Assembly: GCA_943370125.1 (NCBI GenBank) | Contig: CALRPR020000008.1 | Span: 3,826 to 67,825, forward strand | Source: Bosea thiooxidans | Lineage (GTDB): Bacteria > Pseudomonadota > Alphaproteobacteria > Acetobacterales > Acetobacteraceae | Direction of reading: 5' to 3' | DNA length: 64,000 bases | Shown here: piece by piece, positions 1 to 64,000 of the stretch | Numbering within the stretch: position 1 is the first letter of the stretch | How the letters are laid out: each line of letters opens with the position of its first letter | Notes under the pieces: model-generated | Seen by the model: the letters and a program-made list of their open reading frames with translations, nothing else | Database searches by the model: none | What the model was told of the DNA's origin: nothing | Position numbers and translations under genes: made by a program

Positions 1-216
1 TTTGGTCGGGCAGCGGCGGAAGTGGGCGCGGTGATGGTGGTGGGCGGCAATATTGAAGGCTTCACCCGCGTGATGACGACCGCAATTGCGCTTGAAACCA
101 GCAAGGGCGATTTGCCGCTGGCGCTGGCGCTTGGGATTGTGCTGATGGCAATTGTGCTTGGCGTGAATGCGCTGGCGCAGGGGGTGCGGGGCATTGCCGG
201 GCGCTGGGCCGGCTGA
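1..216 (+). CDS. tupB: Tungstate ABC transporter permease, 5'-truncated by window edge
   Basis: Frame 1 reads FGRAAAEVGAVMVVGGNIEGFTRVMTTAIALETSKGD, the conserved TupB C-terminal motif; followed by tupC and tupA. Confidence 0.9.
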   Translation, partial: FGRAAAEVGAVMVVGGNIEGFTRVMTTAIALETSKGDLPLALALGIVLMAIVLGVNALAQGVRGIAGRWAG

Positions 217-217
217 C

Positions 218-940
218 ATGCGCGCACCCGATTCCATTCTGCCGCTTTGCACAGAAGGCTTGGGTTTTTCCGCAGGTGGCGCGGAGATTCTGAGCGATGT
301 TTCGCTGAAGATTACCGCTGGCGCGCCGACTCTGCTGATTGGCGCGAATGGTGCGGGGAAAAGCGTGCTGCTGCGGCTGCTGCATGGCTTGCTGAAGCCC
401 TCAGCCGGGCGGGTTTTCTGGGCGATGCCAACCGACCAAGCCGCGCGGCGCCAGGCGATGGTGTTTCAGCGCCCGGTGCTGCTGCGCCGTTCGGTGTTGG
501 CCAATACGCTCTACCCGCTGACGCTGGCTGGAGTGGCGCAGGGTGAACGTCTGGCGCGGGCAGAGGAAGCGCTGGCGTTGGTGGGGCTTGCGGATCGCGC
601 AGATGAACCGGCGCGCATGCTTTCTGTTGGCCAGCAGCAACGCTTGGCGCTGGCGCGCGCCGCGGCGCTCCAGCCGGAATTGCTGTTTCTGGATGAGCCG
701 TCTGCCAGCCTGGACCCTGCCGCGACGCGCGCAGTGGAGGAGATTGTGCTGACGCTGGCGCAGCGCGGCACCAAGATTGTCATGACCACGCATGATTTGG
801 CGCAGGCGCGGCGGCTGGCGGGTGATGTGGTGTTTCTGCATCGCGGCAGTGTGCTGGAACAGGCGCCGGCTGAGGCGTTTTTCCAGCAGCCAGCTTCAGC
901 CACGGCGCGCGCCTTTTTGCGCGGCGAATTGGTGTGGTGA
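218..940 (+). CDS. tupC: Tungstate ABC transporter ATP-binding subunit
   Basis: ATG at 218 right after tupB stop; Walker A GANGAGKS, Q-loop VFQRPVLLRRS, LSVGQQQR, Walker B LLFLDEP, H-loop MTTHD. Confidence 0.88.
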   Translation: MRAPDSILPLCTEGLGFSAGGAEILSDVSLKITAGAPTLLIGANGAGKSVLLRLLHGLLKPSAGRVFWAMPTDQAARRQAMVFQRPVLLRRSVLANTLYPLTLAGVAQGERLARAEEALALVGLADRADEPARMLSVGQQQRLALARAAALQPELLFLDEPSASLDPAATRAVEEIVLTLAQRGTKIVMTTHDLAQARRLAGDVVFLHRGSVLEQAPAEAFFQQPASATARAFLRGELVW

Positions 941-966
941 TGGGTCTGAAAGAAAGGAAACGAAAC

Positions 967-1803
967 ATGATGGGTATCTTTCGGCGCGGCATTTTGCCGA
1001 TGTTGCTCGCGGCTGTTGCGCTGCCGGCCATGGCGCAGGAACGCAGCATTACCGTTGCTTCCACCACCAGCACGGAACAATCCGGCCTGTTCGGCCATGT
1101 CCTGCCGATCTTCACGCGCGAAACCGGCATTGCCGTGCGCGTGGTGGCTTTGGGCACGGGCCAGGCCTTGGATGTGGGCCGGCGCGGCGATGCGGATATT
1201 GTCTTTGTGCATGATCGTGCGGCGGAAGAACGCTTTGTTGCGGAAGGTTTTGGCGGACCGCGGCGGCATGTGATGTTCAATGATTTTGTGATCACCGGCC
1301 CCACCGCCGACCCTGCGCGCATCGCCGGGCTCGGCGATACGGCTGAAGCGCTACGCCGCATCGCCGCCGCGCGCGCACCCTTCATCAGCCGTGGTGATCG
1401 CAGCGGTACCCATGCGGCGGAGCTTCGCTTGTGGCAATTGGCCGGCGTGGACCCCGCCACCGGGCGCGGCCAATGGTATCGCGAAGTGGGGCAAGGCATG
1501 GGTCCGGCGCTGAATACCGCCGCCGCCCAGAGTGCCTATATTCTGGCCGATCGCGGCACCTGGCTGAGCTTCCGCAATCGGCAGGATCAGCGGATTTTGA
1601 TTGAAGGCGATACGCGGCTGTTCAATCAATATGGCGTCATGCTGGTGAACGCCCAGCGCCATGCGCATGTGAAGGCGGCGGATGGGCAGCGCTTCATTGA
1701 TTGGCTACTTTCATCCGCTGGTCAGGCCGCGATTGCTTCCTATCGTATCAATGGAGAACAGCTTTTCTTCCCCAATGCGGATAAGCCTGAGCCGGTTTCG
1801 TGA
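967..1803 (+). CDS. tupA: Tungstate ABC transporter substrate-binding protein
   Basis: Signal peptide, ASTTSTEQSGL (TupA TTS motif), GTGQAL, FISRGDRSGTH, LFNQYGV; AAGGAA upstream of ATG 967. Confidence 0.9.
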   Translation: MMGIFRRGILPMLLAAVALPAMAQERSITVASTTSTEQSGLFGHVLPIFTRETGIAVRVVALGTGQALDVGRRGDADIVFVHDRAAEERFVAEGFGGPRRHVMFNDFVITGPTADPARIAGLGDTAEALRRIAAARAPFISRGDRSGTHAAELRLWQLAGVDPATGRGQWYREVGQGMGPALNTAAAQSAYILADRGTWLSFRNRQDQRILIEGDTRLFNQYGVMLVNAQRHAHVKAADGQRFIDWLLSSAGQAAIASYRINGEQLFFPNADKPEPVS

Positions 1804-1810
1804 AGCTGTG

Positions 1811-2140
1811 TTAGGTGACTGCCACGCGCGCTTCAGTGCGCGCCTGGCGGCCCTTTTCATCGGTCCAGATGAATTCGAAATGGCTCGGCTTTTCAATCCG
1901 CACGAAAAATACGTGATATGGGTTGGTCGCGGTGCCATTCTGGAAATCGGCAGCAAATAGCGTTTCACCATTCAGCCGCACCATCAGCCGTGTCAGCATA
2001 TCGCGCGGCAAGGCGCGGCCGGCTTCATGGCGCAGCCCCGTTTCCATCGGGTGTTCGATCAGGGTGCGGATTTCAATCACCTCACCCACGCGGGCGCTAC
2101 GCGGGATGCGAATGCGGGGCTGGGATGGCAAAGCGCTCAT
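1811..2140 (-). CDS. soxZ: SoxZ-family sulfur-carrier subunit
   Basis: IEHPMETGLR and NPY motifs, WTDEKG; start overlaps soxY stop (ATGA). Confidence 0.85.
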   Translation of the reverse strand: MSALPSQPRIRIPRSARVGEVIEIRTLIEHPMETGLRHEAGRALPRDMLTRLMVRLNGETLFAADFQNGTATNPYHVFFVRIEKPSHFEFIWTDEKGRQARTEARVAVT

Positions 2141-2562
2141 GACAGGCACCCCCCGGCGCCAACACGCATTTCCGCGCTGGCACGCATGACGCGGCCGGTA
2201 CTGGTTTCCGCCAAAACGATCAGACGTTGATCTTCAGCCAGGCGAATGCGCGTTTGCACTTCGGCGCGGGCGAGCAACGGCGTCAGCCGAAAGGTCGCCA
2301 CGCCCGGTGTGGGATTGCGGGAGGCAAAAACATGAATGGCAGTGATGTGATCCTGCTGCGTCATTGGGCTTTCCACCACAATGCCAAGCGGCACTTGCCC
2401 GCCATTTTCGGCAAGTGTGGGCACGCGGAGCAGAATGCCGCCATCGGTCACGGGCTTGTCGCCGATAGCTTCGCGGATGGTGGTGGACAGCGCATCATCC
2501 GCCCGCGCCGCAGCGGCGAAGGGCAGCGCCAGAAGCGCGAGGCAGGTCCTTCGAGCGATCAT
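2137..2562 (-). CDS. soxY: SoxY-family sulfur carrier with non-canonical C-terminus (VGAGGCLS)
   Basis: Twin-Arg leader IARRTCL, PTLAENGGQVP, NPTP, TRIRLA, C-terminal GGC; GGAGG upstream. Confidence 0.82.
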   Translation of the reverse strand: MIARRTCLALLALPFAAAARADDALSTTIREAIGDKPVTDGGILLRVPTLAENGGQVPLGIVVESPMTQQDHITAIHVFASRNPTPGVATFRLTPLLARAEVQTRIRLAEDQRLIVLAETSTGRVMRASAEMRVGAGGCLS

Positions 2563-2755
2563 CATCACCTCCAAACCACGCCGCCGGGCTTGGTGGCGCA
2601 GCAGGTTTTCTTAAGGGCTAGGCGGCGCAGCGCCTTGTTGCGGCTTGATATGGCGTCCGCATCTTTCAGGCACAAGTGAGATAATTTAGTGCTATCAGGG
2701 GATCAAGCAGAACAAAGGGCTTGCTGCGCCGGCTTTGAAATTTGGAAAATATTTC

Positions 2756-3904
2756 TCAGCGATCCAGGCGAAAAAGCGGGCGCAGACGCAGCCCCACCCA
2801 ATTGCCGGCGAGGCCCGGCAGGATCCAAAGCCAGCCATGCAGGCTGCCGGAAGCAATCCCCGCCACATAGGCGCTGATATTGCAGCCCGAGGCCATGACC
2901 GCGCCATAGCCGAGCAAAAGCCCCCCGATGACCGAGGCGCAAACATGCCGCCAAGGCAGGCGCCATGTGGGGCTAAAGCGCGCCGCAATGGCGGCCGCGA
3001 AAAACGCACCGAGCATCAGGCCGAAATTCATTACGCTGCTGCGCTCCGCAAGCACAGGGCGAAGGAAGGCTTCCGTGCGCGTCGGGTCTTCCCAAAAGGC
3101 CCAGAAGGCGGGTTCATCCCAGCCGAATTCGGCAATGATGCGCGAACCCCAGAGCGGGAAGGATGCCGTGATGACCCAAGGCCGCCCTGCTGCCCAAAGC
3201 GTCAGGATATTGAGCGCGGCGAGGATGATGGCGGCCATGGCCCAGGACCAGCGCCGTGATGCGTCTGGCGATGGCACGTTGAAGATTGGCTCAACGCGGC
3301 CATGGCGGCGTTGTTCGATCACGCGCGATCCCAGCGCCACGCAAAGAAAAATCGCCAAGCTGCCAAGCAGCGCGGGCCAAAGCCCAATCAGCTCCGGCAG
3401 GGTTGTGGCGGAAAGCGTTGGCAGATCCGCCCATCTTTCGGAATCATAAGCCGCGATGGTGGCGCCGGTGATGAAAAAGATCAGCGTCAGGAGCATGCGC
3501 GCATTGCCACCGCCCGCAGTATAGAGCGTGCCGGAAGCGCAGCCACCGCCCAATTGCATGCCAATGCCAAAGATGAAGGCGCCGATGACAACCGCGACCC
3601 CTGCGGGAAACACAATGCCACGCACCGGCGCGCCGGCGAGTGTGCCGACCTGAATGGCAGGCAGCATGATGATGACCAGAATGCCAAGCATGAGCATTTG
3701 CGCACGCAGCCCCGCGCCGCGCCCATCCGCCAGCGCCTCACGAAAACCGCCGGCAAAGCTGAAGGAACCGCGATAAAGCGTATAGCCCAGCGCCGCGCCA
3801 AGCGCCCAAAGCAGCGCGTGATTGCCGCCGTATTGCAGCGCAAGCCCAAGCGCACCGATCAGCAGGAGCAATGCCGCGATGATGGCTGGCAGGGCTTGGG
3901 GCAA
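2756..3904 (-). CDS. YeeE/YedE-family (TsuA-like) sulfur-compound transporter
   Basis: Multi-TM protein with both family motifs GMQLGGGCASGTL and GAVMASGCNISA. Confidence 0.88.
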   Translation of the reverse strand: MPQALPAIIAALLLLIGALGLALQYGGNHALLWALGAALGYTLYRGSFSFAGGFREALADGRGAGLRAQMLMLGILVIIMLPAIQVGTLAGAPVRGIVFPAGVAVVIGAFIFGIGMQLGGGCASGTLYTAGGGNARMLLTLIFFITGATIAAYDSERWADLPTLSATTLPELIGLWPALLGSLAIFLCVALGSRVIEQRRHGRVEPIFNVPSPDASRRWSWAMAAIILAALNILTLWAAGRPWVITASFPLWGSRIIAEFGWDEPAFWAFWEDPTRTEAFLRPVLAERSSVMNFGLMLGAFFAAAIAARFSPTWRLPWRHVCASVIGGLLLGYGAVMASGCNISAYVAGIASGSLHGWLWILPGLAGNWVGLRLRPLFRLDR

Positions 3905-3922
3905 GGCATTGGGCCTTTCGCG

Positions 3923-4519
3923 CTAGAGAATGAAAACGGGAATGAGTGAGGCCACTAATGCCAAGGCCATAGCGTAGTTGAAAAGCCGAAAAGCGCGATC
4001 GGAGGTAAGCAGCCTGCCAATCGCGACCCCAAAGCCGCACCAGAGCGCTGAGGAGATGATGCCGGTGACCACAAAGGCCCCCGCGATACGCGCTGCCTCA
4101 GACCAGACAGGCGCCTCGGGCACGGTATAGGCTGCAAGTGCGCCCACCCCCATGATCCAGGCCTTGGGATTGACCCATTGAAAACCCGCCGCTTCGAAGA
4201 AACTGATGGGCTTCGTGGTGGCTGCGCCCTTACCGCGCTCGGCTGTTGCGATGCGCCAGGCCAGATACACCATGTAGGCAGCGCCGACATATTTGAGTGC
4301 CAGATGCAGCCAAGGCAGCGCGGAGAAAACCGTGCCAAGCCCAAGCCCAATCGCAAGTACCATAGCCGGAAAACCAACAATAATGCCAAGCATATGCGGC
4401 AAGGCGCGGCGAAAGCCGAAATTGGCGCCAGAAGCCGTGAGCATGGCGTTATTCGGGCCGGGCGTGACGCTTGTGGTAAAGGCAAAACCAAGCAGCGCCC
4501 AAAGCAGCGGGTCATTCAA
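3923..4519 (-). CDS. LysE-family translocator (EamB/YfiK-like)
   Basis: SVTPGPNN, GFRRALPHMLG, FQWVNPKAW motifs; about 6 hydrophobic segments. Confidence 0.88.
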   Translation of the reverse strand: MNDPLLWALLGFAFTTSVTPGPNNAMLTASGANFGFRRALPHMLGIIVGFPAMVLAIGLGLGTVFSALPWLHLALKYVGAAYMVYLAWRIATAERGKGAATTKPISFFEAAGFQWVNPKAWIMGVGALAAYTVPEAPVWSEAARIAGAFVVTGIISSALWCGFGVAIGRLLTSDRAFRLFNYAMALALVASLIPVFIL

Positions 4520-4679
4520 TGCAGGGGTCCTTGTGGCATTGATTAGGATCCATTCGCCCTAACAGGCCCAGAATGTTTTGACAAAGAATGGGGTTACCAG
4601 CCCTTCCCACGCGCGGTCTGGACGCGCGCGCCAAGCTGTATCACGCTACACGCAACGCTAGCCTTGTTGGAGACGCCCC

Positions 4680-5834
4680 ATGGGTTCCTTGCTTTTCTCG
4701 CCGCTCACCATTCGCGGTGTGACGATTCCCAATCGCGTGGTGATGCCGCCACTTTGCCAATATTCGGCGATCGAAGGTTTGGCGAATGATTGGCATATGG
4801 TGCAGCTTGGTCGCTTCGCCGTGGGTGGCTTTGGGTTGATTTTCACCGAAGTCACAAGCGTGATGCGCGAAGGGCGCATCACCCATGGTGATCTTGGGCT
4901 TTGGTCCGATGCGCATATTGAGCCTGTGCAGCGGCTTGCGCGTTTCATCAAGGCGCAGGGCGCGGTGCCGGCGATGCAGCTTGGCCATGCAGGGCGCAAG
5001 GGTTCTTCGCAGCGCGCCTTTGAAGGCAATGGGCCGCTTGGTGCGCCGGAAATTGCGATTGGCGAAAAGCCCTGGCCGCTGGTGGGGCCGACAGCAACGG
5101 CCATTGGCGAAGGCCATGTGCAGCCCGAAGCGCTCACCAAGGAAGGCATGGCCGATATTCGCGAAGCTTTCGCCACCGCCACGCGGCGCGCACTCGCTGC
5201 CGGGTATGAGGCGATTGAGGTGCATTGCGCGCATGGCTATCTGCTGCATCAATTCCTCTCGCCACTCAGCAATACACGCAATGATGAATATGGCGGTGAC
5301 CTTGCCGGGCGCATGCGCTTCCCGCTTGAGATTGTGCGTGCGGTGCGCGAAGCCTGGCCGGAGAACCTGCCATTATTCGTGCGCATTTCCGCGGTGGATG
5401 GTGCTGATGGTGGCTGGGAAATGTCTGATAGTGTTGCTTACGCGCGCGAATGCCAAAAGCTTGGCGTTGATGTGATGGATTGTTCATCAGGCGGGATTGG
5501 CGGCAGCGCTACCGGCAGCAAACGCGTGCCGCGTGGTTATGGTTTTCAGATTCCCTATGCCGCGCAAATCCGCCGAGAGCTTGGCATGAAATCCATGGCG
5601 GTTGGGCTGATTATCGGCCCGCAACAGGCCGAAGCGGCTTTGGCTGCGGGTGATGCTGACCTGATCGCGGTTGGGCGCGAAGGCATGAACAACCCGAATT
5701 GGCCTTTGCATGCGCGCGCCGTGCTGGAACCCGGCACAACCGAGGAAGTTTTCGGCTGCTGGCCGCCGCAACATGGCTGGTGGATGGAAAAGCGTGGCGC
5801 GGTGATGAATGCACTCGGCACACCGCCGGCGTGA
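4680..5834 (+). CDS. NADH:flavin oxidoreductase (Old Yellow Enzyme, YqjM/XenA class)
   Basis: NRVVMPPLCQYSA, QLGHAGRKGS, EVHCAHGYLLHQFLSP, NTRNDEYGG, AVGREGMNNPNW. Confidence 0.92.
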   Translation: MGSLLFSPLTIRGVTIPNRVVMPPLCQYSAIEGLANDWHMVQLGRFAVGGFGLIFTEVTSVMREGRITHGDLGLWSDAHIEPVQRLARFIKAQGAVPAMQLGHAGRKGSSQRAFEGNGPLGAPEIAIGEKPWPLVGPTATAIGEGHVQPEALTKEGMADIREAFATATRRALAAGYEAIEVHCAHGYLLHQFLSPLSNTRNDEYGGDLAGRMRFPLEIVRAVREAWPENLPLFVRISAVDGADGGWEMSDSVAYARECQKLGVDVMDCSSGGIGGSATGSKRVPRGYGFQIPYAAQIRRELGMKSMAVGLIIGPQQAEAALAAGDADLIAVGREGMNNPNWPLHARAVLEPGTTEEVFGCWPPQHGWWMEKRGAVMNALGTPPA

Positions 5835-5869
5835 TGATTTTGTGCTGAGACAATGGAAGGAAACGCAAT

Positions 5870-6466
5870 ATGAAGCTCGCTTACTCACCCAATAGCCCCT
5901 ATGTGCGGAAATGCGTCGCACTCGCGATCCAGCGCGGCATTGATAAGAAAATGGAACTTTGGACGGTTGGTACGACCGATCCGGCTTTGGTGAAGATCAA
6001 TCCTTTGTCCAAGGTGCCGACCCTGGTGCTGGATGATGGCACCGCGCTTTATGACAGCCCGGTGATTTGTGAATATCTGGACAGTGTCGGCGATGGGCCG
6101 AAGATGTTCCCGCCCGCGGGGCCGGCGCGTTGGAAGGCGTTGCGTCAGGAAGCTTTGGGCGATGGCATTCTGGATGCCACTCAGCCGCGCCGGCGCGAAA
6201 TTGCACTGCCTCAGGATGAAGGGCGGCAGACCTATATCGAACTTCAGCAAGGCAAGGTGAAAGCGGCGCTGGCTGTGCTGGAAGCGGAAGCCGATAGCCT
6301 CGGCATGCTGACGAATATTGGTGAAATCACCATTGCTTGTGCTTTGGGCTATATGGATTTCCGTTACGCCAATGAACCCTGGCGGCCTGGGCATCCCAAG
6401 CTGGAAGCCTGGTACGCGAAGGTATCTGCCATGCCGGCCATGGCGCGGACTGTCCCGCCTGGCTGA
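5870..6466 (+). CDS. Glutathione S-transferase family protein (YibF-like)
   Basis: SPNSPYVRK, NPLSKVPTL, YDSPVICEYLD, IACALGYMDFR; GGAAGG upstream. Confidence 0.9.
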   Translation: MKLAYSPNSPYVRKCVALAIQRGIDKKMELWTVGTTDPALVKINPLSKVPTLVLDDGTALYDSPVICEYLDSVGDGPKMFPPAGPARWKALRQEALGDGILDATQPRRREIALPQDEGRQTYIELQQGKVKAALAVLEAEADSLGMLTNIGEITIACALGYMDFRYANEPWRPGHPKLEAWYAKVSAMPAMARTVPPG

Positions 6467-6497
6467 GGCAAAGTGTTTGGCGCGCTGCGGCTTGCGT

Positions 6498-7391
6498 TTA
6501 TGCGCGGGTCGCAGCGCGCCAGGCTTTGGCGATATCAATGCGCCGCGCGACCCAGACCTGATCGCCCAACTCCGCAAGCCGCGCCAATATTTTTTCAAAG
6601 GCGGGAAACCGCGCTGGCCGCCCTGCAATGCGCAAATGATAGCCGATATTGAGCAAGCGCGGCTTGCCCTGCTTGGCTTCTGTCAGCAACACATCAAGCG
6701 CATCATTCACATATTCAACCATCTCACTGGCGCGTACAAAGCCGTTCGGATGGAAGAATTTCATGTCATTGGTATCAAGCGCATAGGGCAGCACTGAAAG
6801 CCCAGGATGCGCGTGGTCATCATAGGGCACGTCGTCATCGAAAGCATTGGATACCCAGGTAAAGCCGCGTTCCTGAAGCAACCCGCGCGTCCAGATGCTT
6901 TCCGACCCGCGACAGAAAAACCCCTGAGGCGCCTCGCCACAAGCTTTGGCAATGGCAGCAATGCAGCGATCAAGATCGGCGGCTTCCGCTTCACGAGACG
7001 TGTAATCCGCTTGCGGGCGCCAGAGCCAGCCATGGGCGGCGGCTTCATGGCCGCGCCTGGTTACCTCGGCAGCGAGGGAGGGCGCCCTTTCAACAGCGCG
7101 ACCACACATCAGAAAGGTTGCGGGAATGGCGTGAGTAGCCAGCGCATCGAGCATCCGCCAGAAACCTGCGCGCGTGCCATAAGCGAAAATCTGTTCCTGG
7201 CCCATGTCGCGCACACCAGGGGCGACGACGCTGATTACCTCGCCCATGCGTTCGCATTGGGGGTCCCCATCACCCACTTGTTGCTCGGCGCCTTCTTCGA
7301 AATTGACAGCAACAGAAACAGCAAGCCTCGCGCCATTGGGCCAGTGCATGTCAGGCCATTTGCCACCATAGCCAACCATATCGCGTGTCAT
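6498..7391 (-). CDS. Polysaccharide-deacetylase-family hydrolase, PuuE-like (divergent paralogue)
   Basis: RDMVGYG, NFEEGAE, YGTRAGFWR, HEAAAHGWLW, LPYALDTND, LNIGYHLRIAGRPAR; AGGAG upstream of ATG 7391 (track ORF over-extended). Confidence 0.85.
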   Translation of the reverse strand: MTRDMVGYGGKWPDMHWPNGARLAVSVAVNFEEGAEQQVGDGDPQCERMGEVISVVAPGVRDMGQEQIFAYGTRAGFWRMLDALATHAIPATFLMCGRAVERAPSLAAEVTRRGHEAAAHGWLWRPQADYTSREAEAADLDRCIAAIAKACGEAPQGFFCRGSESIWTRGLLQERGFTWVSNAFDDDVPYDDHAHPGLSVLPYALDTNDMKFFHPNGFVRASEMVEYVNDALDVLLTEAKQGKPRLLNIGYHLRIAGRPARFPAFEKILARLAELGDQVWVARRIDIAKAWRAATRA

Positions 7392-8572
7392 GCGAAATCT
7401 CCTTTGCGGGCATGGCGCCCGAACCAACACAGCGCCGCACCCGCCAGCGGCAGCGTTGCCAATAGCGCGAAAGCGTAGCGATAGCCGTGCAATTCCTGCC
7501 CGAGCAACGCAATCAGCGGCGGCCCAAGCACGGCACCGGCGAAGCTGAGTGAAATCACCGCACCGGAAGCCGCGCCTGCAGCACCAGGGGGCGCAAGGCG
7601 CACGCTTTCCGCCACCAATACGCCATTCCAACCGGCGGTGCTGGCGCCGATGGCGATGAAAAGCAGCACCAGCAGGAAGGTTTGGCTACCGCCTACCAAG
7701 GGCAGCATCATCAGGAAAACCCCCGACAGCGCGCCGATCATCATCAATACCCGCTGCCCACCCAGTTTCGTATCCGCCACCAAAGCCCAGCCGATGCGTG
7801 AAAGTCCACCGACCACCTGACAAAGCCCAACCAGGGCGCCCGCCGAAACCGAATCCCAGCCGTAATCACCAATCAGCATGGCGACCATATGCGCGCCAAG
7901 GCCTATCTGCACCAAGGCATAACAAGCAGCCGCCAAGCCAATAACGCCAAGCGCGGGGGATTTCAGCAACAGTAATGGCCCTGCCTGCAAGGCGGGCGTA
8001 CCGCGATCCTGATCCCAGTCCGCACGCTTCAATTGCAGCCCGATCACCATGGTAAGCAACATCGCAGCCGCAATCAGCATGGCATTGCGCCAACCAAGAA
8101 GCTCTGCCGTGCCAGGCAGCATCAAGCCTGCAAGTGCCACACCGAAGGGCACGCCCATTTGCTTCAGGCCAAACACCATATTGCGGCGTGACGGTGGCGC
8201 AAGCTTGCCAAGTAATTGTGAGGCAGCCGGATTGGTAAGCCCATAGGCAAGGCCAATCAGCATCGTTGCAGGCAGCGCGATGGTAAGCTCAGCAAAGCTG
8301 AGCAGCGCAACACCAACCGCTGCAGCCGCAAGTGCAATTTGCGTCGTGCGCGCCGGCCCCCATATCGCAAGCCAGCGCGGCCCATAGGCAGAAGCGAAAA
8401 CCGCGCTGAGGTAAACCAAGCCCACCTGATAGCCGATAGTCGCGCGCGCCATCCCAAAACCCGGCGCGGCATAGGCCACCAAAACAGGCAAAGCATAAAC
8501 CGCCATGGTGGCCAAGGTTTGCGCCCCAGCCAGCAGAAAAACTACCAGAGCCAGGCCGCTCGCTTTATTCAT
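7388..8572 (-). CDS. MFS transporter
   Basis: About 12 hydrophobic segments, NPAASQLL, FGLKQMGVPFG, LADTKLGG loop; stop overlaps the next ATG. Confidence 0.85.
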   Translation of the reverse strand: MNKASGLALVVFLLAGAQTLATMAVYALPVLVAYAAPGFGMARATIGYQVGLVYLSAVFASAYGPRWLAIWGPARTTQIALAAAAVGVALLSFAELTIALPATMLIGLAYGLTNPAASQLLGKLAPPSRRNMVFGLKQMGVPFGVALAGLMLPGTAELLGWRNAMLIAAAMLLTMVIGLQLKRADWDQDRGTPALQAGPLLLLKSPALGVIGLAAACYALVQIGLGAHMVAMLIGDYGWDSVSAGALVGLCQVVGGLSRIGWALVADTKLGGQRVLMMIGALSGVFLMMLPLVGGSQTFLLVLLFIAIGASTAGWNGVLVAESVRLAPPGAAGAASGAVISLSFAGAVLGPPLIALLGQELHGYRYAFALLATLPLAGAALCWFGRHARKGDFA

Positions 8573-8585
8573 GCGCGGGTCTGTG

Positions 8586-9743
8586 TCACGCCTGATGCAA
8601 CCCCCGGCGATAGGTGGAAGGCTCCATATCCTTCACCGATTTCGCGCGTTTTTCGAGCCAATAGCTCTGCGCCGGTGGCATGGCATCGAAAGCGGCATCC
8701 ACGCCGAGCTTACGCGCCGCATCGGTTGGCCAGTTCGGATTATAGAGAATCTCACGCCCAATCGCGATCAGATCAGCATCGCCGGCTTGCAGAATCGCCT
8801 CGGCCTGATCGGCATGCACAATCAAGCCAACCGCCATGGTCGCGATTGGTGCATCCTGCCGAAGACGCCGCGCATAGGGCACCTGATAGCCATAGCCTGG
8901 TCGCGCGGCCTTGGGTGGGCCGCCGCTAATACCGCCAGACGAGCAATCCACCACATCAATACCGGCAGCACCAACAAGCCGCGCCAGGCGGATGCTTTGT
9001 TCTACATCCCAACCCGAATCATCTTCCACCGAGAAGCGCATGAAAAGCGGCTTATGCGCCGGCCAGACTGCACGTACCGCTTCCACAACTTCTAGCGCGA
9101 AGCGCATGCGGTTAAGCTCTGTCCCGCCATAGTCGTCATTGCGACGATTGGCAGAAGGCGAAAGGAATTGGTGAAGCAAATAACCATGCGCGGCGTGGAT
9201 TTCCAACACGTCAAAGCCAGCAGAATCCGCACGCCGCGCGGCATCCGCCCAATGCTGCACCACTTGTGGGATTTCATCGCGCGTCAGGGCGCGTGGCATG
9301 GGGTCCCCCGCATCGCCAATCTCAGCGCTGGGGGCGACAAGTTCCCATGCCTCCCAATCAGTAATCGCAGGGCTTTGCACCAGCGGCGCGCCACCTTCCC
9401 AGGGGCGAAAGCGCCGCGCCTTGCGGCCGGAATGGCCGATCTGAATCGCCGGCACCGAACCATTGGCGCGAATCAAATCCGCCACGCGCTTCATGCCGGG
9501 GATGAAGGCATCATCCCAAAGGCCGGTATCGCCCAAAGTGCCGCAGCCGCGCCGTTCCACCTTGGTACTTTCCACCATCACCATGCCGGCACCACCCGCG
9601 GCAAAGCGCCCGGCATTCATCAAATGCCAATCGGTGATGAAGCCACGATCTGCAGCGTATTGATGCATGGGCGCGACCACCACGCGATTCTTCAGCGTAA
9701 CGCCACATTTGGTCCATGGCGTGAAAAGCAAGGGCAGGGTCAT
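8586..9743 (-). CDS. NADH:flavin oxidoreductase (OYE, YqjM/XenA class), second paralogue
   Basis: LKNRVVVAPMHQY, QIGHSGRKA, EIHAAHGYLLHQFLSP, NRRNDDYGG, AIGREILYNPNW; GGAGGA upstream of ATG 9743. Confidence 0.92.
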   Translation of the reverse strand: MTLPLLFTPWTKCGVTLKNRVVVAPMHQYAADRGFITDWHLMNAGRFAAGGAGMVMVESTKVERRGCGTLGDTGLWDDAFIPGMKRVADLIRANGSVPAIQIGHSGRKARRFRPWEGGAPLVQSPAITDWEAWELVAPSAEIGDAGDPMPRALTRDEIPQVVQHWADAARRADSAGFDVLEIHAAHGYLLHQFLSPSANRRNDDYGGTELNRMRFALEVVEAVRAVWPAHKPLFMRFSVEDDSGWDVEQSIRLARLVGAAGIDVVDCSSGGISGGPPKAARPGYGYQVPYARRLRQDAPIATMAVGLIVHADQAEAILQAGDADLIAIGREILYNPNWPTDAARKLGVDAAFDAMPPAQSYWLEKRAKSVKDMEPSTYRRGLHQA

Positions 9744-9797
9744 GGTGTAATCCTCCGCAGCCAAGCCTAGGCCAGGATGATTGCGCTGGTAAGGGGT

Positions 9798-11429
9798 TCA
9801 GACCGTCACATAACCAAGCGCTTGATCCGCCTTGCGCGTTTCTGCTGATCGCGTCGCAGGATTACCAAAGCCGCCGCCCCCGGATGTTTCCAGCCGCACG
9901 ATATCGCCCTTCAGCAAGCGCACCGCATCGCTTTTCGGTGCGATGGGTGTTTCCTGCCCGTCGCGAATGCGCATCAAGCGTCCAAGGCTGGCAGGCTTCC
10001 CGCCAGCAAGGCCATAGGGCGGAGAGCGAAAGCGATCCATATTCGCGGTGAAGATCCCCGCGGGGCTATCCACGCGCCATTCGCGAATAAGGCCAAGACC
10101 GCCGCGATATTGCCCATCACCGCCTGAATCAGGCTTCAGCCCGTAATGCGTGATTGTCAGCGGCATTTGGCTTTCGATCATTTCGATCGGGATATTGCTG
10201 TTGTTGTGCATACCGAAGGACCAGGCATTCACACCATCCTTGGCGGGGCTGGCGCCAGTGCCGCCAATTTCGATTTCCACCAGCACTTCACGCCCGCCAT
10301 CCGCTGCTTCGGTCTGAAAGGTCGCTACGTAAGAACCGCCGTAATAGGCAGCCGGCATGCGGTCCGGCAGCGCCTGATGCAGGCAGCCGAACATGACATT
10401 GGCCAGCCGATGACAAACCGCGACACGATGCGCAACAGATGCTGGCGCGCGGCAGGATGTGACACTGCCTTCACGGTGGTGAATGCGAATGGGGCGATAG
10501 CAGCCCGCATTAGCCGGCATGGCGCCATCAGTCGCCGCGATAATACTGTAATAGACAGCACAATTGGACATCGCCGGCGTGCAATTGATGGGACCACGCT
10601 GCTGATCAGCGCAGGCGGTCAGATCAACCTCAATCTCATCACCCTTGATGGTGATGGAGGCATAAAGGCGCACCGGTTCACCGGATACACCATCATCATC
10701 GAGGAAATCTTCGAAGCTATAGTTGCCATCCGGCATGGCGCGAATGGCAGCACGCATCGCGGCTTCACTCTGATCCAGGATGCGGCCTGTGGCTTCAATC
10801 AGTGTAGCGGCACCATAGCGCGCGGCAATACGGCGGATGGAAGCAGCGCCAACCTCAAGGCTTGCCAATTGGGATTGCAAATCCCCCAGCATGAGTGCGG
10901 GCTTACGCACATTCTGCCCGATCATGGCGTAGATGGCTTTGTTCAGCACGCCGCCTTCAATCAGCTTCAGCGGTGGAATACGGAGCCCTTCCTGAAAGAC
11001 TTCCGTGGCTGTCGCGGCATAGGAACCTGGCGCCATGCCGCCCATGTCTATGTGATGGCACAGCGCGCCCACGTAAGCCACCCGTTTGCCATCATGGAAA
11101 ACTGGCTTGAAGACCAAGATGTCGTTCAGGTGTTGCGCGCCGCAATAGGGATCATTGGTGGCGACAACATCATCTTCGTGCCAATCCGCCGCATCCACGA
11201 AGCGATCCAGCAATATGCGGAGCGCCGCGCCCATGGAATTCAAATGCTGCGGAATGCGTGCAGATTGCGCGACATTATTGCCATCAGCGTCGAAGACCGC
11301 GGTGGAATAATCCAGCAATTCGCGCACAGTGGTGCTGCGGCTAGTACGCCAAATGGTGATATCCATCTCGGCCGCGGCCGCGGTCAGTGCATTGCGGATG
11401 ACTTCGATTTCGATGGGGCCGAGGCTCAT
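9798..11429 (-). CDS. Hydantoinase B/oxoprolinase-family subunit
   Basis: RELLDYSTAVFD, NDPYCGAQHLND, HHIDMGGMAPGS, FQEGLRIPP, SGGDGQYRGGLG, TSGGGGFG; ATGA overlap with the A subunit. Confidence 0.92.
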   Translation of the reverse strand: MSLGPIEIEVIRNALTAAAAEMDITIWRTSRSTTVRELLDYSTAVFDADGNNVAQSARIPQHLNSMGAALRILLDRFVDAADWHEDDVVATNDPYCGAQHLNDILVFKPVFHDGKRVAYVGALCHHIDMGGMAPGSYAATATEVFQEGLRIPPLKLIEGGVLNKAIYAMIGQNVRKPALMLGDLQSQLASLEVGAASIRRIAARYGAATLIEATGRILDQSEAAMRAAIRAMPDGNYSFEDFLDDDGVSGEPVRLYASITIKGDEIEVDLTACADQQRGPINCTPAMSNCAVYYSIIAATDGAMPANAGCYRPIRIHHREGSVTSCRAPASVAHRVAVCHRLANVMFGCLHQALPDRMPAAYYGGSYVATFQTEAADGGREVLVEIEIGGTGASPAKDGVNAWSFGMHNNSNIPIEMIESQMPLTITHYGLKPDSGGDGQYRGGLGLIREWRVDSPAGIFTANMDRFRSPPYGLAGGKPASLGRLMRIRDGQETPIAPKSDAVRLLKGDIVRLETSGGGGFGNPATRSAETRKADQALGYVTV

Positions 11430-13495
11430 TGCGCGATCTTCTTTGCAATCAGGGCGCCGCCGGCGGCAAGCCTTGCTTGCCAGGCGCGGGAAATCCAATG
11501 GGTGGCAAAGGCTTCTTCGATGATGGCGGGGCCATCGATCAGGTCTTCGGCGCCAAGCGCCTCCCGGTCCCAAACAATCACGTCACACCATTGCTGGCCA
11601 TCAAAGGCGCGGCGCTTTGCCTTGCGCGCTGGGCGGGAAGCCGGGGTTGGTTCGCGCAATACCGGCTTCGCAAGCTTGCCTTTGGCAATGGCGCGGAAGG
11701 TGACGAGTTCCACTGCTTCATCCTGACTGGAATAGGAAAAGCGCTGTTTATGCGTGGCATGAAAGCGCTGGATCAGGTCAGCCAAGGCGGCCTCATCCGG
11801 GGCGTGTAGTTGGCCCCATGGGACAAGCAGCTCAAAGGCCTGGCCGTGATAGCGCATGTCAGCGGCAATCGTGATTTCACGTTCATCAGCCGGAATGCCA
11901 TCTTGCGCCAGCCGTGCATCCGCTGCCTGGCGCAATTCCGCGATGATCTCGCGCATCTGTGGCAGGCCAGCGGGTTCAGCGCGCGTCAACCTTGTGCGCG
12001 CCAAATCCTGCACCAGATCAGAAAACAGGATGCCATAGGCAGAAAGCGTGCCAGGTTCGCGCGGGAAGATCACTTCCGTGATACCCATTTCCTCGGCCAC
12101 TTCGATGGCGTGCAACCCGCCAGCACCGCCGAAGGACAGCAGCGCGAAGTCACGTGGATCGAGCCCTTTTTCAAATAGCGAAAGCCGCACGGCGGCGCCG
12201 AGATTGGCGTTGGTGACCGTCAGCATACCGGCCGCCGCCTGTTCCAACGACAAATGCAACGGCGCGCCGATGCGTGTTTCAATCGCGGCGCGCGTGGCCG
12301 GCATATCAAGTTTGATGGCGCCGCCGAGGAAGAAATCAGGATCAAGACGGCCGAGTGCCAGATTGGCATCCGTGACTGTGGGTTCCGTACCGCCGCGCCC
12401 ATAGGCAACCGGCCCGGGCCGTGCGCCGGCGCTACGCGGGCCAACCGTGAGCCGCCCAGCGGCATCAACAGAACCGATGGAACCGCCGCCTGCTCCGATG
12501 GTGCGCATTTCCACCATGGGAAGGCGCACGGGCAGACGGTCAATCTCGCCCTGCGTAATCACGGAAACGCGCCCGCCTTGCACCACAGAGACATCATAGG
12601 ATGTGCCGCCCATATCCACCGCAACCAAATTGGGACGCGCGAGCAATTCTGAAATGCGTCCCGCAGCCAAGGCGCCGCCTGATGGGCCGGAGAGCAATAG
12701 CCGTGCCGGTTGTTCAGCCGCCATGCGCAGGCTGCATACGCCGCCATTGGATTGCACCAGGAAAACAAGCGGCGAAAATCCGTCCTCCCCCAAACGCTTT
12801 TCAAGCCGGTCCAGATAGGCTTTTACCACCGGCATCAGAAGTGCGTTCAGGACAGTGGTGGAGCAACGCTCATATTCGCGAATTTCCGGGGAAATATCGG
12901 CAGAAAGTGAAATCGGCAGATCGGGGCGCGCGGCCTGGATCAGCGCAGCCAGGCGCTTTTCATGGGCTGGATTGGCATAGGCATGCAGCAGCGAAATCGC
13001 GATGGTCTCGGCGCTAAGATATTGGATGCGATCCAGCAGTGCGGGTAGTTGAGATTCATCCAGCGGTATCTCAGCGCTACCATCTGCGCGCAAACGCTCC
13101 TGCACACCAAGCCGGCGGTCGCGCGGGATCAGCGTTGGGAAAGGCTCTTGCGCCAGGCCGTAAATATCGCGCCGGACATGGCGATTGATTTCAAGCACAT
13201 CCTCAAAACCCGCTGTAGTCAGCAAAACGCCGCGAGCGAGCTTTCTTTCCAGTACTGCATTGGTGGCGATGGTGGTCCCATGCAGCAAAAGCCCGACATC
13301 GGACAGCGCGAAACTGAAGCGTTCCGCAGCTTCCTTGACGCCAGTCAAAAGGCCGATTGAGGGGTCTTCCGGCGTCGTCGGCGTTTTCCATGCCTGCGCA
13401 ACGCCAAGCCGCGCATCCAGGATTTGCAGGTCAGTGAATGTGCCGCCAATATCAACAGCGATGCGAATGGGGCGCGTGGTGGTTTCGGTGCTCAA
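11426..13495 (-). CDS. Hydantoinase A/oxoprolinase-family ATP-binding subunit
   Basis: DIGGTFTD, HGTTIATNAVLERK, EIREYERCSTT, LLSGPSGG, DMGGTSYD, IGAGGGSI, GPRSAGARPGP, FGGAGGLHA, DMRYHGQ; TTG start uncertain. Confidence 0.92.
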   Translation of the reverse strand: MSTETTTRPIRIAVDIGGTFTDLQILDARLGVAQAWKTPTTPEDPSIGLLTGVKEAAERFSFALSDVGLLLHGTTIATNAVLERKLARGVLLTTAGFEDVLEINRHVRRDIYGLAQEPFPTLIPRDRRLGVQERLRADGSAEIPLDESQLPALLDRIQYLSAETIAISLLHAYANPAHEKRLAALIQAARPDLPISLSADISPEIREYERCSTTVLNALLMPVVKAYLDRLEKRLGEDGFSPLVFLVQSNGGVCSLRMAAEQPARLLLSGPSGGALAAGRISELLARPNLVAVDMGGTSYDVSVVQGGRVSVITQGEIDRLPVRLPMVEMRTIGAGGGSIGSVDAAGRLTVGPRSAGARPGPVAYGRGGTEPTVTDANLALGRLDPDFFLGGAIKLDMPATRAAIETRIGAPLHLSLEQAAAGMLTVTNANLGAAVRLSLFEKGLDPRDFALLSFGGAGGLHAIEVAEEMGITEVIFPREPGTLSAYGILFSDLVQDLARTRLTRAEPAGLPQMREIIAELRQAADARLAQDGIPADEREITIAADMRYHGQAFELLVPWGQLHAPDEAALADLIQRFHATHKQRFSYSSQDEAVELVTFRAIAKGKLAKPVLREPTPASRPARKAKRRAFDGQQWCDVIVWDREALGAEDLIDGPAIIEEAFATHWISRAWQARLAAGGALIAKKIAQ

Positions 13496-13518
13496 GGTTT
13501 GGATCCGTCGAGAATGGG

Positions 13519-14883
13519 TCAGCTCATGACGCTAGGCAGCCAAAGCGCCAGACCGGGGAATATCATCAGAAGCGCTACGGCCAAAAGATAGACGGCGAGG
13601 AAGGGCATGACGCCAGCGAAGACATCCGTGATGGGGCCCGGGCGTTTTCGCATGCCTTGCAGGACGTACATCACCGTCCCATCAGGCGGGCTGATTTGGG
13701 CAATTTCGACCAGCATGGTGACGATTACGCCAAACCAGATCGGGTCATAGCCAAGCGCCGTGACGATGGGAAAGACCACCGGCACCGTGGTGATGATCAT
13801 GGAAAAGCCTTCCATGAAAGTGCCGAGCGCCACGTAAAGCGCAATGATGCAAAGCATGATGGCCCAAGGCGGGATCGGCAGGCCAGAGATCATACCCGCG
13901 AGCGCTTGCGGCACATTGATCAGCGTCAGGATATAGTTCAGCAAATAGGCGCCAAACAGGATCAGCCCAAGCAGCGCCGTATTGCGCGCTGTCGCCTCGG
14001 CTGAGGCATTCAACATGCGCAGTGTCAGCTTGCCTTCCAATGCTGCGAAAAGCGCGGCGCCAACAACACCAAGCGCGGCGGCTTCGGTCGGCGTAGCGAA
14101 GCCACCATAGATGGACCCCAGCACCAGCAGAATCAGCAAGACCGTCGGCACAAGATCAACCAACGCGCGGAGCTTCGTGGCAAGCGGCAGCTTGGCCGGC
14201 TTTTCCATGGGATGCGTCAGGCCATGGGCCAGGATCACCATGATGAAAAGCCCAGTGACAAGCAGCGATGGAATAATCGCAGCGATATAAAGCGCTCCGA
14301 CCGAGGTTTCCGTGATAAGGCCATAGATGATGAAGGTGATGCCCGGTGGAATCAGATTGCCCAAGGCACCGCCGGCAGCGAGCGAGCCCAGCACCATGCG
14401 TTGGCTGTATTTCGTATCCTGGAAATAGGGCAGTGCCACCGAACCCATTGTGGCCGCGGTTGCAACTGAACTGCCGGAGATTGCAGAAAATACCGCGCAG
14501 GAGACGATATTTGTATGCAGCAATCCGCCTGGCATACGGTTCAGCCAGACATTCAGCGCGCGATAAAGCCGATCTGAAAGACCCGCGCGAAGCAGGATTT
14601 CGCCCATCAACAGGAATAGTGGCACCGCAACCAGCACGAAGTTGGAAGATGGCGCCCAAAGTGTTTGTCCCATGAAGGCCCACCAGGGGCGATCAGAAAA
14701 CAAAAAGCCGACCAGTACGCCAAGTATGCCGAGCACGGCTGCGATATAGACGCCCGAGCCGAAAAACAGCACGAAAATGCCCACCAGCATCAGGATTTCA
14801 GCGATGGGCAGGGCCTGCGCGCCAGTGGCTGCGGCGAAAACGGTCACCGCCAATAACCCCAGCAGAAAGACAATCGCGATCAT
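13519..14883 (-). CDS. dctM: TRAP transporter large permease
   Basis: AVPLFLLMGEIL, SAISGSSVATAATMG, LGNLIPPGI, GGFATPTEAAA, DPIWFGV, QISPP. Confidence 0.93.
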   Translation of the reverse strand: MIAIVFLLGLLAVTVFAAATGAQALPIAEILMLVGIFVLFFGSGVYIAAVLGILGVLVGFLFSDRPWWAFMGQTLWAPSSNFVLVAVPLFLLMGEILLRAGLSDRLYRALNVWLNRMPGGLLHTNIVSCAVFSAISGSSVATAATMGSVALPYFQDTKYSQRMVLGSLAAGGALGNLIPPGITFIIYGLITETSVGALYIAAIIPSLLVTGLFIMVILAHGLTHPMEKPAKLPLATKLRALVDLVPTVLLILLVLGSIYGGFATPTEAAALGVVGAALFAALEGKLTLRMLNASAEATARNTALLGLILFGAYLLNYILTLINVPQALAGMISGLPIPPWAIMLCIIALYVALGTFMEGFSMIITTVPVVFPIVTALGYDPIWFGVIVTMLVEIAQISPPDGTVMYVLQGMRKRPGPITDVFAGVMPFLAVYLLAVALLMIFPGLALWLPSVMS

Positions 14884-15521
14884 GCTTGCGGCCTTGGTGC
14901 TTCATGCGCCATGGCGACGGCTTCAAGCGCTTCGTCGGTTTCATCCTTCAGCGTGCGGGAACCGAGCAGCTCATCCAATTCCTCTGGCTGCCCCGCCAGG
15001 ATGGAAAGGCTTGCTTCCAGCATCAGCACCGCGGCCATGATGGCGAAGGTGATGATGCCAAAGGCCCAAATTCCCTGAGGCCAGATCATTTCAATCCGCA
15101 GCGCGGAATTGTCATGCGCATTGAACAGCGCACTTTCATCCACCAATTCCATCGCGGCCCAGGCGAAGAAAATCCCAAGCCCCAGCAGCAAGGTCAGCGA
15201 GAAAAGATGCAACCAGGCGCGCAGACCAAGCGGCAGGCGCATCATGAAGACATCCACGCGAATATGCGCGCGCTTGGCGAGTGTGTGCGCCAAGGCCCAA
15301 GCAATGCCACCCGCCAGCATATAGCCTGTGACTTCCACTGTTGCCTTGGAGGAAAAGCCGAAAAAACTCCGTGCAACAATGTCAAACGTAATGAAGCAGG
15401 CGCAGAGAATGTAATTCCAGCCAGCAATATGCGCCATCACGGCAGCCAGCGCGGCGACCCAAAGCCTGAGTCGCCGCGCCGCGTGAAGCAATGCTGGGGC
15501 CGTGCTGGCGCCGTTGCTCAT
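14880..15521 (-). CDS. dctQ: TRAP transporter small permease
   Basis: 4 hydrophobic segments, EVTGYML, HIRVD motif; lies between dctP and dctM with ATGA overlaps. Confidence 0.9.
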   Translation of the reverse strand: MSNGASTAPALLHAARRLRLWVAALAAVMAHIAGWNYILCACFITFDIVARSFFGFSSKATVEVTGYMLAGGIAWALAHTLAKRAHIRVDVFMMRLPLGLRAWLHLFSLTLLLGLGIFFAWAAMELVDESALFNAHDNSALRIEMIWPQGIWAFGIITFAIMAAVLMLEASLSILAGQPEELDELLGSRTLKDETDEALEAVAMAHEAPRPQA

Positions 15522-16591
15522 CCGCCGAAGCGCACGCCGCTGATAGGCGCAATCACGTCGTTGTAGACTTCACCGCAACGCGCGCCGCAGCGGCGCACCC
15601 AACCAGGCAATACGGTGGTGCGGAAAATCTCCTTCGCTTGTGCCTTGTCTGCGGCGGAAGCTGTCACTTCCGTCATGGGCCGCGCGGCGAGGTTGTGGAT
15701 GCTGCACCCAGCGGCGCGACCAATATTGCAATCAATGCCATCGCGCGTGGCAGCAAGGCCAAGCGCCCATTGCTGGTTGCTCACTTCCTTCATGGTTGCT
15801 TCCAAGAAGTCACGCACGGTGGGTTCCAGACGGTTCCACCAATTCAGGTTCACAAGATATCCAGCAACCGCCCAGGAAACCGGCAGGTCAGAGATATGCG
15901 TGGAAACTTCCGGCCAGCGCGCGGCGGCGCCGGAACCGGAACCGGTGATGGCGCAATCCACCACACCGCGCTCCAAAGCGGAATAAACTTCAGGGAATCC
16001 GATGCTGACCGGTTGCGCGCCTAGGGTGGTGAAGAAATCCACCAGTGAATTGCCGAAGGTGCGAATGCGTCGACCGCGCAAATCATTCAGGCTGGTGAAG
16101 GGGGCGCGGCAAAACACTACCTGCGCTGGGAAGGGATACATCGCCACCAGCCGTGCGCCGAAGCGTTCCAGATCCCGATTGGCAACTGGCAACACCGCTT
16201 CCGCAATGCGACGCGCGTCATTGATGTCTGGTGCCAGCCCCGCCAAATCAATGCCATCCAAAATGGGAACATCGCCGGACAGAGTCGTCAGAGTGCCGGC
16301 GCCGATTTCCACCTGGCCAGAACGTACCAGGCGGACGATTTCATTGCCCGCCAGATTGCGTTCTGCATGGGTTGAAAGCTGAACCTGCACGCGCCCATTG
16401 CTGCGTGCTGCGGTGCCATCGCGCAGCACCGGAATATCCACGCGGGTATATTGCGGCTGTGTCGGCAGTGGTTGCGTCACTGCAGAAATGCGAATGGGCG
16501 CGCCCGCCGGCAAAGTCGGCAATTGCGCCGCGGCGGAAAAGACAATGCCAGTCGCCAGCGCGGCACCGGTAAGGAGATGTTTCAGCATCAT
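15518..16591 (-). CDS. dctP: TRAP transporter substrate-binding protein
   Basis: Signal peptide, DLRGRRIRT, SIGFPEVYSALERGVVDCAITG; GGAGGA upstream. Confidence 0.9.
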   Translation of the reverse strand: MMLKHLLTGAALATGIVFSAAAQLPTLPAGAPIRISAVTQPLPTQPQYTRVDIPVLRDGTAARSNGRVQVQLSTHAERNLAGNEIVRLVRSGQVEIGAGTLTTLSGDVPILDGIDLAGLAPDINDARRIAEAVLPVANRDLERFGARLVAMYPFPAQVVFCRAPFTSLNDLRGRRIRTFGNSLVDFFTTLGAQPVSIGFPEVYSALERGVVDCAITGSGSGAAARWPEVSTHISDLPVSWAVAGYLVNLNWWNRLEPTVRDFLEATMKEVSNQQWALGLAATRDGIDCNIGRAAGCSIHNLAARPMTEVTASAADKAQAKEIFRTTVLPGWVRRCGARCGEVYNDVIAPISGVRFGG

Positions 16592-16747
16592 GAAGTCCTC
16601 CGAGGTCTGGTTATTTCCAGTAGTGCATCATGGGGGCGCCTCGGCGTCGAGGGTCTTTGGCGCGCAATCGCAGTAAAATCCGCTAACCTGCCGCAGTTGT
16701 GGGCAGGCGCGCCGGTAATGTGCCTATTAGGTCAGCCCCATGCCTTC

Positions 16748-17656
16748 TCACTTCGCCGGATGCACCGCCATCCAATGGCGGGCGATATCCACGCGACGCG
16801 TAATCCACACGTCGCGCTTGTCCGCCATGTAATCCAGCAACTTTTGCAGCGCGACAGCGCGCGCCGGGTGGCCGATCAGGCGCATATGCAGCCCGACCGA
16901 CATCATCTTGGGCTGACCCTTGCACCCTTCTTCATACATCATGTCGAAGGCGTCACGAATATAGGAAAACCACTGATCGGATGTGCCCAACCAGCCGGCA
17001 TATTTTCCATCATTATTCGTCAGTGAATACGGCACTACCAGATGCGGCTTGTCATTCACGCGTGTCCAGATGGGCAATTCATCGCCGTAATAGTCACTGT
17101 CATACAGAAACCCACCTTCTTCCACGACCAGCCGGCGGGTATTTACGGAAGGTCCATAGCGGCAATACCAGCCATCCGGCCGATGCCCGACAGTTTTTTG
17201 CTGGCTTTCAATGGCCTTGCGAATGTGGTCGCGTTCTTCTTCTTCTGATAACTCGAAATGCTTCACCCAGCGCCAGCCATGAGAACAGACATCATAGCCT
17301 GCGGCCTTGATGGCGGCGGCCGCTTCCGGATTGCGTTCCAGCGCCAGCGCGCAGCCGAAAATCGTGACGGGCAGATTGCGTTCCTGGAACAGCCGATGCA
17401 GGCGCCAAAAACCAACCCGGCTGCCATATTCAAACATACCCTCGGCTGCCAAATCGCGGCCTGATTTCACCTGATTGAGGCCATGCGCTTCGGTCAGGCC
17501 ATTTTCCGTGAAGCCATCGCCAAGTTCAAAGGATGGCTCACTGCCTTCCTCATAATTGATCACGAAATTCACGGCGAGTTTTGCGCCACCTGGCCATTGC
17601 GGGTCCGGCGGATTGGCGCCGTAGCCGATAAAATCTCGCGTGACTTGATAGGTCAT
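16748..17656 (-). CDS. Allantoinase PuuE-like polysaccharide-deacetylase-family hydrolase
   Basis: RDFIGYGANPPDPQWPGGAKLAVNFVINYEEGSE, FEYGSRVGFWRL, HGWRW, YDSDYYGDELP, MMSVGLHMRLIG. Confidence 0.88.
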   Translation of the reverse strand: MTYQVTRDFIGYGANPPDPQWPGGAKLAVNFVINYEEGSEPSFELGDGFTENGLTEAHGLNQVKSGRDLAAEGMFEYGSRVGFWRLHRLFQERNLPVTIFGCALALERNPEAAAAIKAAGYDVCSHGWRWVKHFELSEEEERDHIRKAIESQQKTVGHRPDGWYCRYGPSVNTRRLVVEEGGFLYDSDYYGDELPIWTRVNDKPHLVVPYSLTNNDGKYAGWLGTSDQWFSYIRDAFDMMYEEGCKGQPKMMSVGLHMRLIGHPARAVALQKLLDYMADKRDVWITRRVDIARHWMAVHPAK

Positions 17657-17670
17657 GGCGTCAATTCCTT

Positions 17671-19971
17671 TCAGGGAGAGGCGGCGTTTTGTAAGGCACG
17701 CCAAATCCTCTCAGGTGTTGCTGGCATATCGGGCGCCGTCGCGCCACGCAGCGCAAGCGCATCGGCGATGGCGTTCATGACTGTTTGCGGCGCGGCAATG
17801 GCGCCCGCCTGGCCAGAGCCTTTCACACCAAGCGGATTGGCGGCGGTTGGTGTGCCTTCCAGGATCACTTCAATCGCGGGCACATCATCTGCGCGTGGCA
17901 GCGCGTAATCCATCAAGGAACCACTCAGCAATTGGCCTGACTCGCGATCATAAATAATGTCTTCCAGCATGGCCTGGCCGATGCCCTGCACCAGCCCGCC
18001 CTGCACCTGGCCTTGCGTCAGGCGTGGATTCACCAAGCATCCGTAATCATCAACCGCGACATAGCGAATCAGGCGGGCATGGCCGGTGTCTGGGTCAATC
18101 TCCACCTCCGCCGCCTGGCAGCCATTGGGGAAGGTCACAAGGTCGGAGGTATTGTGACCAGATGCAGAAAGCCCAGGCGTGATGCCTTCAGGCAGGCTGG
18201 CCGTATCTTCTGCGGCGCGGGCGAGCTCAGCCAAGGTGATGAAGCGCTCACCTTCAGGTAAGGCAAAGCGCCCATCGGCGAAAGCAAGCGCCGCGGCATC
18301 AGCTTGCAGCAAATGCGCGGCGATGATGCGCGCCTTTTCCATCAGCGCATCCAGGGCCAGCACCAGCGCGCCGCCGCCCAAATGCAGTGATCGCGCGCCA
18401 CCATGGCCATTGCCATTCGGCAGCAATTGCGTATCGGCTTGCTGCACATGCACTTCGGTTGGCGTCAGCCCCAGCCGGTCTGCCACAATCTGCGCATAGC
18501 TTGTCTCATGGCCCTGCCCATTGCTCTGCGTGCCGATGGCAGCGCTGGCTTGCCCCGAAGCATCCACAGAAACGGACGCCCATTCACCCGGCGCACCGCG
18601 CGCGGTTTCCAGAAAACAGGCAATGCCACGGCCAAGCAATATGCCACGCCTTGCTGCTTGTTCCCGCCGCGCGGAAAAACCTACCGCGTCAGAAACCTTG
18701 TCCAATACCGCGAGATTAGCGGCAAAACGTCCGCCATCCACAGCCATGCCCATGGCCGTGCGATGTGGTGCATTGGGCAGCATATTCATGGAACGCAAAG
18801 CAGCAGGATCGCGCCCCAAGCTGCGTGCCGCGGCATCCACCAGCCTTTCGATGATGTAATTCGCCTCTGGCTTGCCGGCCCCGCGATAGGCATCCACCGG
18901 CAGGCTATTGGTGAAGGCGCCGCGTACTTCCAGGTGCATGGAAGGTATCGCGTAAACACCACCCATCGCCGTGGAGAAAGCATTGGTCGGGCAATGCGGG
19001 CCCACCGCGGAAAGATAAGCGCCCATATCGGCAATGCTGCTGATCTCGAGGCCCAGAAAGCGGCCATCATCAGCGAGTGCCAGCCTTGCCTTCGCGCGTA
19101 GATCGCGGCCATGCACGGCGGCGGCGAATTCCTCGCTGGGTTCCGCCTGCCAGGCAATGGCGCGGCCAAGGCGGCGCGCGGCCCAAAGCGCCAGCACATA
19201 TTCCGGAAACAGAAAATTCTTGGCACCAAAGCCGCCGCCTACATCGGGGCAGACAAGATGAAAGGCATCTTCCGGCAGGCGAAACACCGTCGCAAGTTGC
19301 CGGCGAGTGCCATGCACGCCCATGCCGGTAAAAATCAATTCAAACCGACTGCCATCGAAATGCGCTAGCGCCGCGCGCGGTTCAATCGGTACGGCATGGA
19401 CGCGGTTATTGAGCAGATCGAGGCTGATGACGTGATCCGCCTGCGCGAAGGCCGTATCTGTGGCAGCGCGATCACCTTTCAGGAAGCGAAACGCCTCATT
19501 GCCTGGCGCTTGCGGCCAGATTTGCGGTGCCTCCGGGTCAAGGGCGTTGGCGCCATCAATCACGGCGGGCAGTGGGTCATAGCTGACCTCAATCGCCTCA
19601 GCCGCATCTCGCGCGGCCGCGGCGTTGCTTGCGATGATCAAGGCAACCGCTTCGCCTAAATGGCGTACGCGACCCGTGGCGAGTACCGGGCGTGGCGGCA
19701 CCATCATGGGCGAGACACTTGCCACCACCGCCGTGCAAGGAAGCGGCGCCAGATCATCCGCCGCAAGATCAGCACCAGTGAAAACGCCCACCACACCGGG
19801 CATGGCACGCGCTGCTTCCGCGTTGATGTCACCCAATACGGCATGGGCATGGGGCGAGCGCAGCACCACGGCATGCAGCGCATCTGCGGGCAGCATATCG
19901 GAAACGTAACGCCCGCGCCCGGTCAGAAACCGAGCATCTTCCAGCCTTGCAATGGATTTTCCGCTGAACAT
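17671..19971 (-). CDS. Xanthine dehydrogenase-family molybdopterin-binding large subunit (CoxL/CutL-like)
   Basis: RLEDARFLTGRGRY, DVGGGFGAK, AYRGAGKPEANY, QSNGQGHET, FPNGCQAAEVEID, GQVQGGLVQGIG, GVKGSGQAG. Confidence 0.92.
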   Translation of the reverse strand: MFSGKSIARLEDARFLTGRGRYVSDMLPADALHAVVLRSPHAHAVLGDINAEAARAMPGVVGVFTGADLAADDLAPLPCTAVVASVSPMMVPPRPVLATGRVRHLGEAVALIIASNAAAARDAAEAIEVSYDPLPAVIDGANALDPEAPQIWPQAPGNEAFRFLKGDRAATDTAFAQADHVISLDLLNNRVHAVPIEPRAALAHFDGSRFELIFTGMGVHGTRRQLATVFRLPEDAFHLVCPDVGGGFGAKNFLFPEYVLALWAARRLGRAIAWQAEPSEEFAAAVHGRDLRAKARLALADDGRFLGLEISSIADMGAYLSAVGPHCPTNAFSTAMGGVYAIPSMHLEVRGAFTNSLPVDAYRGAGKPEANYIIERLVDAAARSLGRDPAALRSMNMLPNAPHRTAMGMAVDGGRFAANLAVLDKVSDAVGFSARREQAARRGILLGRGIACFLETARGAPGEWASVSVDASGQASAAIGTQSNGQGHETSYAQIVADRLGLTPTEVHVQQADTQLLPNGNGHGGARSLHLGGGALVLALDALMEKARIIAAHLLQADAAALAFADGRFALPEGERFITLAELARAAEDTASLPEGITPGLSASGHNTSDLVTFPNGCQAAEVEIDPDTGHARLIRYVAVDDYGCLVNPRLTQGQVQGGLVQGIGQAMLEDIIYDRESGQLLSGSLMDYALPRADDVPAIEVILEGTPTAANPLGVKGSGQAGAIAAPQTVMNAIADALALRGATAPDMPATPERIWRALQNAASP

Positions 19972-20579
19972 CAGGCGCCTTTGTTCAAGCGCTTGGCGAC
20001 GAATTCAAGCCGATCCTGGCCCCAGAACATATCTTCACCAATCACGTAGCACGGCGCACCGAAGACACCGCGTTCCAGCGCGGCGGCGGTATCGGCCTTG
20101 CGTTGTTCAAGCCAGCGCGGGTCCTCAGCCAGGCGCAGCAGCGCATCCGCATCCAGGCCGCAATCGCGGATCAGCGCGGCCAAGGTAGCGGCATCACCCG
20201 TATCCTGTTCTTCCTGCCAAAGCGCCTTCAGGATGCGATGCGCCAAGCGAATGGCCGGCGCATGGCCCTGGGTTTCACGGAGCGCAACCACGCAGGCCGC
20301 ACCCGGTAATTCATTGGCCGGGGAATGCTTGGGATGAATATTGATCGGAATGCCAAGCGCCTCGCGCCAGCGCTGCAATTCCTGCAAGCGATAGGCTTGC
20401 CGTTGTGGTGAACGCTTGGGCAGCGGCAAACCGCCAGAACCCGCGAAGATGGTGCCAAAATCCACCGGCCAGATGCGAAGCTCCGCGCCATGCTGCGCGG
20501 CCAGCGCTTCAATGCGCGCCGCGCCCAGATGGGTCCAGGGAGAATTGAGCGAAACGTAATAGTCAATCAGCAAAGCCAT
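19971..20579 (-). CDS. 2-hydroxychromene-2-carboxylate isomerase / DsbA-family protein
   Basis: DYYVSLNSPWTHLG, RQAYRLQELQRW, RGVFGAP, FWGQDRL. Confidence 0.88.
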   Translation of the reverse strand: MALLIDYYVSLNSPWTHLGAARIEALAAQHGAELRIWPVDFGTIFAGSGGLPLPKRSPQRQAYRLQELQRWREALGIPINIHPKHSPANELPGAACVVALRETQGHAPAIRLAHRILKALWQEEQDTGDAATLAALIRDCGLDADALLRLAEDPRWLEQRKADTAAALERGVFGAPCYVIGEDMFWGQDRLEFVAKRLNKGA

Positions 20580-20588
20580 GGTGTTTCC

Positions 20589-21218
20589 TCAGGCGATGAT
20601 GGGGCAGGCGGTGGCGGCGCGCACTTCTTCCAGCGTCACGCCGGGGGCAAGATCACGCAAAGCGAAGCCTTCACCCATTGGCGCGAAAAGACCAAGATCG
20701 GTCACCACCAGCGTCACCACGCCTGCGGCAGTAATCGGCAGGCTACAACGCGGAAGCAATCGGGAAGCACCATCACGCGTGCGATGTTCCAACATGATAT
20801 AGACGCGCTGTGCGGAGGCAGCCAAATCCATGGCACCGCCAATGCCACCGCCCTTGGCGCCCTTCAGCTTCCAATTGGCGAAATCGCCATTGGCCGCCAC
20901 TTCATAGGCACCCATCACGGTCACATCCATCCGCCCACCGCGGATCAGCGCGAAGCTATCCGCGTGATGCACAATGGAAGCGCCGGGATTGAGCACGACA
21001 TTCTGCCCGCCCGCATTCACCAGATTGAGATCTTCCGTGCCAGGCGCGCAAACCGCGCCATAGCCGATCACGCCATTTTCAGCATGGAAAATGATATCGC
21101 GATCACCCATGGGCACATCGGCAATCATGGTCGGCATGCCAACACCAAGATTGACCACCCAGCCATCCTGAAATTCGCGCACCAGCCGTTCGGCCATTTG
21201 CATGCGTGTCCAGCTCAT
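20589..21218 (-). CDS. 3-oxoacid CoA-transferase subunit B
   Basis: VNLGVGMPT, HAENG (catalytic Glu), SFALIRGG, GAYEV, GIGGAMDLA, VVTDLG. Confidence 0.9.
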   Translation of the reverse strand: MSWTRMQMAERLVREFQDGWVVNLGVGMPTMIADVPMGDRDIIFHAENGVIGYGAVCAPGTEDLNLVNAGGQNVVLNPGASIVHHADSFALIRGGRMDVTVMGAYEVAANGDFANWKLKGAKGGGIGGAMDLAASAQRVYIMLEHRTRDGASRLLPRCSLPITAAGVVTLVVTDLGLFAPMGEGFALRDLAPGVTLEEVRAATACPIIA

Positions 21219-21949
21219 CGTGCGGCCTCCCGCTTGCGGGTCCAAAGCCCCATGGGTGGCGGCGGTACGCGGATCAGCCGATGCACCACAAGGCCCATTG
21301 TATGGACATCATCGGCATCTATCGCGCCGGCGGGCAGGATATCTTCTTCCACTTCCACAATAGTGGTCTTCGCCGCCATCGCCATCAAGGGATTGAAATT
21401 GCGCTGGCTGCGATGGAAGCGGAGGTTGCCCGCGGTATCCGCTCGCGCGGCACGAATAAAGGCGTAATCCACGGGCAGCGCATATTCCAATAAATAGCGC
21501 CTGCCATTGATCTCCCGCGTTTCGCGCCCTTCGGCCAATTCGGTGCCAACCGCGGTCGGCGTATAGAAGGCGGGAATGCCGGCACCGGCGGCGCGCAACC
21601 GTTCGGCCAAGGTGCCTTGCGGGACGATTTCTGCCTCCACCTCTCCGGATTCAGAGTATTTGGTGAATGGCAGCACATCGGATGCGCGGGTCGCGGCAGT
21701 GAAGGAGCATATCACCTTCGCGACTTGGCCGTTTTCCACCAGCATGCCGATATCGGGCATGCGCGGCTTATGGGCGCCGCCCGTGGTATTGGCGATGCAG
21801 GTCAGGCGCTTGGCGCCACGCCGCGCCAGGGCGGCAATCAGATTATAAGGTGTGCCTGGGCCAGCGAAGCCGCCAATGGCAATCACCGCGCCGTCCGGAA
21901 TATCCGCCACCGCCGCATCGAAATCCGGATAGGTCTTGTTGCGCGCCAT
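21215..21949 (-). CDS. 3-oxoacid CoA-transferase subunit A
   Basis: IAIGGFAG, PQGTLAERLRAAGAGIPAFYTPT, ADTAGNL, NFNPLMAMAA. Confidence 0.9.
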   Translation of the reverse strand: MARNKTYPDFDAAVADIPDGAVIAIGGFAGPGTPYNLIAALARRGAKRLTCIANTTGGAHKPRMPDIGMLVENGQVAKVICSFTAATRASDVLPFTKYSESGEVEAEIVPQGTLAERLRAAGAGIPAFYTPTAVGTELAEGRETREINGRRYLLEYALPVDYAFIRAARADTAGNLRFHRSQRNFNPLMAMAAKTTIVEVEEDILPAGAIDADDVHTMGLVVHRLIRVPPPPMGLWTRKREAAR

Positions 21950-22162
21950 GCGGTGCCCCCTGCAATGTCCCGCTTATGCTTCGCCGAAGTGGCGCCGATG
22001 GCAAGGGGGTAAGCGCGCTTCTGTTCGCGAAGGCCTTGCGGGCTATGGACGAAGAAGGGCGATGAGGGGTCCTCCCCGGGCCGCTGGCCTGTCTCGCTTG
22101 ACAAACAGAACCTTCAAATGATTTGGCTGTGCAACACAATTCGGGGAGGCTTTGCATAAAAT

Positions 22163-22391
22163 GGTCCGTGATATGCGGTGCGCCTAGCAAGGCGGATGCA
22201 ACACGGATTGTGGCGGCGGTCTTGTCTAAGGCAAAGGGGCGAAACTGGGTCGTTAGTACAGAATCGCCGCACACATGGCGGCCCAGCGCTCTTTCAGCAT
22301 TTTTCGTCAAGTGGCTTGGTGATCACAGGGCCATGTTTCCGTCCTGTGACTGGACGCTTGGCCCGGCATCAGGAAGGATCAATACTGATGC
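22163..22391. ncRNA. Candidate structured RNA of unknown family in a 458-bp intergenic region
   Basis: At least four stem-loops (22163-22209, 22209-22274, 22322-22349, 22366-22391), TTGACA at 22098-22103, no credible CDS; no known family recognised. Confidence 0.25.
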
Positions 22392-22407
22392 ACGAAGCGC
22401 AGAGTCT

Positions 22408-22839
22408 CTAACCGACTACCTCCCGCGGCAGCGCGAAAACCCCACTTGCGCGCAAAACGGGCTTGCCATCCGCCATGCAGACCCCTTGCGCGAAGACCAG
22501 CGTGCGGGTGCGGCGCAGCAGGACGGGTTCGCATTGCAGCCAGGTGCCAAGCAAGGCCGGCGCCAGATAGTCCGAATTCAGGCTGATGGTGGTGAAGAAT
22601 CCTGTCACACCGGCCAGAGTGAAGCCACCAATCCCGAGCGCCAGATCAGCAAAAGTCGCCAACATGCCGCCATGGGCCATGTCCTTGCTGTTGCAGTGGC
22701 GCTTTTCAATGCGCAGCCCGAAGGCAAGCGGCCCGTGATCTCGGCGGATCATGATGGGGCCGATGGGTTCCAGAAAAGGCCCTCCGGCGGGGCGGGGCAC
22801 GAAGCCTTCCGGAATGGCGGGGGAGGCAGGGTTATCCAA
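22408..22839 (-). CDS. PaaI-family thioesterase (hotdog fold)
   Basis: HCNSKDMAHGGMLATFAD, TISLNSDYLAPA, RRTRTLVFAQG. Confidence 0.88.
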   Translation of the reverse strand: MDNPASPAIPEGFVPRPAGGPFLEPIGPIMIRRDHGPLAFGLRIEKRHCNSKDMAHGGMLATFADLALGIGGFTLAGVTGFFTTISLNSDYLAPALLGTWLQCEPVLLRRTRTLVFAQGVCMADGKPVLRASGVFALPREVVG

Positions 22840-22975
22840 GGCAGGGCAACTTTCAGGCTGAATAGGGGCCGGAAGCTATACCGGAAGCCGGCCCAGGGAA
22901 ACGCTAGCCCGCTTTTGCCTTGGCTTTGCCCCGATTTCCCCCTAAGCGCGGGGCGACGCGGAGTGATGATTGCCC

Positions 22976-24397
22976 ATGAACGCCAATTCCCCCCAGATCC
23001 TGCCCGTAATCCTGTGCGGTGGCACAGGCACGCGGCTTTGGCCGCTCTCGCGCGAAAGCTACCCGAAGCAATTCTGGCCGCTGGCTTCAGACAAAACCAT
23101 GCTGGCGGAAACCGCCGCGCGCGGTTCCGGCGCCGGCTTCCTGCCGCCGATGGTTGTTTGCAATGAAGCGCATCGCTTCCTGGTCGCCGAGCAATTGCGC
23201 GGCAAGGGCGCTGCCATCGTGTTAGAACCCGTCGGCCGCAATAGTGCGCCCGCCATCGCCGCCGCCGCATTGCTCGCGGAGGAAACCGCGCCCGGTGCTG
23301 TGCTTTGGTTCATGGCTGCCGATGCGGCGATTGGCGATGTGGCTGCGCTGCAAGCCGCGCTTGCCAAGGCCGCCGCGGCGGCGCAAGCGGGTGCGATTGT
23401 CACTTTCGGCATGCAGCCCACCGCGCCGGAGACCGGCTATGGCTATATCGAAACCGGTGATGCACTGCCCGGCAGCGCCGACGTCAAGCGTATTGCGCGC
23501 TTTGTGGAAAAACCTGATGCGGCCCGCGCTGCGGAATTCCTCATAACCGGCCGGTATCTGTGGAATTCCGGCATGTTTGTCGCCACTGCCGCGACCATGC
23601 TGGTCGAGCTTGAAGCCCATGCGCCAGAGGTGCTGAAGGGTGTCCGCGCCGCGGTGGCCGGCGCCACGCGCGATGGGGATTTCATTCGCCTTGAAGCCGC
23701 TGCCTTCACCGCCACACCTTCCATCAGCATTGACTATGCGGTGATGGAGCGTACGCAAAAAGCGGCTGTGGTGCCGGCTTCCATCGGCTGGTCCGATATT
23801 GGTTCCTGGGCCGCGCTATGGGAGAACCAACCGAAGGACGCCGCGGGCAATGCCACCCATGGGCCGGTGGCCTTGGTGGATGCCAAGAATTGCTACATCC
23901 GCAGCGAAGGCATCCTCACCGGCGTGATCGGGCTGGAAGACGTCGTGGTGGTGGTGACCGATGATGCCGTGCTCGCGATGCATCGCGACCACGCGCAGGA
24001 TGTGAAAAAGCTGGTGGATCAATTGAAGGCGCGCGGCGCCAAGGAAGCCACCGAACACCGCCGCGCCTATCGCCCTTGGGGCCACTATGAAGGCCTGATC
24101 ATGGGGGACCGCTTCCAGGTCAAGAAGATCGAAGTCCGCCCCGGCGCAAAGCTTTCCTTGCAAAAGCACTTTCATCGCGCCGAGCATTGGGTGGTGGTTT
24201 CCGGCACTGCCATTGTGCAGCGCGACGGGGAAGAAATCATGCTGCGGGAGAATGAAAGCGTCTATCTGCCGCTGGGCTGCATCCATCGCATGGAAAACCC
24301 GGGCAAGATCCCGCTGACGCTGATTGAGGTGCAGTCCGGATCCTACCTTGGCGAAGATGACATCGTGCGGTTTGAGGATACTTACGGGCGGAGTTGA
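22976..24397 (+). CDS. manC: Mannose-1-phosphate guanylyltransferase / mannose-6-phosphate isomerase
   Basis: LCGGTGTRLWPLSRESYPKQF, EPVGRNSAPA, PETGYGYI, FVEKP, WNSGMF, SIDYAVME, WSDIGSW, C-terminal cupin RPWG...HFHRAEHW. Confidence 0.95.
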   Translation: MNANSPQILPVILCGGTGTRLWPLSRESYPKQFWPLASDKTMLAETAARGSGAGFLPPMVVCNEAHRFLVAEQLRGKGAAIVLEPVGRNSAPAIAAAALLAEETAPGAVLWFMAADAAIGDVAALQAALAKAAAAAQAGAIVTFGMQPTAPETGYGYIETGDALPGSADVKRIARFVEKPDAARAAEFLITGRYLWNSGMFVATAATMLVELEAHAPEVLKGVRAAVAGATRDGDFIRLEAAAFTATPSISIDYAVMERTQKAAVVPASIGWSDIGSWAALWENQPKDAAGNATHGPVALVDAKNCYIRSEGILTGVIGLEDVVVVVTDDAVLAMHRDHAQDVKKLVDQLKARGAKEATEHRRAYRPWGHYEGLIMGDRFQVKKIEVRPGAKLSLQKHFHRAEHWVVVSGTAIVQRDGEEIMLRENESVYLPLGCIHRMENPGKIPLTLIEVQSGSYLGEDDIVRFEDTYGRS

Positions 24398-24460
24398 TTT
24401 TTATCATGTCCTCGCCGGGGTGAATGGTGCAGCCTGCGCGCTTTGCAGGGGGAATTCTGC

Positions 24461-24985
24461 ATGGCCGAGCATCCCGAACCTCATCATCACCGCCATCATA
24501 TCCATTTGCGCACAGCCCTGTCGCGCGCGCGGAAAAGGCGGCGGAGTGAAGGCCCGGCGCCGCCGCTGACGCTCGGTGAAAGGCTTTCCGACCTGGTGGC
24601 GGCAACAGTCGGTTCCTGGCGCTTTATCCTAATCCAGTCCGGGCTATTGGTGGCCTGGCTGATCGCCAATGCAGCCTTTGGCGGTACTGCCTGGGACCCC
24701 TATCCCTTCATCCTGCTGAACCTGATGCTGTCCTTCCAGGCGGCCTATACGGCGCCGATCATTATGATGAGCCAAAACCGCCAGTCAGATATAGACCGCA
24801 TCCGATCCATTGCCGATTACCAGGTGAATATCCGCGCCGAGGCTGAAATCAGCCTGCTGCATGAAAAACTGGACCTCCTGCGCGAACAGCAGGTGGCGGA
24901 GCTGATTTCGTTACTCAAAGCATCCCTGTCCCGTATCGAGGCATTGGAGAACCGTATGCTGCCCGGCCCGCCGCCAGCCCCCTGA
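24461..24985 (+). CDS. DUF1003-domain membrane protein with His-rich N-terminus
   Basis: VGSWRF, WDPYPFILLNLMLSFQAAYTAPIIMMSQNRQ, AEAEI; GGGGA upstream of ATG 24461. Confidence 0.88.
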   Translation: MAEHPEPHHHRHHIHLRTALSRARKRRRSEGPAPPLTLGERLSDLVAATVGSWRFILIQSGLLVAWLIANAAFGGTAWDPYPFILLNLMLSFQAAYTAPIIMMSQNRQSDIDRIRSIADYQVNIRAEAEISLLHEKLDLLREQQVAELISLLKASLSRIEALENRMLPGPPPAP

Positions 24986-25072
24986 AAATCACCCTTCGAC
25001 TGGCCTCCCGGATATGCAAGACTGCCGATCGGCTGTGGCACCCGCCGCGGCCGATGGGTGAGGGGCGCTTGG

Positions 25073-25234
25073 ATGGAATGGATACTGCAAACCCTGATGA
25101 TGATGGGCGCCGCGGCTGCGTCCGTTTTCATCCATCGCGACTCCCCGAATTTCGAAGTTGTCCAGGGCATGATGGCCATTCTGGCGCTGGTCGGCTGCGT
25201 CCTGCTGATCACCTTCGCTTTCCGGAAAAAATAA
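25073..25234 (+). CDS. Small hypothetical membrane protein, 53 aa (absent from the ORF track)
   Basis: MEWILQTLMMMGAAAASVFIHRDSPNFEVVQGMMAILALVGCVLLITFAFRKK; GAGGGG 7 nt upstream; two hydrophobic segments and basic C-terminus; fills the gap and stops 4 nt before the next ATG. Confidence 0.65.
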   Translation: MEWILQTLMMMGAAAASVFIHRDSPNFEVVQGMMAILALVGCVLLITFAFRKK

Positions 25235-25238
25235 CCGC

Positions 25239-28200
25239 ATGACGGATCTTCGCGCCGCGCTGGAAGAAGCCCGCCGGGGACTTTTGGACCTTTCCACCCG
25301 CAATCGGCTGCTTTCGCTGCCGAAGCCGGGTGCATCACGCGGCGTCATCATTCTGGATGATGAGGATGCAGATTTCGTCCTTGGCGCGCTGCAAGCGGGC
25401 CGTGCTTTTGGCTTTGAAGCCTCGGCCGCCGCGCCCGAAGCTGCGCCGGAAGAAGCCAGCCCCGGCAAGCCGCGCCGTGCGCGTAGCGTGAAGGTGAAGG
25501 CGGAAGGTGTTGGCACCGCCAAAGCAGATACTGCCCGGGAAGAGTATCAGCGCGATGACAAGCTGCGTGTGCAGCTACCGCCGACAGACCTTGTGCGCCG
25601 GCTGCGCGACATCATGCAGGATGCACGCACGGCCCGCGAAGAAACCGGCGTGCCGACGCTTTACCTGGCGCTTGGTGCGCTGATCTGGCGCGATCCCGCG
25701 ACACCTGAGACCGAACGCCGCGCGCCGCTGGCGCTGCTGCCGGTGGCGCTGGAACGCGAAGGGGTATCGCAGAATTTCAAGCTGCGTGGGGCGGTGGGTG
25801 ATATCGCGGAGAATCTGTCGCTCCGCGAAATGCTCAAGGTGAATTTCAAGGCCACGCTGCCGGATTTCGATGCTGATGCCTATACGCCAACCGCCTGGGC
25901 GGAAGCCGTCGCAGTGCTGGTGGCAGAACGCGCAAATTGGCGTGTGGAGGCGGATGCGCTGGCGATTGGGCTATTCTCCTTCGCCAAATTCCTGATGTGG
26001 CGGGACCTAGGGCCTGAGGAAAACCCCTGTCTTGCTGATCACCCCATGGTGCGCGCGCTGGTGGGGGGCGAGGCGCTTTCCATCCCGCCGGTTTTTGCCG
26101 ATGACGCCGATGTGGATATGGAAATCCCGGTGGAGCGGCTTGATCATGTGATGGATGTGGATGGCAGCCAGGCTTTGGCGGCGGAAGCCGTCAGGCGCGG
26201 CGGGCATGTGGTGATCCAGGGTCCGCCCGGCACCGGCAAAAGCCAGACCATCAGCAATATCATCGCCCAGGCGGTGCTGGATGGGCGGAGCGTTTTGTTC
26301 GTGGCCGAGAAACTCGCAGCCCTTGAAGTGGTAAAGCGCCGGCTGGAGAGTATTGGCCTCGGCGCTGCCTGCCTTGAATTGCATTCGGAAAAGCAATCGA
26401 AGCGCGCGGTGCTGGATGAACTCCGCGCGACACTTTCCCTGCCCATGCCGCCCAAGCCGGAACGTGATGCGGTGGTGCGGCGCCTTGGGTCGCTGCGCGG
26501 GCGGATCAATCGCCATGCGGCGGCGATGCGCGGAACGGTTGGCGCTTCGGGCCTTGCGCTGCATCAGGTGATTGGCGCGCTGGTTGGCTTGCGGCAGCGC
26601 GGTGTTGCGGCGCCGGATTTTTCCGTGACTGCGGCGGAATGGGATGCGGGCGCAATTGAAGCCCGGCGCGATGCGATCAAGCTGCTGGCCGGCTATGCGG
26701 CAGAAGGCGGCGCGCAAAGCCCCTGGCGCGGCGTGATGGCGGATATCGGCCCCGCTGATGCGGATCGGTTGCTGGGGCGGCTGCCGGGTTGGATTCGCAC
26801 CTTTGCCGCGGCGGGTGCGGCGCTTGGCGTAGAGGCTGGACCGAAGGCAGCGGAAAGCGCGCTTGCCTTACGCCCGGCTTTGCTCGAGGCGCCGGCACAT
26901 GACTCGGCGACGCTGAAGCACGAAGCCTGGGCGGGCGATCTGGCACCGCTGGAAGCTTTGGTGCAGGCGCTGGGCGCTTTGCAAAAAACCAAGGCTGATC
27001 CGCAGCTTTTGCCGGGCGCTTTGGATGTTGCGGGCATTGCGGAAGCGCGCGCCACGCTTGCGGAGGCCGGCGGCGTGTTCGGCTTTCTGTCCGGTGCGCG
27101 GCGTGATGCCAAAACGCTCGCGGCGCGCATTGCGCGTGATGCGGAAAACCCGCTGCCGGCGCTTGATGCCGCGCTGGCCGGGCAGGCTGCGCGTGAGGCG
27201 TTGCGCCAAGGCGATGCAATGGGCCGCGCGGCGTTCGGGACGCTCTGGCCGCATGAGGCGAGTGATCCCGCGCCGCTGGCGGCCTTGCTCGCCTGGCGCA
27301 AAACCCATGGAGCGGCGGCGCTGACGGCACTCGCGCAGGGTGCCAAACCGGCAGAACCCGCGCCACTGCAAGCCGCACTCGATGCCTTTGGGGAATTGCA
27401 GCAGGCAACAAGGCTTGATGCGCGCATCGCCTTTAGTGCGGATAAACCCGCCTTTTCCGCCCTTGCCACGCGCTTGGGCGATTGGGCGTCGGCGCCGGAA
27501 GCACTCGATGCCTGGCTTGTCTGGCGCCGCGCCGCTGCTTCGGCTGCGGGGCTTGAGCCTTTGCTGGAGCGCCTGACTGATGGCCGTGTCGCGCCCGAAG
27601 CGGCCGAGGATGTGTTCTCCTTCGCGCTGCATGAAGCCTTGCTTCGCGCTGCCATGGCGCAGCACCCGGAATTGGCGGCTTTTGATGGCGCGGCAGCGGA
27701 TCGCTTGGTTGAGGATTTCCGCGAAGCCGATCGCGCGCGCATTACACTGACCCGCGCAGAAGCGGCCTATGCCCATGCGCTGCGTGTGAAGGAAGTGCGC
27801 GATGGCGCGCCGGGGATGACGGTTCTGCGCGGAGAGATGGAAAAGAAGCGCGGCCATTTGCCGGTGCGCGAATTGCTGCTGCGCGCTTCCCAGGCAGTGC
27901 AAAAAGCCAAGCCGATTTTTATGATGAGCCCGCTTTCGGTGGCACAATTCCTGGCACCTCCGCATGGGCTTAAGCCAGGGCTTTCCTTTGATCTGCTGGT
28001 CATTGATGAAGCGAGCCAGGTGGAGCCTGTGGATGCACTCGGCGCCATTGCGCGCTGCCGGCAAGTGGTGGTGGTGGGCGATGACAAGCAAATGCCGCCC
28101 ACGCGCTTCTTTCAGCGCATGACAGGTGAGGAAGCCGAAGAAGCCGCAGAGAATACCGCCGATGTTATCGCGGCGCGGGATGTGGAAAGCATCTTGGGGC

Positions 28201-29753
28201 TTTGCAATGCGCGCGGTCTGCCATCGGCCATGCTGCGCTGGCATTATCGCAGCCGGCATGAAAGCCTGATCGCGACATCCAACGCGGAATTCTACGATGG
28301 CAGGCTTTTCGTGCTGCCATCGCCGCGCGCACGCTCTGCCGCGCTTGGGCTTTCACTCCGCCGCGTTGAAGGGCGGTTTGACACGGGCGGCACCGGCACC
28401 AATGCCGAAGAAGCCCGCGCGGTGGCGGAAGCGGTCATGGCCCATGCGCGGGAGACGCCCGGCGATACGCTGGGTATCGCGGCGTTTTCCATCCGTCAGC
28501 GTGATGCGATCCTGAACGCGATTGAAGCAGCGCGGCGTGATAACCCGGATACGGAAGCCTTCTTCGCCGCCCATCCGGATGAACCCTTCTTCGTGAAGAA
28601 CCTGGAAAACGTTCAGGGCGATGAACGTGATTCGATCATGATTTCGGTTGGTTACGGGCGCGGCGCTGATGGCAAGCTTGCCATGCGCTTCGGCCCGCTT
28701 TCCGCCGATGGCGGCGAACGCCGGCTGAATGTGCTCATCACACGCGCGAAGAAGCGCTGCATCGTGTTTTCCGCCATCGGGGCGGATGACATTGACCTCG
28801 CGCGCGCCTCGGGGCGCGGGGTGACGACACTCAAATCCTTCCTCGCCTTCGCCGCTGCCGGGGATGCACCGCGCGCCGCAGCAGCAAAAACCCAGCCGGC
28901 GCCAATTGCGGCGGCCATTGGCAAGGCCATAAAAGCCGCGGGCAAGGAAGCCGTGCCGCGCGTTGGCATGGCAGGCCTGTTCCTAGATGTCGCAGCGCGA
29001 GAAGCCGGGAATTACGTGCTGGGCATTGAAGCCGATGCGGGCGATTGGGCGGCGCTGCGTTGCGCGCGTGATCGTGAAAGGGGCCGCGATAGCGCGCTTC
29101 AAGCGATGGGCTGGAAGCTCACGCGCGCCTGGTCGCTTTCTTGGTATGGCAGGCCAGAGGCTGAGGCCGCGCGTATCGCCGCACTGCTTGGTGCCGCACC
29201 TGCCTCCGCCACGCCGGAAGTAACAGCGCCCGCGCCGGAAACCGGCCTGGCCGAACCGTACCGAGAAGCCGCGCCGGAAGTGCCGAAGAACACCGCCATT
29301 ATGGATGTGCCCTTCGCGACTTTGGCTGGTATTCTTGCGGAAGTTATCAACGTTGAATCGCCGATTACCACTGAAAGCCTGGCTGAACGCGTGCGGCTAT
29401 TATGGGGGCTGGAAGCACTGCCCACGCCGGCACGAGATGCCTTGCGCCAGGCTTTGGCGCTTGCGCGGCAATTGCATGGCGTGAAGGAAGAACAGGGTTT
29501 TCTGCTTGCCGAAGGTGCTGCGATTGCGCCGCGGGACCGCCGCGCGGCAGGCGCCCATTTGCGGCGCGCTGCTGCCGTATCACCACGCGAAATTGCTGCC
29601 GCTGCCGAGAAACTTTTGGCGCTGCGCACGGCGACAACGGAAGCGGAACTCGCCGCCGGTATTCATCGTCTGCTGGGGTTGGATTCCAATGCCGCCACCG
29701 CCATCGCAGCGCGGCTTGCGGGCTTGATCGGCGCGGGTGTGGTGAAGCTTTAG
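25239..29753 (+). CDS. DUF4011 - SF1 helicase - Vsr/MTES_1575-like - DUF3320 protein (Hhe-type anti-phage protein)
   Basis: N-terminal LLDLSTRNRLL and EETGVPTLYLALG (DUF4011); GPPGTGKSQT, DEASQ, GDDKQMPP, HYRS, VQGDERD, RRLNVLITRAK; C-terminal YVLGIEAD...ARDRE...GWKLTRAWS then VESPI (DUF3320-like). Confidence 0.85.
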   Translation: MTDLRAALEEARRGLLDLSTRNRLLSLPKPGASRGVIILDDEDADFVLGALQAGRAFGFEASAAAPEAAPEEASPGKPRRARSVKVKAEGVGTAKADTAREEYQRDDKLRVQLPPTDLVRRLRDIMQDARTAREETGVPTLYLALGALIWRDPATPETERRAPLALLPVALEREGVSQNFKLRGAVGDIAENLSLREMLKVNFKATLPDFDADAYTPTAWAEAVAVLVAERANWRVEADALAIGLFSFAKFLMWRDLGPEENPCLADHPMVRALVGGEALSIPPVFADDADVDMEIPVERLDHVMDVDGSQALAAEAVRRGGHVVIQGPPGTGKSQTISNIIAQAVLDGRSVLFVAEKLAALEVVKRRLESIGLGAACLELHSEKQSKRAVLDELRATLSLPMPPKPERDAVVRRLGSLRGRINRHAAAMRGTVGASGLALHQVIGALVGLRQRGVAAPDFSVTAAEWDAGAIEARRDAIKLLAGYAAEGGAQSPWRGVMADIGPADADRLLGRLPGWIRTFAAAGAALGVEAGPKAAESALALRPALLEAPAHDSATLKHEAWAGDLAPLEALVQALGALQKTKADPQLLPGALDVAGIAEARATLAEAGGVFGFLSGARRDAKTLAARIARDAENPLPALDAALAGQAAREALRQGDAMGRAAFGTLWPHEASDPAPLAALLAWRKTHGAAALTALAQGAKPAEPAPLQAALDAFGELQQATRLDARIAFSADKPAFSALATRLGDWASAPEALDAWLVWRRAAASAAGLEPLLERLTDGRVAPEAAEDVFSFALHEALLRAAMAQHPELAAFDGAAADRLVEDFREADRARITLTRAEAAYAHALRVKEVRDGAPGMTVLRGEMEKKRGHLPVRELLLRASQAVQKAKPIFMMSPLSVAQFLAPPHGLKPGLSFDLLVIDEASQVEPVDALGAIARCRQVVVVGDDKQMPPTRFFQRMTGEEAEEAAENTADVIAARDVESILGLCNARGLPSAMLRWHYRSRHESLIATSNAEFYDGRLFVLPSPRARSAALGLSLRRVEGRFDTGGTGTNAEEARAVAEAVMAHARETPGDTLGIAAFSIRQRDAILNAIEAARRDNPDTEAFFAAHPDEPFFVKNLENVQGDERDSIMISVGYGRGADGKLAMRFGPLSADGGERRLNVLITRAKKRCIVFSAIGADDIDLARASGRGVTTLKSFLAFAAAGDAPRAAAAKTQPAPIAAAIGKAIKAAGKEAVPRVGMAGLFLDVAAREAGNYVLGIEADAGDWAALRCARDRERGRDSALQAMGWKLTRAWSLSWYGRPEAEAARIAALLGAAPASATPEVTAPAPETGLAEPYREAAPEVPKNTAIMDVPFATLAGILAEVINVESPITTESLAERVRLLWGLEALPTPARDALRQALALARQLHGVKEEQGFLLAEGAAIAPRDRRAAGAHLRRAAAVSPREIAAAAEKLLALRTATTEAELAAGIHRLLGLDSNAATAIAARLAGLIGAGVVKL

Positions 29754-29799
29754 CGCATGAAGGCTGCTTCGCCCTACGCTGTTATGCATCCGCGCAAGG

Positions 29800-30513
29800 A
29801 TGGGTAGCGTTACCTCATCGCGCGGCGCGGCGCTGTTTGGCGCGCGTGATGCGGTGGGCGCTGCGGGCGTTGCCATGGCGGCGACCTTCCTCGCCTTCGG
29901 TGCTGCGGTGCGCGAAGCAGGGCTTTCGCCAGGCTGGGCGCTGTTGGCCTGCTGGGCGATTTACGGCATGCCAGGGCAATTGGTGCTGGTGCAGGCGGCG
30001 AGTACGGGTTTCATCGGCGGCATTCTGCCCGCCGTGATGGGCGCGGTTGCGGTGAATGCGCGCTTCCTGCCCATGGCGATTGCCATCACGCCGCTATTTG
30101 GCGTGGCAGAGCGCAAGCGCCTGATCCCCGCCATTCCCTTCATTGCGGTAACACCTTGGGCGGCGGCAATGCGCGCTTTTCCAGCAGTGGTTCCTGATGC
30201 TCGGCTTTCCTGGTTTCTGGGCTTTGGCCTGACAAGCTGGGTGGTAGCGGGGTTTGCGGCACTCGCGGGATTTTACGTGGCGGGCATGCTGGATGATCAC
30301 GCGCGCGCGGCGCTATTGTTCGTCAATCCGCTCTATTACGCGCTGCTATTGGCGGCTGATCTGGACAAGCCTGCGCCGCGCCGCGCCATTCTGTGCGGCG
30401 CGGCGGCGGCGGGGCTAACATTTATTCTGCCATCCTCAATGGGGCTTTTGGCGGCGGGGATTATTGGCGGCACTGCGGCTTTTTTGTGGGGGCGCGCGCG
30501 TGGAAAACGCTGA
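29800..30513 (+). CDS. azlC: AzlC-family branched-chain amino acid exporter subunit
   Basis: FLAFGAAVRE, YGMPGQLV, AVNARFLPM, hydrophobic; adjacent AzlD-like gene. Confidence 0.8.
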   Translation: MGSVTSSRGAALFGARDAVGAAGVAMAATFLAFGAAVREAGLSPGWALLACWAIYGMPGQLVLVQAASTGFIGGILPAVMGAVAVNARFLPMAIAITPLFGVAERKRLIPAIPFIAVTPWAAAMRAFPAVVPDARLSWFLGFGLTSWVVAGFAALAGFYVAGMLDDHARAALLFVNPLYYALLLAADLDKPAPRRAILCGAAAAGLTFILPSSMGLLAAGIIGGTAAFLWGRARGKR

Positions 30514-30832
30514 TATCGCCCTCGCGCTGACTGCGCTTGCCTGCCTTTTGCTGCGGAGCGCCGGTGTTTGGCTGGCGGGCGGGCTGGGTGGCGATCATCC
30601 CGTGATTGCCTGGGCCACCGCGATTGCGCAGGCAACACTCGCGGCCTTTGTGATGCTGGCGATCATTGCGCCAAGCGGGGCGCTGGCCGATGTGCCGCTG
30701 GCAGCGCGGCTTTTCGGGCTGGGGGTTGGCGTTGCGGTGTGCCTTGCCTTCGGGCGCAATTTGCTGCCGGCGTTATTGGTGGGGGTGGCCGCGATGCTGG
30801 CGCTGCGGGCGGTACTGGCGGGGGTAGCATGA
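30500..30832 (+). CDS. azlD: AzlD-domain membrane protein
   Basis: GTG start overlapping azlC end; LLRSAG, ATLAAFVMLAII pattern; about 110 aa hydrophobic. Confidence 0.72.
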   Translation: MENADIALALTALACLLLRSAGVWLAGGLGGDHPVIAWATAIAQATLAAFVMLAIIAPSGALADVPLAARLFGLGVGVAVCLAFGRNLLPALLVGVAAMLALRAVLAGVA

Positions 30833-31656
30833 TGCGGGTTTTCGCTGGGGCCACAGACAAATCCGTGCCCGTCATGGGAAGCCTGGTGTTGCTGCTGCTT
30901 GCGATGCTTTGGCCGTTCCAATCAGCGTCGGCGCAGGAACGCCGCGTGGTGGCGATGGAGACCGAGGTGCGGGGCATCGTCTTTCGCATCCCGCGCGCGC
31001 ATTTGCATATCCGCGATGGCGATGGGTCCTTCGATCTTGGGCTGCGCGTTGATGACCTGACGCCGATCCGCCTGATTGGCCTGCCGCCGGAACGTTACTG
31101 GCGAGAGGCGATGCGCGTGCGCGTGAGTGTCGCCTGGAATTCAAGCGCAGCCGCGCATGTCAACGGCATCCTAAGCGACCGCCACACCCTTGGCATAGTG
31201 CAAACCAAGGAAGCGAGTATCCACCTGGATGGCCCCAATGGTCCAGCGCCGCCTGATGGGCTGGTCTATTTCCCGGCGCGCGGCAGCCCGGCGGAAACCC
31301 GCCCGTTACCGCGCGATGTCTTCAAGCCAGTTGAATTGGCCCGCAATCCGGAAACTGGCGAGGAATGGCCGGAATTCTTTGATTGCAATGTGAGCCCGCG
31401 TTTTGATCAGCAGCCAACCGAAGCGCCTTTCCAGCCCATTAGCTGCCAATGGTACCGCGTCTTTCGCGGCCTGGTGGTGCAGACCTCGCTGGACCGCCGC
31501 CAATTGGCCCAATGGCGCAGGATACGCGACGGCCTTGATCAGCTTCTGACATCTTTCATCGTACGCGGCCCGGAAGTGGCTGTGCCGCCCGTCCGCGGGG
31601 GCCCGCGCCCATCCGAAACCATCAATCCCGTACTGATTTACGACAACGCCGAATAG
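30829..31656 (+). CDS. Hypothetical exported protein
   Basis: ATGA overlap with azlD; signal-like LVLLLLAMLWPFQSASA-Q (alternative start 30874); C-x19-C near the C-terminus; no family recognised. Confidence 0.7.
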   Translation: MMRVFAGATDKSVPVMGSLVLLLLAMLWPFQSASAQERRVVAMETEVRGIVFRIPRAHLHIRDGDGSFDLGLRVDDLTPIRLIGLPPERYWREAMRVRVSVAWNSSAAAHVNGILSDRHTLGIVQTKEASIHLDGPNGPAPPDGLVYFPARGSPAETRPLPRDVFKPVELARNPETGEEWPEFFDCNVSPRFDQQPTEAPFQPISCQWYRVFRGLVVQTSLDRRQLAQWRRIRDGLDQLLTSFIVRGPEVAVPPVRGGPRPSETINPVLIYDNAE

Positions 31657-31664
31657 CGTAGCAC

Positions 31665-33500
31665 CTAACCGCGATCACCCGCCCCCGCCGCAAACCCCGC
31701 CACCAATTCGCGGATCCGCGCCGGGTCGCTTTGTTCCATCACGCGGCGGGCGAAGCGTGCGCAATCGCCAATATCCAAGCCGCGCACCGCCTGCTTCACG
31801 CGTGGAATGGCCGATGCATTCATCGAAAAACTGCGAATGCCAAGCCCCAGCAGCAGCGGGATCAATTGCGGATTGCCCGCCATTTCCCCGCAAATCGAAA
31901 CCGGCATGCGCAGCCTGAGCGCCGCTTCGGTTGCGAATTGCATCAGCCGCAGCACGGCTGGGTGCAGCGGGTCATAAAGATACGCCACTTCCGCATCGCC
32001 ACGATCAACGGCCAGTGTGTACATCGCCAGATCATTGCTGCCGATGGAAAAGAAATCCGCTTCCAGCGCAATCGCATCCGCGGCCAGCGCCGCGCCCGGC
32101 GTTTCAATCATGGCGCCAAGCAGCGGCAATTTTTCCGGCAGCTTGTCACCACGCCGCCGCAACCGCCGCGCCACGCGATCAAAAATATCGCGCGCCTGCT
32201 TCATTTCCTCGGGGATGGTCACCATCGGCAACAAAAGCCGCACCTGGCCATCCGGCAATTCCGCCGCCACGCGCAAAATCGCGGCGAATTGCACTTCCAG
32301 CAATTCCGGCCGCCGCAGCAATAACCTGATGCCGCGCAGCCCAAGCGCTGGATTGGCACCGGCATGCGTCGGCGCGATCCCTTCGGCAAGGGCCGCGATA
32401 TCCTTCTCGCCCCCCCAATCCAGCACGCGAATGGTCACGGGGTCCTGGCCCATGGCTTCCAGAATTTGCCGATAGGCCGCGCATTGCGCTTCCTCATCCG
32501 GCAAATCCTCGCGATTCATGAATAGGAATTCGGTGCGGAGCAGCCCAATGCCCTGCGCGCCGGCTTGCGCAATGAGCGGCAATTCCTGGGGAATTTCCAG
32601 ATTGGCCTGCAATTCCACGGCTTCGCCATCGGTGGTCACGGCTGGCAGGCGGCGCAACCGCCCAAGCCGCGCGCGTTCTCGCGCATAAGCCGCCAGCTTT
32701 TCCTTCGCAGCCGTCAGCGTCGCCGATTCAGGGTGAATGGCGATACTCCCCGCTGCACCATCCAACACTACCACATCATTGCGCCGCACGCTTTCCGTCA
32801 GCCCCGGCACGCCAAGCACGGAAGGAATGCCAAGCGCGCGCAGCATGATGGCGGTATGGCCATCCGCGCCGCCCTCATCGGTCGCAACACCGGCAATGCG
32901 CGCCGGGTCCAGCAAAGCGGCGTCTGAAGGTGTCAGTTCCTCGGCGATCAGGATGCAGCCTTCGGGCAGGTTCTTAAGGCTGCGAAAAGGCGTCGCGGTC
33001 AGGTTGCGCGTGACGCGCCGCGCAATATCGCGCACTTCCGTCGCACGACGTGAAAGCCCAGCGCGATCATCATCCTTCGTGCCCAGAATGGCATCCGAAA
33101 TTGCCGCCGCTTCATCCGTGATGGCGGTCTCGGCGGCGAGCAATTCGGTTTCAATCCGTTTGCGCGCCCCGCGGATCAGCCGCGAATTGCCGAGCATGAG
33201 CAAATGCGCATCAAGCAAGGGCGCGATTTCTTCCTGCGCTTCTTCGGGCAGGATGGCGATGCGTGTTTTCAGCTTGGTGACTTGCTTGCGCGAAAACGCC
33301 ACGGCATCCGCCAGGCGCACGCGTTCGGCTTCAATAGCTTCGGTCGTGATGCGCCGGCGCGGTGCCTCGGCCGGGGCTTCGCTTGTGTCGAAGGCAGGGC
33401 CGATCGCGATGCCGGGCGAAACCGCAATGCCACGCAGCAAGGTTTCCCGGCGCTTGGGCGTTTTGGTTGCGCGCGGGCGGGCGGGCGTTTCACTCTTCAT
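31665..33500 (-). CDS. ptsI: Phosphoenolpyruvate-protein phosphotransferase (PTS enzyme I, no GAF domain)
   Basis: GIAVSPGIAIG, GGADGHTAI (phospho-His), GIGLLRTEFLF, NPALGLRGIR, FFSIGSNDL, SICGEMAG. Confidence 0.93.
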   Translation of the reverse strand: MKSETPARPRATKTPKRRETLLRGIAVSPGIAIGPAFDTSEAPAEAPRRRITTEAIEAERVRLADAVAFSRKQVTKLKTRIAILPEEAQEEIAPLLDAHLLMLGNSRLIRGARKRIETELLAAETAITDEAAAISDAILGTKDDDRAGLSRRATEVRDIARRVTRNLTATPFRSLKNLPEGCILIAEELTPSDAALLDPARIAGVATDEGGADGHTAIMLRALGIPSVLGVPGLTESVRRNDVVVLDGAAGSIAIHPESATLTAAKEKLAAYARERARLGRLRRLPAVTTDGEAVELQANLEIPQELPLIAQAGAQGIGLLRTEFLFMNREDLPDEEAQCAAYRQILEAMGQDPVTIRVLDWGGEKDIAALAEGIAPTHAGANPALGLRGIRLLLRRPELLEVQFAAILRVAAELPDGQVRLLLPMVTIPEEMKQARDIFDRVARRLRRRGDKLPEKLPLLGAMIETPGAALAADAIALEADFFSIGSNDLAMYTLAVDRGDAEVAYLYDPLHPAVLRLMQFATEAALRLRMPVSICGEMAGNPQLIPLLLGLGIRSFSMNASAIPRVKQAVRGLDIGDCARFARRVMEQSDPARIRELVAGFAAGAGDRG

Positions 33501-33795
33501 GGAAACCAGCCTCGACCAAGGCTGCCACCGCGTCCAAAGCTTCCTTGGCGTCCCAGCCTTCCGCTTCAATCACAATTTCGGCGCCGCGCCCGGCACCAAG
33601 CATCATCAGCCCCATGATGGAAACGGCGGGCACGCTTTGCCCATCTCGCAACACATTCACGCAAGCCGAATAGCGTTCCGCCAAGGCAACCAGCTTCGCC
33701 GCCGCGCGGGCATGCAGGCCGCGACTATTCGGGATGACAACGCTGCGGCGCAGTACCATGCCGCTGGAAAAAGGGGCCGGGGCTGCTTCGTTCAT
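33490..33795 (-). CDS. ptsH: HPr-family phosphocarrier
   Basis: NSRGLHARAAAK (His15 motif) and VSIMGLMML (Ser46 motif). Confidence 0.93.
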   Translation of the reverse strand: MNEAAPAPFSSGMVLRRSVVIPNSRGLHARAAAKLVALAERYSACVNVLRDGQSVPAVSIMGLMMLGAGRGAEIVIEAEGWDAKEALDAVAALVEAGFHEE

Positions 33796-34217
33796 TCCTT
33801 AGGGTTGCCATTTTGCTTGGCGCCCGCGACATCCCGCGCGAGTGCGATATACTTGCGGCCCGCAGCTTTGGCGTGATCCAGCGCTTCATGCAGGGGTTCA
33901 CTGCCGCGAATCTTCGCAAGCTTTACCAGCAAAGGCAGGTTCACCCCCGCCAGCACTTCCACAGGCTTGCCTTTTTCCATCATCTGCATGGCCAGATTCG
34001 AAGGCGTGCCGCCATACATATCCGTCAGCACCACCACACCATCACCCTGATCCACGCTGGCGATGGAATTACGAATATCCTGCCGGCGCAATTCCATATC
34101 GTCATCGGGCCCGATGCAGACTGTTGCCACCGCCTGCTGCGGCCCGACGATATGTTCCATCGCCAGCCGCAATTCCTCGGCCAACCTGCCATGGGAAACC
34201 AGAACAAGACCAATCAT
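33792..34217 (-). CDS. manX: PTS mannose-type EIIA component
   Basis: MIGLVLVSHGRLA, LTDMYGGTPSN, GVNLPLL. Confidence 0.92.
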   Translation of the reverse strand: MIGLVLVSHGRLAEELRLAMEHIVGPQQAVATVCIGPDDDMELRRQDIRNSIASVDQGDGVVVLTDMYGGTPSNLAMQMMEKGKPVEVLAGVNLPLLVKLAKIRGSEPLHEALDHAKAAGRKYIALARDVAGAKQNGNPKE

Positions 34218-34222
34218 GATGC

Positions 34223-35149
34223 TTACGAAACGGCCCCCCGGCCCATAGTAGAAGAACAGCCGGTGGGGCTAGCCTGTCCACCGGCGATTTTCAATTCCCG
34301 ATGGGCAAGATCAACCCGCCAACCGGATGCACCAAGATGCCCTGCCAGGCGTTCCGCGACAAGGACTGACCGATGCTTGCCCCCGGTGCAGCCCACCGCA
34401 ATGGTGAAATATTTCTTCCCCTCGGCAGCGTAACGCGGCAGCAAAAGCTCAAGAAAATCCCGTAACCTCTGCCAAAAGGCCGAAAAATCCGGATCAGCTT
34501 CAATGAAGGCTGCCACCGGCGCCGCTTGCCCGGTCATGGGGCGCAGCACCGGGTCATAATGCGGGTTGCGCAGAAACCGCACATCGAAAACCAGATCCGC
34601 TTCCCGCGGCAGGCCCTTCGGATAGGCGAAGGAAAGCACGGAAACCGCGAGTCCCGCCGCCGCATCCGGGGCAAAGCGCCCTTCAATCATGCGCCGCAAA
34701 TCGGCCAACGGCAGGTCTGACGTATCAATCGTGAGGTCCGCAGTATCGCGCAGCGCTTCCAGCAGCGCCTTTTCCCGCGCAATCCCTTCCAGCACGCGTG
34801 AGCCCATGGGGCCACCTGGCGCCAAGGGGTGGCGGCGGCGCGATTCCGTGTAGCGGCGGAGCAGCGCCTCATCCTCGGCGGTTGCGAAAATCAAGGAGAC
34901 ATTGATGTCGGAACGGAGCCGCAACCGATCCAGAACGCGCAGCACGGCGGTGGCATCGAAATCCCGCGTGCGCGCATCAATCCCAGCGGCGAGTGGCAGA
35001 ACGCCATCACCCACCAGCGATTCCAGAATGGCGACGGGCGGGTTGTCCACCGTCTCGAACCCCAAATCCTCCAACACGCGCAGGATGGAAGCCTTGCCTG
35101 CGCCGGAAAGCCCCGTGACCAGAATGATTTCGCGCATAGGGTTGCTCAT
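34223..35149 (-). CDS. rapZ: RNase adapter / P-loop NTPase RapZ
   Basis: VTGLSGAGKA, VDNPP, YTESRRRHPL, FDVRFLRNPHY, GCTGGKHRSV. Confidence 0.93.
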   Translation of the reverse strand: MSNPMREIILVTGLSGAGKASILRVLEDLGFETVDNPPVAILESLVGDGVLPLAAGIDARTRDFDATAVLRVLDRLRLRSDINVSLIFATAEDEALLRRYTESRRRHPLAPGGPMGSRVLEGIAREKALLEALRDTADLTIDTSDLPLADLRRMIEGRFAPDAAAGLAVSVLSFAYPKGLPREADLVFDVRFLRNPHYDPVLRPMTGQAAPVAAFIEADPDFSAFWQRLRDFLELLLPRYAAEGKKYFTIAVGCTGGKHRSVLVAERLAGHLGASGWRVDLAHRELKIAGGQASPTGCSSTMGRGAVS

Positions 35150-35583
35150 GCCGCGAAGGCCCCGGCCTTTTGCTGCAGGCGCCCAGTGGCGGCGCCAAGC
35201 GCGTGAATGATCTTGTCGCAGGCGGAAGCTTCAAATGCATGCAGCGTAATGCGCGGCACGGCGCCGGCCGGACCATCCCAGCAATCCGGTTCCGGCAGGC
35301 GCGGCACGTCTTGGCGCGCCACCAAATCCACCACCAGGCGAAGCCGAGCAGGTGATGCGACAGGGAGTGCCGTAAAAATTCCAAGCCCGCGTATTTCCAG
35401 CATCCCGCGCAAGGCGGGCGGCGCGCTGAGTGTTTCGCCTTCAAGCATCACCTGATCATCTGCCACCAGTTGCCAGCCGCGCCCGATCAAGCGCAGCACC
35501 AGATCTGATTTGCCCGCGCCGGATGGGCCGCGAAACAGCACTGCCTCTGACCCCAAAGCTGCGGCACTTGCGTGGATGAGCAT
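35146..35583 (-). CDS. hprK: HPr kinase/phosphorylase, short alphaproteobacterial form
   Basis: IHASA, GPSGAGKSDL, LVADD, LEIRGLGI. Confidence 0.88.
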   Translation of the reverse strand: MLIHASAAALGSEAVLFRGPSGAGKSDLVLRLIGRGWQLVADDQVMLEGETLSAPPALRGMLEIRGLGIFTALPVASPARLRLVVDLVARQDVPRLPEPDCWDGPAGAVPRITLHAFEASACDKIIHALGAATGRLQQKAGAFAA

Positions 35584-35719
35584 TCTCCGCCAGCGCCATC
35601 GCGCCAGCCCCTTCCCGAGGAGGCGCAGGTTCCGCGCCTTTTACAGACATGATCATGCCAGAAAGGCCAAGGCGCGGGAAGCGCTTGCCGAGGCGGGGCG
35701 CGCAGGGCAGGCTCGGCGC

Positions 35720-36646
35720 ATGATTGCACAGACCGACATCAGCGCCGCCATGGCGCGCATTGCCCCCCATATCCGGCGCACCCCAGTGCTGCGCCTGGCT
35801 CCCCATGAATTGGGGACGGAACACCCGGTCACGCTGAAGCTGGAATTCCTGCAAGTGACGGGGTCCTTCAAACCACGCGGGGCCTTTAATCGGCTCCTTT
35901 CGAATGCGGTGCCGGCAGCAGGCGTGGTTGCGGCATCCGGCGGCAATCACGGCGCGGCGGTGGCCTTTGCTGCGCAAAGCCTTGGTGTGCCGGCGGAAAT
36001 CTTCGTCCCCGCGCCCACGCCGGCCGTGAAGCGCACGCGGATTGAGGGCTTCGGCGCGCGCCTTGTGGTGGGGGGGGCGAGTTACGAGGAAGCGCGCATC
36101 GCCTCCGAAACCCGCGCGGCAGAAACGGGGGCCATGCTGGTCCATGCCTATGACCAGCATGAGGTTTTGGCCGGCCAGGGCACGATTGGGCTGGAATTGG
36201 AACAGGATGCGCCGGAGTTGACGCATGTGCTGATCGCAGCCGGCGGTGGCGGCCTGTTTGGCGGCATTGGCGCCTGGTATGCGGGGCGAGCTGGCCTTGT
36301 GGTGGTGGAACCGGAAGCCTGCGCGACGCTGACCATGGCGCAAAAATCAGGCGCGCCGGTGGATGTGCCGGTGGGCGGCATCGCTGCCGATAGCCTGGGC
36401 GCACGCCGCGCCGGACGCCTGGCCTTTGAGGTGCTGGGCGCAACCAACGCCACCTGCGTCACCTTGCCGGATGAGACAATCATCGCCGCGCGGCGTTGGT
36501 TATGGGAGAAGCTGCGCATCGTCGCCGAACCGGGCGGCGCTGCGGCGCTGGCCGCACTGCTATCCGGTGCCTGGCGCGCGCCCGCCGGCGCGCGGATTGG
36601 CATTGTGCTCTGCGGGGCGAATTGCGATCCGGGGAGTGTCGCGTAA
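35720..36646 (+). CDS. PLP-dependent serine/threonine dehydratase-family protein
   Basis: IRRTP, KLEFLQVTGSFKPRGAFN, ASGGNHG, GQGTIGLE, AGGGGL, EPGGAAALAAL; ATG 35720. Confidence 0.9.
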   Translation: MIAQTDISAAMARIAPHIRRTPVLRLAPHELGTEHPVTLKLEFLQVTGSFKPRGAFNRLLSNAVPAAGVVAASGGNHGAAVAFAAQSLGVPAEIFVPAPTPAVKRTRIEGFGARLVVGGASYEEARIASETRAAETGAMLVHAYDQHEVLAGQGTIGLELEQDAPELTHVLIAAGGGGLFGGIGAWYAGRAGLVVVEPEACATLTMAQKSGAPVDVPVGGIAADSLGARRAGRLAFEVLGATNATCVTLPDETIIAARRWLWEKLRIVAEPGGAAALAALLSGAWRAPAGARIGIVLCGANCDPGSVA

Positions 36647-36649
36647 GCG

Positions 36650-38425
36650 CTATCCTCGTGGGATCATGCCTTCTTCCCGCGCCTTGATCTGAAGTGCCAG
36701 GTATTTTGAGTAGATGCGGCATTGCGCCAGGCTGCCGGCCATGAACCACAGCCCTTCTTGTGCGGTGGGCTTCCACATATTGGCCAATTCGCCATCCTCA
36801 CCCACGCCCCAAATCGGCCCGACCTTATCGGCAATGGTATCGCCCATCAGCCGGCGCACCAATTCCTGCTGCGTATAATAGCCGGTCGCGAGCACCAATA
36901 GATCGGCGGGGATGATGCGCCCATCCTTCAGCTTGGCACCTTCAGCGACGAATTCAGCGATATCGTCAAATTGCAGCAGCCCGATATCGCCATTGATGAT
37001 CAGGCCCGAACAGCCTGCATCCAGGTAATAGCCGCCACCACGCCTGCGGTATTTCATTTGATGGCCGGTGCCATCCTCGCCCAGATCATATTTGAAGCCG
37101 CGCCCCTTCAGCCCCGCAATCAAATCCTTGTCCATTTCCGCCATGCGCTGAACGGCCATTTGATAGCCATGGATGATCAGCGGATAGGTGCCGGAAGTCG
37201 CGATCAGATCACAATCTTCCGAAGACGGACCTTCATCATAAAGAGCGTAATTCATTTTCGCACTTGGATCGATGCTGACAACGGTGGTGGAACCGCGTTG
37301 GATGATGGTGGTGGCAACATCATGGCTGTGCAGATCTTGCGCCACATCATGCCCGCTATTGCCAGTGCCCAGCACCAGCGCCTTCTTGCCGCGCCAGGCC
37401 GCGCCGCTGGAGAAGCTGTGGGAATGAATCACATCGCCGGCGAAGGCTTCAAGCCCCGGCAGCTTCGGCACTTTGGGAACACCGCTGACACCATTGGCAA
37501 AAATGACATGGCGCGGTGCCATTTCACGCAGCGTCCCATCTGCGCGGCGCAGCCGTACGCGCCAATGCCCGGCCTTGGCACCATAATCCCCGCCCAGGAA
37601 TTCCGTGCTGGTCCAGACATTGATTTCCAGCGCCCAGGCGTAATGTTCAAACCAATTGGCCAGCATGTCTTTGGGGATGTATTTCGGCCAGGTCGGTGGG
37701 AATGGCATATAGGGCAGGTGGTTCACATGCACCTGGTTATGCAGTGCCAGGGAATGATAGCGCTTGCGCCAATTATCGCCGATGCGACCGTGCTTTTCGA
37801 CAACCAGCGTATCCAGCCCAAGCTGGCCAAGCCGCGCGGCAATGCCAAGCCCCGCCTGGCCCGCGCCAATTACCAGCACAACGGGGTCACGCCCTGCGAA
37901 GGCTTCTGCCTTTTCGCGTTGATCGAGCCAATTATCGCCGCCGAAATTGCGCGAATAGGCTTCACCGCTGGGCCGGCGCTTACCGGTTTTTTCTTCAAAA
38001 CCCGTGAGTTCTTCAAGCGTCGTCAGCAGCACCCAGGCTTGGCTTGGGTTTTCTGCTGGCAGGCGCAGTACGCCATCACCGCGACCAAGCCTTGTGGCGA
38101 AGGTGAACAGCGCTTCGATCACCTCAATGCCCAGACGCTTGACGCGCCGTGGTGGCGTGCGTCCTTCAGCCAAGGCAAAGCCATGCGCGCCAATGCTGGG
38201 CGCCACTTCCGCCAGCGCTGTCGCGATATCAGCCGCGCCAGCATGGGGCGTGATATTCCAGGTGAAGGCGAGCAAATCACGCCAATGGCTCTCGGGCGCA
38301 AAAAGCGCGGCGAGGCGCCCCGTATCAGCCGCCTTAAGTGCGGCTTCAAAACGCTGCAGCCAACCGGTTACCAAAGCCGCATCATCCGCGACCGCGCTCA
38401 GCGCGCTATTGCTCACATGGTTCAT
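36650..38425 (-). CDS. Flavin-containing monooxygenase with N-terminal extension (type II FMO)
   Basis: GAGQAG, WRKRYHSLALH, FMO fingerprint FAGDVIHSHSF, GTGNSGHD, LATGY; about 180-aa N-terminal domain with WRDLLAFTW. Confidence 0.88.
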   Translation of the reverse strand: MNHVSNSALSAVADDAALVTGWLQRFEAALKAADTGRLAALFAPESHWRDLLAFTWNITPHAGAADIATALAEVAPSIGAHGFALAEGRTPPRRVKRLGIEVIEALFTFATRLGRGDGVLRLPAENPSQAWVLLTTLEELTGFEEKTGKRRPSGEAYSRNFGGDNWLDQREKAEAFAGRDPVVLVIGAGQAGLGIAARLGQLGLDTLVVEKHGRIGDNWRKRYHSLALHNQVHVNHLPYMPFPPTWPKYIPKDMLANWFEHYAWALEINVWTSTEFLGGDYGAKAGHWRVRLRRADGTLREMAPRHVIFANGVSGVPKVPKLPGLEAFAGDVIHSHSFSSGAAWRGKKALVLGTGNSGHDVAQDLHSHDVATTIIQRGSTTVVSIDPSAKMNYALYDEGPSSEDCDLIATSGTYPLIIHGYQMAVQRMAEMDKDLIAGLKGRGFKYDLGEDGTGHQMKYRRRGGGYYLDAGCSGLIINGDIGLLQFDDIAEFVAEGAKLKDGRIIPADLLVLATGYYTQQELVRRLMGDTIADKVGPIWGVGEDGELANMWKPTAQEGLWFMAGSLAQCRIYSKYLALQIKAREEGMIPRG

Positions 38426-38495
38426 GGTGTTTCTCGCCCTGGAATTTACTTACGGGCAGCCTAACCTATCGCGCGCGATTGAAAAGCCCGCGCCT

Positions 38496-38924
38496 TTATG
38501 CCGCGTCAAAGCGCGTCAGCAGCGCGCGCAGGCGATCCGGCACGGGGATGGGCCGCTTGCTTTTTTGATCGGTCCAGACCCAAACAATCTCACCGGTTGC
38601 GAGCAACCTGTCGCCATCTGCTTGGAAAATCGCCGGCTGGAAGGCGATGGAAGAAGTGCCAATCCGCGTGGTGCGCACGCCAATCGCCAATTCCTCATCA
38701 TGGCCGATGCCGACCTTATATTCGACAAGGGCGCGCACAACGTGAAAATCCGCGCCACTTGCCTTGATTTCAGCGCGATTATCCCAGCCGGCAGCGCGGA
38801 TATAGGCGGATAGCGCCATATCATACCAGGTCAGGTAATGCGCGTTGAAGACAATGCCCTGAGCATCCACTTCATTGTAGCGAACGCTCAGGGGGTAGAA
38901 GTAGCGAAAGCTGCTTCGTTCCAT
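38496..38924 (-). CDS. Acyl-CoA thioesterase (YbgC/4-HBA-CoA type)
   Basis: VRYNEVDAQGIVFNAHYL, RIGTSS. Confidence 0.88.
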   Translation of the reverse strand: MERSSFRYFYPLSVRYNEVDAQGIVFNAHYLTWYDMALSAYIRAAGWDNRAEIKASGADFHVVRALVEYKVGIGHDEELAIGVRTTRIGTSSIAFQPAIFQADGDRLLATGEIVWVWTDQKSKRPIPVPDRLRALLTRFDAA

Positions 38925-38926
38925 GC

Positions 38927-39688
38927 TCAGGCAGACTTGATGTCTTTCACAATGGCCTTGGCGGCATTGACCATGATGGCGACTTCATTAGCGATGGTCA
39001 CCAGCTTATAGCCCATTTTGATCATGCGCTTGGCATAGGCGGGCGACCCGCAATGCAGCCCGGCCGAAATGCCGCGCTTGCCACATTCCGCGATCAGCTT
39101 TTCATAAATGCCCAGAATGAAGGGGTCTTCCACATCCAGCTTCGGTTCCAACCCGTAGGAGAAGGAAAGATCCGAAGGCCCAACATAAATGCCATCAATG
39201 CCCGGCACATCCAGGATGGCGCCGATATTCTCAATCGCCTGCTTGGTTTCGATCATGGGAATGACAAGAATTTCGTCATTCGCGGTCTTTTGATAGGAAC
39301 CGCCTTCGCCATAAAGCCCTGCGCGGATTGGGCCATTGGAACGCGTGCCATGCGGCGGGTATTTGCAATATTGCACCAGCGCGCGGGCTTCTTCGGGCGT
39401 ATTCACCATGGGGCAAATCACCCCATAGGCGCCGGCATCCAGCACCTTGCCGATGATGCCAGGTTCATTCCAGGGTACGCGCACCATGGGGGTCACGGGA
39501 TGCGGGTGCATGCCCTGGAAGCAGGCCACGCAGGAAAGGTAATCCTGCACGCCATGCTGCATATCCACGGTTATGCTGTCCCAGCCTGATTGGGCGAACA
39601 TTTCCGCCGAAAAGGCATTGGGGATGGCAAGCCACCCATTGGCTACGGCCTGGCCGGCCTTCCACATCTGTTTGACCTTATTCGGCAT
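38927..39688 (-). CDS. HpcH/HpaI aldolase-family protein
   Basis: ITVDMQHG, MVRVPWNE, LDAGAYGVICPMV, YPPHGTRS, MIETK, YVGPSDL; AGGAGG upstream of ATG 39688. Confidence 0.9.
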   Translation of the reverse strand: MPNKVKQMWKAGQAVANGWLAIPNAFSAEMFAQSGWDSITVDMQHGVQDYLSCVACFQGMHPHPVTPMVRVPWNEPGIIGKVLDAGAYGVICPMVNTPEEARALVQYCKYPPHGTRSNGPIRAGLYGEGGSYQKTANDEILVIPMIETKQAIENIGAILDVPGIDGIYVGPSDLSFSYGLEPKLDVEDPFILGIYEKLIAECGKRGISAGLHCGSPAYAKRMIKMGYKLVTIANEVAIMVNAAKAIVKDIKSA

Positions 39689-39839
39689 TGCCCTGTTTCC
39701 TCCTTGGGGACGCTGATGGGCGAAGGCTAGGCCAGAAAGGACTGGGCCGGAAGATGCCCCCGCTGGACGCGCTGGCCTGCAAGCGGCAAAAAGGGTGTAA
39801 CCCGCCGCCAGCCTTTCGCCGCCGGCATGAGGAAACACC

Positions 39840-41231
39840 ATGAATGCCAGCGCCCCCGCCATAGCTCAGGTCATTGCCAGCATCCGCGGCTTTCTGGGTG
39901 AAAGGCTGAGTACCGCCCAGGCCATGCGCGAACAGCATAGCCGGGGTGAGGACACCACGCCGCCGACGCTGCCCGATGCGGTGGCCTTTGTGCAGACCAC
40001 GGATGAAGTCAGCCGTATCATGGTGCTGTGCCATCAGCATGGCGTGCCGGTGGTGCCCTTTGGTGCCGGCACATCGCTTGAAGGGCATGTCAATCCGGTG
40101 CGCGGCGGCATATCGCTCGATCTCTCGCAAATGACGGCGGTGTTGGAATTAAACACTGAGGATATGGATTGCCTGATTGAACCCGGTGTCACCCGCCAGG
40201 CCCTGAATGATTTTCTGCGCGCCGAGGGGCTGTTCTTCCCGGTTGATCCCGGCAGCCATTGCACCATTGGCGGCATGTGCGCCACGCGCGCTTCCGGCAC
40301 CAATGCGGTGCGCTATGGCACCATTCGAGAAAATGTTTTGGGGCTTGAAGTGGTGCTGGCGGATGGGCGCGTCATTCAAACCGGCGGGCGCACGCGCAAG
40401 GCCGCGAATGGCTATGACCTGACGCGGCTTTTCATTGGGTCTGAAGGCACGCTTGGCGTTATCACCAAAATCCGCCTGCGCCTGCATGGCATCCCTGAGG
40501 GCATCAGCGCCGCGGTCTGCCAATTCCCAACGCTCGCCGCCGCGGTTGAGACGGTCAGCACCGTGATGCAAAGCGGCATTCCCGTGGCGCGCATTGAATT
40601 GCTGGATGAGGATCAGATGGAAGCCTGCATCCGCTATTCCAAGCTGGAAGGTTTCGCCGCGACCACCACGCTTTTTTTGGAATTCCACGGCTCGCCCGCC
40701 AGCGTGGTGGAGCAGGCGGAAACAGTAGAAGCCGTCGCGCGGGATTTTGGCGCCACCAGTTTTGAGGCAGCAACGGATCCTGAGGCGCGTAATCGGCTAT
40801 GGAAGGCACGGCATGACGCCTATTGGGCCGCGATCGCGCTGAAGCCAGGCCATCGCGGCATTACCACGGATGTCTGCGTGCCCATCTCTCGGCTGACAGA
40901 AGCGGTGGTGAAGGCGAAGGAAACCGCCGAAGCATCGGGACTGACAAGCTGCATCGTCGGCCATGTCGGCGATGGCAATTTCCATTGCCTGATCCTGTTT
41001 CCGGATAATGATCAGGCCGCGCTGGAAAAGGCCTGGGCTTTGGACCGGGAGATCGTCGCACAAGGCTTGGCGTTTGGTGGCACTTGTTCTGGAGAACACG
41101 GCATTGGCCTCGGCAAGCGCGAATTTCTGGAACAGGAACATGGGGATGGGGCGCTTTCGGTCATGCGCGCGCTGAAGGCAACGCTTGATCCCAAAGGCAT
41201 CATGAACCCAGGCAAGATGTTCCGGAATTGA
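39840..41231 (+). CDS. FAD-linked oxidase (D-lactate/glycolate dehydrogenase-like)
   Basis: PFGAGTSLEG, FPVDPG, TIGGMCATRASGTNAVRYG, IGSEGTLG, GHVGDGNFH, GEHGIG, NPGK. Confidence 0.92.
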   Translation: MNASAPAIAQVIASIRGFLGERLSTAQAMREQHSRGEDTTPPTLPDAVAFVQTTDEVSRIMVLCHQHGVPVVPFGAGTSLEGHVNPVRGGISLDLSQMTAVLELNTEDMDCLIEPGVTRQALNDFLRAEGLFFPVDPGSHCTIGGMCATRASGTNAVRYGTIRENVLGLEVVLADGRVIQTGGRTRKAANGYDLTRLFIGSEGTLGVITKIRLRLHGIPEGISAAVCQFPTLAAAVETVSTVMQSGIPVARIELLDEDQMEACIRYSKLEGFAATTTLFLEFHGSPASVVEQAETVEAVARDFGATSFEAATDPEARNRLWKARHDAYWAAIALKPGHRGITTDVCVPISRLTEAVVKAKETAEASGLTSCIVGHVGDGNFHCLILFPDNDQAALEKAWALDREIVAQGLAFGGTCSGEHGIGLGKREFLEQEHGDGALSVMRALKATLDPKGIMNPGKMFRN

Positions 41232-41247
41232 TGATCGCCCCTACCCC

Positions 41248-42432
41248 ATGAACCTGATATCCCTTTCCATCCTCGCCTTGACGATGGGGCATGTGTTTTC
41301 GAATGCGGTGCGCACCCTGCCCGCGATTGCCGCCGATGTGCTGCAACGTGATCTGGGCGTCACCGCCGATGGGCTTGCCGCTTTGACTGGTGCCTTTCCC
41401 GCAACCTTTGCGCTTGCCATGCTGCCCGTTGGTGTCGCGCTGGACCGCTGGGGCGTGAAACCCACCGCGCTTTGTCTGCTGACCATTGCCGCGATTGGGG
41501 CGGTTCTGGGTGCTTATGCGGATAACGCCTGGTCCATGCTGCTGGCGCAAATGATCCTGGGCATTGGCTGTTCCGGGATGCTGATGTGCCCGATTACTTA
41601 TGCCGCCAAGAACATGCCGGCGCAGCGCTTCGGGCTTTGGGGCGGGATTATTCAGGCCGTTGGCAATACGGGCATGGTGATTTCCGCAAGCCCGCTGGCC
41701 TTTCTGGTGGAGTATAGCGGCTGGCGCGCGGGCTTCATTGCCTGTGCGGGGCTGGCGATTTTCGCGGCGCTTTCGGTTGCTTTCGTGGTGCGCGAAACGC
41801 CGCCCGATGCCGCAACGCGGCGCAGCCTGAAAGAAGATGCACGCGATGTGATCCGGCTTGGCTTTTCGCGCGAATTGCGCGCGCCGATTGTCATGGCCTG
41901 GACTTCCTTCGCCATTGTCCTTGGTGTGCGCGGCTTATGGGGCGGCCCCTGGCTGATGGAAGAAAGGGGCCTTTCGCGCGTGGAAGCGGGGCATGTGCTG
42001 CTGGTGTGCACCATTGCGCTGATCATCGGGCCTTTGCTCGCCGGCATTCTGGAACGGCGCTATCAAAAACATCGCGGCGGCATTCTGGCCGGCGGGCATA
42101 TCGGCGCGGTGGCGGCCATTGCCCTCATGGTGCTTGGCGGCGCGCTTTCCTGGCCGGTGGCGGCGGATGCGGTGCTGCTGGCGCTTTTTGGGCTGTTGAT
42201 CTCAACCCAGGTGATCTGCTTCGCCCTGGTGCGCGCAGCCACCCCGCCGGAGCGTGTGGGACGCGCGCTTTCGGCCATGAATGTCGCCTTTTTTGGCGGT
42301 GCCGCGATCATGCAGGCCGCTTCGGGTGTGGCGGCCAGCATTGGTGGCATTGGGGCGGCGCTGATGACCTTTGTTGTTGCGGTGCTGATCTGCTGCATAA
42401 TCTTCATCATGCTGCGTGCGCGGGAGACTTGA
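41248..42432 (+). CDS. MFS transporter
   Basis: VALDRWGVK motif A-like loop; about 12 hydrophobic segments. Confidence 0.87.
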   Translation: MNLISLSILALTMGHVFSNAVRTLPAIAADVLQRDLGVTADGLAALTGAFPATFALAMLPVGVALDRWGVKPTALCLLTIAAIGAVLGAYADNAWSMLLAQMILGIGCSGMLMCPITYAAKNMPAQRFGLWGGIIQAVGNTGMVISASPLAFLVEYSGWRAGFIACAGLAIFAALSVAFVVRETPPDAATRRSLKEDARDVIRLGFSRELRAPIVMAWTSFAIVLGVRGLWGGPWLMEERGLSRVEAGHVLLVCTIALIIGPLLAGILERRYQKHRGGILAGGHIGAVAAIALMVLGGALSWPVAADAVLLALFGLLISTQVICFALVRAATPPERVGRALSAMNVAFFGGAAIMQAASGVAASIGGIGAALMTFVVAVLICCIIFIMLRARET

Positions 42433-42512
42433 TGCGCAAGGATTTCCGTCGCAGATGAACCCTTGAAAAGGCAGGGGCAAATCCGCCCGCCGGGATGAAT
42501 GGGTGCAGAGCC

Positions 42513-44840
42513 ATGGATGGCATGAATGACACGGTGGGCCGCTTCGGGAGCGGCCAGGCGGTGCGGCGGCTGGAAGATGGGCCGCTTTTGGCGGGCGCTG
42601 GCCGCTTCACCAATGACGAAGCCCTGCTGGGCCAGGCGCATCTGGTGTTTTTACGCTCCCCCCATGCCCATGCGCGCATAGCCTCGATTGATACGGGGGC
42701 CGCGCTTGCCATGCCGGGTGTCGTGGCGATCCTGACTGGGGAAGATGTGGCGGCGGCGGGGTTGAAATCCCTTGGCGTCGCTTTGCCCTTCAAGCGCCCG
42801 GATGGGTCAGACCTGGCAGCGCCGCCGCGCCCGATCCTGGCGCAGGGGCTGGTGCGTTTTGTGGGCGAACCCGTCGCCGCCATCATCGCCGAAAGTGCCG
42901 CCGCGGCGCGTGACGCAGCCGAAGCCATCATGGTGGATTACGAAGAATTGCCCGCCGTGACTGGGCTGCGCGACGCTATCGCCCCCGGCGCGCCGCAGCT
43001 TTGGCCCGCTGCCGGTAACAATATCGTCGCCGAAACCCGCTATGGCGATCAGGCGGCGGTGGAAGCAGCCTTCGCGAAGGCCGCGCATGTTGTGGCGCTT
43101 GATCTGGTGAACCAGCGCCTTGCCCCGGTTTCCATGGAACCGCGCGTGGTGCTGGCAGAATATGATGGTGCGAGTGATCGCTTCACCATCCGCATGAGCA
43201 CGCAAATGCCATCAGGCTTTCGTGATCAGCTTTGCAAGGAAGTGCTGGATATCCCGACCGATCGCGTGCGCGTGCTGGTGGGCGATGTTGGCGGCGGCTT
43301 TGGCATGAAAACCGGGCTTTATGCCGAAGATGCCGTGGTGGCCTTTGCCGCGCGGCGCCTGGGCCGCCCGGTGCGCTGGGCTGCGGAGCGGATGGAAGAT
43401 TTCCTCGCCGCGCTGCATGGCCGCGATACGGATAGCAAAGTGGAATTGGCGCTGGATGAAGCGGGCAAAGTGCTTGGGTTGCGCGTGCGGACGCTTGCCA
43501 ATATGGGCGGCTATACGCGCAATTCCGGCGTTGCCATTCAATTGCTGATCGGGCCTTGGGTTTCGACCAGCATTTACGACATCACGAATATTGATTTCCA
43601 ATTCACCGCTGTGCTGACCAATACCGCACCCACTGGCCCTTATCGCGGCGCCGGCCGGCCTGAGGCGATTTACATCATAGAACGTTTGATGGATGCGGCG
43701 GCGCGCAAGCTTGGGCTTGACCCTGCGGAACTCCGTCGGCGTAACATGATCCGGCCAGAGCAAATGCCCTACAAGAACGCCATGGGCCAAAGCTATGATA
43801 GCGGTAGTTTTGAAAAAATCATGGACCAGGCCTTGGTCGCCGCGGATTGGCAGGGCTTTGCGGCGCGCGCCGCGCAATCGGCCAAGGCAGGCAAGCTCCG
43901 CGGGCGCGGCATTGCAACCTTCCTGGAATGGACGGGCGGGAATGTGTTCGAAGAACGTGTGACTGTCGCGGTTAAGGCCAATCGCGAAATTGAAATCTAC
44001 GCCACCACGCAAGCCATGGGTCAGGGCATCGCCACAAGCTATGCGCAGCTTGCTGTGGATGTCTTTGGTGTGGAACTCGACAACATCAAAATCGTGATGG
44101 GCGATTCTGATCGTGGTAGCGGCTTTGGCAGCGCGGGGTCACGTTCGCTGTTCACCGCAGGATCAGCAGTGAAGGTCGCCGCCGACAAGACGGTGGACAA
44201 GGCGCGTGATCTTGCCGCCGATGCTTTGGAAGTGGCGCCGGTTGATCTGGAGTATCTGGCCGGTGCCTTCCAGGTGGCGGGCACGGATCGGCGCATCGGG
44301 CTTTTCGAATTGGCGGCGAAGCAGCCGGAAGGCCGTATTTTCATTGATTCCACCAGCTCTGTTTCCGGCCCTACCTGGCCCAATGGCTGCCATATCGCGG
44401 AAGTGGAAATTGATCTCGATACGGGCGAGGTTGCCATTCCGCTTTATGTTTCCAGCAATGATGCCGGGCGCGTGGTGAACCCCTTGATCGTTGAAGGCCA
44501 GGTGGTGGGCGGTGCGCTGCAAGGCATTGGCCAGGCATTATGTGAGGCGGTGATCTATGACCCCTCCACCGGCCAACCGCTGACCGCAAGCTTCATGGAT
44601 TACACCATGCCGCGCGCGGATATGCTGCCAACAGCGACCACCTTGCTTGATCAATCCATCCCCTGCCGCACTAATCCTTTGGGTGTGAAGGGTGTGGGTG
44701 AGCTTGGCACCATCGGCGCCACGCCGGCGCTGGTGAATGCCGTTTCGGATGCGCTGGCGCGGCATGGGCGCGGTGCAGTGGCTGATAGCGTGCAAATGCC
44801 ACTCACGCCGCCGCGCATCTGGGCGCTGCTGCAGGGCTGA
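42513..44840 (+). CDS. Xanthine dehydrogenase-family molybdopterin-binding large subunit (CoxL/CutL-like), second copy
   Basis: RRLEDGPLLAGAGRF, DVGGGFGMK, PYRGAGRPEAIY, MGQGIAT, WPNGCHIAEVEID, EGQVVGGALQGIG, GVKGVGELG; start 42513 or 42522. Confidence 0.92.
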   Translation: MDGMNDTVGRFGSGQAVRRLEDGPLLAGAGRFTNDEALLGQAHLVFLRSPHAHARIASIDTGAALAMPGVVAILTGEDVAAAGLKSLGVALPFKRPDGSDLAAPPRPILAQGLVRFVGEPVAAIIAESAAAARDAAEAIMVDYEELPAVTGLRDAIAPGAPQLWPAAGNNIVAETRYGDQAAVEAAFAKAAHVVALDLVNQRLAPVSMEPRVVLAEYDGASDRFTIRMSTQMPSGFRDQLCKEVLDIPTDRVRVLVGDVGGGFGMKTGLYAEDAVVAFAARRLGRPVRWAAERMEDFLAALHGRDTDSKVELALDEAGKVLGLRVRTLANMGGYTRNSGVAIQLLIGPWVSTSIYDITNIDFQFTAVLTNTAPTGPYRGAGRPEAIYIIERLMDAAARKLGLDPAELRRRNMIRPEQMPYKNAMGQSYDSGSFEKIMDQALVAADWQGFAARAAQSAKAGKLRGRGIATFLEWTGGNVFEERVTVAVKANREIEIYATTQAMGQGIATSYAQLAVDVFGVELDNIKIVMGDSDRGSGFGSAGSRSLFTAGSAVKVAADKTVDKARDLAADALEVAPVDLEYLAGAFQVAGTDRRIGLFELAAKQPEGRIFIDSTSSVSGPTWPNGCHIAEVEIDLDTGEVAIPLYVSSNDAGRVVNPLIVEGQVVGGALQGIGQALCEAVIYDPSTGQPLTASFMDYTMPRADMLPTATTLLDQSIPCRTNPLGVKGVGELGTIGATPALVNAVSDALARHGRGAVADSVQMPLTPPRIWALLQG

Positions 44841-44846
44841 AACGCG

Positions 44847-45557
44847 ATGGCGCTTGGCAGAAGACGCAACCGGGAACGCCGCCAGCGCGCCACGCGCTGG
44901 CTGTGGCGCTTGTCCCAAGGCGTCATGCTTTTGCTGGTGTTTCTGGGCTTTGGCGTCATTGCCTATCGCGGCGCGGAGGAAATCGCGCGCGCCGAGGTCA
45001 CCGCCCTTGAAGCACGTCTGGCGGCGGCGGCCGAACGCGAAAGCGCCGAGGCGGGCGAGAAAACCAAGCTTATCGCCGAGCTTGAACAAGCGCGCGCCGA
45101 GGCCAGCACCTGGCGCGCACGCCATGATCAGGAAGTGCCGCGCCCGCCCTTTATCGATGTGCTGGCCATCGCCGCGCAGCGTATCGCGGCTGGTGTTGCG
45201 CCGGAACGGCTGATGGAGGTGCTGCGCGCCGCCGATAATCCGCGCCGCTGTGAAGGCCGCCCGATCATCCGCCGCTTCGCCGTTCGCTTTGGTGGCGCGC
45301 CGAATGCCGATGAAGGCACGAGCTTCATGGATGGCTTACTTCGCATCACCGCCGCCATGCCAGCCGGCACGGAAGATGCGGCGCGGCTTGCCAATGTGAC
45401 GGTTACCACCGCCTGGAATGGTCGTACGGAAAACCTGACCGGCTTGCCGCAGCGCCTTGTTCTGCCCGTGGGCAATCTGGAACTGGACCTTGCCGTTACC
45501 GCGAGTGATATGCGCGGCTTTGTCCAGGTGGGGCTAGCGACCTGCCCGCGCGGCTGA
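44847..45557 (+). CDS. Hypothetical membrane-anchored coiled-coil protein
   Basis: Arg-rich N-terminus, one hydrophobic segment, Ala/Glu-rich coiled coil, C-x(many)-C distal domain; fills the gap between two + strand genes. Confidence 0.7.
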   Translation: MALGRRRNRERRQRATRWLWRLSQGVMLLLVFLGFGVIAYRGAEEIARAEVTALEARLAAAAERESAEAGEKTKLIAELEQARAEASTWRARHDQEVPRPPFIDVLAIAAQRIAAGVAPERLMEVLRAADNPRRCEGRPIIRRFAVRFGGAPNADEGTSFMDGLLRITAAMPAGTEDAARLANVTVTTAWNGRTENLTGLPQRLVLPVGNLELDLAVTASDMRGFVQVGLATCPRG

Positions 45558-45620
45558 AACCGCCCCTGGACAGCACCCAGTATCGGCGCAAGCATCAGTC
45601 TGAAAGACTGGAGGAAACCC

Positions 45621-46589
45621 ATGAATCGCCGTGACACGCTGAAGGGCGCGCTTGCCCTTTCAAGCCTGGCTGCCTTGCCCGCTATGGCGCAAAATCTGGA
45701 TCGGCCCGTGCGCTTCATTGTGCCCTTTGCCCCCGGTGGCACCTCGGACATCATCGCACGCTTGCTCTCGCCAGAACTCACCAAATCCTTCGGCCAGAAT
45801 GTGGTGGTAGAAAACCGCACCGGCGCCAGTGGGAATATTGGTGCTGATCTGGTGGCGAAATCGCCGCCCGATGGTCACACCATGTTGATCATTGATGTCT
45901 CGACTCTCGCTACCGCGCCATCGCTCTATACGCGCTTTCCCTTTGATCTGAAGCGGGATTTGGCGCCGGTGACGATGCTGATCTACGCGCCCTATATCCT
46001 GGCAGTGCATCCTTCCGTGCCGGTGAATAACGCCGCCGAATTGGTGGCCTATGCCAAGGCCAATCCGACGCGCGTGAATGTCGGTCATGCCGGGATTGGC
46101 GTGGGCAATCATCTGACTGGGCTTTTGGTGACGCAGCATTGGGGCGCTGATCTGACGCAAGTGCCCTATCGCGGCGGGGCGGCGGCACTCACCGCCGTGG
46201 CCACTGGCGAAGCGCAATTGCTGATCAATGGCGCCACCGCAACCGCACCCTTCTGCAAGCAAGGGCAATTACGCCCCATCGCCGTGACCGGCCCGCGCCG
46301 CCTGCCTGATTTCCCGGACGTGCCAACCTTCAAGGAACTCGGCTGGCCGGCGGCGGAAAGCGGCACCTGGCAGGGCGTGCTGGTGCAGGGCGCCACCCCG
46401 CCTGCGATGGTGGAACGGCTTTCGCGTGATCTCCGCGCTGCCATGGCCGTGCCTGCTGTGGCTGAACGCATCACCGCGCTTGGCGGCGAAAACCGGGCCG
46501 AGGGCCCGGATTCCTTCCGCCGCTGGCTGGATAATGAGATCGAGGTCTGGGGCCAGGTTGTGCGCGCCAATAACATCAAGCTTGATTAA
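45621..46589 (+). CDS. Bug/TctC tripartite tricarboxylate transporter substrate-binding protein
   Basis: Tat-like NRRDTL leader, VPFAPGGTSD, ENRTGASGNIG, PDGHT, PYRGG, PDVPT; GGAGG upstream. Confidence 0.92.
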   Translation: MNRRDTLKGALALSSLAALPAMAQNLDRPVRFIVPFAPGGTSDIIARLLSPELTKSFGQNVVVENRTGASGNIGADLVAKSPPDGHTMLIIDVSTLATAPSLYTRFPFDLKRDLAPVTMLIYAPYILAVHPSVPVNNAAELVAYAKANPTRVNVGHAGIGVGNHLTGLLVTQHWGADLTQVPYRGGAAALTAVATGEAQLLINGATATAPFCKQGQLRPIAVTGPRRLPDFPDVPTFKELGWPAAESGTWQGVLVQGATPPAMVERLSRDLRAAMAVPAVAERITALGGENRAEGPDSFRRWLDNEIEVWGQVVRANNIKLD

Positions 46590-46751
46590 TGCCGCCCGCC
46601 GCCATCGGCCTCGCGGGAGGTGGCAAGCCCACCGCGTTTTTCAGGATTCCGTAGTGGCAGAGAAACTGGTAGTGTTTTCCCCGAAGCAGGACTCCATATT
46701 GCGCGTTCTGACGTTTCTTGCGAAGCCCCGAACCGGTGCCCGATCCGAAAG

Positions 46752-48608
46752 ATGAAGCAGCCACCCCGCATCATCCAACAAAAGCTTGCCGAGGCGATTG
46801 CCCTGCTGCAACGGCGCGACTTCGCGGCGGCTGAGGCTGGCTTTCTGACGATTTTGAAACGCGACCCGCGCAATTTTGACGCGCTGCATTATGCGGGGGT
46901 GGCCGCGGCACAGGCGGAGCGGCTGGAAGAAGGCGCGGCCTTCATCCGCCGCGCCTTGGCAATCAATCCGCGTCATGCCGCTGCCCAAGGCAATCTTGGT
47001 TTCGCGTTGATCCGGCTTGGCCAGTATGAGGAAGCGCTGCCCAGCCTTGACCGCGCGGTAGCCATGGACCCGAAGGCGGCCAATGCTCATCATAATCGCG
47101 GCTTTGCATTGTTGAGGCTGAAGCGCCTGGATCAAGCGGTTGCTGCCCTTGATCGCGCCATCGCATTGAAGCCCGATAATGCGGAAGCCCATAATGACCG
47201 CGCTTGCGCTCTTATGGATCAATTCAAGCTTGAAGATGCGCTGGCCAGCTCGGAAGAAGCGCTCAGTTTCCGTCCGGATGCGCCTTCCTTTCTGGTGAAT
47301 AATGCGCTGATCCTGTGTGACCTGCAGCGCCCTGCCGAAGCCTTGGCGGCGGCTGAGGCTGCCTTGCGGATCAGGCCCGAAGATACGGCCGCGCTGACCG
47401 TGCGCGCCCAGGCATTGCTGGCGCTGGGACGACCGACGGAGGGTCTTGCGACTATAGACAGCGCACTCAAGATCAATCCTTCTTCGGTGCAAGGATATCT
47501 GTGGCGCTCAGCCGCGCTTATCCTGCTCGGCCAGCCCGAACTGGCCTTGATGGCGACCGAAACCGCACGGACGCTCGCGCCGCAGGACGCCTCAGCCCAT
47601 AGAGGTTACGGCTTCGCCCTTGGCAATCTGAACCGCTTGGAAGAAGCTCTGGTTTCCTATGATCATGCGCTGTCGCTCCTGCCCGATGACAGGGAAGCCT
47701 TGTGGAACCGCGCCTTGGCCTTGCTGGCACTGGGGCGCTTTGAAGAAGGCTGGCTTGGTTACGAATATCGCAATCTCCGCCACAAGACTTTGGCAGCGCG
47801 TAAATATCCGAAGCCGCTCTGGTGGGGCAAGGAACCGCTCAAGGATCAGCGGCTTTACATCTATTGGGAACAGGGGCTTGGCGATACTATCCAATTCGCG
47901 CGCTATGCGCTGCTCGCTGCAGCTGCTGGCGCAAAAGTCGCTTTTTCCGTCCAAGACCCGCTGCTTCGGCTCTTGAGGGGTTTTGAACCCGCTGTCACCG
48001 TGATTGGCCAGAATGAAGCACCGACAGAGTTTGATTTGCACTGCCCGCTACTGACGCTGCCGCTTGCCTTCGGCACAAGGCTTGAAACCATTCCCGCTTG
48101 GGAGGAAGGCTACCTCAAGGCTCCTTCAGAAGATGTGGCGCGCTGGAATCAGCGCCTGCCCGCAGGCCGCCGCATCGGCCTGGTCTGGAGCGGCAACCAG
48201 ACGCACGCGAATGATGCCAATCGGTCGCTTTCACTCGCGAAGATTTCGCCCTTGTTCCAGCCAGGCGATGTCTGGGTTTCGCTGCAAAAGGAAGTGCGGG
48301 AAGCGGATCGCGCCGCGCTTGAAGCCTCCGGCATTTTGAATGTGAGCGCTGAGCTTGGTGATTTCGCCGATACGGCGGCGCTGATTTCCGCGCTCGATCT
48401 GGTGATTTCGGTTGATACCTCGGTCGCGCATTTGGCTGGCGCGCTTGGCAAGCCCGTTTGGTTGATGGTGCCCTTTGCCCCGGATTTCCGCTGGCTTTTG
48501 GACCGCGAGGATACGCCCTGGTACCCCAAAATGCGCCTGTTTCGCCAAAGGCGTGCGGGCGATTGGGATGGCGTTATCGCGCGTATCGGCGAAGCACTTC
48601 GCGCATAA
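46752..48608 (+). CDS. TPR-repeat protein with C-terminal GT-B (GT9-like) glycosyltransferase domain
   Basis: Multiple TPR-like repeats (A..N.G..L..L...EEAL); WEQGLGDTIQFARY, GLVWSGN, WVSLQ, DFADTAALISALDLVISVDTSVAHLAGALGKPVW. Confidence 0.87.
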   Translation: MKQPPRIIQQKLAEAIALLQRRDFAAAEAGFLTILKRDPRNFDALHYAGVAAAQAERLEEGAAFIRRALAINPRHAAAQGNLGFALIRLGQYEEALPSLDRAVAMDPKAANAHHNRGFALLRLKRLDQAVAALDRAIALKPDNAEAHNDRACALMDQFKLEDALASSEEALSFRPDAPSFLVNNALILCDLQRPAEALAAAEAALRIRPEDTAALTVRAQALLALGRPTEGLATIDSALKINPSSVQGYLWRSAALILLGQPELALMATETARTLAPQDASAHRGYGFALGNLNRLEEALVSYDHALSLLPDDREALWNRALALLALGRFEEGWLGYEYRNLRHKTLAARKYPKPLWWGKEPLKDQRLYIYWEQGLGDTIQFARYALLAAAAGAKVAFSVQDPLLRLLRGFEPAVTVIGQNEAPTEFDLHCPLLTLPLAFGTRLETIPAWEEGYLKAPSEDVARWNQRLPAGRRIGLVWSGNQTHANDANRSLSLAKISPLFQPGDVWVSLQKEVREADRAALEASGILNVSAELGDFADTAALISALDLVISVDTSVAHLAGALGKPVWLMVPFAPDFRWLLDREDTPWYPKMRLFRQRRAGDWDGVIARIGEALRA

Positions 48609-48683
48609 GGGCTTTGGCGGCAGAGACAAGCGCGCCCAAGCGTTGCTACATGCACCAAACATATCGCACCAAGGGGAACCGCC

Positions 48684-50066
48684 ATGTCATCCGGCAGCTA
48701 TGACCGCGCCAGCTTCAAGGGCCTGAGTTTTCACGATGCCGTGCCGCGTTTTCTTGCCGGGCAGGATAACCCTCGCGCCTATCTGGAACGCTGCCTTGAT
48801 ACCATCGCCGCGAAGGATGGCGTTGTGCGCGCCTTTGTTGTGATGAATGAAGTGGGGGCCCGCGCCGCCGCCGATGCCTCTGCCGCGCGCTACAAGCAAG
48901 GGCGCGCGCTTTCCACCATTGATGGCATGCCAATCGGCATCAAGGATCTGATTGAAACCTTGGATATGCCAACGCAAATGGGCTGCGGCGCATTCACTGG
49001 CAATTTCCCGAAGCGCGACAGCATCATGGTGCGCGCTTTGCGCGATGCTGGGGCGGTGATCATCGGCAAGACGGTCACGGCCGAATTGGGCATGGCGCAT
49101 CCGGGGCCGACGACCAACCCCTTCGATCCACGCCGCACGCCAGGCGGTTCATCCTCGGGCTCGGCAGCGGCGGTTGCGGCCAATATGATCCCGGCGGCGA
49201 TTGGCACGCAGGTGGGCGGTTCCATCATTCGCCCGGCTTCCTATTGCGGCAATATCGCGCTGAAACCCACCCAAGGCGCCATTAATCGCGGGGAGAGGCA
49301 ATCGCTCAGCCAATCCACCGCCGGCGTGCACGCCAATAGCTTCGAAGATATGTGGGCGGTGGCAATCGAAATCGCGCGCCGGGCGGGCGGAGACCCCGGC
49401 GCGCCTGGGCTTTTCGGCCCGCTGGCCGCGCCCGCGCCAGTGAAACCCGCGCGGCTGATTGTGATGGAAACCGAAGGCTGGGCGGATTTGGATGCGGCGT
49501 CCCTCGCGGCGTTTGAAGGCCTGCTAACAAAACTCCGCGCGGCAGGGGTGGAGATCTGGCGCCGCGCCGACCATCCGCTGATTGAAGGTTTTGAACGCGC
49601 TTTGGCGCAAGCGAAGGCCATCACCGCCGATATCTGCGCCTTCGAACAGCGCGCGGGCTTGCAGCATTTGGCGGAAACCGCAGCGGATCGCGTGAGCCCC
49701 CGGCTTTTCACGCGCTTGCAGCATGGCGCCAAGGTTGATCTTGAAACATACCGTGCGCGGCTTTTGGAACGGGATGAACTGCGCCGCCGCTTGGTGTCGC
49801 TCGCACCTTTGGCGGATGGGTTGATTGCGCTGTCATCCCCCGGCCCCGCGCCGGTTTGGCTCGGCGATCAGCCAGGCCAGTCGATTGCGCCGCGCCCGAC
49901 CGGGGATATCAGCTTCAATGCCGGAACCTCGGCGCTTGGCTGCCCGGCGGTGAATGTGCCGTTATTGGCCGTGGAGGGCATGCCGCTTGGCGTGCAGATT
50001 ATTGGCCAATGGCATGAAGATGCGCGCGCTGCGGCGATAGCGGCTTGGGTGGCGGGCGCCGCCTAA
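48684..50066 (+). CDS. Amidase signature family protein
   Basis: IGIKD, GKTVT, PGGSSSGSAAAVA, GTQVGGSIIRPASYCG. Confidence 0.9.
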   Translation: MSSGSYDRASFKGLSFHDAVPRFLAGQDNPRAYLERCLDTIAAKDGVVRAFVVMNEVGARAAADASAARYKQGRALSTIDGMPIGIKDLIETLDMPTQMGCGAFTGNFPKRDSIMVRALRDAGAVIIGKTVTAELGMAHPGPTTNPFDPRRTPGGSSSGSAAAVAANMIPAAIGTQVGGSIIRPASYCGNIALKPTQGAINRGERQSLSQSTAGVHANSFEDMWAVAIEIARRAGGDPGAPGLFGPLAAPAPVKPARLIVMETEGWADLDAASLAAFEGLLTKLRAAGVEIWRRADHPLIEGFERALAQAKAITADICAFEQRAGLQHLAETAADRVSPRLFTRLQHGAKVDLETYRARLLERDELRRRLVSLAPLADGLIALSSPGPAPVWLGDQPGQSIAPRPTGDISFNAGTSALGCPAVNVPLLAVEGMPLGVQIIGQWHEDARAAAIAAWVAGAA

Positions 50067-50809
50067 TCCAGCAGCACCGCGCGGAAGTCCGCCATCCGCG
50101 CCGGCGTCAGCCCAAGCCCATCCTCAATCAGGCCCGCCTCAGACCCAAAGGGCGCCACCGCCGCATCCAGGGCGGCGGTGAGCAGCGCCGGGTGCGTGTC
50201 CAATATCGCGTCCTTGGCTTCCTGGGGTGCCTCATCCGGTAAGGGGTGATCGCGCCGCCAAAAGCGATCCGTCGCCACATAATCCGCCAGGATCTGCTCC
50301 CGCGAAACGCCAAGCGCGGTCAGGATCAGCGCGGCACCAAGCCCGGTACGGTCCTTGCCCGCCGAGCAATGAAACAGCAGCGGCCGGCGTTCATCTTCCA
50401 GGATCAAGTCAATAAGCCGGCGATAAACCGGCAATTGCTCGGTCGCGTAATTCAGATAGGCAATGCCCAAAAGCCGCGTGGTCTCCGCCCGCGTTGCCGC
50501 GCCATTGGCCAAAAGGTCGCGCAAGGATGCGCCAATGCGCGGTTCAATCGGCAGCGGCACAGCCCGCGCCCCTTGCGGCAGGCGGGAAGGCGACGCTGCC
50601 GCTTCTCGCGTACCGCGCAAATCGCAGACCGTGCTGAGCCCCGTGGCTTCAAGGGTCATCAAATCCTGATGGGTCAACCGGTGCAGGGCATCGGACCGGA
50701 ACAGCACCCCATGGCGCAGCACCTGGCCCTGATGGCCGCGCCAGCCCCCCAGATCACGGAGGTTGGAGGCACCTTCAAGCGGGATAAGTCGTGGCAAAAT
50801 CTGGCTCAT
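50063..50809 (-). CDS. Tyrosine-protein phosphatase family (Y_phosphatase3)
   Basis: NLRDLGG, LFRSD, DLR, HCSAGKDRTG. Confidence 0.9.
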   Translation of the reverse strand: MSQILPRLIPLEGASNLRDLGGWRGHQGQVLRHGVLFRSDALHRLTHQDLMTLEATGLSTVCDLRGTREAAASPSRLPQGARAVPLPIEPRIGASLRDLLANGAATRAETTRLLGIAYLNYATEQLPVYRRLIDLILEDERRPLLFHCSAGKDRTGLGAALILTALGVSREQILADYVATDRFWRRDHPLPDEAPQEAKDAILDTHPALLTAALDAAVAPFGSEAGLIEDGLGLTPARMADFRAVLLD

Positions 50810-50917
50810 GGGCGAAATATGGCAGAAAGCACCGCCAACGCCCATCGGGCAGGATTGTTTCACGTGGCGCAAAACTATTTTAGAAGGCACACGGCTTTCG
50901 CCACCTGGGATTAACGC

Positions 50918-52228
50918 ATGGGCACGGCCCTAGAGATTTTGATCATCCTGCTGCTGGTTCTGCTGAATGGCGCCTTTGCCATGTCGGAACTCGCCATCGT
51001 GTCCTCTCGCCGATCCCGGCTGATGGCCATGCAAAAGCGCGGCGTGCGGGGGGCGGATACCGCGCTGGCGCTGGCCGAGGACCCGAAGCGCTTCCTGCCG
51101 ACAGTGCAGGTGGGCATTACCATGGTGGGCATTATCGCCGGCGCCTTTGGTGGCGCGCGGCTGGCCGGGACCGTCGCCGCTGCCCTAGAAATGCTGCCCT
51201 TTCCCGTGCCTTTTGTGCAGGAAGTGGCGTTTGCGTTGGTGGTGTTGGCGATCACCTATCTCAGCCTGATCCTGGGCGAATTGGTGCCCAAGCAATTGGC
51301 GCTTCGTGAGCCTGAGAAAATCGCCATTCTGGTGGCCCGCCCGCTGGCGCTGTTGGCGCGCATCACCGCGCCCATGGTCTGGCTTTTGGGCGCATCTTCG
51401 GCCCTCGTGCTGCGGTTTTTCGGCCCAGCACCCACCTCCGACCTTTCCGTGACGGAAGAAGAAGTGAAGGCCGTGGTGGCGGAAGGTGCTGAGGCCGGCG
51501 CGCTTGAGACCGAAGAACGCCACATGATCGAACGCGTGCTGCGGCTAGGCGACAAGCCCGTGCGCGCGCTGATGACACCGCGCAATGACATCGCCTGGCT
51601 TGACCGTGCCGAGACGCCGGAAAACCTGCCTGAGCGGCTGCGCGCCGCGCATGTCACGCGCTTCATCGTGGCCGATGGGCGCGTTGATAACGTGGTGGGC
51701 GTGGTCGAGGCCAAGGATTTGCTCGACCAGCTTCTGGCCGGCGGGCCGATTTCCCTCGAAGCCGCTTTGCGTCAGCCCTTGGTGTTGCCCGATACGCTAA
51801 CCGCTTTGGATGCGCTGGAACGCCTCCGCGGAGACCACCTTGGCATGGCGTTGGTGCTGGATGAATACGGGTCCTTTGAAGGCATGGTGACCGCTTCCGA
51901 TTTGCTGGAGGCGATCATTGGCGAATTGGGGCCAAGTGAGGCCATGCCATCCGAAGCGGCGGTGCTGCGCTTTGATGGCTCACTTTTGCTGGATGGCAGC
52001 ATGCCATCCGATGAATTGCGCGCGCGGCTTGACCTGCCGGAAATGCCAGGGGCGGGCACCTACCACACCGTCGCCGGGCTGATGTTGGCCCTGCTGCAAC
52101 GTGTCCCGCGGGAAGGGGACCGCATCGTCTGGGCCGGCTGGCGCTTTGAAATTGTGGATATGGATGGCAGGCGCGTGGATAAGGTGCTGGCCAACCGGGA
52201 AGATGCGGGCGGTGATGGCGGCGGGTGA
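50918..52228 (+). CDS. HlyC/CorC (CNNM-CBS) family transporter
   Basis: LNGAFAMSELAIVSSR, TVQVGIT, LGELVPKQLA, LMTPR, VLDEYGSFEGMVT, FEIVDMDGRRVDKV. Confidence 0.92.
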   Translation: MGTALEILIILLLVLLNGAFAMSELAIVSSRRSRLMAMQKRGVRGADTALALAEDPKRFLPTVQVGITMVGIIAGAFGGARLAGTVAAALEMLPFPVPFVQEVAFALVVLAITYLSLILGELVPKQLALREPEKIAILVARPLALLARITAPMVWLLGASSALVLRFFGPAPTSDLSVTEEEVKAVVAEGAEAGALETEERHMIERVLRLGDKPVRALMTPRNDIAWLDRAETPENLPERLRAAHVTRFIVADGRVDNVVGVVEAKDLLDQLLAGGPISLEAALRQPLVLPDTLTALDALERLRGDHLGMALVLDEYGSFEGMVTASDLLEAIIGELGPSEAMPSEAAVLRFDGSLLLDGSMPSDELRARLDLPEMPGAGTYHTVAGLMLALLQRVPREGDRIVWAGWRFEIVDMDGRRVDKVLANREDAGGDGGG

Positions 52229-52314
52229 GGAATTGAAGGATTGCAGGTCACCGCCAGCCCAAGGATGCGCCTGAGTGATCCGCCCTTCCACGACCTCAGG
52301 GCCGAAGGTGAAGC

Positions 52315-52632
52315 TCAGACCGAACCCTTGCGCTCCACCACCAGAATCCGCGCCGCACCAATCGGGTGGGCGACATGCTCATCACCGACATCGGCTACAA
52401 AGACATCCGTCGGCCCCAGACGCACCGAATGTTCGGCCCCATTCAGCCGATATTTCATTTCAACCGTGCCATCGAGCACGACGAAAACCTCCGCCCCATC
52501 ATTGACGTGCCAGATATAGGGCTGGTCGGTCCAATGCAGCCGGACCGTGGCGCCTTCAATTTCGGCGAAATCACGGGCACCCCAGGCGCGGGTGGCCGTG
52601 AAGCTGCGATTATCCTGATAGATGTCAGGCAT
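52315..52632 (-). CDS. Cupin-domain protein
   Basis: WHVNDGAEVFVVLDG and GDEHVAHP cupin motifs; ATG 52632. Confidence 0.82.
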   Translation of the reverse strand: MPDIYQDNRSFTATRAWGARDFAEIEGATVRLHWTDQPYIWHVNDGAEVFVVLDGTVEMKYRLNGAEHSVRLGPTDVFVADVGDEHVAHPIGAARILVVERKGSV

Positions 52633-52660
52633 AAGTCTCTCCTGCTGCCTTCGCCGCCCC

Positions 52661-53137
52661 CTATTGCCCCGCCGATTTCGCAATCGGCGCGATGAATTGC
52701 GGCTCGGTATCCCAGGGGAACAAGATCCAGGTATCCTGGCTCACTTCCGTAATAAACGTATCCACCATCGGCTTGCCGGCGGGCTTGGCATAGACCGTCG
52801 CGAAATGCGCCTTTGGCAGCAGGGCGCGCACCACGCGCGCTGTGGTGCCGGTATCCACCAGATCATCCAGCAGCAACCAGCCTTCGCCATCGCCCGCGGC
52901 ATCGGGCATTTTCACCACACGCGGCTCGCCCTTGGTTTCCTCATCGTATGTAAGGACCGAGACAGTTTCGATCAGCCGGCAATCCAATTCCCGCGCCACC
53001 ACGGCGGCTGGGATCAGCCCGCCGCGGGTGATGGCGACCACGCCGCGCCAGGGGCCGCGTTCCAGCAGCCGCCAGGCCAGCGCCTTACAATCCCGATGCA
53101 ATTGGTCCCAGGAAACCGTGTAATATTTCTGCGCCAT
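52661..53137 (-). CDS. gpt: Xanthine phosphoribosyltransferase
   Basis: [45 protein letters not shown]. Confidence 0.93.
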
Positions 53138-53478
53138 CAAAACATCCTTCCGCCATTCGGCACGCGTTGATCAGGGCCAAGCAGCACAACCGCGCCTGCC
53201 TCATCCGGCATTCCCAGCACCAGAACCTCACTCATGAACCCCGCAATGCGGCGCGGGGCAAAATTCACCACGGCTGCTACCTGCCGCCCCACCAGCGCTT
53301 CCGGCGTGTAATGCACGGTCAATTGCGCCGAGGACCGCTTCACACCGATCTCCGCCCCGAAATCAATGCTGAGCTTGATGGCGGGCTTGCGCGCCTCCGG
53401 GAAGGGCTCAGCGGTCAGGATGGTGCCGACCCGGATATCTATCCGGTGAAATTCATCAAGGGTCGCGACAGGTTCCAT
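53137..53478 (-). CDS. csaA: tRNA-binding protein CsaA
   Basis: [46 protein letters not shown]. Confidence 0.9.
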
Positions 53479-53592
53479 GACAGGGCTTTAATGCAGATTC
53501 GCCTGGGGTGAAACCGCCCCTGGGGCTTTTCCCGAAGCGCCAGAGGGGGCATGAGGGGGGCTGTAACTGCACCTAATGGAAGCCCTAACCCG

Positions 53593-55197
53593 ATGCGTGA
53601 TCTTCACCTTGCTGGCCGCAGCCCCGCCTATGGCACCCACGGCATGGCCGCAACCTCCATGCCCCAAGCCACTTTTGCCGCGCTTGAAATCCTGCGCGCC
53701 GGCGGCAATGCCATGGATGCGGCGATTGCGGCCTGCGCCGTGCAATGCGTGATTGAACCGGAATCGACAGGCATTGGCGGCGATTGCTTCTGCCTTTACG
53801 TGCCGGCGGGTAGCAGCACGGTGATTGCGCTGAATGGTTCTGGCCGCGCGCCGGCCGCCGCAACGCCCGAGGCACTGCGCGCCACCGGTGCGACCAAGAT
53901 GGAAAACACCTCGGCCCATTCAGTCACGGTGCCGGGCGCGATTTCGGCTTGGGAATTGCTCAATCGCAGCCATGGCAAGCTCGGCCTGGACCGTATCCTG
54001 CAAGCGGCGATCCATTATGCCGAAGAAGGCTTCCCCATCACCCCGCGCGTTGCTGCGGATTGGGAGGGCTCGGTCGGCAAATTGCTGAAAAACCCTGCAT
54101 CGACGCGGCGTTTCCTGAATAATGGCGCGGCATTCACGCTCGGCACGCGCTTCCGTCAGCCGGAATTGGCGAAGACCTTGCGCGCCATCGCGGCACGTGG
54201 CGCGGCTGCCTTCTATCAGGGCGCAGTGGCCGCCGATATTGTGGCGACGCTGCGCGAAGCTGGCGGCCTGCATACGGAAGAAGATTTCGCCAATGGCCAA
54301 AGTGCGGCGGAATTCGTCACACCCATTTCCATCCCCTGGCGCGGGATGGAGGTCTATCAATGCCCGCCGAACGGGTCCGGCCTGCATGCGCTGCAAATCC
54401 TGGGCACCTTGGGTAATCTGCCCACGCCGGAGGGCGGGCCGCTTTCGGCCACGCGGCTGCATCGGCACATCGAAGCCGCGCGCATGGCCTATCGGGACCG
54501 CGATGCTTTCCTGGCCGATCCTGCGCAGGTGAATGTGCCGGTCGAAAAGCTGCTGAATGCGGATTATCTGAAGCGTCTGGCAGGGCTGATCCGCGACGAT
54601 GCGGCGCTGCCGGAATTGCCTGCGGCGGGTGAGAGCGATCTGAACAAGCACAAGGACACGGTCTATCTTTGCGTGGTGGATAAGGATGGCAATGCCTGTT
54701 CCTTTATCAATTCGCTGTTCGAGGGTTTTGGTTCCGGCATCCTTGCGGAAAAATCCGGCGTCATGCTGCAAAATCGCGGTTTTGGTTTCCGCTTGCAGGA
54801 AGGCCATCCGAATTGCATCGCGCCCAATAAGCGCCCGCTGCATACCATCATCCCCGGCATGGTGATGAAGAATGGCCGCGCCATCATGCCCTATGGCGTG
54901 ATGGGTGGGCGCTATCAGCCAACCGGCCATAGCTACTTCCTGACCAATCACTTCGAATTCGGCCTTGATGTGCAGGAAGCGATTGATCTGCCGCGCCTGA
55001 TGCCGCAGGACGGCAAGGTTCAGGTGGAGCGCGGCTTTAGTGGTGCCGTAATTGATCAGCTGAACCGCCTTGGTCATGTGTGTGAGGGCATCGACAAGCC
55101 CCATGGCGGCGGTCAGGCGATTTTCATTGACCATGAAAAGGGCTGCCTGGTGGGTGGGTCTGACCCGCGCAAGGATGGCTGTGCGATGGGTTACTGA
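53593..55197 (+). CDS. ggt: Gamma-glutamyltransferase-family (Ntn hydrolase) protein
   Basis: GGNAMDAAIA, GIGGDCF, VTVPG, PPNGSG, nucleophile Thr in HKDTVYL, INSLFEGFGSG, KRPLHTIIP, GVMGG, DPRKDG. Confidence 0.9.
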   Translation: MRDLHLAGRSPAYGTHGMAATSMPQATFAALEILRAGGNAMDAAIAACAVQCVIEPESTGIGGDCFCLYVPAGSSTVIALNGSGRAPAAATPEALRATGATKMENTSAHSVTVPGAISAWELLNRSHGKLGLDRILQAAIHYAEEGFPITPRVAADWEGSVGKLLKNPASTRRFLNNGAAFTLGTRFRQPELAKTLRAIAARGAAAFYQGAVAADIVATLREAGGLHTEEDFANGQSAAEFVTPISIPWRGMEVYQCPPNGSGLHALQILGTLGNLPTPEGGPLSATRLHRHIEAARMAYRDRDAFLADPAQVNVPVEKLLNADYLKRLAGLIRDDAALPELPAAGESDLNKHKDTVYLCVVDKDGNACSFINSLFEGFGSGILAEKSGVMLQNRGFGFRLQEGHPNCIAPNKRPLHTIIPGMVMKNGRAIMPYGVMGGRYQPTGHSYFLTNHFEFGLDVQEAIDLPRLMPQDGKVQVERGFSGAVIDQLNRLGHVCEGIDKPHGGGQAIFIDHEKGCLVGGSDPRKDGCAMGY

Positions 55198-55236
55198 TTA
55201 GTCGCGCAATTTCACAAAAAATCTGAGGAAACGCCA

Positions 55237-56733
55237 ATGACCGAACCCTGTGACCTGACCGCCGTTGAAGCGCGCCGCCTGATCGGGCAGCGCAAGCTTT
55301 CCCCGGTGGAATTGCTGGAAAGCTGCCTGAAGCGCATCGGCGAAGTGAACCATGCGGTGAATGCCGTGGTGGCTTTGGACGAGGACCGCGCCCGCGCTGC
55401 GGCGAAGGAAGCCGAAGCCGCCGTGATGCGCGGCGATGAATTGGGCCCGCTGCATGGTCTGCCAATCGGCATCAAGGATCTGGAAGAAACCGAAGGGCTG
55501 CGCACCACCTATGGCAGCCCGATCTTTCGCGATTTCATCCCCGATGCGGATTGCGGCATGGTCGCCAATCTGCGCGACAATGGCGCCATCATCACCGGCA
55601 AGACGAATACGCCGGAATTCGGCGCGGGGGCGAATACCCGCAACGCTGTCTATGGCGTTACCGGCAATCCCTTTGATCCAATGAAATCCGCGGCTGGGTC
55701 TTCGGGCGGTTCGGGCGTGGCGCTGGCCACCAATATGTTCCCGATCTGCTCGGGTTCCGACACGGGTGGTTCGCTGCGCAACCCCGCTGCCTTCAATGGC
55801 ATTGTGGGCTATCGGCCATCGCCCGGACTGGTGCCCTCCGAAAAGCGCGCCCATGGCTGGTCCGGCCTGCCGGTGCTCGGGCCCATGGCGCGCAATGTGC
55901 CGGATGTCTGCTTGCTGCTATCGGCCATGGCATCCGATGATGGGCGCGATCCGTTGGCCTACACGCTGCATGATGGCTATGTGCGGGAAGAACCGAGCCT
56001 TTACTTCCCCGTGCCGCGCTATGATTTGGCCAGTCTGCGCTTGGCGTTCAGCCCGGATTTCGGCATGGCGCCCACCGAAAACCATATCCGCGAGATCTTC
56101 GCCGACCGTGCTGGCGCCATAGCGCCTATGTTTGGCGCGGCGGAAGCCGCACACCCTGATTGCACTGGCGGTGATCAGGCGTTTGAGGTGCTGCGCGCGG
56201 CGGGCTTCCTGACATCCCACCTTGAGAAATGCTGCACGCGCCCGCAGGATGTTGGGCCCAATGTGCGCGCCAATGTCGAAGAAGGGCTGCGCTATAGCCT
56301 GGATGATTACGCCCGCGCGGCAGCAGCGCAGACCAAGATGTACCGCGCCTGGCAGGGGTTTTTCGCCGCGCATGATGTGCTGATCACGCCGGCAATCACG
56401 ATCTCCCCCCGGCCGTGGAAGGAGTTGTTTCCCGCCGAGATTGATGGCAAGCCGACACGGACATACTTCCACTGGCTGGCGCTGGCCTATTACCCGACGC
56501 TTTGTGGGCATCCGGCGATTTCCATCCCGATGGGGTTGGACCGGAACGGCATGCCCTTTGGCTTGCAGGTGGTAGGGCCGCGCGGCGGGGATAGGCTGGT
56601 GCTGGGTGTCGCGGCGGCGATTGAGGAAGCCTTTGCAGGTGATGCGGCCCGCTGCCGCCCGGTGCCGGATTTGGCGAAGCTGAAGGCCGCGAAGCCGGTG
56701 AAGGAAATGCCGGGCGCGGTGGGGTGGGATTGA
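55237..56733 (+). CDS. Amidase signature family protein
   Basis: GPLHGLPIGIKD, GKTNTPEFG, GSSGGSGVALA, GSDTGGSLRNPA. Confidence 0.92.
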   Translation: MTEPCDLTAVEARRLIGQRKLSPVELLESCLKRIGEVNHAVNAVVALDEDRARAAAKEAEAAVMRGDELGPLHGLPIGIKDLEETEGLRTTYGSPIFRDFIPDADCGMVANLRDNGAIITGKTNTPEFGAGANTRNAVYGVTGNPFDPMKSAAGSSGGSGVALATNMFPICSGSDTGGSLRNPAAFNGIVGYRPSPGLVPSEKRAHGWSGLPVLGPMARNVPDVCLLLSAMASDDGRDPLAYTLHDGYVREEPSLYFPVPRYDLASLRLAFSPDFGMAPTENHIREIFADRAGAIAPMFGAAEAAHPDCTGGDQAFEVLRAAGFLTSHLEKCCTRPQDVGPNVRANVEEGLRYSLDDYARAAAAQTKMYRAWQGFFAAHDVLITPAITISPRPWKELFPAEIDGKPTRTYFHWLALAYYPTLCGHPAISIPMGLDRNGMPFGLQVVGPRGGDRLVLGVAAAIEEAFAGDAARCRPVPDLAKLKAAKPVKEMPGAVGWD

Positions 56734-56892
56734 CAGAGTTGGTTTCGAGATCGCGTGTGCGGCACAAATGAAGGGACACATCAGTTTTGAGACCTCATTG
56801 GCCTCGAAACCTTAAAGACACAACGATTTTTGGCGGCCCGCGAGCCTCGATACAGGCCCGAATTTTCTCCTGGCCTTAGAGTAGGTTCGAGG

Positions 56893-56908
56893 CAAGTGAA
56901 ATCACTTG
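56893..56908. promoter_or_regulatory. Perfect palindrome CAAGTGA-AA-TCACTTG upstream of ompA (putative operator)
   Basis: 7-bp inverted repeat with 2-nt spacer, about 210 bp upstream of the ompA ATG, next to an AT-rich stretch. Confidence 0.3.
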
Positions 56909-57119
56909 GCGACTCGGGACATACGATTAACTAAAGAATAATTGTTTTATGGAAAATATTATTGGTCTGGGGATGGTGTAGAACTCTTCCCAAAAGAACA
57001 GGCAAGATGACATGAGCCTCCCCTGGAGAGGGCGGAAGGACATAACGGAAAAACCTTTCGCCGGGGCACAAGCCATGTTACTAACTTGAAGGAACTGACA
57101 AATTCTAGGGCGCGTCTTC

Positions 57120-58181
57120 ATGTTCAAATCGTTTCGGGAGCTTCTCCTGGCTTCGTCGTTTGCCTTGGTGGCCGGGGCCGCGTCGGCGCAAACCCTGCAA
57201 GGATTTTACCTTGGCGGTGGCGTTGGTGTTTCAGATGTAAATCTTACTGAGGGGGCGCTCGGCGGGCAGACTTACGAACAGACATGGGGCCTTGGGGCAA
57301 TCGGCCTTTTGAGCTTGGGCTACGGCTTCGGAAATGGGTTGCGTGCCGAAATTGAAGGTTCTTATCGCGGATATGAGTCCGAAACCGCGAAACTTGGTGG
57401 CCAAAGCGCATCATCCAGTGGTCGTTCTAACGCTTACGCGATTTTCGCGAATCTCATATATGACCTCGATTTGCGATTTTTGGGCATGGATACCACAGCG
57501 GTAGTTCCATACTTCGGTGGAGGTCTTGGTTATGCGATTTGGTCCTGGGACAACGTGCGGATGAGCAAAAGTGGCTCAACGTTTGCGGTTGACGACTCTG
57601 ATGGCCTGCCCGCTTACCAAGTTATAGCAGGTTTTGCTTTCCCTATAGCTTCGGTGCCTGGACTTTTGGTGACCGCTGGATATCGTTATTACAACGAGTT
57701 TGGCGACCCAGAGTTGAAGGCGGGCAGCACCGTTGGTGGCGTAACCACATCAAGTTCCTTCAAAATTGGCAATTCGAACCACAATTTCTTGGTGGGACTG
57801 CGCTATGCCTTCAATGCCGCGCCGGTCGTTGCCGCTCCGGCGCCGGTTGCCGCCGCGCACAGCTTCCTGGTGCTCTTTGACTGGAGCAAGGCCGACCTTA
57901 CCGATCGTGCGCGCCAGGTCATCGGTGAAGCAGCCTCGGCGCGTAGCGCAGGCGTTACCCGCATTGAAGTGAATGGCTTTACCGACCGTTCCGGCCCGGC
58001 TGACTACAATATGCAGATGTCCATCCGTCGCGCCAATGCGGTGGCCGCTGAGCTCGTGCGTCGTGGTGTGCCTCGAAACGAAATCGTGACGCGTGGCTTC
58101 GGCGAGGAAAACAACCTTGTCCCCACAGCCGATGGCGTGCGTGAACCGCAGAACCGTCGCGTGGAAATCATCCTCAACTAG
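57120..58181 (+). CDS. ompA: OmpA-family outer membrane protein (N-terminal beta-barrel, C-terminal peptidoglycan-binding domain)
   Basis: Signal peptide, YLGGGVG, GLRAEIEGSYR, PYFGGGLG, GLRYAF, Pro/Ala linker, FDWSKADL, GFTDRSG, NMQMSIRRA, GFGE, EPQNRRVEI. Confidence 0.93.
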   Translation: MFKSFRELLLASSFALVAGAASAQTLQGFYLGGGVGVSDVNLTEGALGGQTYEQTWGLGAIGLLSLGYGFGNGLRAEIEGSYRGYESETAKLGGQSASSSGRSNAYAIFANLIYDLDLRFLGMDTTAVVPYFGGGLGYAIWSWDNVRMSKSGSTFAVDDSDGLPAYQVIAGFAFPIASVPGLLVTAGYRYYNEFGDPELKAGSTVGGVTTSSSFKIGNSNHNFLVGLRYAFNAAPVVAAPAPVAAAHSFLVLFDWSKADLTDRARQVIGEAASARSAGVTRIEVNGFTDRSGPADYNMQMSIRRANAVAAELVRRGVPRNEIVTRGFGEENNLVPTADGVREPQNRRVEIILN

Positions 58182-58199
58182 GGTCAAAAACGCCTGATG

Positions 58200-58237
58200 A
58201 AGGCCGCCGGCTCCGGAATGGGCGGCGGCCTTTTTTT
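58200..58237 (+). terminator. Rho-independent terminator of ompA
   Basis: AAGGCCGCCG / CGGCGGCCTT stem followed by a T run, 19 nt after the stop. Confidence 0.85.
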
Positions 58238-58289
58238 ATGGGGATGGATGGCTTGTCAGGGGCGCATCGGTCGGCCATTGCGCTTTGCC

Positions 58290-59408
58290 ATGCGGCCTTT
58301 GCTCATCGGATCAGAAATCTATCGCGGTTCCACCTATGGGCCGAAGCATCCGCTGGCCATTCCGCGGGTTTCCACCACGCTTGATCTGATCAGTGCCCTC
58401 GGTTGGGTGACGCCCGAGCAATATCATGAAAGCCCGCGCGCGGCCCCGGAAGAATTGCAGCGCTTCCATAGTGCCGACTACATCGCGGCCCTGATGCGCG
58501 CTGAAGAAACCCAAACCGTGAGCGCCGAGGATCGGGAGCGTTTCCGCATCGGTGCCGATGGTAACCCAGTCTACCGCGAAGTGTTTCGCCGCCCCGCCAC
58601 CAGCGCGGGGGGTGTGCTGCTGGCGGTAAAACTCACCGCATCAGGCGGGGTTGTGCATGTGCCAGGTGGTGGCACGCATCATGGCCGGGCGGATCGTGCT
58701 TCCGGCTTTTGTTATGTGAATGATGCGGTGCTTGGGCTGCTCGCGTGGCGCGACCAGGGGCTGTCACCCCTGCTTTATGTGGATATTGACGCCCATCACG
58801 GTGACGGCGTGCAGGATGCCTTCCATGACGACCCGCATGTCTTCACGCTTTCAGTGCATGAGGATGGGCGCTGGCCTTTCTCCGGCGGCATTGGCGATAG
58901 GGCAGGGGGCCATGCGGCAAATATCCCAGTACCCGCCGGCTTCAATGACAGTGAAATGGCCTGGGTGCTGCATGAAGCCATCCTCCCCATTGCCCGGCGC
59001 CTGCGTCCTGCCGCCATCATGCTACAATGCGGCGCCGATGCGTTGGAGGAAGACCCGCTGTCGCGTCTTGCGCTTTCCAACAACGCCCATCGCGCCGTCG
59101 TCGCCGCGCTGATGGACTTGGCGCCCCGGCTGATTGTGCTGGGTGGTGGCGGCTATAATCCCTGGAGTGTGGCGCGCTGCTGGGCCGGCGTTTGGGGCGC
59201 GCTCAATGGCCATGCCCTACCCGAAAGCCTGCCGGCGCCAGCGGAAGCCGTGCTGCGGGGCCTGAATTACCACCGCGCCGCCGGCCGCAACCCGCCGGAG
59301 CATTGGTTCACCACGCTTGCCGATCCGCCCCGCCCTGGCGTGGTGCGCGCCGTGGTGCGCCGTGCGGGGGCAGCCGCGCTTGAGGCACCTCCCGGTCCCG
59401 TGTCATGA
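58290..59408 (+). CDS. acuC: Acetoin utilization protein AcuC / histone deacetylase family
   Basis: HPLAIPRV, GGGTHHG, SGFCYVND, YVDIDAHHGDGVQ, SVHE, QCGADAL, GGGGY; ATG 58290. Confidence 0.9.
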   Translation: MRPLLIGSEIYRGSTYGPKHPLAIPRVSTTLDLISALGWVTPEQYHESPRAAPEELQRFHSADYIAALMRAEETQTVSAEDRERFRIGADGNPVYREVFRRPATSAGGVLLAVKLTASGGVVHVPGGGTHHGRADRASGFCYVNDAVLGLLAWRDQGLSPLLYVDIDAHHGDGVQDAFHDDPHVFTLSVHEDGRWPFSGGIGDRAGGHAANIPVPAGFNDSEMAWVLHEAILPIARRLRPAAIMLQCGADALEEDPLSRLALSNNAHRAVVAALMDLAPRLIVLGGGGYNPWSVARCWAGVWGALNGHALPESLPAPAEAVLRGLNYHRAAGRNPPEHWFTTLADPPRPGVVRAVVRRAGAAALEAPPGPVS

Positions 59409-59905
59409 AGCCCCTTATGCAAAGACGTTCCCTGTTGGCGCTTGGCGCCCTGCTGCCGCTGGTCGCCCCCTGGGCCGCCCTGGCGCAACCGGGGGTGGAT
59501 CGCCCTCAGCCGCGCCTGCCGACCGAATCTTTGGTGTTTGAAACCCGCGACGGCAGGCGGCTTGCCTTCACGGTGGAGATGGCCATTCAGCCCGAACAGC
59601 AAATGATCGGCCTGATGTTCCGCCCTGAAGTAAAGCCGGATGAGGGCATGCTGTTCGATTGGGGCGCCCCGCGCGAAAGTTCCATGTGGATGCGCAATAC
59701 CATCACATCGCTCGATATGGTGTTCATCGCCGCCGATGGGCGGGTGCATCGGATTGCGGAGCGCACGGTGCCCCATTCGCTGGCGACTGTTTCCAGCAAT
59801 GGCCCGGTGCGCGCCACGCTGGAATTGGCCGCCGGCACGGCGGAGCGGCTGAATATCCGTGTTGGTGATCGCGTGCTGCAGCGGATATTTGGCTCTGCGC
59901 CCTAA
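59405..59905 (+). CDS. DUF192-domain exported protein
   Basis: RR leader, GLMFR, GMLF, WMRNT, LDMVFI, TLELAAG, GDRV. Confidence 0.88.
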   Translation: MKPLMQRRSLLALGALLPLVAPWAALAQPGVDRPQPRLPTESLVFETRDGRRLAFTVEMAIQPEQQMIGLMFRPEVKPDEGMLFDWGAPRESSMWMRNTITSLDMVFIAADGRVHRIAERTVPHSLATVSSNGPVRATLELAAGTAERLNIRVGDRVLQRIFGSAP

Positions 59906-59934
59906 AAGCAGGGTAGAGCAAGCTGGATCAAGCT

Positions 59935-60297
59935 TCAGCCCTGAGCCCCCGCCCAGACCTGCAGGCGCGGCCGGATGCGGAGAAAGCCGCGATAGGCGTG
60001 TTCCAGCAACCACAGTAAGGGCGGGAAGCGCGCGGCCTGGCCAAGCGGGCTCAGCAGAGGAATGGCGCGCCACATGGCAGCGAAGGCCGCCGCGCCATGC
60101 AGCAAAGGGCCATCCGCTTCGCGCGCATGAAAGCGCGCCAGCAGCAGCGCGGGATCAATCGGGCAGGCCGCGCCCTCAGCGCCGATATCAACGAAGTCGA
60201 TCGCGCCCTGCCGATCCAGCCGGCGCATCAATGCGATTTCGCGCAGGCAAAGCGGGCAGGCGCCATCGAACCAGACAGTAAGCTGGGCAGGAGTCAT
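59935..60297 (-). CDS. DCC-family (DUF393) thiol-disulfide oxidoreductase-like protein
   Basis: FDGACPLCLRE, GAAAF. Confidence 0.85.
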   Translation of the reverse strand: MTPAQLTVWFDGACPLCLREIALMRRLDRQGAIDFVDIGAEGAACPIDPALLLARFHAREADGPLLHGAAAFAAMWRAIPLLSPLGQAARFPPLLWLLEHAYRGFLRIRPRLQVWAGAQG

Positions 60298-60346
60298 GCC
60301 TTCCAGGTAATGCGCCTGGATGCGCAGGCAAGGTTATTCGGGAAAG

Positions 60347-61444
60347 CTACAAGAGTGCCCCGATAATCCGCCCGCCCGTCAACGGGCGGGGCGCGCCGGT
60401 GGTGCCAGGGAAGCTGAGTGGCAGGCCGCGCGCCACACGGGCGGCCAAAACGCCGAAAGCCTGGGCTTCCAGCGCATCGCCATCCCAACCCGCGACTTCC
60501 ACTGGCCGGACCGGTTCTTCCAGCGCGCCGCCGAGTGCCTTCATCAGCGCAGGGTTGCGCCGCCCGCCGCCCGCGACCAGCCATTGCAGCGGCGGTTCCG
60601 GGAAATGCCGCGCGGCGGCGGCGACGCAAACTGCGCAAAACGCAACCAAAGTGGCCGCGCCATCCGCGGCGGAAAGGCTGCCCGCCCCGGCCTCTCGCAA
60701 GGCACGATCAAAATCCAGCCTATCGAGCGATTTCGGCGGTGGCGCAGCCAGGTAGGGATGCGCCATCAACCGCCCCAGCACTGCGCCATCCGCCTGGCCT
60801 GCCAAAGCGAGTTTGCCTGCGGCGTCATAATCCTTGCCGGTATGCTGGCGCGCCCAATCATCCAAAGGCCCATTGGCCGGCCCGGTATCAAAGGCCAGCA
60901 TTTCCCCATCCGGCCCAAGCCACGTCACGTTGCCAACCCCGCCCAGGTTCAGAATGGCCAGCGGCTTCGGCAAAGGGGCGGCCAGCGCGCGGTGGAATAC
61001 CGGCACCAAAGGCGCGCCCTGGCCGCCGGCGGCGACATCGGCGCTGCGGAAATCATAGGCAACACTCATGCCCGTGCGGCGCGCCAGCAGCGCGGCATCG
61101 CCGATCTGCCAGGTGAAGGGGGTGCCCGTACGCCCCGGAGCGGCGGGACGATGCAGGATGGTCTGGCCATGAAAGCCGACCAAATCTGCCGGCAGGCCGA
61201 TAGCCTCCACAGCTTCCGCATGGCGCTCAGTCAGGCGGCGCGTCGCGTCCAGCAAAGCGGGGTCATCAGGCGTCAGGCTTTCGGCGCGGTCCAAAAGGGC
61301 GCGCAGCGCGCGGCGCAAGGCGGGGTCATAGGGCAGGGTCTGGCGTGGGCCGAAGCGCGCAATCACCTCCCCATCTGTTTCCAGATAGGCTGCATCCACG
61401 CCATCCAATGACGTGCCACTCATAAGGCCGATGGTTCTCAGCAT
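60347..61444 (-). CDS. anmK: Anhydro-N-acetylmuramic acid kinase
   Basis: GLMSGTSLDGVD, GFHGQTILH, DFRSADVAAGGQGAPL, LNLGGVGN, FDTGPAN, PPKSLDR, GGGRRN, EAQAF. Confidence 0.95.
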   Translation of the reverse strand: MLRTIGLMSGTSLDGVDAAYLETDGEVIARFGPRQTLPYDPALRRALRALLDRAESLTPDDPALLDATRRLTERHAEAVEAIGLPADLVGFHGQTILHRPAAPGRTGTPFTWQIGDAALLARRTGMSVAYDFRSADVAAGGQGAPLVPVFHRALAAPLPKPLAILNLGGVGNVTWLGPDGEMLAFDTGPANGPLDDWARQHTGKDYDAAGKLALAGQADGAVLGRLMAHPYLAAPPPKSLDRLDFDRALREAGAGSLSAADGAATLVAFCAVCVAAAARHFPEPPLQWLVAGGGRRNPALMKALGGALEEPVRPVEVAGWDGDALEAQAFGVLAARVARGLPLSFPGTTGAPRPLTGGRIIGALL

Positions 61445-61522
61445 GATGGGGACGTGCTACCCCTGCCCGCTTGTCGGTGGAAGCCCCCGGCAGCGTTGAG
61501 TTTCGAGAAACCGGATAGCATC

Positions 61523-62758
61523 ATGAACAGCGCGCGAAGCGATTTCCTGCATGTGGCGCGGGAACGCGGCTATATTCACCAAACCACCGAAGAAGGCGCC
61601 TTTCTGGCGCGGCTGCAGGCTGGGCCCTTGGCGGGCTATATCGGCTTTGATGCGACCGCGGACAGCCTGCATGTGGGGTCCTTGGTGCAGATCATGCTGC
61701 TGCGGCTGATGCAGCGCACCGGGAATCGCCCGGTGGTGCTGATGGGCGGCGGCACAACGAAAGTGGGCGACCCATCCTTCCGGGATGAGGCGCGGCCCTT
61801 GCTTTCCGATGCGCAGATCGAAACAAACAAGGCGGGCATTCGGAAGGTCTTCGACGCCTTCCTGAGTTTTGGTGATGGCCCGACGGATGCCATCATGCTC
61901 GATAACGCGGAATGGCTTGATAAGCTGCTTTATATTCCCTTTCTGCGTGATGTCGGGCGGCATTTCAGCGTCAATCGCATGCTGACCATGGAAAGCGTCA
62001 AGCAAAGGCTGGAACGCGATCAGCCGCTGACGTTTCTTGAATTCAACTACATGCTCCTTCAGGCCTATGACTTCCTGGAATTGCGCCGCCGCCATGGTGT
62101 GGTGCTGCAAATGGGCGGGTCCGATCAATGGGGCAATATCGTCATGGGGACAGACCTGATCCGGCGCATGGATCAGGCGGAAGCCTTTGGCCTGACGACG
62201 CCTTTGATCACCACCGCATCAGGTGCGAAAATGGGCAAGACAGCGAAGGGCGCTGTTTGGCTCAATGCCGATCGCGTTTCGCCTTATGATTACTGGCAAT
62301 TCTGGCGCAATACGGAAGATGCCGATGTGGCGCGTTTCATGGGGCTGTTCACTGAAATGCCCATGACTGAAATCGCCCGCTACGCCGCGCTGCAAGGCGC
62401 TGAGGTGAATGAGGCGAAGAAGGCCCTTGCCACCGAAGCCTGCGCTTTGCTGCATGGCCGCCAGGCTGCGGAAGCGGCGGCCGAGACAGCGCGCAAAGCC
62501 TTTGAAGAAGGGCTGAATGCGGCAAGCCTTCCCACCGTGGTTTCAGCCCTGCCGGTCAGCATTATTGACGTACTGGTGGAACACAAGTTGGTGCCGAGCA
62601 AAGGGGAAGCGCGGCGCCTGATCGCCAATGGCGGGATTTATGCCAATAATGAACCCATTGCCGCGATTGATCGCGTACTGGCCGAAGCGGATTTGCAGGA
62701 TGGCGTTATCAGGCTTTCCATCGGCAAGAAGCGCCATGTTTTGCTGAAGCCGGAATGA
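61523..62758 (+). CDS. tyrS: Tyrosine--tRNA ligase
   Basis: YIGFDATADSLHVGS, GGGTTKVGDPS, FNYMLLQAYD, GGSDQWGNI, KMGKT, YWQFWRN, S4 domain SIGKK. Confidence 0.97.
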   Translation: MNSARSDFLHVARERGYIHQTTEEGAFLARLQAGPLAGYIGFDATADSLHVGSLVQIMLLRLMQRTGNRPVVLMGGGTTKVGDPSFRDEARPLLSDAQIETNKAGIRKVFDAFLSFGDGPTDAIMLDNAEWLDKLLYIPFLRDVGRHFSVNRMLTMESVKQRLERDQPLTFLEFNYMLLQAYDFLELRRRHGVVLQMGGSDQWGNIVMGTDLIRRMDQAEAFGLTTPLITTASGAKMGKTAKGAVWLNADRVSPYDYWQFWRNTEDADVARFMGLFTEMPMTEIARYAALQGAEVNEAKKALATEACALLHGRQAAEAAAETARKAFEEGLNAASLPTVVSALPVSIIDVLVEHKLVPSKGEARRLIANGGIYANNEPIAAIDRVLAEADLQDGVIRLSIGKKRHVLLKPE

Positions 62759-62770
62759 ACATAAGGCGGC

Positions 62771-63979
62771 TTACCCCGCCTTCACCCACAACTCCGGCTG
62801 CAATTCTTCCTTCCGGTTCGGGAACAGCATGGCGCAGGCAAGTGTCACGCAGGCAACCGCGCCCAGCACCAGCATGGAAAGTGCCAGTGATCCTGTCGCT
62901 TCATGCAAGAAGCCAATCAAGGGTGAGGCAATGGCCGCGCCCAAAAAGCCTACCGTGAAGCGAATGGAATAAAGCTTTGCGCGCAGGGCGGGGGCGACAT
63001 AACGCGCGGTCATTGTCTCATTCACCGTGACCTGGCCGAAGATGCAGGCAGCAACCAGCCCCGCCACCGGCAGCACCACCCAGCCATCCAGAAAGGCCAG
63101 CGCAAAAAGCCCGGGCACCACCAGCACCGCCAGCGGCATGAAGACGGTTTTGAGCGTGTGCCGGTCAATCATGCGCCCCACGCTGAATTGTGCGACCCCG
63201 CCGCAAATCGTTGCCAGGAAGGAAAGCAGGCCCACAATCGGCAGCAATTCCGGGCTGCCGGCCAGGCGTTCCTGCATCAGCTTCGGGATCAGCAGCGTAT
63301 AGGCGTTGAACACCAAGCCCGAGACAGTGGCGATGGCGAGCAGAATAATCACCGCGCGGCGGACCAAGGCAGGCGGGATCTCAGGAAAAGGCTTGCCGCC
63401 CGCCTGGATGCGTTCCGAATCAAAGGGCGGTTCGCGCCAGTAGAAGAACCCCGCAATGATGCAGGCGATACCGGGGATAATGAAGGCCCAGCGCCAGCCG
63501 ACATCGGCGGCGATGAAGGCGGTCAGCACGGGCGCGGTTGCTACGCCCAAATTGCCGAAAACACCATTGATCCCCATGGCGCGGCCGACTTTCTCGCCGG
63601 CGGCTTCCACCAGAATGGCTGTGCCGATCGGGTGATAAATCGCCACAAAGGCCCCCATGGCGCCAAGGGTGATCGCAAGCGTCATGGGTGATGGCGCAAA
63701 GCCCGCCGCCACCATGAAGGCACCGGAGCCCATGAAGAAGGCCACCATCAGAAAGCGCCGCCCAAAGCGATCCGCAAGCCATCCCATGGGCAGGGCGCAA
63801 ATTCCATAAATCACGAACATGGTGGTGCCGAGAGCGAGGATGGGCCCGTAATCCCCACCGAAAATCCCGGCATCCTGCTGCATCATGGCGAGCACGGCGG
63901 TCGCCAGGATCAGCAGGCTGTAATGGGTAAAACTATGCGCGGCATTGATCAGAACTACCTGTCGACGTGCCGCATCCAT
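62771..63979 (-). CDS. MFS transporter
   Basis: GWLADRFGRR, IYHPIG, about 12 hydrophobic segments. Confidence 0.88.
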   Translation of the reverse strand: MDAARRQVVLINAAHSFTHYSLLILATAVLAMMQQDAGIFGGDYGPILALGTTMFVIYGICALPMGWLADRFGRRFLMVAFFMGSGAFMVAAGFAPSPMTLAITLGAMGAFVAIYHPIGTAILVEAAGEKVGRAMGINGVFGNLGVATAPVLTAFIAADVGWRWAFIIPGIACIIAGFFYWREPPFDSERIQAGGKPFPEIPPALVRRAVIILLAIATVSGLVFNAYTLLIPKLMQERLAGSPELLPIVGLLSFLATICGGVAQFSVGRMIDRHTLKTVFMPLAVLVVPGLFALAFLDGWVVLPVAGLVAACIFGQVTVNETMTARYVAPALRAKLYSIRFTVGFLGAAIASPLIGFLHEATGSLALSMLVLGAVACVTLACAMLFPNRKEELQPELWVKAG

Positions 63980-64000
63980 GCGCCTATCCCCCAAGCTATC

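Follow-up and report, generated by a model that had tools for sequence, protein, structure and literature searches.

Comparative analysis places the SoxYZ pair encoded in the window (the whole 64,000-nucleotide stretch of DNA analysed) in a distinct, conserved subfamily in which SoxY ends in GGC-Leu-Ser/Thr. Gene order in relatives indicates that the conserved unit to which the pair belongs has five genes, and that its invariant core is yeeE-soxY-soxZ. We propose, with slightly better than even confidence, that this SoxYZ would be the carrier of a self-contained sulfur relay from periplasm to cytoplasm, whose full form is encoded by yeeE-cytochrome c-FCSD-soxY-soxZ, FCSD being flavocytochrome c sulfide dehydrogenase, and in which, in the genome studied here, a soxEF pair at another locus would load the carrier in trans.

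The genes of interest lie on the minus strand of the window in the order LysE-family gene, yeeE, soxY, soxZ. The LysE-family exporter gene (3923..4519), recognised by profile matches, is co-oriented with the gene for a yeeE/yedE-family membrane sulfur transporter (2756..3904; PF04143, 214 bits) and lies 18 nt upstream of it; the transporter has 371-382 residues, its start codon being uncertain. A spacer (2563..2755), the apparent site of a cytochrome c and FCSD loss, leads to soxY of the GGC-Leu-Ser subfamily (2137..2562), which encodes 141 amino acids from an ATG at 2562, and then to soxZ (1811..2140; 109 amino acids). An alternative soxY start, a TTG at 2574, marks the limit of the open frame, and yeeE is accordingly 181-193 nt upstream of soxY, the range being set by the choice of start. 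We favour the ATG, because homologues begin MMIARR or MIARR and a GGAGG stands 5-6 nt before it. The N-terminus of SoxY, MMIARRTCLALLALPFAAAARA, reads as a twin-arginine leader whose two arginines are conserved across the family alignment, and the C-terminus, MRVGAGGCLS, carries the putative carrier cysteine as its antepenultimate residue, the position that it has in GGCGG proteins. The soxZ ATG and the soxY TGA overlap as ATGA, so that the two genes are translationally coupled. With the PF13501 and PF08770 matches given below, these features confirm the preliminary description of the locus as a Tat-type SoxY ending VGAGGCLS with a coupled SoxZ.

SoxY belongs to the SoxY superfamily by its PF13501 score (106 bits, cut-off 28.4) and falls below the cut-offs of two narrower models, scoring 95.5 versus 125 bits for canonical SoxY (TIGR04488, SoxY_true_GGCGG) and 116.8 versus 172 bits for the AACIE-arm family (TIGR04487), whose arm is AAC(I/L)(E/D) and not GGCLS. 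Its tail, VGAGGCLS, likewise departs from the canonical swinging-arm pattern (V/I)T(I/V)GGCGG. SoxZ matches PF08770 with 79 bits (cut-off 25) and is marginally under the SoxZ_true cut-off (TIGR04490; 74.3 versus 76 bits). The best structural match of an AlphaFold2 model of SoxY (pLDDT 83.6, from an 18-sequence alignment) is the SoxY of Paracoccus pantotrophus (2oxh_Y, 2ox5), with a target-normalised TM-score of 0.81 and 34-35% identity, and the GGC motif aligns by sequence with that of the solved SoxY structures; the antepenultimate cysteine is thus kept in place, as had been noted earlier. Canonical SoxYZ (Paracoccus pantotrophus 2OX5/2OXG; Thermus SoxB-SoxYZ, 4UWQ) is similarly a two-protein carrier of the same Ig-like fold with a Tat-type leader, a cysteine third from the C-terminus after Gly-Gly and a translationally coupled soxZ. 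Unlike the canonical pair, which ends in GGCGG, the subfamily of the window shows no linkage to soxAX, soxB or soxCD, and its genes are always accompanied by yeeE and usually by an FCSD gene.

The GGCLS tail is no accident, and the recurrence of GGCL[ST] is far beyond chance. GGCL[ST] ends 119 of the 120 closest SoxY homologues (the best 120 matches among 5.8 billion proteins) and 74 of the tails at 81 loci in named genomes, where GGCLG, GGCLA, GGCV(S) and GGCIG make up the others. The family norm is VTTGGCL[ST], so that, of the changes in the tail that had been singled out at the outset, the replacement of the GG ending proves to be a conserved family trait and the GA before GGC is special to the clade of the window. 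A tree built on 134 SoxY proteins from a 50%-identity representative library places GGCL[ST] SoxY in a clade of 20 (SH-aLRT 99), which also includes representatives ending GGCIT, SGCVG and GGCAT and stands apart from the two groups formed by GGCG(G) (69 rows) and AACxE (42 rows) proteins. The absence of any clustering with canonical SoxY, together with the TIGR04488 score and the conservation of the tail, upholds the earlier view that this SoxY is non-canonical. The hosts are almost all Acetobacterales, including Roseomonas, Falsiroseomonas, Neoroseomonas, Roseococcus, Humitalea and Rubritepida.

Altered arms in non-Sox gene contexts are also found in the AACIE-arm SoxY (TIGR04487), which forms a third SoxYZ system in relatives of the genome studied here, and in the fused, quinoprotein-dehydrogenase-associated SoxYZ (TIGR04557), and the SoxY signatures S1b-S4 represent further divergent paralogues (PMC11237559). 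These differ from the present subfamily in arm, clade and partners, and none as described matches the combination of GGCL[ST], FCSD and YeeE. A literature search for GGCLS or GGCLT SoxY tails, for soxYZ with fccAB in Acetobacteraceae or Roseomonas, and for soxY and soxZ with fccB and yeeE returned no description of the block, and we found no profile model that matches the GGCL[ST] tail or its FCSD/YeeE block.

It is barely credible to us that the protein is an ordinary SoxY of the SoxAX/SoxB/SoxCD thiosulfate cycle whose missing partners are hidden in the 4% of the genome that is not assembled. Some homologues do carry the name 'thiosulfate oxidation carrier protein SoxY' at NCBI, and SoxZ is merely 1.7 bits short of the SoxZ_true cut-off. 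However, SoxY fails TIGR04488 and falls in a separate clade, and relatives with a true sox cluster, some of which carry up to three SoxYZ systems (GGCGG, AACIE and GGCL[ST]), have a separate GGCGG SoxY (148 bits) for that cluster. The genome that carries the window (147 contigs, 96% complete) holds a single SoxY locus by profile search of its contigs. It has no SoxB above the cut-off, the one match being a 66-bit, nucleotidase-like protein, and no SoxA detectable with the TIGR04484 profile; tblastn with the SoxB, SoxC and putative SoxD of a relative, and with paralogous SoxA and SoxX, gave no credible homologue, the absence of SoxA being judged from TIGR04484 and the paralogue search. The genomic soxAX and soxB that would accompany a canonical SoxY are therefore missing from the 96% that is assembled, where a soxB remnant is found and SoxA, SoxB, SoxC and SoxD are not. 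The preliminary description had noted the lack of soxA, soxB, soxC and soxD in the window, and these profile and tblastn searches extend that statement to the whole genome.

The gene neighbourhoods of relatives reveal the key partner, which could not be seen from the window alone. At related loci, yeeE is followed by genes for a monohaem cytochrome c of about 100 residues and a 425-residue, predicted Tat-exported FCSD flavoprotein, and then by soxY and soxZ. This full block is present at 44 of 81 loci, and another 8 show FCSD-soxYZ interrupted by a contig end. Its cultivable carriers include Roseomonas fluvialis, Falsiroseomonas stagni DSM 19981 and Roseococcus thiosulfatophilus. Two have the order yeeE-soxYZ-cytochrome c-FCSD, 26 have yeeE-soxYZ only, and the architecture of one is undecidable at a contig end. 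The deepest members of the clade (tails GGCIT, SGCVG and GGCAT) likewise have FCSD immediately upstream of soxY, and yeeE is the one partner found at every locus among the 81 where the contig extends far enough. Clustering of the flanking ORFs of 70 loci yielded no further conserved neighbour, with recurrence judged on the 44 loci outside the super-clade of the window; only abundant, hugely expanded TctC paralogues recur. The LysE-family gene was considered as a part of the module and rejected, as the same clustering finds it beside yeeE only in the super-clade of the window.

The locus in the window departs from the five-gene arrangement, with no cytochrome c or FCSD gene between yeeE and soxY. 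Nevertheless, its yeeE, soxY and soxZ are 82-94% orthologous to those of block members, and this orthology, together with its nesting among full blocks, identifies it as a derived, reduced member. The label 'orphan' given to the SoxYZ pair in the preliminary description thus fits the locus in the window and misses the subfamily, with its conserved yeeE and FCSD/cytochrome c genes, as well as an FCSD pair elsewhere in the genome. The accompanying suggestion of different partners such as YeeE is supported for YeeE itself and leaves out the conserved FCSD and small cytochrome c.

Comparison with a syntenic relative (locus L007) shows what was lost. Window positions 9016-2742 align to L007 positions 1-6279 and window positions 2567-1 to L007 positions 7999-10571, with 84% DNA identity on both sides of the gap. 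Between them, the 1719 nt of L007 that hold the cytochrome c and FCSD genes (6280-7998) correspond to just 174 nt in the window (2568-2741). Homology to the sequence that separates yeeE from the cytochrome c gene in FCSD-bearing relatives extends over the first ~150 nt of the spacer, counted from yeeE, and takes in the conserved, invariant blocks GATAGCAnTAAATTA and CGCCATATCA. In full blocks the soxY start overlaps the FCSD stop, whereas a GGAGG stands 5-6 nt ahead of the soxY ATG at every FCSD-less locus examined. Candidate deletion scars (a cytochrome c start and an FCSD 3' end, suggested by alignments in the last ~70 nt before soxY) were rejected, as local alignment scores did not exceed those of shuffled controls and the best matches were scattered; beyond its first ~150 nt the spacer shows no similarity above such controls. 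The spacer between yeeE and soxY contains no operator-like inverted repeat that we could find, and a promoter and terminator scan of it gave results at chance level.

The clade of the window has 24 FCSD-less loci, two of them with an incomplete soxZ. In a tree of SoxY plus SoxZ, the other 22 form one group (SH-aLRT 94), which is nested inside FCSD-bearing lineages and whose sister locus, L022, is FCSD-positive. The phylogeny sets the direction as loss rather than gain and indicates that the 1.7-kb cytochrome c/FCSD segment was lost once in this freshwater Acetobacteraceae clade. A second, independent FCSD-less pair is formed by L049 and L078, whose genomes have an FCSD elsewhere.

A locus that has lost two of its five genes might simply be decaying, and soxYZ might then be the functionless leftover of a lost sulfide-oxidation operon. 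Consistent with this idea, the locus no longer has its cytochrome c and FCSD genes, a canonical sox cluster in the same genome has also decayed, and soxY of L021 has a nonsense change (GAA to TAA) 10 codons before its end. Yet the Nei-Gojobori dN/dS of the FCSD-less clade is as low as that of its FCSD-bearing sisters: 0.10 versus 0.09 for soxY, 0.08 versus 0.08 for soxZ and 0.125 versus 0.125 for yeeE. For soxY and soxZ, ratios of 0.08-0.10 extend over 22-24 species-level genomes with a median dS of about 0.4 within the clade. Moreover, 23 of 24 genomes of the FCSD-less clade have an intact soxY, the SoxY tail is invariant, and the GGAGG before soxY recurs as noted above. These substitution patterns are those of genes kept under purifying selection since the in-block FCSD was lost, and the low dN/dS together with the number of intact soxY genes makes a relic highly implausible.

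If the locus is functional, the question arises of what could take the place of the missing FCSD. The genome carries a cytochrome c and FCSD pair (soxE-soxF) on another contig, C15. At only 60% identity, this FCSD is a paralogue of the in-block type, and its orthologue in a relative, G009 (94% identity), belongs as soxF to a canonical sox cluster comprising soxY (GGCGG, 148 bits), soxZ, soxB (767 bits), soxE, soxF and soxC (611 bits). Canonical soxAX was sought near this soxYZ-B-E-F-C cluster and was not located there. Just soxE-soxF and an 81-nt remnant of soxB remain of the canonical sox cluster in the genome studied here, and by this comparison the soxEF pair is the survivor of a decayed canonical cluster.

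The distribution of FCSD genes across relatives is consistent with a link to SoxY. The two co-occur without exception in 41 genomes sampled from the genus, being together in 30 and both absent from 11. A soxF-type FCSD with 93-100% identity is present in all sampled genomes of the FCSD-less clade (about 16), and genomes with an intact block are mostly without it. Two exceptions may be instances of decay: the soxF-type gene of G015, whose in-block FCSD is intact, has two in-frame TAG stops, and that of G040, the genome of the sister locus L022, is reduced to a fragment containing a TGA, both genomes being MAGs in which assembly error is possible. That genomes keep one FCSD or the other in this reciprocal way suggests interchangeability of the soxF-type and in-block forms, which falls short of proof, as co-occurrence and reciprocal loss here comprise few independent events in one genus (one in-block FCSD loss and one or two pseudogenisations in MAGs). 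The same pattern is the basis for proposing that soxEF serves SoxYZ in trans. Alternatively, soxEF may be a stand-alone sulfide detoxifier unrelated to SoxYZ.

From gene linkage and co-occurrence, we infer that FCSD loads SoxY. In the relay that we favour, the Tat-exported FCSD would oxidise sulfide and pass the electrons to the small cytochrome c, and the resulting zero-valent (sulfane) sulfur would be bound by the SoxY cysteine as a persulfide or polysulfide. From SoxYZ the sulfur would then pass to the neighbouring YeeE channel and be moved into the cytoplasm by the two invariant cysteines of that channel. In the lineage of the window, the loading step would now be carried out in trans by the soxE-soxF pair of contig C15. 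A Leu-Ser/Thr tail in place of Gly-Gly would suit FCSD and YeeE as partners and, in relatives with two or three SoxYZ systems, would bar the carrier from the active sites of SoxAX, SoxB and SoxCD. Because the SoxY tail is unchanged through the swap of FCSD type, the constraint on it may come from YeeE or SoxZ and not from FCSD, which favours the idea of the preliminary description that YeeE is the partner. That description also set the system outside lithotrophic sulfur oxidation, a claim that is not established, given the FCSD partner in the block and the FCSD pair kept on another contig, both of which tie the system to sulfide oxidation.

SoxF of Paracoccus is reported to stimulate and reactivate SoxYZ. 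An action of SoxF on SoxYZ in Paracoccus is attributed to Rother et al. 2001 (cited in PMC11582611). The block resembles SoxEF and FccAB in that a periplasmic FCSD flavoprotein and a c-type cytochrome are encoded beside SoxYZ, and the remaining FCSD of the present genome is itself the soxF of a former sox cluster. In contrast, SoxF in Paracoccus has an accessory role beside a complete Sox system, whereas FCSD is the sole redox enzyme in the GGCL[ST] block; in addition, the cytochrome of the block is a monohaem protein of ~100 residues, and the FCSD of the window's genome would act, if at all, from another locus. S(n) adducts have been observed on SoxY after sulfide treatment (PMC5336275), and the build-up of sulfane sulfur co-induces soxY, yeeE and yedE (PMC9959259).

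A YeeE-like protein, SoxT1A, has been proposed as the entry route into the cytoplasm for SoxYZ-bound sulfane sulfur (PMC11582611). SoxT1A and SoxT1B of Hyphomicrobium denitrificans (Li et al. 2024, PMC11582611) are, like the YeeE of the window, YeeE-family proteins encoded with SoxYZ; unlike in that organism, there is no SoxXAB to load the carrier and no SoxR or SoxS near loci of the window type. The YeeE of the window is remote from the characterised TsuA and YedE models, scoring 55 versus 645 bits (NF041049) and 75 versus 400 bits (NF052577). The cysteines of its GGGCASG and ASGCNIS motifs do not vary among 71 orthologues and align to Cys91 and Cys293 of Spirochaeta TsuA (PDB 6LEO), whereas TsuA Cys22 is a serine here. 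The lack of this first of the three conserved TsuA cysteines is a point against the relay.

Several cytoplasmic takers of sulfur would be available. The genome has two TusA genes and encodes a 295-residue protein that matches the sulfur-dioxygenase part of Blh (352 bits), so that TusA-type carriers and a Blh-type persulfide dioxygenase could accept the sulfur, and cysteine synthesis could also use it. Inspection of the TusA loci and of the sulfur-dioxygenase neighbourhood revealed no linked sulfur genes. A search of the genome for a sulfite dehydrogenase of the SoxCD or SorA type found none, which is also a point against the relay. No NIR_SIR (sulfite reductase) domain was found in this genome or in any sampled relative of 3-4 Mb, and the only PAPS_reduct ORF of the genome is a single CysD-like one. 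Lacking a sulfite reductase, the organism is probably unable to reduce sulfate and dependent on reduced sulfur, and this dependence makes an assimilatory role for the relay possible.

Such a dependence also fits a different reading, in which SoxYZ and YeeE would be a reduced-sulfur scavenger for assimilation: SoxY would capture sulfur non-enzymatically in the periplasm from thiosulfate, polysulfide or organic persulfides and feed it to YeeE, with FCSD optional and playing no part here. We regard this reading as unlikely, although it is the most probable of the alternatives. The probable need for reduced sulfur, with no NIR_SIR and one PAPS_reduct ORF, argues for it, as do the invariance of the yeeE-soxYZ core, its purifying selection with no FCSD in cis, the indifference of the SoxY tail to the swap of FCSD, and the chemical reaction of SoxY in vitro with tetrathionate and sulfide (PMC5336275). 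However, no sampled genome with GGCL[ST] SoxY lacks FCSD, which would be unexpected if FCSD were optional. Furthermore, sulfite reductase and the block coexist in several larger genomes (G021, G022, G025 and G036), and the 55-75 bits of YeeE, against cut-offs of 400-645, set it far from characterised thiosulfate importers.

It is also conceivable, if very unlikely in our view, that SoxYZ and YeeE act as a sensor resembling SoxT1B and would signal periplasmic sulfane sulfur to a cytoplasmic regulator with no bulk transport. The YeeE-like SoxT1B of Hyphomicrobium denitrificans signals to SoxR (PMC11582611), and a distant member of the family, L109, which has yeeE-soxYZ only, carries an AsnC-type regulator directly upstream of its yeeE. 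Nonetheless, neither an ArsR/SoxR-type nor any other regulator is conserved beside the block at the surveyed loci, and none adjoins it in the window.

Divergent SoxY paralogues have already been recognised (PMC11237559, TIGR04487, TIGR04557), and it is the GGCL[ST] tail and the yeeE-cytochrome c-FCSD-soxYZ block that appear to be new. A broader proposal, which we advance tentatively and consider somewhat doubtful as a whole, is that FCSD, SoxYZ with a GGC-Leu-Ser/Thr tail and YeeE make up an undescribed, stand-alone sulfide-to-sulfane import relay, that the two-residue tail is an insulating specificity code against SoxAX, SoxB and SoxCD, and that the relay is the main sulfur route in freshwater Acetobacteraceae that have no sulfite reductase.

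Finally, the relay that we favour bears on two long-standing gaps, namely what accepts the sulfur from periplasmic FCSD and how SoxYZ-bound sulfane sulfur crosses the membrane. By uniting FCSD, SoxYZ and YeeE in the absence of SoxAX, SoxB and SoxCD, the block could serve as a minimal system for reconstituting both steps. Evolution has also provided a natural experiment, in which one clade dropped its in-block FCSD and kept the soxF-type while its sisters did the opposite, and which predicts that the two are interchangeable loaders. In annotation, thiosulfate oxidation should not be read from the presence of GGCL[ST] SoxYZ. The lack of a sulfite reductase suggests dependence of an abundant lake clade on reduced sulfur, which bears both on sulfur cycling in fresh water and on the cultivation of these bacteria.

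The canonical sox cluster of the window's own genome is decayed, with the flavocytochrome alone left. On contig C15 (locus L008), intact soxE (8912-9205) and soxF (9223-10515) lie downstream of an 81-nt soxB remnant (8588-8667), and the counterpart of this soxE-soxF pair in the relative G009 is part of a soxYZ-B-E-F-C cluster. The state of the flavocytochrome c sulfide dehydrogenases (FCSDs) in another relative, G015, is the reciprocal of that at the window, where the FCSD of the yeeE-cytc-FCSD-soxYZ block is deleted. In G015 the in-block FCSD is intact, the soxF-type paralogue contains two in-frame TAG stops (locus L099 on contig C31, 1880-3480), and the cytochrome gene that goes with this paralogue looks disrupted.

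In the soxY gene of one relative (L021, 7321-7746), a GAA-to-TAA change creates a stop 10 codons from the end, with which the Cys-bearing carrier arm would be lost; the lineage has either truly lost the arm or the stop is an error of the MAG. G009 has a third SoxYZ system, whose arm reads AACIEG (locus L097 on contig C12, 6142-10312). Cytochromes of the soxX-like and soxA-like kinds flank it, and it adjoins the large subunit of a molybdenum hydroxylase and a 2Fe-2S subunit. The window's genome lacks this system. The Roseomonas-type block also occurs, at 53-97% identity, in MAGs whose records bear the names Asaia bogorensis, Nitrosovibrio or Acidobacteria (loci L017, L025, L041, L080, L088, L089, L090 and L094), and the titles or binning of these records look unreliable.

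Within the window, the genes for a TupA-like tungstate/molybdate-type binding protein (934-1803), whose score of 208 bits falls short of the 400-bit cut-off, and for its ABC ATPase (167-940), both on the forward strand, converge on soxZ. The facing stop codons are 7 nt apart, and the gap showed no terminator-like site. In the genome as a whole, the TctC (Bug) family of tripartite tricarboxylate receptors is hugely expanded, a single query giving well over 100 tblastn matches to the contigs.

Across the whole genome and the 3-4 Mb relatives, NIR_SIR, the haemoprotein domain of sulfite/nitrite reductases, is missing altogether, and PAPS_reduct is represented by a single ORF. In this freshwater small-genome clade, sulfate assimilation is probably not possible, nor, probably, is nitrite assimilation via the NIR_SIR type of enzyme.

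Follow-up and report, generated by a model that had tools for sequence, protein, structure and literature searches.

A three-gene yeeE–soxYZ cluster in Acetobacteraceae and a possible carrier-to-channel route for periplasmic sulfur

The passage of periplasmic sulfane sulfur across the inner membrane is a recognised gap in the understanding of bacterial sulfur metabolism (PMC11582611, PMC9371685). [quoted passage not shown] A second group, SoxT1A and SoxT1B of Hyphomicrobium denitrificans, consists of YeeE/YedE-family proteins whose genes accompany sox and shdr and which are tied genetically to a periplasmic SoxYZ; a sulfur relay from the SoxY cysteine through channel cysteines to the cytoplasm has been proposed for them (Li et al., 2024; PMC11582611). 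In addition, yeeE and yedE are induced when SoxYZ-bound sulfane sulfur accumulates (PMC9959259). The carrier itself, as known from Paracoccus pantotrophus (2OX5), is made from overlapping genes for SoxY, which alone has a Tat signal, and SoxZ; its partners are SoxAX, SoxB and SoxCD. For sulfide to react with an unmodified SoxY cysteine an oxidative step is required, and conjugates of the form SoxY(S)n do exist as carrier species (PMC5336275).

We have analysed a stretch of 64,000 nucleotides, referred to as the window, in a draft genome that is 96% complete and for which genes that are absent are reported as not found. Four consecutive genes on the minus strand, and one spacer, are the subject of this work.

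4519..3923, minus strand: lysE-like gene, LysE/RhtB-family translocator of 198 amino acids (PF01810, 54 bits)
3904..2756, minus strand: yeeE-like gene, YeeE/YedE-family membrane protein of 382 amino acids (PF04143, Sulf_transp, 214 bits)
2566..2755, no strand: spacer of 190 bp between yeeE and soxY
2565..2137, minus strand: soxY-like gene, sulfur carrier of 142 amino acids ending ...GAGGCLS (PF13501, 106 bits)
2140..1811, minus strand: soxZ, 109 amino acids (PF08770, 79 bits)

The open reading frames, Pfam matches and coordinates bear out the run of genes as it had been described from the DNA letters, with 18 bp (3905–3922) from the lysE stop codon to the TTG start of yeeE and 190 bp from the yeeE stop codon to the ATG of soxY. 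The soxY and soxZ genes overlap in the sequence ATGA, and the sharing of the soxZ start with the soxY stop implies translational coupling. Neither the spacer nor the DNA upstream of lysE gave a signal above shuffled expectation when positions 1600–4800 were scanned for promoters and terminators. Purifying selection acts on each of the four genes, dN/dS being 0.07 for SoxZ, 0.09 for SoxY, 0.12 for LysE and 0.13 for the YeeE-like protein (17–22 species-level comparisons, dS about 0.35–0.5). The cluster was said to be without a YeeD, and this is the case: it has no TusA/YeeD-like reading frame, and two TusA-family (PF01206) genes lie on other contigs (C26 and C85).

The comparison set comprised 80 related loci, all from Acetobacteraceae, with enough upstream DNA in 71 to be informative. 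A yeeE-like gene, a SoxY ending GGCL[S/T] and SoxZ are co-oriented in every one of these 71, and SoxZ follows SoxY in all 80. In 55 loci a cytochrome c, an FccB or both belong to the same cluster. The order is yeeE–cytc–fccB–soxYZ in 43 of them; another eight have fccB–soxYZ with the position of yeeE beyond the contig. In the remaining four soxYZ comes first and cytochrome c lies downstream, three having fccB as well and the fourth (L069) stopping after cytochrome c, which indicates that the association outlived a rearrangement. The adjacency of yeeE, soxY and soxZ, recurring in 71 of 71 loci and persisting across two gene orders, is not due to chance. The gene-neighbourhood check proposed for GGCLS-type soxY thus found the conserved co-occurrence with yeeE, and we regard the run in the window as a cut-down, three-gene form of a conserved five-gene cluster of yeeE, cytochrome c, fccB, soxY and soxZ. 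A second lineage (L040 and L068) likewise has yeeE–soxYZ only. Among the bacteria with the five-gene form, Falsiroseomonas stagni DSM 19981, Roseomonas fluvialis and Roseococcus thiosulfatophilus are culturable.

The partner that the earlier description omitted is therefore FccAB, a cytochrome c with the flavoprotein of flavocytochrome c sulfide dehydrogenase (FCSD), which has been deleted from the cluster in the lineage of the window. The FccB of the relatives is a true FCSD flavoprotein, with full-length matches to 5N1T (Thioalkalivibrio), 1FCD (Allochromatium vinosum) and 3VRD at E values of 1e-123 to 1e-132; the identification is based on Pfam and PDB matches, NCBIfam having no FCSD equivalog. 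As in known FccAB and in the soxEF genes of sox clusters, it is accompanied by a small cytochrome c. In the window, bases 2568–2745 (178 bp) occupy the place of approximately 1.7 kb of cytochrome c and FccB coding DNA in five-gene relatives. Homology to four of these (L013, L026, L028 and L033) ends at 2746 and restarts at 2567. The 178 bp are homologous among 23 three-gene loci and have no match in five-gene loci, and blastn with short words against the cytc–fccB region of five-gene relatives showed no similarity. The segment is a deletion or replacement scar of cytc–fccB; both a remnant and a foreign insert are possible sources.

SoxF is a known accessory of SoxYZ-based systems, and the window genome retains a paralogous FccAB of the SoxEF type on contig C15. 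We considered whether this might be the cluster copy relocated and rejected the idea. The C15 FccB falls outside all 51 cluster FccBs, in a separate SoxF-type clade (branch length 0.71, 100% support), and is a 95% orthologue of soxF in the sox cluster of a congener. The cluster in the window differs from described FccAB/SoxEF systems in having no fccAB of its own.

The SoxY of the window has a twin-arginine signal peptide and is the only copy in its genome. Residues Arg5, Arg6, Gly138, Gly139 and Cys140 are invariant, and the carrier cysteine, which follows two glycines at the C-terminus as in canonical SoxY, aligns with that of the solved structures 4UWQ and 2OX5. The carrier arm, however, reads GGCLS where canonical SoxY has GGCGG, and a GGCL[S/T] C-terminus is found in nearly all of 120 homologues. 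Both subunits score below the NCBIfam equivalog cut-offs: SoxY gives 95.5 bits against 125 for TIGR04488 and 116.8 against 172 for the model of the paralogue with an AACIE arm, while SoxZ, at 74.1 bits against 76 for TIGR04490, is just under. SoxZ has no signal peptide and, if it behaves as in canonical SoxYZ, would be co-exported with SoxY. The genes alongside are those of the YeeE-like protein and, in five-gene relatives, FccAB, and not those of the canonical enzyme partners. Three genomes in which SoxB is present (G005, G027 and G065) have a second SoxY beside soxB that is 45–49% identical to that of the window.

The YeeE-like protein shares only 23% identity with TsuA/YeeE but has the same fold and PF04143 domain. 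An AlphaFold model (pLDDT 87) matches 6LEO with TM scores of 0.70/0.81, and Foldseek matches to 6LEO and 8J4C give TM scores of 0.65–0.81 at an E value of 1e-12. Alignment to the S. thermophila protein matches Cys122 and Cys341 with C91 and C293 of TsuA, its first two cysteines, on the periplasmic side; the GGCASG and GCN motifs that hold them are kept, as is the equivalent of R28. The third, cytoplasm-side cysteine, C22, is replaced by Ser49, and the residues through which YeeE contacts YeeD, R98 and E101, by Thr129 and Gly132. All 68 sequences compared retain both remaining cysteines, and position 49 is serine or glycine in each of them, never cysteine. The window protein also carries a conserved stretch of about 45 inserted residues (242–287) that is missing from the S. 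thermophila protein, and it scores far below the NCBIfam TsuA cut-offs (55 bits against 645 for NF041049; 75 against 400 for NF052577). No YeeD gene adjoins it, in contrast to the described YeeE–YeeD systems. We also asked whether the third cysteine was lost in adapting to SoxYZ, and rejected this: two cysteines are the pattern in 84 of 91 representatives of a wider, mostly stand-alone subfamily and are not peculiar to proteins partnered with SoxYZ.

With respect to SoxT, the position of the gene is similar, since SoxT lies in or beside sox genes and the yeeE of the window adjoins soxYZ (in relatives, fccAB too), and the mechanism proposed for SoxT is the one we consider here. The differences lie in the protein and its surroundings. 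According to its published description SoxT has 330–350 residues and three conserved cysteines; the window protein has 382 residues and two. SoxT is found with soxSR, TusA or shdr genes, whereas the window cluster has no adjacent regulator, thioredoxin or TusA gene. The hosts of SoxT possess SoxXAB, whereas clusters of the window type usually occur in genomes without SoxB. The transfer of sulfur from SoxYZ to a YeeE-like protein is a published concept, and in this sense the suggestion that the combination was undescribed does not stand. A dedicated yeeE–fccAB–soxYZ operon in the absence of Sox enzymes is a different matter: a literature search of partial coverage found no description of one, and such a cluster, probably serving sulfur assimilation, looks to be a new variant.

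Our analysis favours, with some confidence, a route in which oxidation of sulfide places sulfur on the SoxY cysteine, for import through the two-cysteine YeeE-like channel, independently of Sox enzymes. In the full cluster a periplasmic flavocytochrome c sulfide dehydrogenase would oxidise sulfide, and the sulfur would be loaded as persulfide or polysulfide on the C-terminal cysteine of the Tat-exported SoxYZ variant. The GGCL[S/T] arm would then present sulfane sulfur at the outer opening of the channel, whose two invariant central cysteines could pass it toward the cytoplasm. Such a route would run without SoxAX, SoxB or SoxCD. In the lineage of the window, where fccAB is deleted, SoxY might be loaded by the SoxEF-type FccAB encoded on C15 or by chemical reaction with polysulfides. 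The gene identities, their conservation, the deletion, the pattern of cysteines, the lack of Sox enzymes and the purifying selection are observed; that FccAB loads SoxY, that SoxY passes sulfur on to YeeE, which way transport runs and that it serves assimilation we infer. The hand-off from periplasmic SoxY to the channel, which the sequence-only reading had put forward, is the most economical interpretation of a conserved yeeE–SoxYZ unit. In six genomes (G000, which is that of the window, G005, G027, G065, G102 and G043) the sole full-length Sulf_transp gene adjoins this SoxY; in the first it is the sole Sulf_transp gene of any kind.

A Rosetta-stone search revealed fusions of YeeE-like proteins to magnetochrome/PDZ/Nitro_FeMo-Co, rhodanese and the C-terminal domain of GMC oxidoreductases, and none to SoxY, SoxZ or FccB. 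A predicted complex of YeeE, SoxZ and SoxY scored 0.77 and a control with YeeE replaced scored 0.76; the score reflects the SoxY–SoxZ pair only and is taken neither as support for binding nor as an argument against it.

The genes might instead be co-regulated yet serve separate functions, FccAB and SoxYZ forming a periplasmic unit that oxidises sulfide and holds sulfur, and the YeeE-like protein transporting thiosulfate, sulfite or polysulfide with no contact to SoxY. The transport of free thiosulfate by TsuA/YeeE (PMC11073785) is in keeping with this, as is the subfamily-wide two-cysteine pattern. Furthermore, YeeE-like proteins 49–53% identical to that of the window occur without an adjacent SoxY in five of 14 genera of the family, and homologues at 45–47% identity stand alone beside unrelated genes, so that a channel of this kind has no need of SoxYZ. 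Against it we set the linkage of SoxY and YeeE in all 71 loci, kept when fccAB was lost or moved, the close packing of the genes in a single orientation, and the purifying selection on the three-gene form in two lineages. On balance we think separate functions unlikely.

We give still less credence to the four-gene module first suggested, in which SoxYZ stands in for the YeeD of a thiosulfate importer and LysE vents excess cysteine or O-acetylserine. The absence of YeeD from the cluster is consistent with it, and lysE, 18 bp from yeeE, is probably co-transcribed with it. The LysE-like protein has the LysE domain, is under purifying selection and finds its best NCBIfam match in EamB, the cysteine/O-acetylserine exporter (NF007653), but at 85.5 bits against a cut-off of 193 an assignment as an EamB-type exporter is not upheld. 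Its adjacency is confined to a close clade (LysE at least 84% identical), where gene order shared by descent is expected; the gene is absent in every locus outside and is replaced by others in L011, L015 and L016. LysE is therefore a clade-specific, recently acquired neighbour that stands outside the conserved module, the third conserved partner being FccAB. Nor does SoxYZ substitute for YeeD as supposed, since YeeD is an acceptor at the third cysteine on the cytoplasmic face of YeeE (PMC11073785) and SoxYZ, with its twin-arginine signal, is a Tat-exported periplasmic donor. Of the original interpretation, what endures is the conserved yeeE–SoxYZ unit and the hand-off from SoxY; the replacement of YeeD, the membership of LysE and the novelty of the concept fall away, and FccAB was missed.

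Signalling after the manner of SoxT1B, which in H. denitrificans serves SoxR in this way (PMC11582611), appears very improbable. The YeeE-like protein would here relay a sulfur signal, and not bulk sulfur, from SoxYZ in the periplasm to a sulfane-sensing repressor in the cytoplasm. Neither the window nor the annotated relatives have an ArsR/SoxR-type regulator or SoxS beside the cluster, the flanks differ between genera and the cytoplasm-side cysteine is missing. That yeeE–soxYZ is a functionless, decaying remnant is scarcely credible and is largely refuted by the selection data: although the lineage of the window lost the cluster fccAB, soxB and soxCD, leaving a soxB relic of 29 residues, and the soxY of one relative (L012) is cut short by a premature stop, 21 of the 22 three-gene loci in the clade of the window have unbroken reading frames, dN/dS is 0.07–0.13 at dS of about 0.35–0.5, and the carrier and channel cysteines are invariant.

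We return to the route from SoxY through the channel and to what it might supply. Orthologues of SoxA, SoxB and SoxC were not found in the window genome, and SoxB is missing in six of nine carrier genera; the SoxYZ of the conserved unit is thus orphaned from Sox enzymes. A NIR_SIR domain (sulfite reductase) and CysH were likewise not found, CysDN alone being present. Because no sulfite reductase was found, the role of the cluster in this genome and its congener is probably in the main the acquisition of reduced sulfur; it may also remove sulfide. The NIR_SIR domain was not found in six of nine carriers compared with 21 of 112 non-carriers, the genomes being related and hence not independent. 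Nitrite reductases contain the same domain. Together with this and the non-independence of the genomes, the presence of a NIR_SIR protein in three of nine carriers makes the assimilation argument a weak one. That FccAB, SoxYZ with the GGCL[S/T] arm and the two-cysteine YeeE-like channel provide the main sulfur route of Acetobacteraceae without sulfite reductase is consequently a tentative proposal, and we consider it doubtful.

The evidence for SoxT stems from a single model organism rich in accessory genes. More than 70 species-level genomes, mostly without Sox enzymes, keep soxYZ and a yeeE-like gene directly together in one cluster; this offers strong comparative support for carrier-to-channel transfer, and the two lineages reduced to three genes make it testable in a simple setting. 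If the proposal is correct, the three-gene form in the window would be a minimal natural system for testing transfer from SoxY to the channel, and SoxYZ would here be a carrier for nutrient capture rather than a dissimilatory one. The carriers are freshwater bacteria, and for some of them the genomes are bins derived from Microcystis. Such bacteria, often without a sulfite reductase, may depend on sulfide or polysulfide as a sulfur source, and a dependence of this kind would be relevant to sulfur cross-feeding in blooms (PMC11089705).

The four minus-strand genes of the cluster are present as the sequence-only reading described them, with the intervals that it reported, in both the open reading frames and the Pfam matches.

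4519..3923, minus strand, LysE (PF01810)
3904..2756, minus strand, YeeE/YedE-family protein (PF04143, 214 bits)
2565..2137, minus strand, SoxY, C-terminus GAGGCLS (PF13501)
2140..1811, minus strand, SoxZ (PF08770)

LysE and yeeE are separated by 18 bp and yeeE and soxY by 190 bp, while soxY and soxZ share an ATGA overlap. The base composition of the region is not unusual. The cluster holds no TusA/YeeD-like gene; the genome has two TusA-family genes elsewhere, on different contigs. Convergent to soxZ, at 167-1803, are genes for a TupA-like tungstate-binding protein and an ABC ATPase, an order conserved across the close clade and not outside it.

Sampling each species by a single genome yielded 101 relatives, from which the best 80 loci, all from Acetobacteraceae, were retained. 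SoxZ follows SoxY in all 80, and the gene-neighbourhood comparison of GGCLS-type soxY that had been proposed revealed a co-oriented YeeE-like gene at each of the 71 loci with enough upstream DNA. In most loci the yeeE-to-soxY interval is about 1.7 kb and contains the genes for a cytochrome c (about 100 residues) and a flavoprotein (about 425 residues). The latter carries FCSD_central and FCSD-flav_bind domains and matches solved flavocytochrome c sulfide dehydrogenases (FCSD) over its full length (E 1e-123 to 1e-132).

Arrangement of the cluster at the 80 retained loci
yeeE-cytc-fccB-soxY-soxZ: 43 loci
fccB-soxYZ, yeeE position beyond the contig end: 8 loci
yeeE-soxYZ, then cytc(-fccB) downstream: 4 loci (L069, L072, L081, L084; the L069 contig stops after cytc)
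yeeE-soxYZ alone, window's clade: 22 loci
yeeE-soxYZ alone, second lineage: 2 loci (L040, L068)
soxYZ only, contig too short for yeeE: 1 locus (L018; window's clade, same spacer)

These counts identify the conserved unit as five genes and the window as a reduced form. The association of yeeE, fccAB and soxYZ has outlived a change in gene order. At the Roseomonas fluvialis locus (L086:3863-4896) DsbB and a COQ7-like gene lie immediately upstream of yeeE and co-oriented with it, an arrangement absent at the other annotated locus, L088.

Homology between the window and close five-gene relatives (L013, L026, L028 and L033) ends at window position 2746, 10 nt past the yeeE stop codon, and restarts at 2567, just ahead of the soxY start. 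A 178-bp spacer occupies the place of the cytc-fccB segment; it is homologous among 23 three-gene loci, and no counterpart was found in the five-gene loci. A tree built from the concatenated sequences of YeeE, SoxY and SoxZ has three five-gene members basal in the window's clade and the three-gene forms nested within it with 95% support, L026 being the sole exception, a pattern that fits one loss of cytc-fccB followed by some recombination. Values of dN/dS against 17-22 species-level relatives are 0.13 for YeeE, 0.09 for SoxY, 0.07 for SoxZ and 0.12 for LysE, and the yeeE-soxYZ genes are maintained by selection in this lineage.

The SoxY subfamily comprises 638 homologues, the best 120 of which nearly all end in GGCL[S/T] rather than GGCGG, and the window protein scores under the NCBIfam cut-offs of both true SoxY and the AACIE-arm paralogue. 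Invariant positions include the twin-arginine motif, the GG pair and the carrier cysteine, the last of which lines up with its equivalent in solved SoxY structures. In one three-gene relative (L012:7001-7426) a premature stop removes the carrier arm of soxY; either the gene is a pseudogene or the stop stems from misassembly of this metagenome-assembled genome.

The window's genome, a draft assembly (3.55 Mb, 147 contigs, 96% completeness) with named Roseomonas and other Acetobacteraceae as nearest relatives, has a single SoxY and a single Sulf_transp gene, each within the cluster. SoxA, SoxB and a SoxC orthologue were not found in it, the sole match to SoxB being a 5'-nucleotidase-like protein (66 bits, cut-off 550), which leaves SoxYZ an orphan with respect to the Sox enzymes. 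SoxB is absent from six of the nine genera with GGCL-type SoxY, and in the other three it adjoins a second SoxY sharing 45-49% identity with that of the window.

A cytochrome c and FccB pair is still present on contig C15. That this FccB is a relocated cluster copy was rejected: it is a 95%-identical orthologue of soxF in the sox cluster of a congener (G005), and a long branch with full support sets it apart from all 51 FccBs of the clusters. The congener's cluster contains a second soxY, soxB, a cytochrome c, soxF, a SoxC-like molybdoenzyme and a SoxD-like cytochrome c. At the syntenic place in the window's genome (C15:42568-44511, L090:6500-8517; congener locus L092) soxYZ, soxB and soxCD are absent; only the cytochrome c and soxF are left, adjoining Rrf2 and a class-V aminotransferase, and the intergenic DNA holds a soxB relic of 29 residues, 65% identical. 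The eroded sox locus and the retained yeeE-soxYZ together indicate a lineage shedding sulfur-oxidation genes while keeping this cluster. The SoxA model TIGR04484 gave no match in the whole congener genome, despite SoxB, SoxCD-like genes and the second SoxY beside soxB; SoxA there may be divergent or absent.

The model of the YeeE-like protein (pLDDT 87) has the YeeE fold (TM 0.70/0.81 against 6LEO). [quoted passage not shown] The first two are kept in the window channel as C341 and C122, invariant in 68 of 68 sequences, whereas all 68 have Ser or Gly at the third position, and the YeeD-contact residues R98 and E101 are substituted. These losses fit the lack of a dedicated YeeD. We consider the proposal that SoxYZ stands in for YeeD to be wrong.

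The two-cysteine pattern was rejected as a mark of SoxYZ partnership since a wider subfamily, with proteins of 380-410 aa, shows it in 84 of 91 representatives, and members of that subfamily sharing 45-47% identity are found on their own next to unrelated genes. YeeE-like proteins of at least 49% identity occur in 14 genera of the family sample, beside GGCL-type SoxY in nine and not in five. In five carriers checked, the sole full-length Sulf_transp gene adjoins GGCL-type SoxY. The dependence is one-sided: GGCL-type SoxYZ is always accompanied by the channel, which can exist without SoxYZ. The subfamily has an insertion of about 45 residues (242-287) with many invariant W, P and R (e.g. GRPW, WE.PTR, LRP), without counterpart in Spirochaeta thermophila YeeE and modelled confidently except at 272-281; this insertion might serve in docking or gating. 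Fusions also occur: P0128 joins Sulf_transp to magnetochrome, PDZ and two Nitro_FeMo-Co domains, P0132 is the same minus magnetochrome, and P0234 has an N-terminal rhodanese before Sulf_transp.

LysE is probably co-transcribed with yeeE and is itself under selection. Nevertheless, it is limited to the close clade, has given way to divergently oriented genes in L011, L015 and L016, and scores far under the EamB cut-off, all of which disfavours the role in the module once assigned to it; we treat it as a recent neighbour. What stands, in part, of the interpretation in the sequence-only reading is yeeE-soxYZ as a conserved unit, without LysE and without SoxYZ as a YeeD substitute.

In the most likely route, FCSD would oxidise sulfide and leave the sulfur on the SoxY arm as a persulfide or polysulfide; the arm would offer this sulfur at the outer mouth of the YeeE-like channel, whose two central cysteines would move it inward. 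That an oxidative loader is needed is in line with the observation that sulfide shows no reaction with the unmodified cysteine of SoxY, SoxY(S)n species being competent carriers (PMC5336275). In the window's lineage SoxY would be loaded by the SoxEF-type paralogue or by polysulfide chemistry. A thiol-disulfide oxidoreductase has been suggested for sulfur release from SoxYZ (PMC11582611). Sulfur transfer from SoxY to a YeeE-like protein, taken to be undescribed, was already put forward for SoxT1 (PMC11582611) and has indirect support in Cupriavidus (PMC9959259). What looks new, against the papers searched, is a Sox-enzyme-free, FCSD-linked module joining SoxYZ to a YeeE-like channel, of which the window is a naturally minimised form.

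Neither a NIR_SIR domain (sulfite or nitrite reductase) nor CysH was found in the 96% complete draft, whose sole PAPS_reduct match is CysD, adjoining CysN (C45:1-1890, L091); NIR_SIR was likewise not found in the 99% complete congener. NIR_SIR is missing from six of nine carriers compared with 21 of 112 non-carriers in the family sample (Fisher p = 0.004), although the genomes share ancestry and so are not independent samples, and nitrite reductases fall under the same domain. Reduction of sulfate to sulfide may be beyond this organism, and there is a hint, but only a hint, that the yeeE-soxYZ cluster supplies reduced sulfur for assimilation.

Follow-up and report, generated by a model that had tools for sequence, protein, structure and literature searches.

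A conserved two-helix membrane microprotein gene, probably placed beside a DUF4011 helicase gene by gene loss in a freshwater Roseomonas clade

Introduction

The DUF4011 / SF1 helicase / nuclease-fold / DUF3320 architecture is that of Prometheus ProA and Hhe, both of them single-gene anti-phage helicases, and no small membrane partner is known for either. ProA of Prometheus has been described as a single-protein system (PMC13700489). The window, by which we mean the whole stretch of 64,000 nucleotides that was analysed, encodes a helicase of the same architecture, which differs from ProA and Hhe in scoring below the cut-offs of both families, in being present in all 36 sampled genomes of its genus and in keeping its syntenic surroundings. 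Directly upstream of it lies a gene for a 53-aa membrane microprotein, which shares a short two-TM hairpin and a charged tail with small membrane effectors of defence systems, holins and the Pmp3/YqaE peptides; unlike those, it matches no profile, is absent from phage and plasmid collections, is inherited vertically and sits in a housekeeping context. The gene that precedes it encodes a DUF1003 membrane protein, a family for which a literature search returned no functional study, only passing mentions in two papers. In sister lineages DUF1003 and its small partner overlap at ATGA, as in a bicistronic membrane pair; the window has an 87-nt spacer in place of that overlap, and only two genera show the pairing.

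A sequence-only reading of the locus had taken the microprotein for a co-translated partner of the helicase, possibly the effector that replaces a degenerate nuclease in a new two-gene variant of Hhe. Here we compare the gene, its signals and its neighbourhood across the family Acetobacteraceae and beyond. Near clade denotes the freshwater clade of the window, and far clade denotes Neoroseomonas and other relatives.

Results

The microprotein ORF (25073-25234, forward strand) runs from an ATG at 25073 to a TAA stop at 25232-25234 and encodes 53 amino acids (MEWILQTLMMMGAAAASVFIHRDSPNFEVVQGMMAILALVGCVLLITFAFRKK) with two hydrophobic segments and an RKK tail. An SD-like GAGGGG (25060-25065, forward strand) lies 7 nt 5′ of the ATG, and near-clade orthologues keep a purine-rich equivalent of it (GAGG, AGGG or AAGGGG). 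The ATG at 25073 is the conserved start codon, an upstream GTG at 25058 being present in some species only. The stop is separated from the ATG of the helicase gene by the spacer CCGC (25235-25238, forward strand), whose length of 4 nt is kept in the near clade while its letters vary. The sequence-only reading had described the SD-like element, the two hydrophobic segments, the tail and the 4-nt distance in just these terms, and all of them were confirmed; it had also remarked that the helicase gene has no obvious separate SD, and no good one was found in the sequence 5′ of its ATG (CGGAAAAAATAACCGC). Its statement that the ORF is unlisted is true of the ORF track, from which a size cut-off alone kept it, and does not hold for its orthologues, which NCBI records of Roseomonas sp. 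freshwater MAGs already annotate as 53-aa hypothetical proteins. A "terminator-like" site inside the ORF (25188-25211) was dismissed as being at chance level (3 found versus 2.3 expected in a scan of 23.5-26 kb).

Judged by its composition and substitution pattern, the ORF is a genuine gene under purifying selection. Its GC content by codon position is 0.56/0.35/0.74, which is typical for a membrane protein in a 62% GC genome, and the overlapping frames show no coding-like pattern of this kind. In the microprotein frame dN/dS is 0.205 over 16 distinct close (near-clade) orthologues and 0.231 over 14 distant ones, and the variable sites are distributed 13/9/29 over the three codon positions. 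The remaining two sense frames give dN/dS values of 1.1-3.9, and a value of 0.30 was obtained for the antisense frame with shared third codon positions, where this is to be expected. The dN/dS check proposed with the sequence-only reading was hence borne out, with a value of about 0.2 that is low against the other sense frames. Three overlapping candidates were rejected as coding frames: a 62-aa ORF (25054-25242) on GC3 and a dN/dS above 1, and two antisense ORFs (24817-25338 and 24989-25522) on GC3 and dN/dS. The amino-acid sequence is still under selection in the near clade, since dN/dS is as low as 0.205 there and the loop motif of the family is fully kept.

AlphaFold2, run with a 27-sequence alignment, predicts a helix at residues 2-19, a loop at 20-26 and a second helix at 27-51 (mean pLDDT 81), and by this model the product is an inner-membrane helical-hairpin protein. 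The positive-inside rule suggests an N-in/C-in topology with the conserved loop facing the periplasm, because of the RKK tail and, in relatives, an arginine at position 7. The microproteins of the window clade carry PNFE in place of PNFG, have a Met-rich first helix and are without the arginine at position 7.

The window microprotein shows, in two alignments, the features of a family of 50-110 aa proteins with two TM helices, a short motif-bearing loop and a basic tail. The family consensus is M-x-x-W/L-hydrophobic-hydrophobic-R...G..A..F-V-A-R-D-S/A-P-N-F-x-V-V-Q-x-M, followed by the second TM helix and the basic tail, and the inter-helix loop (R)-D-S/A-P-N-F-x-V-V-Q-G/x-M is conserved (also written D-S-P-N-F-x-V-V-Q-G-M). 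Matches to the family profile reach E values of 1e-10 to 1e-33, and 242 clusters at 50% identity match it among 1.84 billion representative proteins. By tblastn, 34 of 36 genomes from the genus carry an intact copy of the microprotein gene; across the order the orthologue profile finds it in 55 of 301 genomes and 11 of 70 genera, all of them within Acetobacteraceae. Its distribution is patchy: an evenly drawn sample of the class has it in no more than 4 of 308 genera. The family, which is mainly alphaproteobacterial and has no name, includes many Neoroseomonas species, Roseomonas alba, Craurococcus roseus and Methylocapsa aurea among its carriers; members are annotated in Neoroseomonas oryzicola, N. 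soli, N. terrae and Roseomonas fluvialis, and the matches in Craurococcus roseus and Methylocapsa aurea are unannotated and came from a six-frame search. One 84-aa member from a JGI metagenome (P0004), which scores above the exact match, has an internal duplication of about residues 10-38, covering the loop and half of each helix; either a variant with three or four helices or a faulty assembly could account for it.

Known families gave no counterpart. Neither Pfam nor NCBIfam has a family for the microprotein or 27 of its members, among which only noise-level TM matches were seen; Pfam PF01679 (Pmp3/YqaE) matched none of the 27 at E ≤ 1, no PADLOC family matched the microprotein, and tblastn of plasmid and phage collections returned no homologue. 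The relatives in Neoroseomonas, Roseomonas fluvialis, Craurococcus and Methylocapsa, two-TM proteins of 50-70 aa, are like the window protein in length, hairpin, loop motif and basic tail, but the window clade forms a divergent branch, and only there does the gene abut the helicase gene at 4 nt. Near-clade microproteins are about 40% identical to their far-clade orthologues, against about 68-70% for DUF1003 and the helicase, a fast divergence in which adaptation to a new role may be at work instead of drift under a GC shift.

The downstream gene (25239-29753, forward strand) encodes a 1504-aa DUF4011 / SF1 helicase / MTES_1575 / DUF3320 protein. Its match to PADLOC PDC-S37 is full-length (1452 bits) and that to the PADLOC Hhe model partial, and the protein falls below the cut-offs of NCBIfam ProA (NF058533; 1204.7 bits, cut-off 1500) and NCBIfam Hhe (NF042953; 828 bits, cut-off 2000). 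The helicase is present in 36 of 36 sampled genomes of the genus with conserved synteny, flanked by ManC, DUF1003, AzlC and PtsP-like genes; by these comparisons the locus is a housekeeping one that is vertically inherited, and not a defence island or a mobile context. In one Microflora Danica MAG (G001; L032 / L143) the helicase and exchanger genes are each split over several frames and the microprotein and DUF1003 genes are intact, for which either indel errors of long reads or a genuine decay of the helicase gene into a pseudogene could be responsible.

Far-clade helicase genes possess upstream signals of their own. Six of them (L023, L029, L034, L035, L037, L038) have a conserved block, GGGACTCG-N10-13-GCTATAGG(G/T), in the 40 nt 5′ of the ATG, its end lying about 6-8 nt before the start codon. 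The block resembles the Caulobacter-type housekeeping promoter (TTGACGS / GCTANAWC); if it is a promoter, the helicase mRNA would be leaderless in these species. Other far-clade genomes have an SD-like GGAGAG element 5′ of the helicase gene instead.

Gene order differs sharply between the lineages. In the near clade (freshwater MAGs, at least 45 genomes) it reads DUF1003, a gap, the microprotein, 4 nt (5 in one genome) and the helicase. In the far clade and in genus g29 the ATG or GTG of the microprotein gene overlaps the DUF1003 stop codon as ATGA or GTGA at 26 distinct junctions, the next gene on the same strand is a CPA1 Na_H_Exchanger, sometimes with a DegP-like protease gene in between on the opposite strand, and the helicase follows 1.6-4.8 kb past the microprotein. 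The window therefore represents a derived, uncoupled state with respect to DUF1003, the overlap being absent here and present at all 26 sister-lineage junctions. The exchanger gene lies 20-430 nt 3′ of the microprotein gene (one alignment starts at -1) in far-clade g1, in g34, in two g42 genomes and in metagenome contigs. Genus g34 and one metagenome contig have the order SDR (or TctA), microprotein, exchanger, helicase, without DUF1003. A 138-aa remnant of the exchanger persists between microprotein and helicase in one genome (G243). The window genome has no exchanger orthologue anywhere, and an obligate link of the microprotein to the exchanger was rejected for this reason.

The DUF1003 (PF06210) gene of the window (24443-24985, forward strand) was assigned a TTG start at 24443 by the ORF tool, and the ATG at 24462 is the likely start, from which the product begins MAEHPEPHHH... 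within a His-rich N-terminus (MAEHPEPHHHRHHIH, 24462-24520). The gap to the microprotein gene, 87 nt here, ranges over 79-116 nt in the near clade, with one genome reaching 221 nt. An alignment of 17 distinct near-clade intergenic regions revealed a conserved block, AAATCACCCTTCGAC-N9/10-GGATATGCAAGACTG (24986-25024, forward strand): the first 39 nt of the spacer are near-invariant save for a variable core of 9-10 nt, and the rest varies freely. This block is a candidate promoter, regulatory or protein-binding site for a microprotein-helicase unit, and the site may have come about when the ATGA overlap was lost. No sigma-70 consensus was detected on the forward strand before the microprotein ORF when 23.5-26 kb was scanned.

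At the other end of the gene, the spacer letters of the near clade vary (CCGC, TCAC, CGTC, CGCC and others), and the stop codon is either TAA or TAG. AAA AAA closes the ORF in most near-clade species, although AAA makes up only 24% of Lys codons genome-wide. Because the spacer length is fixed while its letters and the stop codon vary, the ORF has an A-rich AAA AAA end and the helicase gene is SD-less, the near clade probably transcribes microprotein and helicase together and couples their translation. The idea of a co-translated partner is thus plausible as far as coupling in this clade goes, and falls short as regards a dedicated partner, the adjacency being derived and the two genes decoupled elsewhere.

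Linkage of the two genes is variable outside the near clade. In genera g1, g29 and g34 they usually lie on the same strand and at most 5 kb apart, and after loss of the intervening genes they are adjacent at distances of 71 nt (G006), 132 nt (G171) and 232 nt (G287). Roseomonas alba (G003) has DUF1003 and microprotein together, with helicase and exchanger next to each other on another contig; in G298 the helicase is 450 kb from the microprotein, and in G265, G282, G337 and G149 the two are unlinked. Tight adjacency is confined to the near clade and four other genomes.

Across the same 301 genomes of the order, 45 have both genes (23 of them from the genus of the window), 10 the microprotein only, 59 the helicase only and 187 neither. 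By profile search, then, a PDC-S37-type helicase is absent in 10 of the 55 microprotein carriers of this sample, and the microprotein is absent in 59 of the 104 helicase carriers. Such a helicase is missing from nine solid carriers that belong to other genera (g42, g36 and g86). None of 14 contexts examined beyond the Roseomonas group, at least nine of which lie outside the family, has a helicase, DUF1003 or exchanger gene nearby; those sampled were six same-family carriers from the order scan (two each from g42, g36 and g62) and, further, P0079, P0080, P0100, Craurococcus, Methylocapsa, three MAGs and families f104 and f178, the flanks seen in f104 and f178 extending over only about 1.5 kb. 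Homologues occurring mostly without the helicase, the outcome that the sequence-only reading had itself named as counting against it, were seen at the level of family diversity and in part at the level of genomes.

Neighbours of the distant members include a stress-response-like set, a TonB receptor/TPR pair, a Crp regulator, PriA/PAS kinase and PurK, with gaps of 200-300 nt on either side. The context of P0080 (L091-L094) holds a PhyR-like sigma/response regulator, a HisKA_2 kinase and the small proteins DUF3309 and DUF3008, and no EcfG promoter precedes the gene. This context raised the idea of membership in the general-stress regulon, which was rejected: no EcfG promoter (GGAAC-N15-18-CGTT) was found in 95 distinct upstream regions of the microprotein gene or near 24-25 kb of the window.

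Near-clade genomes (those at least 88% complete) measure 3.1-4.1 Mb with about 62% GC at the locus. Most of their Neoroseomonas relatives have 5-6.4 Mb, a few near-complete genomes measuring 4.2-4.7 Mb, and GC at the sampled loci is 68-75%. Genome streamlining, as in freshwater plankton, would agree with the local loss of the SDR, DegP-like and exchanger genes.

Discussion

We conclude with good confidence that the microprotein gene is real and conserved, that it came to lie beside the helicase gene through gene loss, and that the locus reflects the rewiring of an operon and not a dedicated two-gene defence system. Parsimony with g29 and g34 as outgroups makes the 4-nt junction a product of deletion. 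The ancestral order in the Roseomonas/Neoroseomonas group was TctA, SDR, DUF1003, microprotein, a DegP-like gene on the opposite strand, the CPA1 Na+/H+ exchanger and the helicase, with the start codon of the microprotein overlapping the stop of DUF1003 (ATGA). The freshwater, lower-GC Roseomonas clade then lost the exchanger and the DegP-like gene; this deletion placed the microprotein stop 4 nt before the helicase start, and the DUF1003 junction opened to 79-116 nt at the same time. Microprotein and helicase would now form one transcription unit in the window clade, in which initiation on the helicase gene would depend on ribosomes terminating at the microprotein stop. Coupling has, on this evidence, passed from the upstream to the downstream gene, and this is therefore operon rewiring; a functional partnership is not shown thereby. 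Some observations sit less easily with the idea that the two products are not partners, namely that the pair is usually on one strand within 5 kb in g1, g29 and g34 and that its adjacency is kept in G006, G171 and G287; on synteny alone, some functional link may exist.

The proposal of a dedicated, co-translated helicase partner, a membrane effector standing in for the degenerate nuclease in a new two-gene Hhe or Prometheus variant, draws on the 4-nt junction in all near-clade genomes (at least 45), on an SD-less helicase start preceded by an A-rich tract, on the strand and neighbourhood that both genes share in three genera and on the faster protein evolution on the near-clade branch. We consider it very improbable. 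The adjacency is derived by deletion from a state in which the microprotein overlapped DUF1003, 10 of 55 carriers do without the helicase and 59 of 104 helicase carriers without the microprotein, and the 14 contexts outside the Roseomonas group show no helicase nearby. Far-clade helicases of the same architecture have no adjacent microprotein, Prometheus is described as a single-gene system (PMC13700489), neither PADLOC, Pfam and NCBIfam nor the plasmid and phage collections gave a match, and the helicase, found in 36 of 36 genomes of the genus, belongs to a housekeeping locus. The microprotein is probably not a new defence effector, because its adjacency to the helicase arose only through gene loss, and the effector claim of the sequence-only reading finds no support in sister lineages that decouple the genes, in helicase-free carriers or in the character of the locus. 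A later co-option, in which deletion of the exchanger gene fused the operon and the fast-diverged microprotein was recruited as membrane anchor or effector of the helicase, has in our view a slim chance of being correct. Equally doubtful is the notion that in the window clade the ORF serves mainly to deliver ribosomes to the SD-less helicase start, its peptide being dispensable: in its favour are the short 4-nt distance, the lack of a helicase SD and the conserved AAA AAA end, but a near-clade dN/dS of 0.205 and a fully retained loop motif speak for a protein that matters.

What the protein does is best approached from its older neighbours. We tentatively propose, while thinking it somewhat more apt to be wrong than right, that it is a small accessory or modulatory subunit of membrane proteins, the two-TM DUF1003 protein being the best candidate, and the two possibly act in cation/proton homeostasis together with the neighbouring exchanger. 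The persistence of the gene without DUF1003 (G006, g34) and without the exchanger (window clade), as well as the distant members that stand alone in unrelated contexts, count against such a subunit. The same facts favour an autonomous small membrane protein without a fixed partner, for example a bilayer or envelope modulator like Pmp3/YqaE, whose neighbourhoods would be incidental: the gene survives the loss of DUF1003, exchanger or helicase, distant members lie in unrelated contexts with gaps of 200-300 nt, and the distribution is patchy (4 of 308 genera). We regard this as rather unlikely all the same, for the ATGA overlap with DUF1003 across two genera and the recurrent spacing of 20-60 nt to the exchanger exceed what random neighbours would show, no EcfG-type stress promoter occurs in the 95 upstream regions, and there is no sequence similarity to Pmp3/YqaE.

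The locus carries a caution for the reading of gene neighbourhoods, in that a small membrane ORF lying 4 nt from a defence-type helicase gene mimics a two-gene system, and the arrangement is yet a by-product of gene loss; naming it a new Hhe variant would be wrong. Should co-option nevertheless prove true, a defence or DNA-surveillance module would have been caught turning into a two-gene system. The work defines an unannotated family of two-TM microproteins, with no Pfam or NCBIfam model and with an invariant loop that probably faces the periplasm, and the ancestral ATGA coupling offers a starting point for work on DUF1003. The locus also illustrates operon rewiring cleanly, coupling having moved from the upstream to the downstream gene within one genus.
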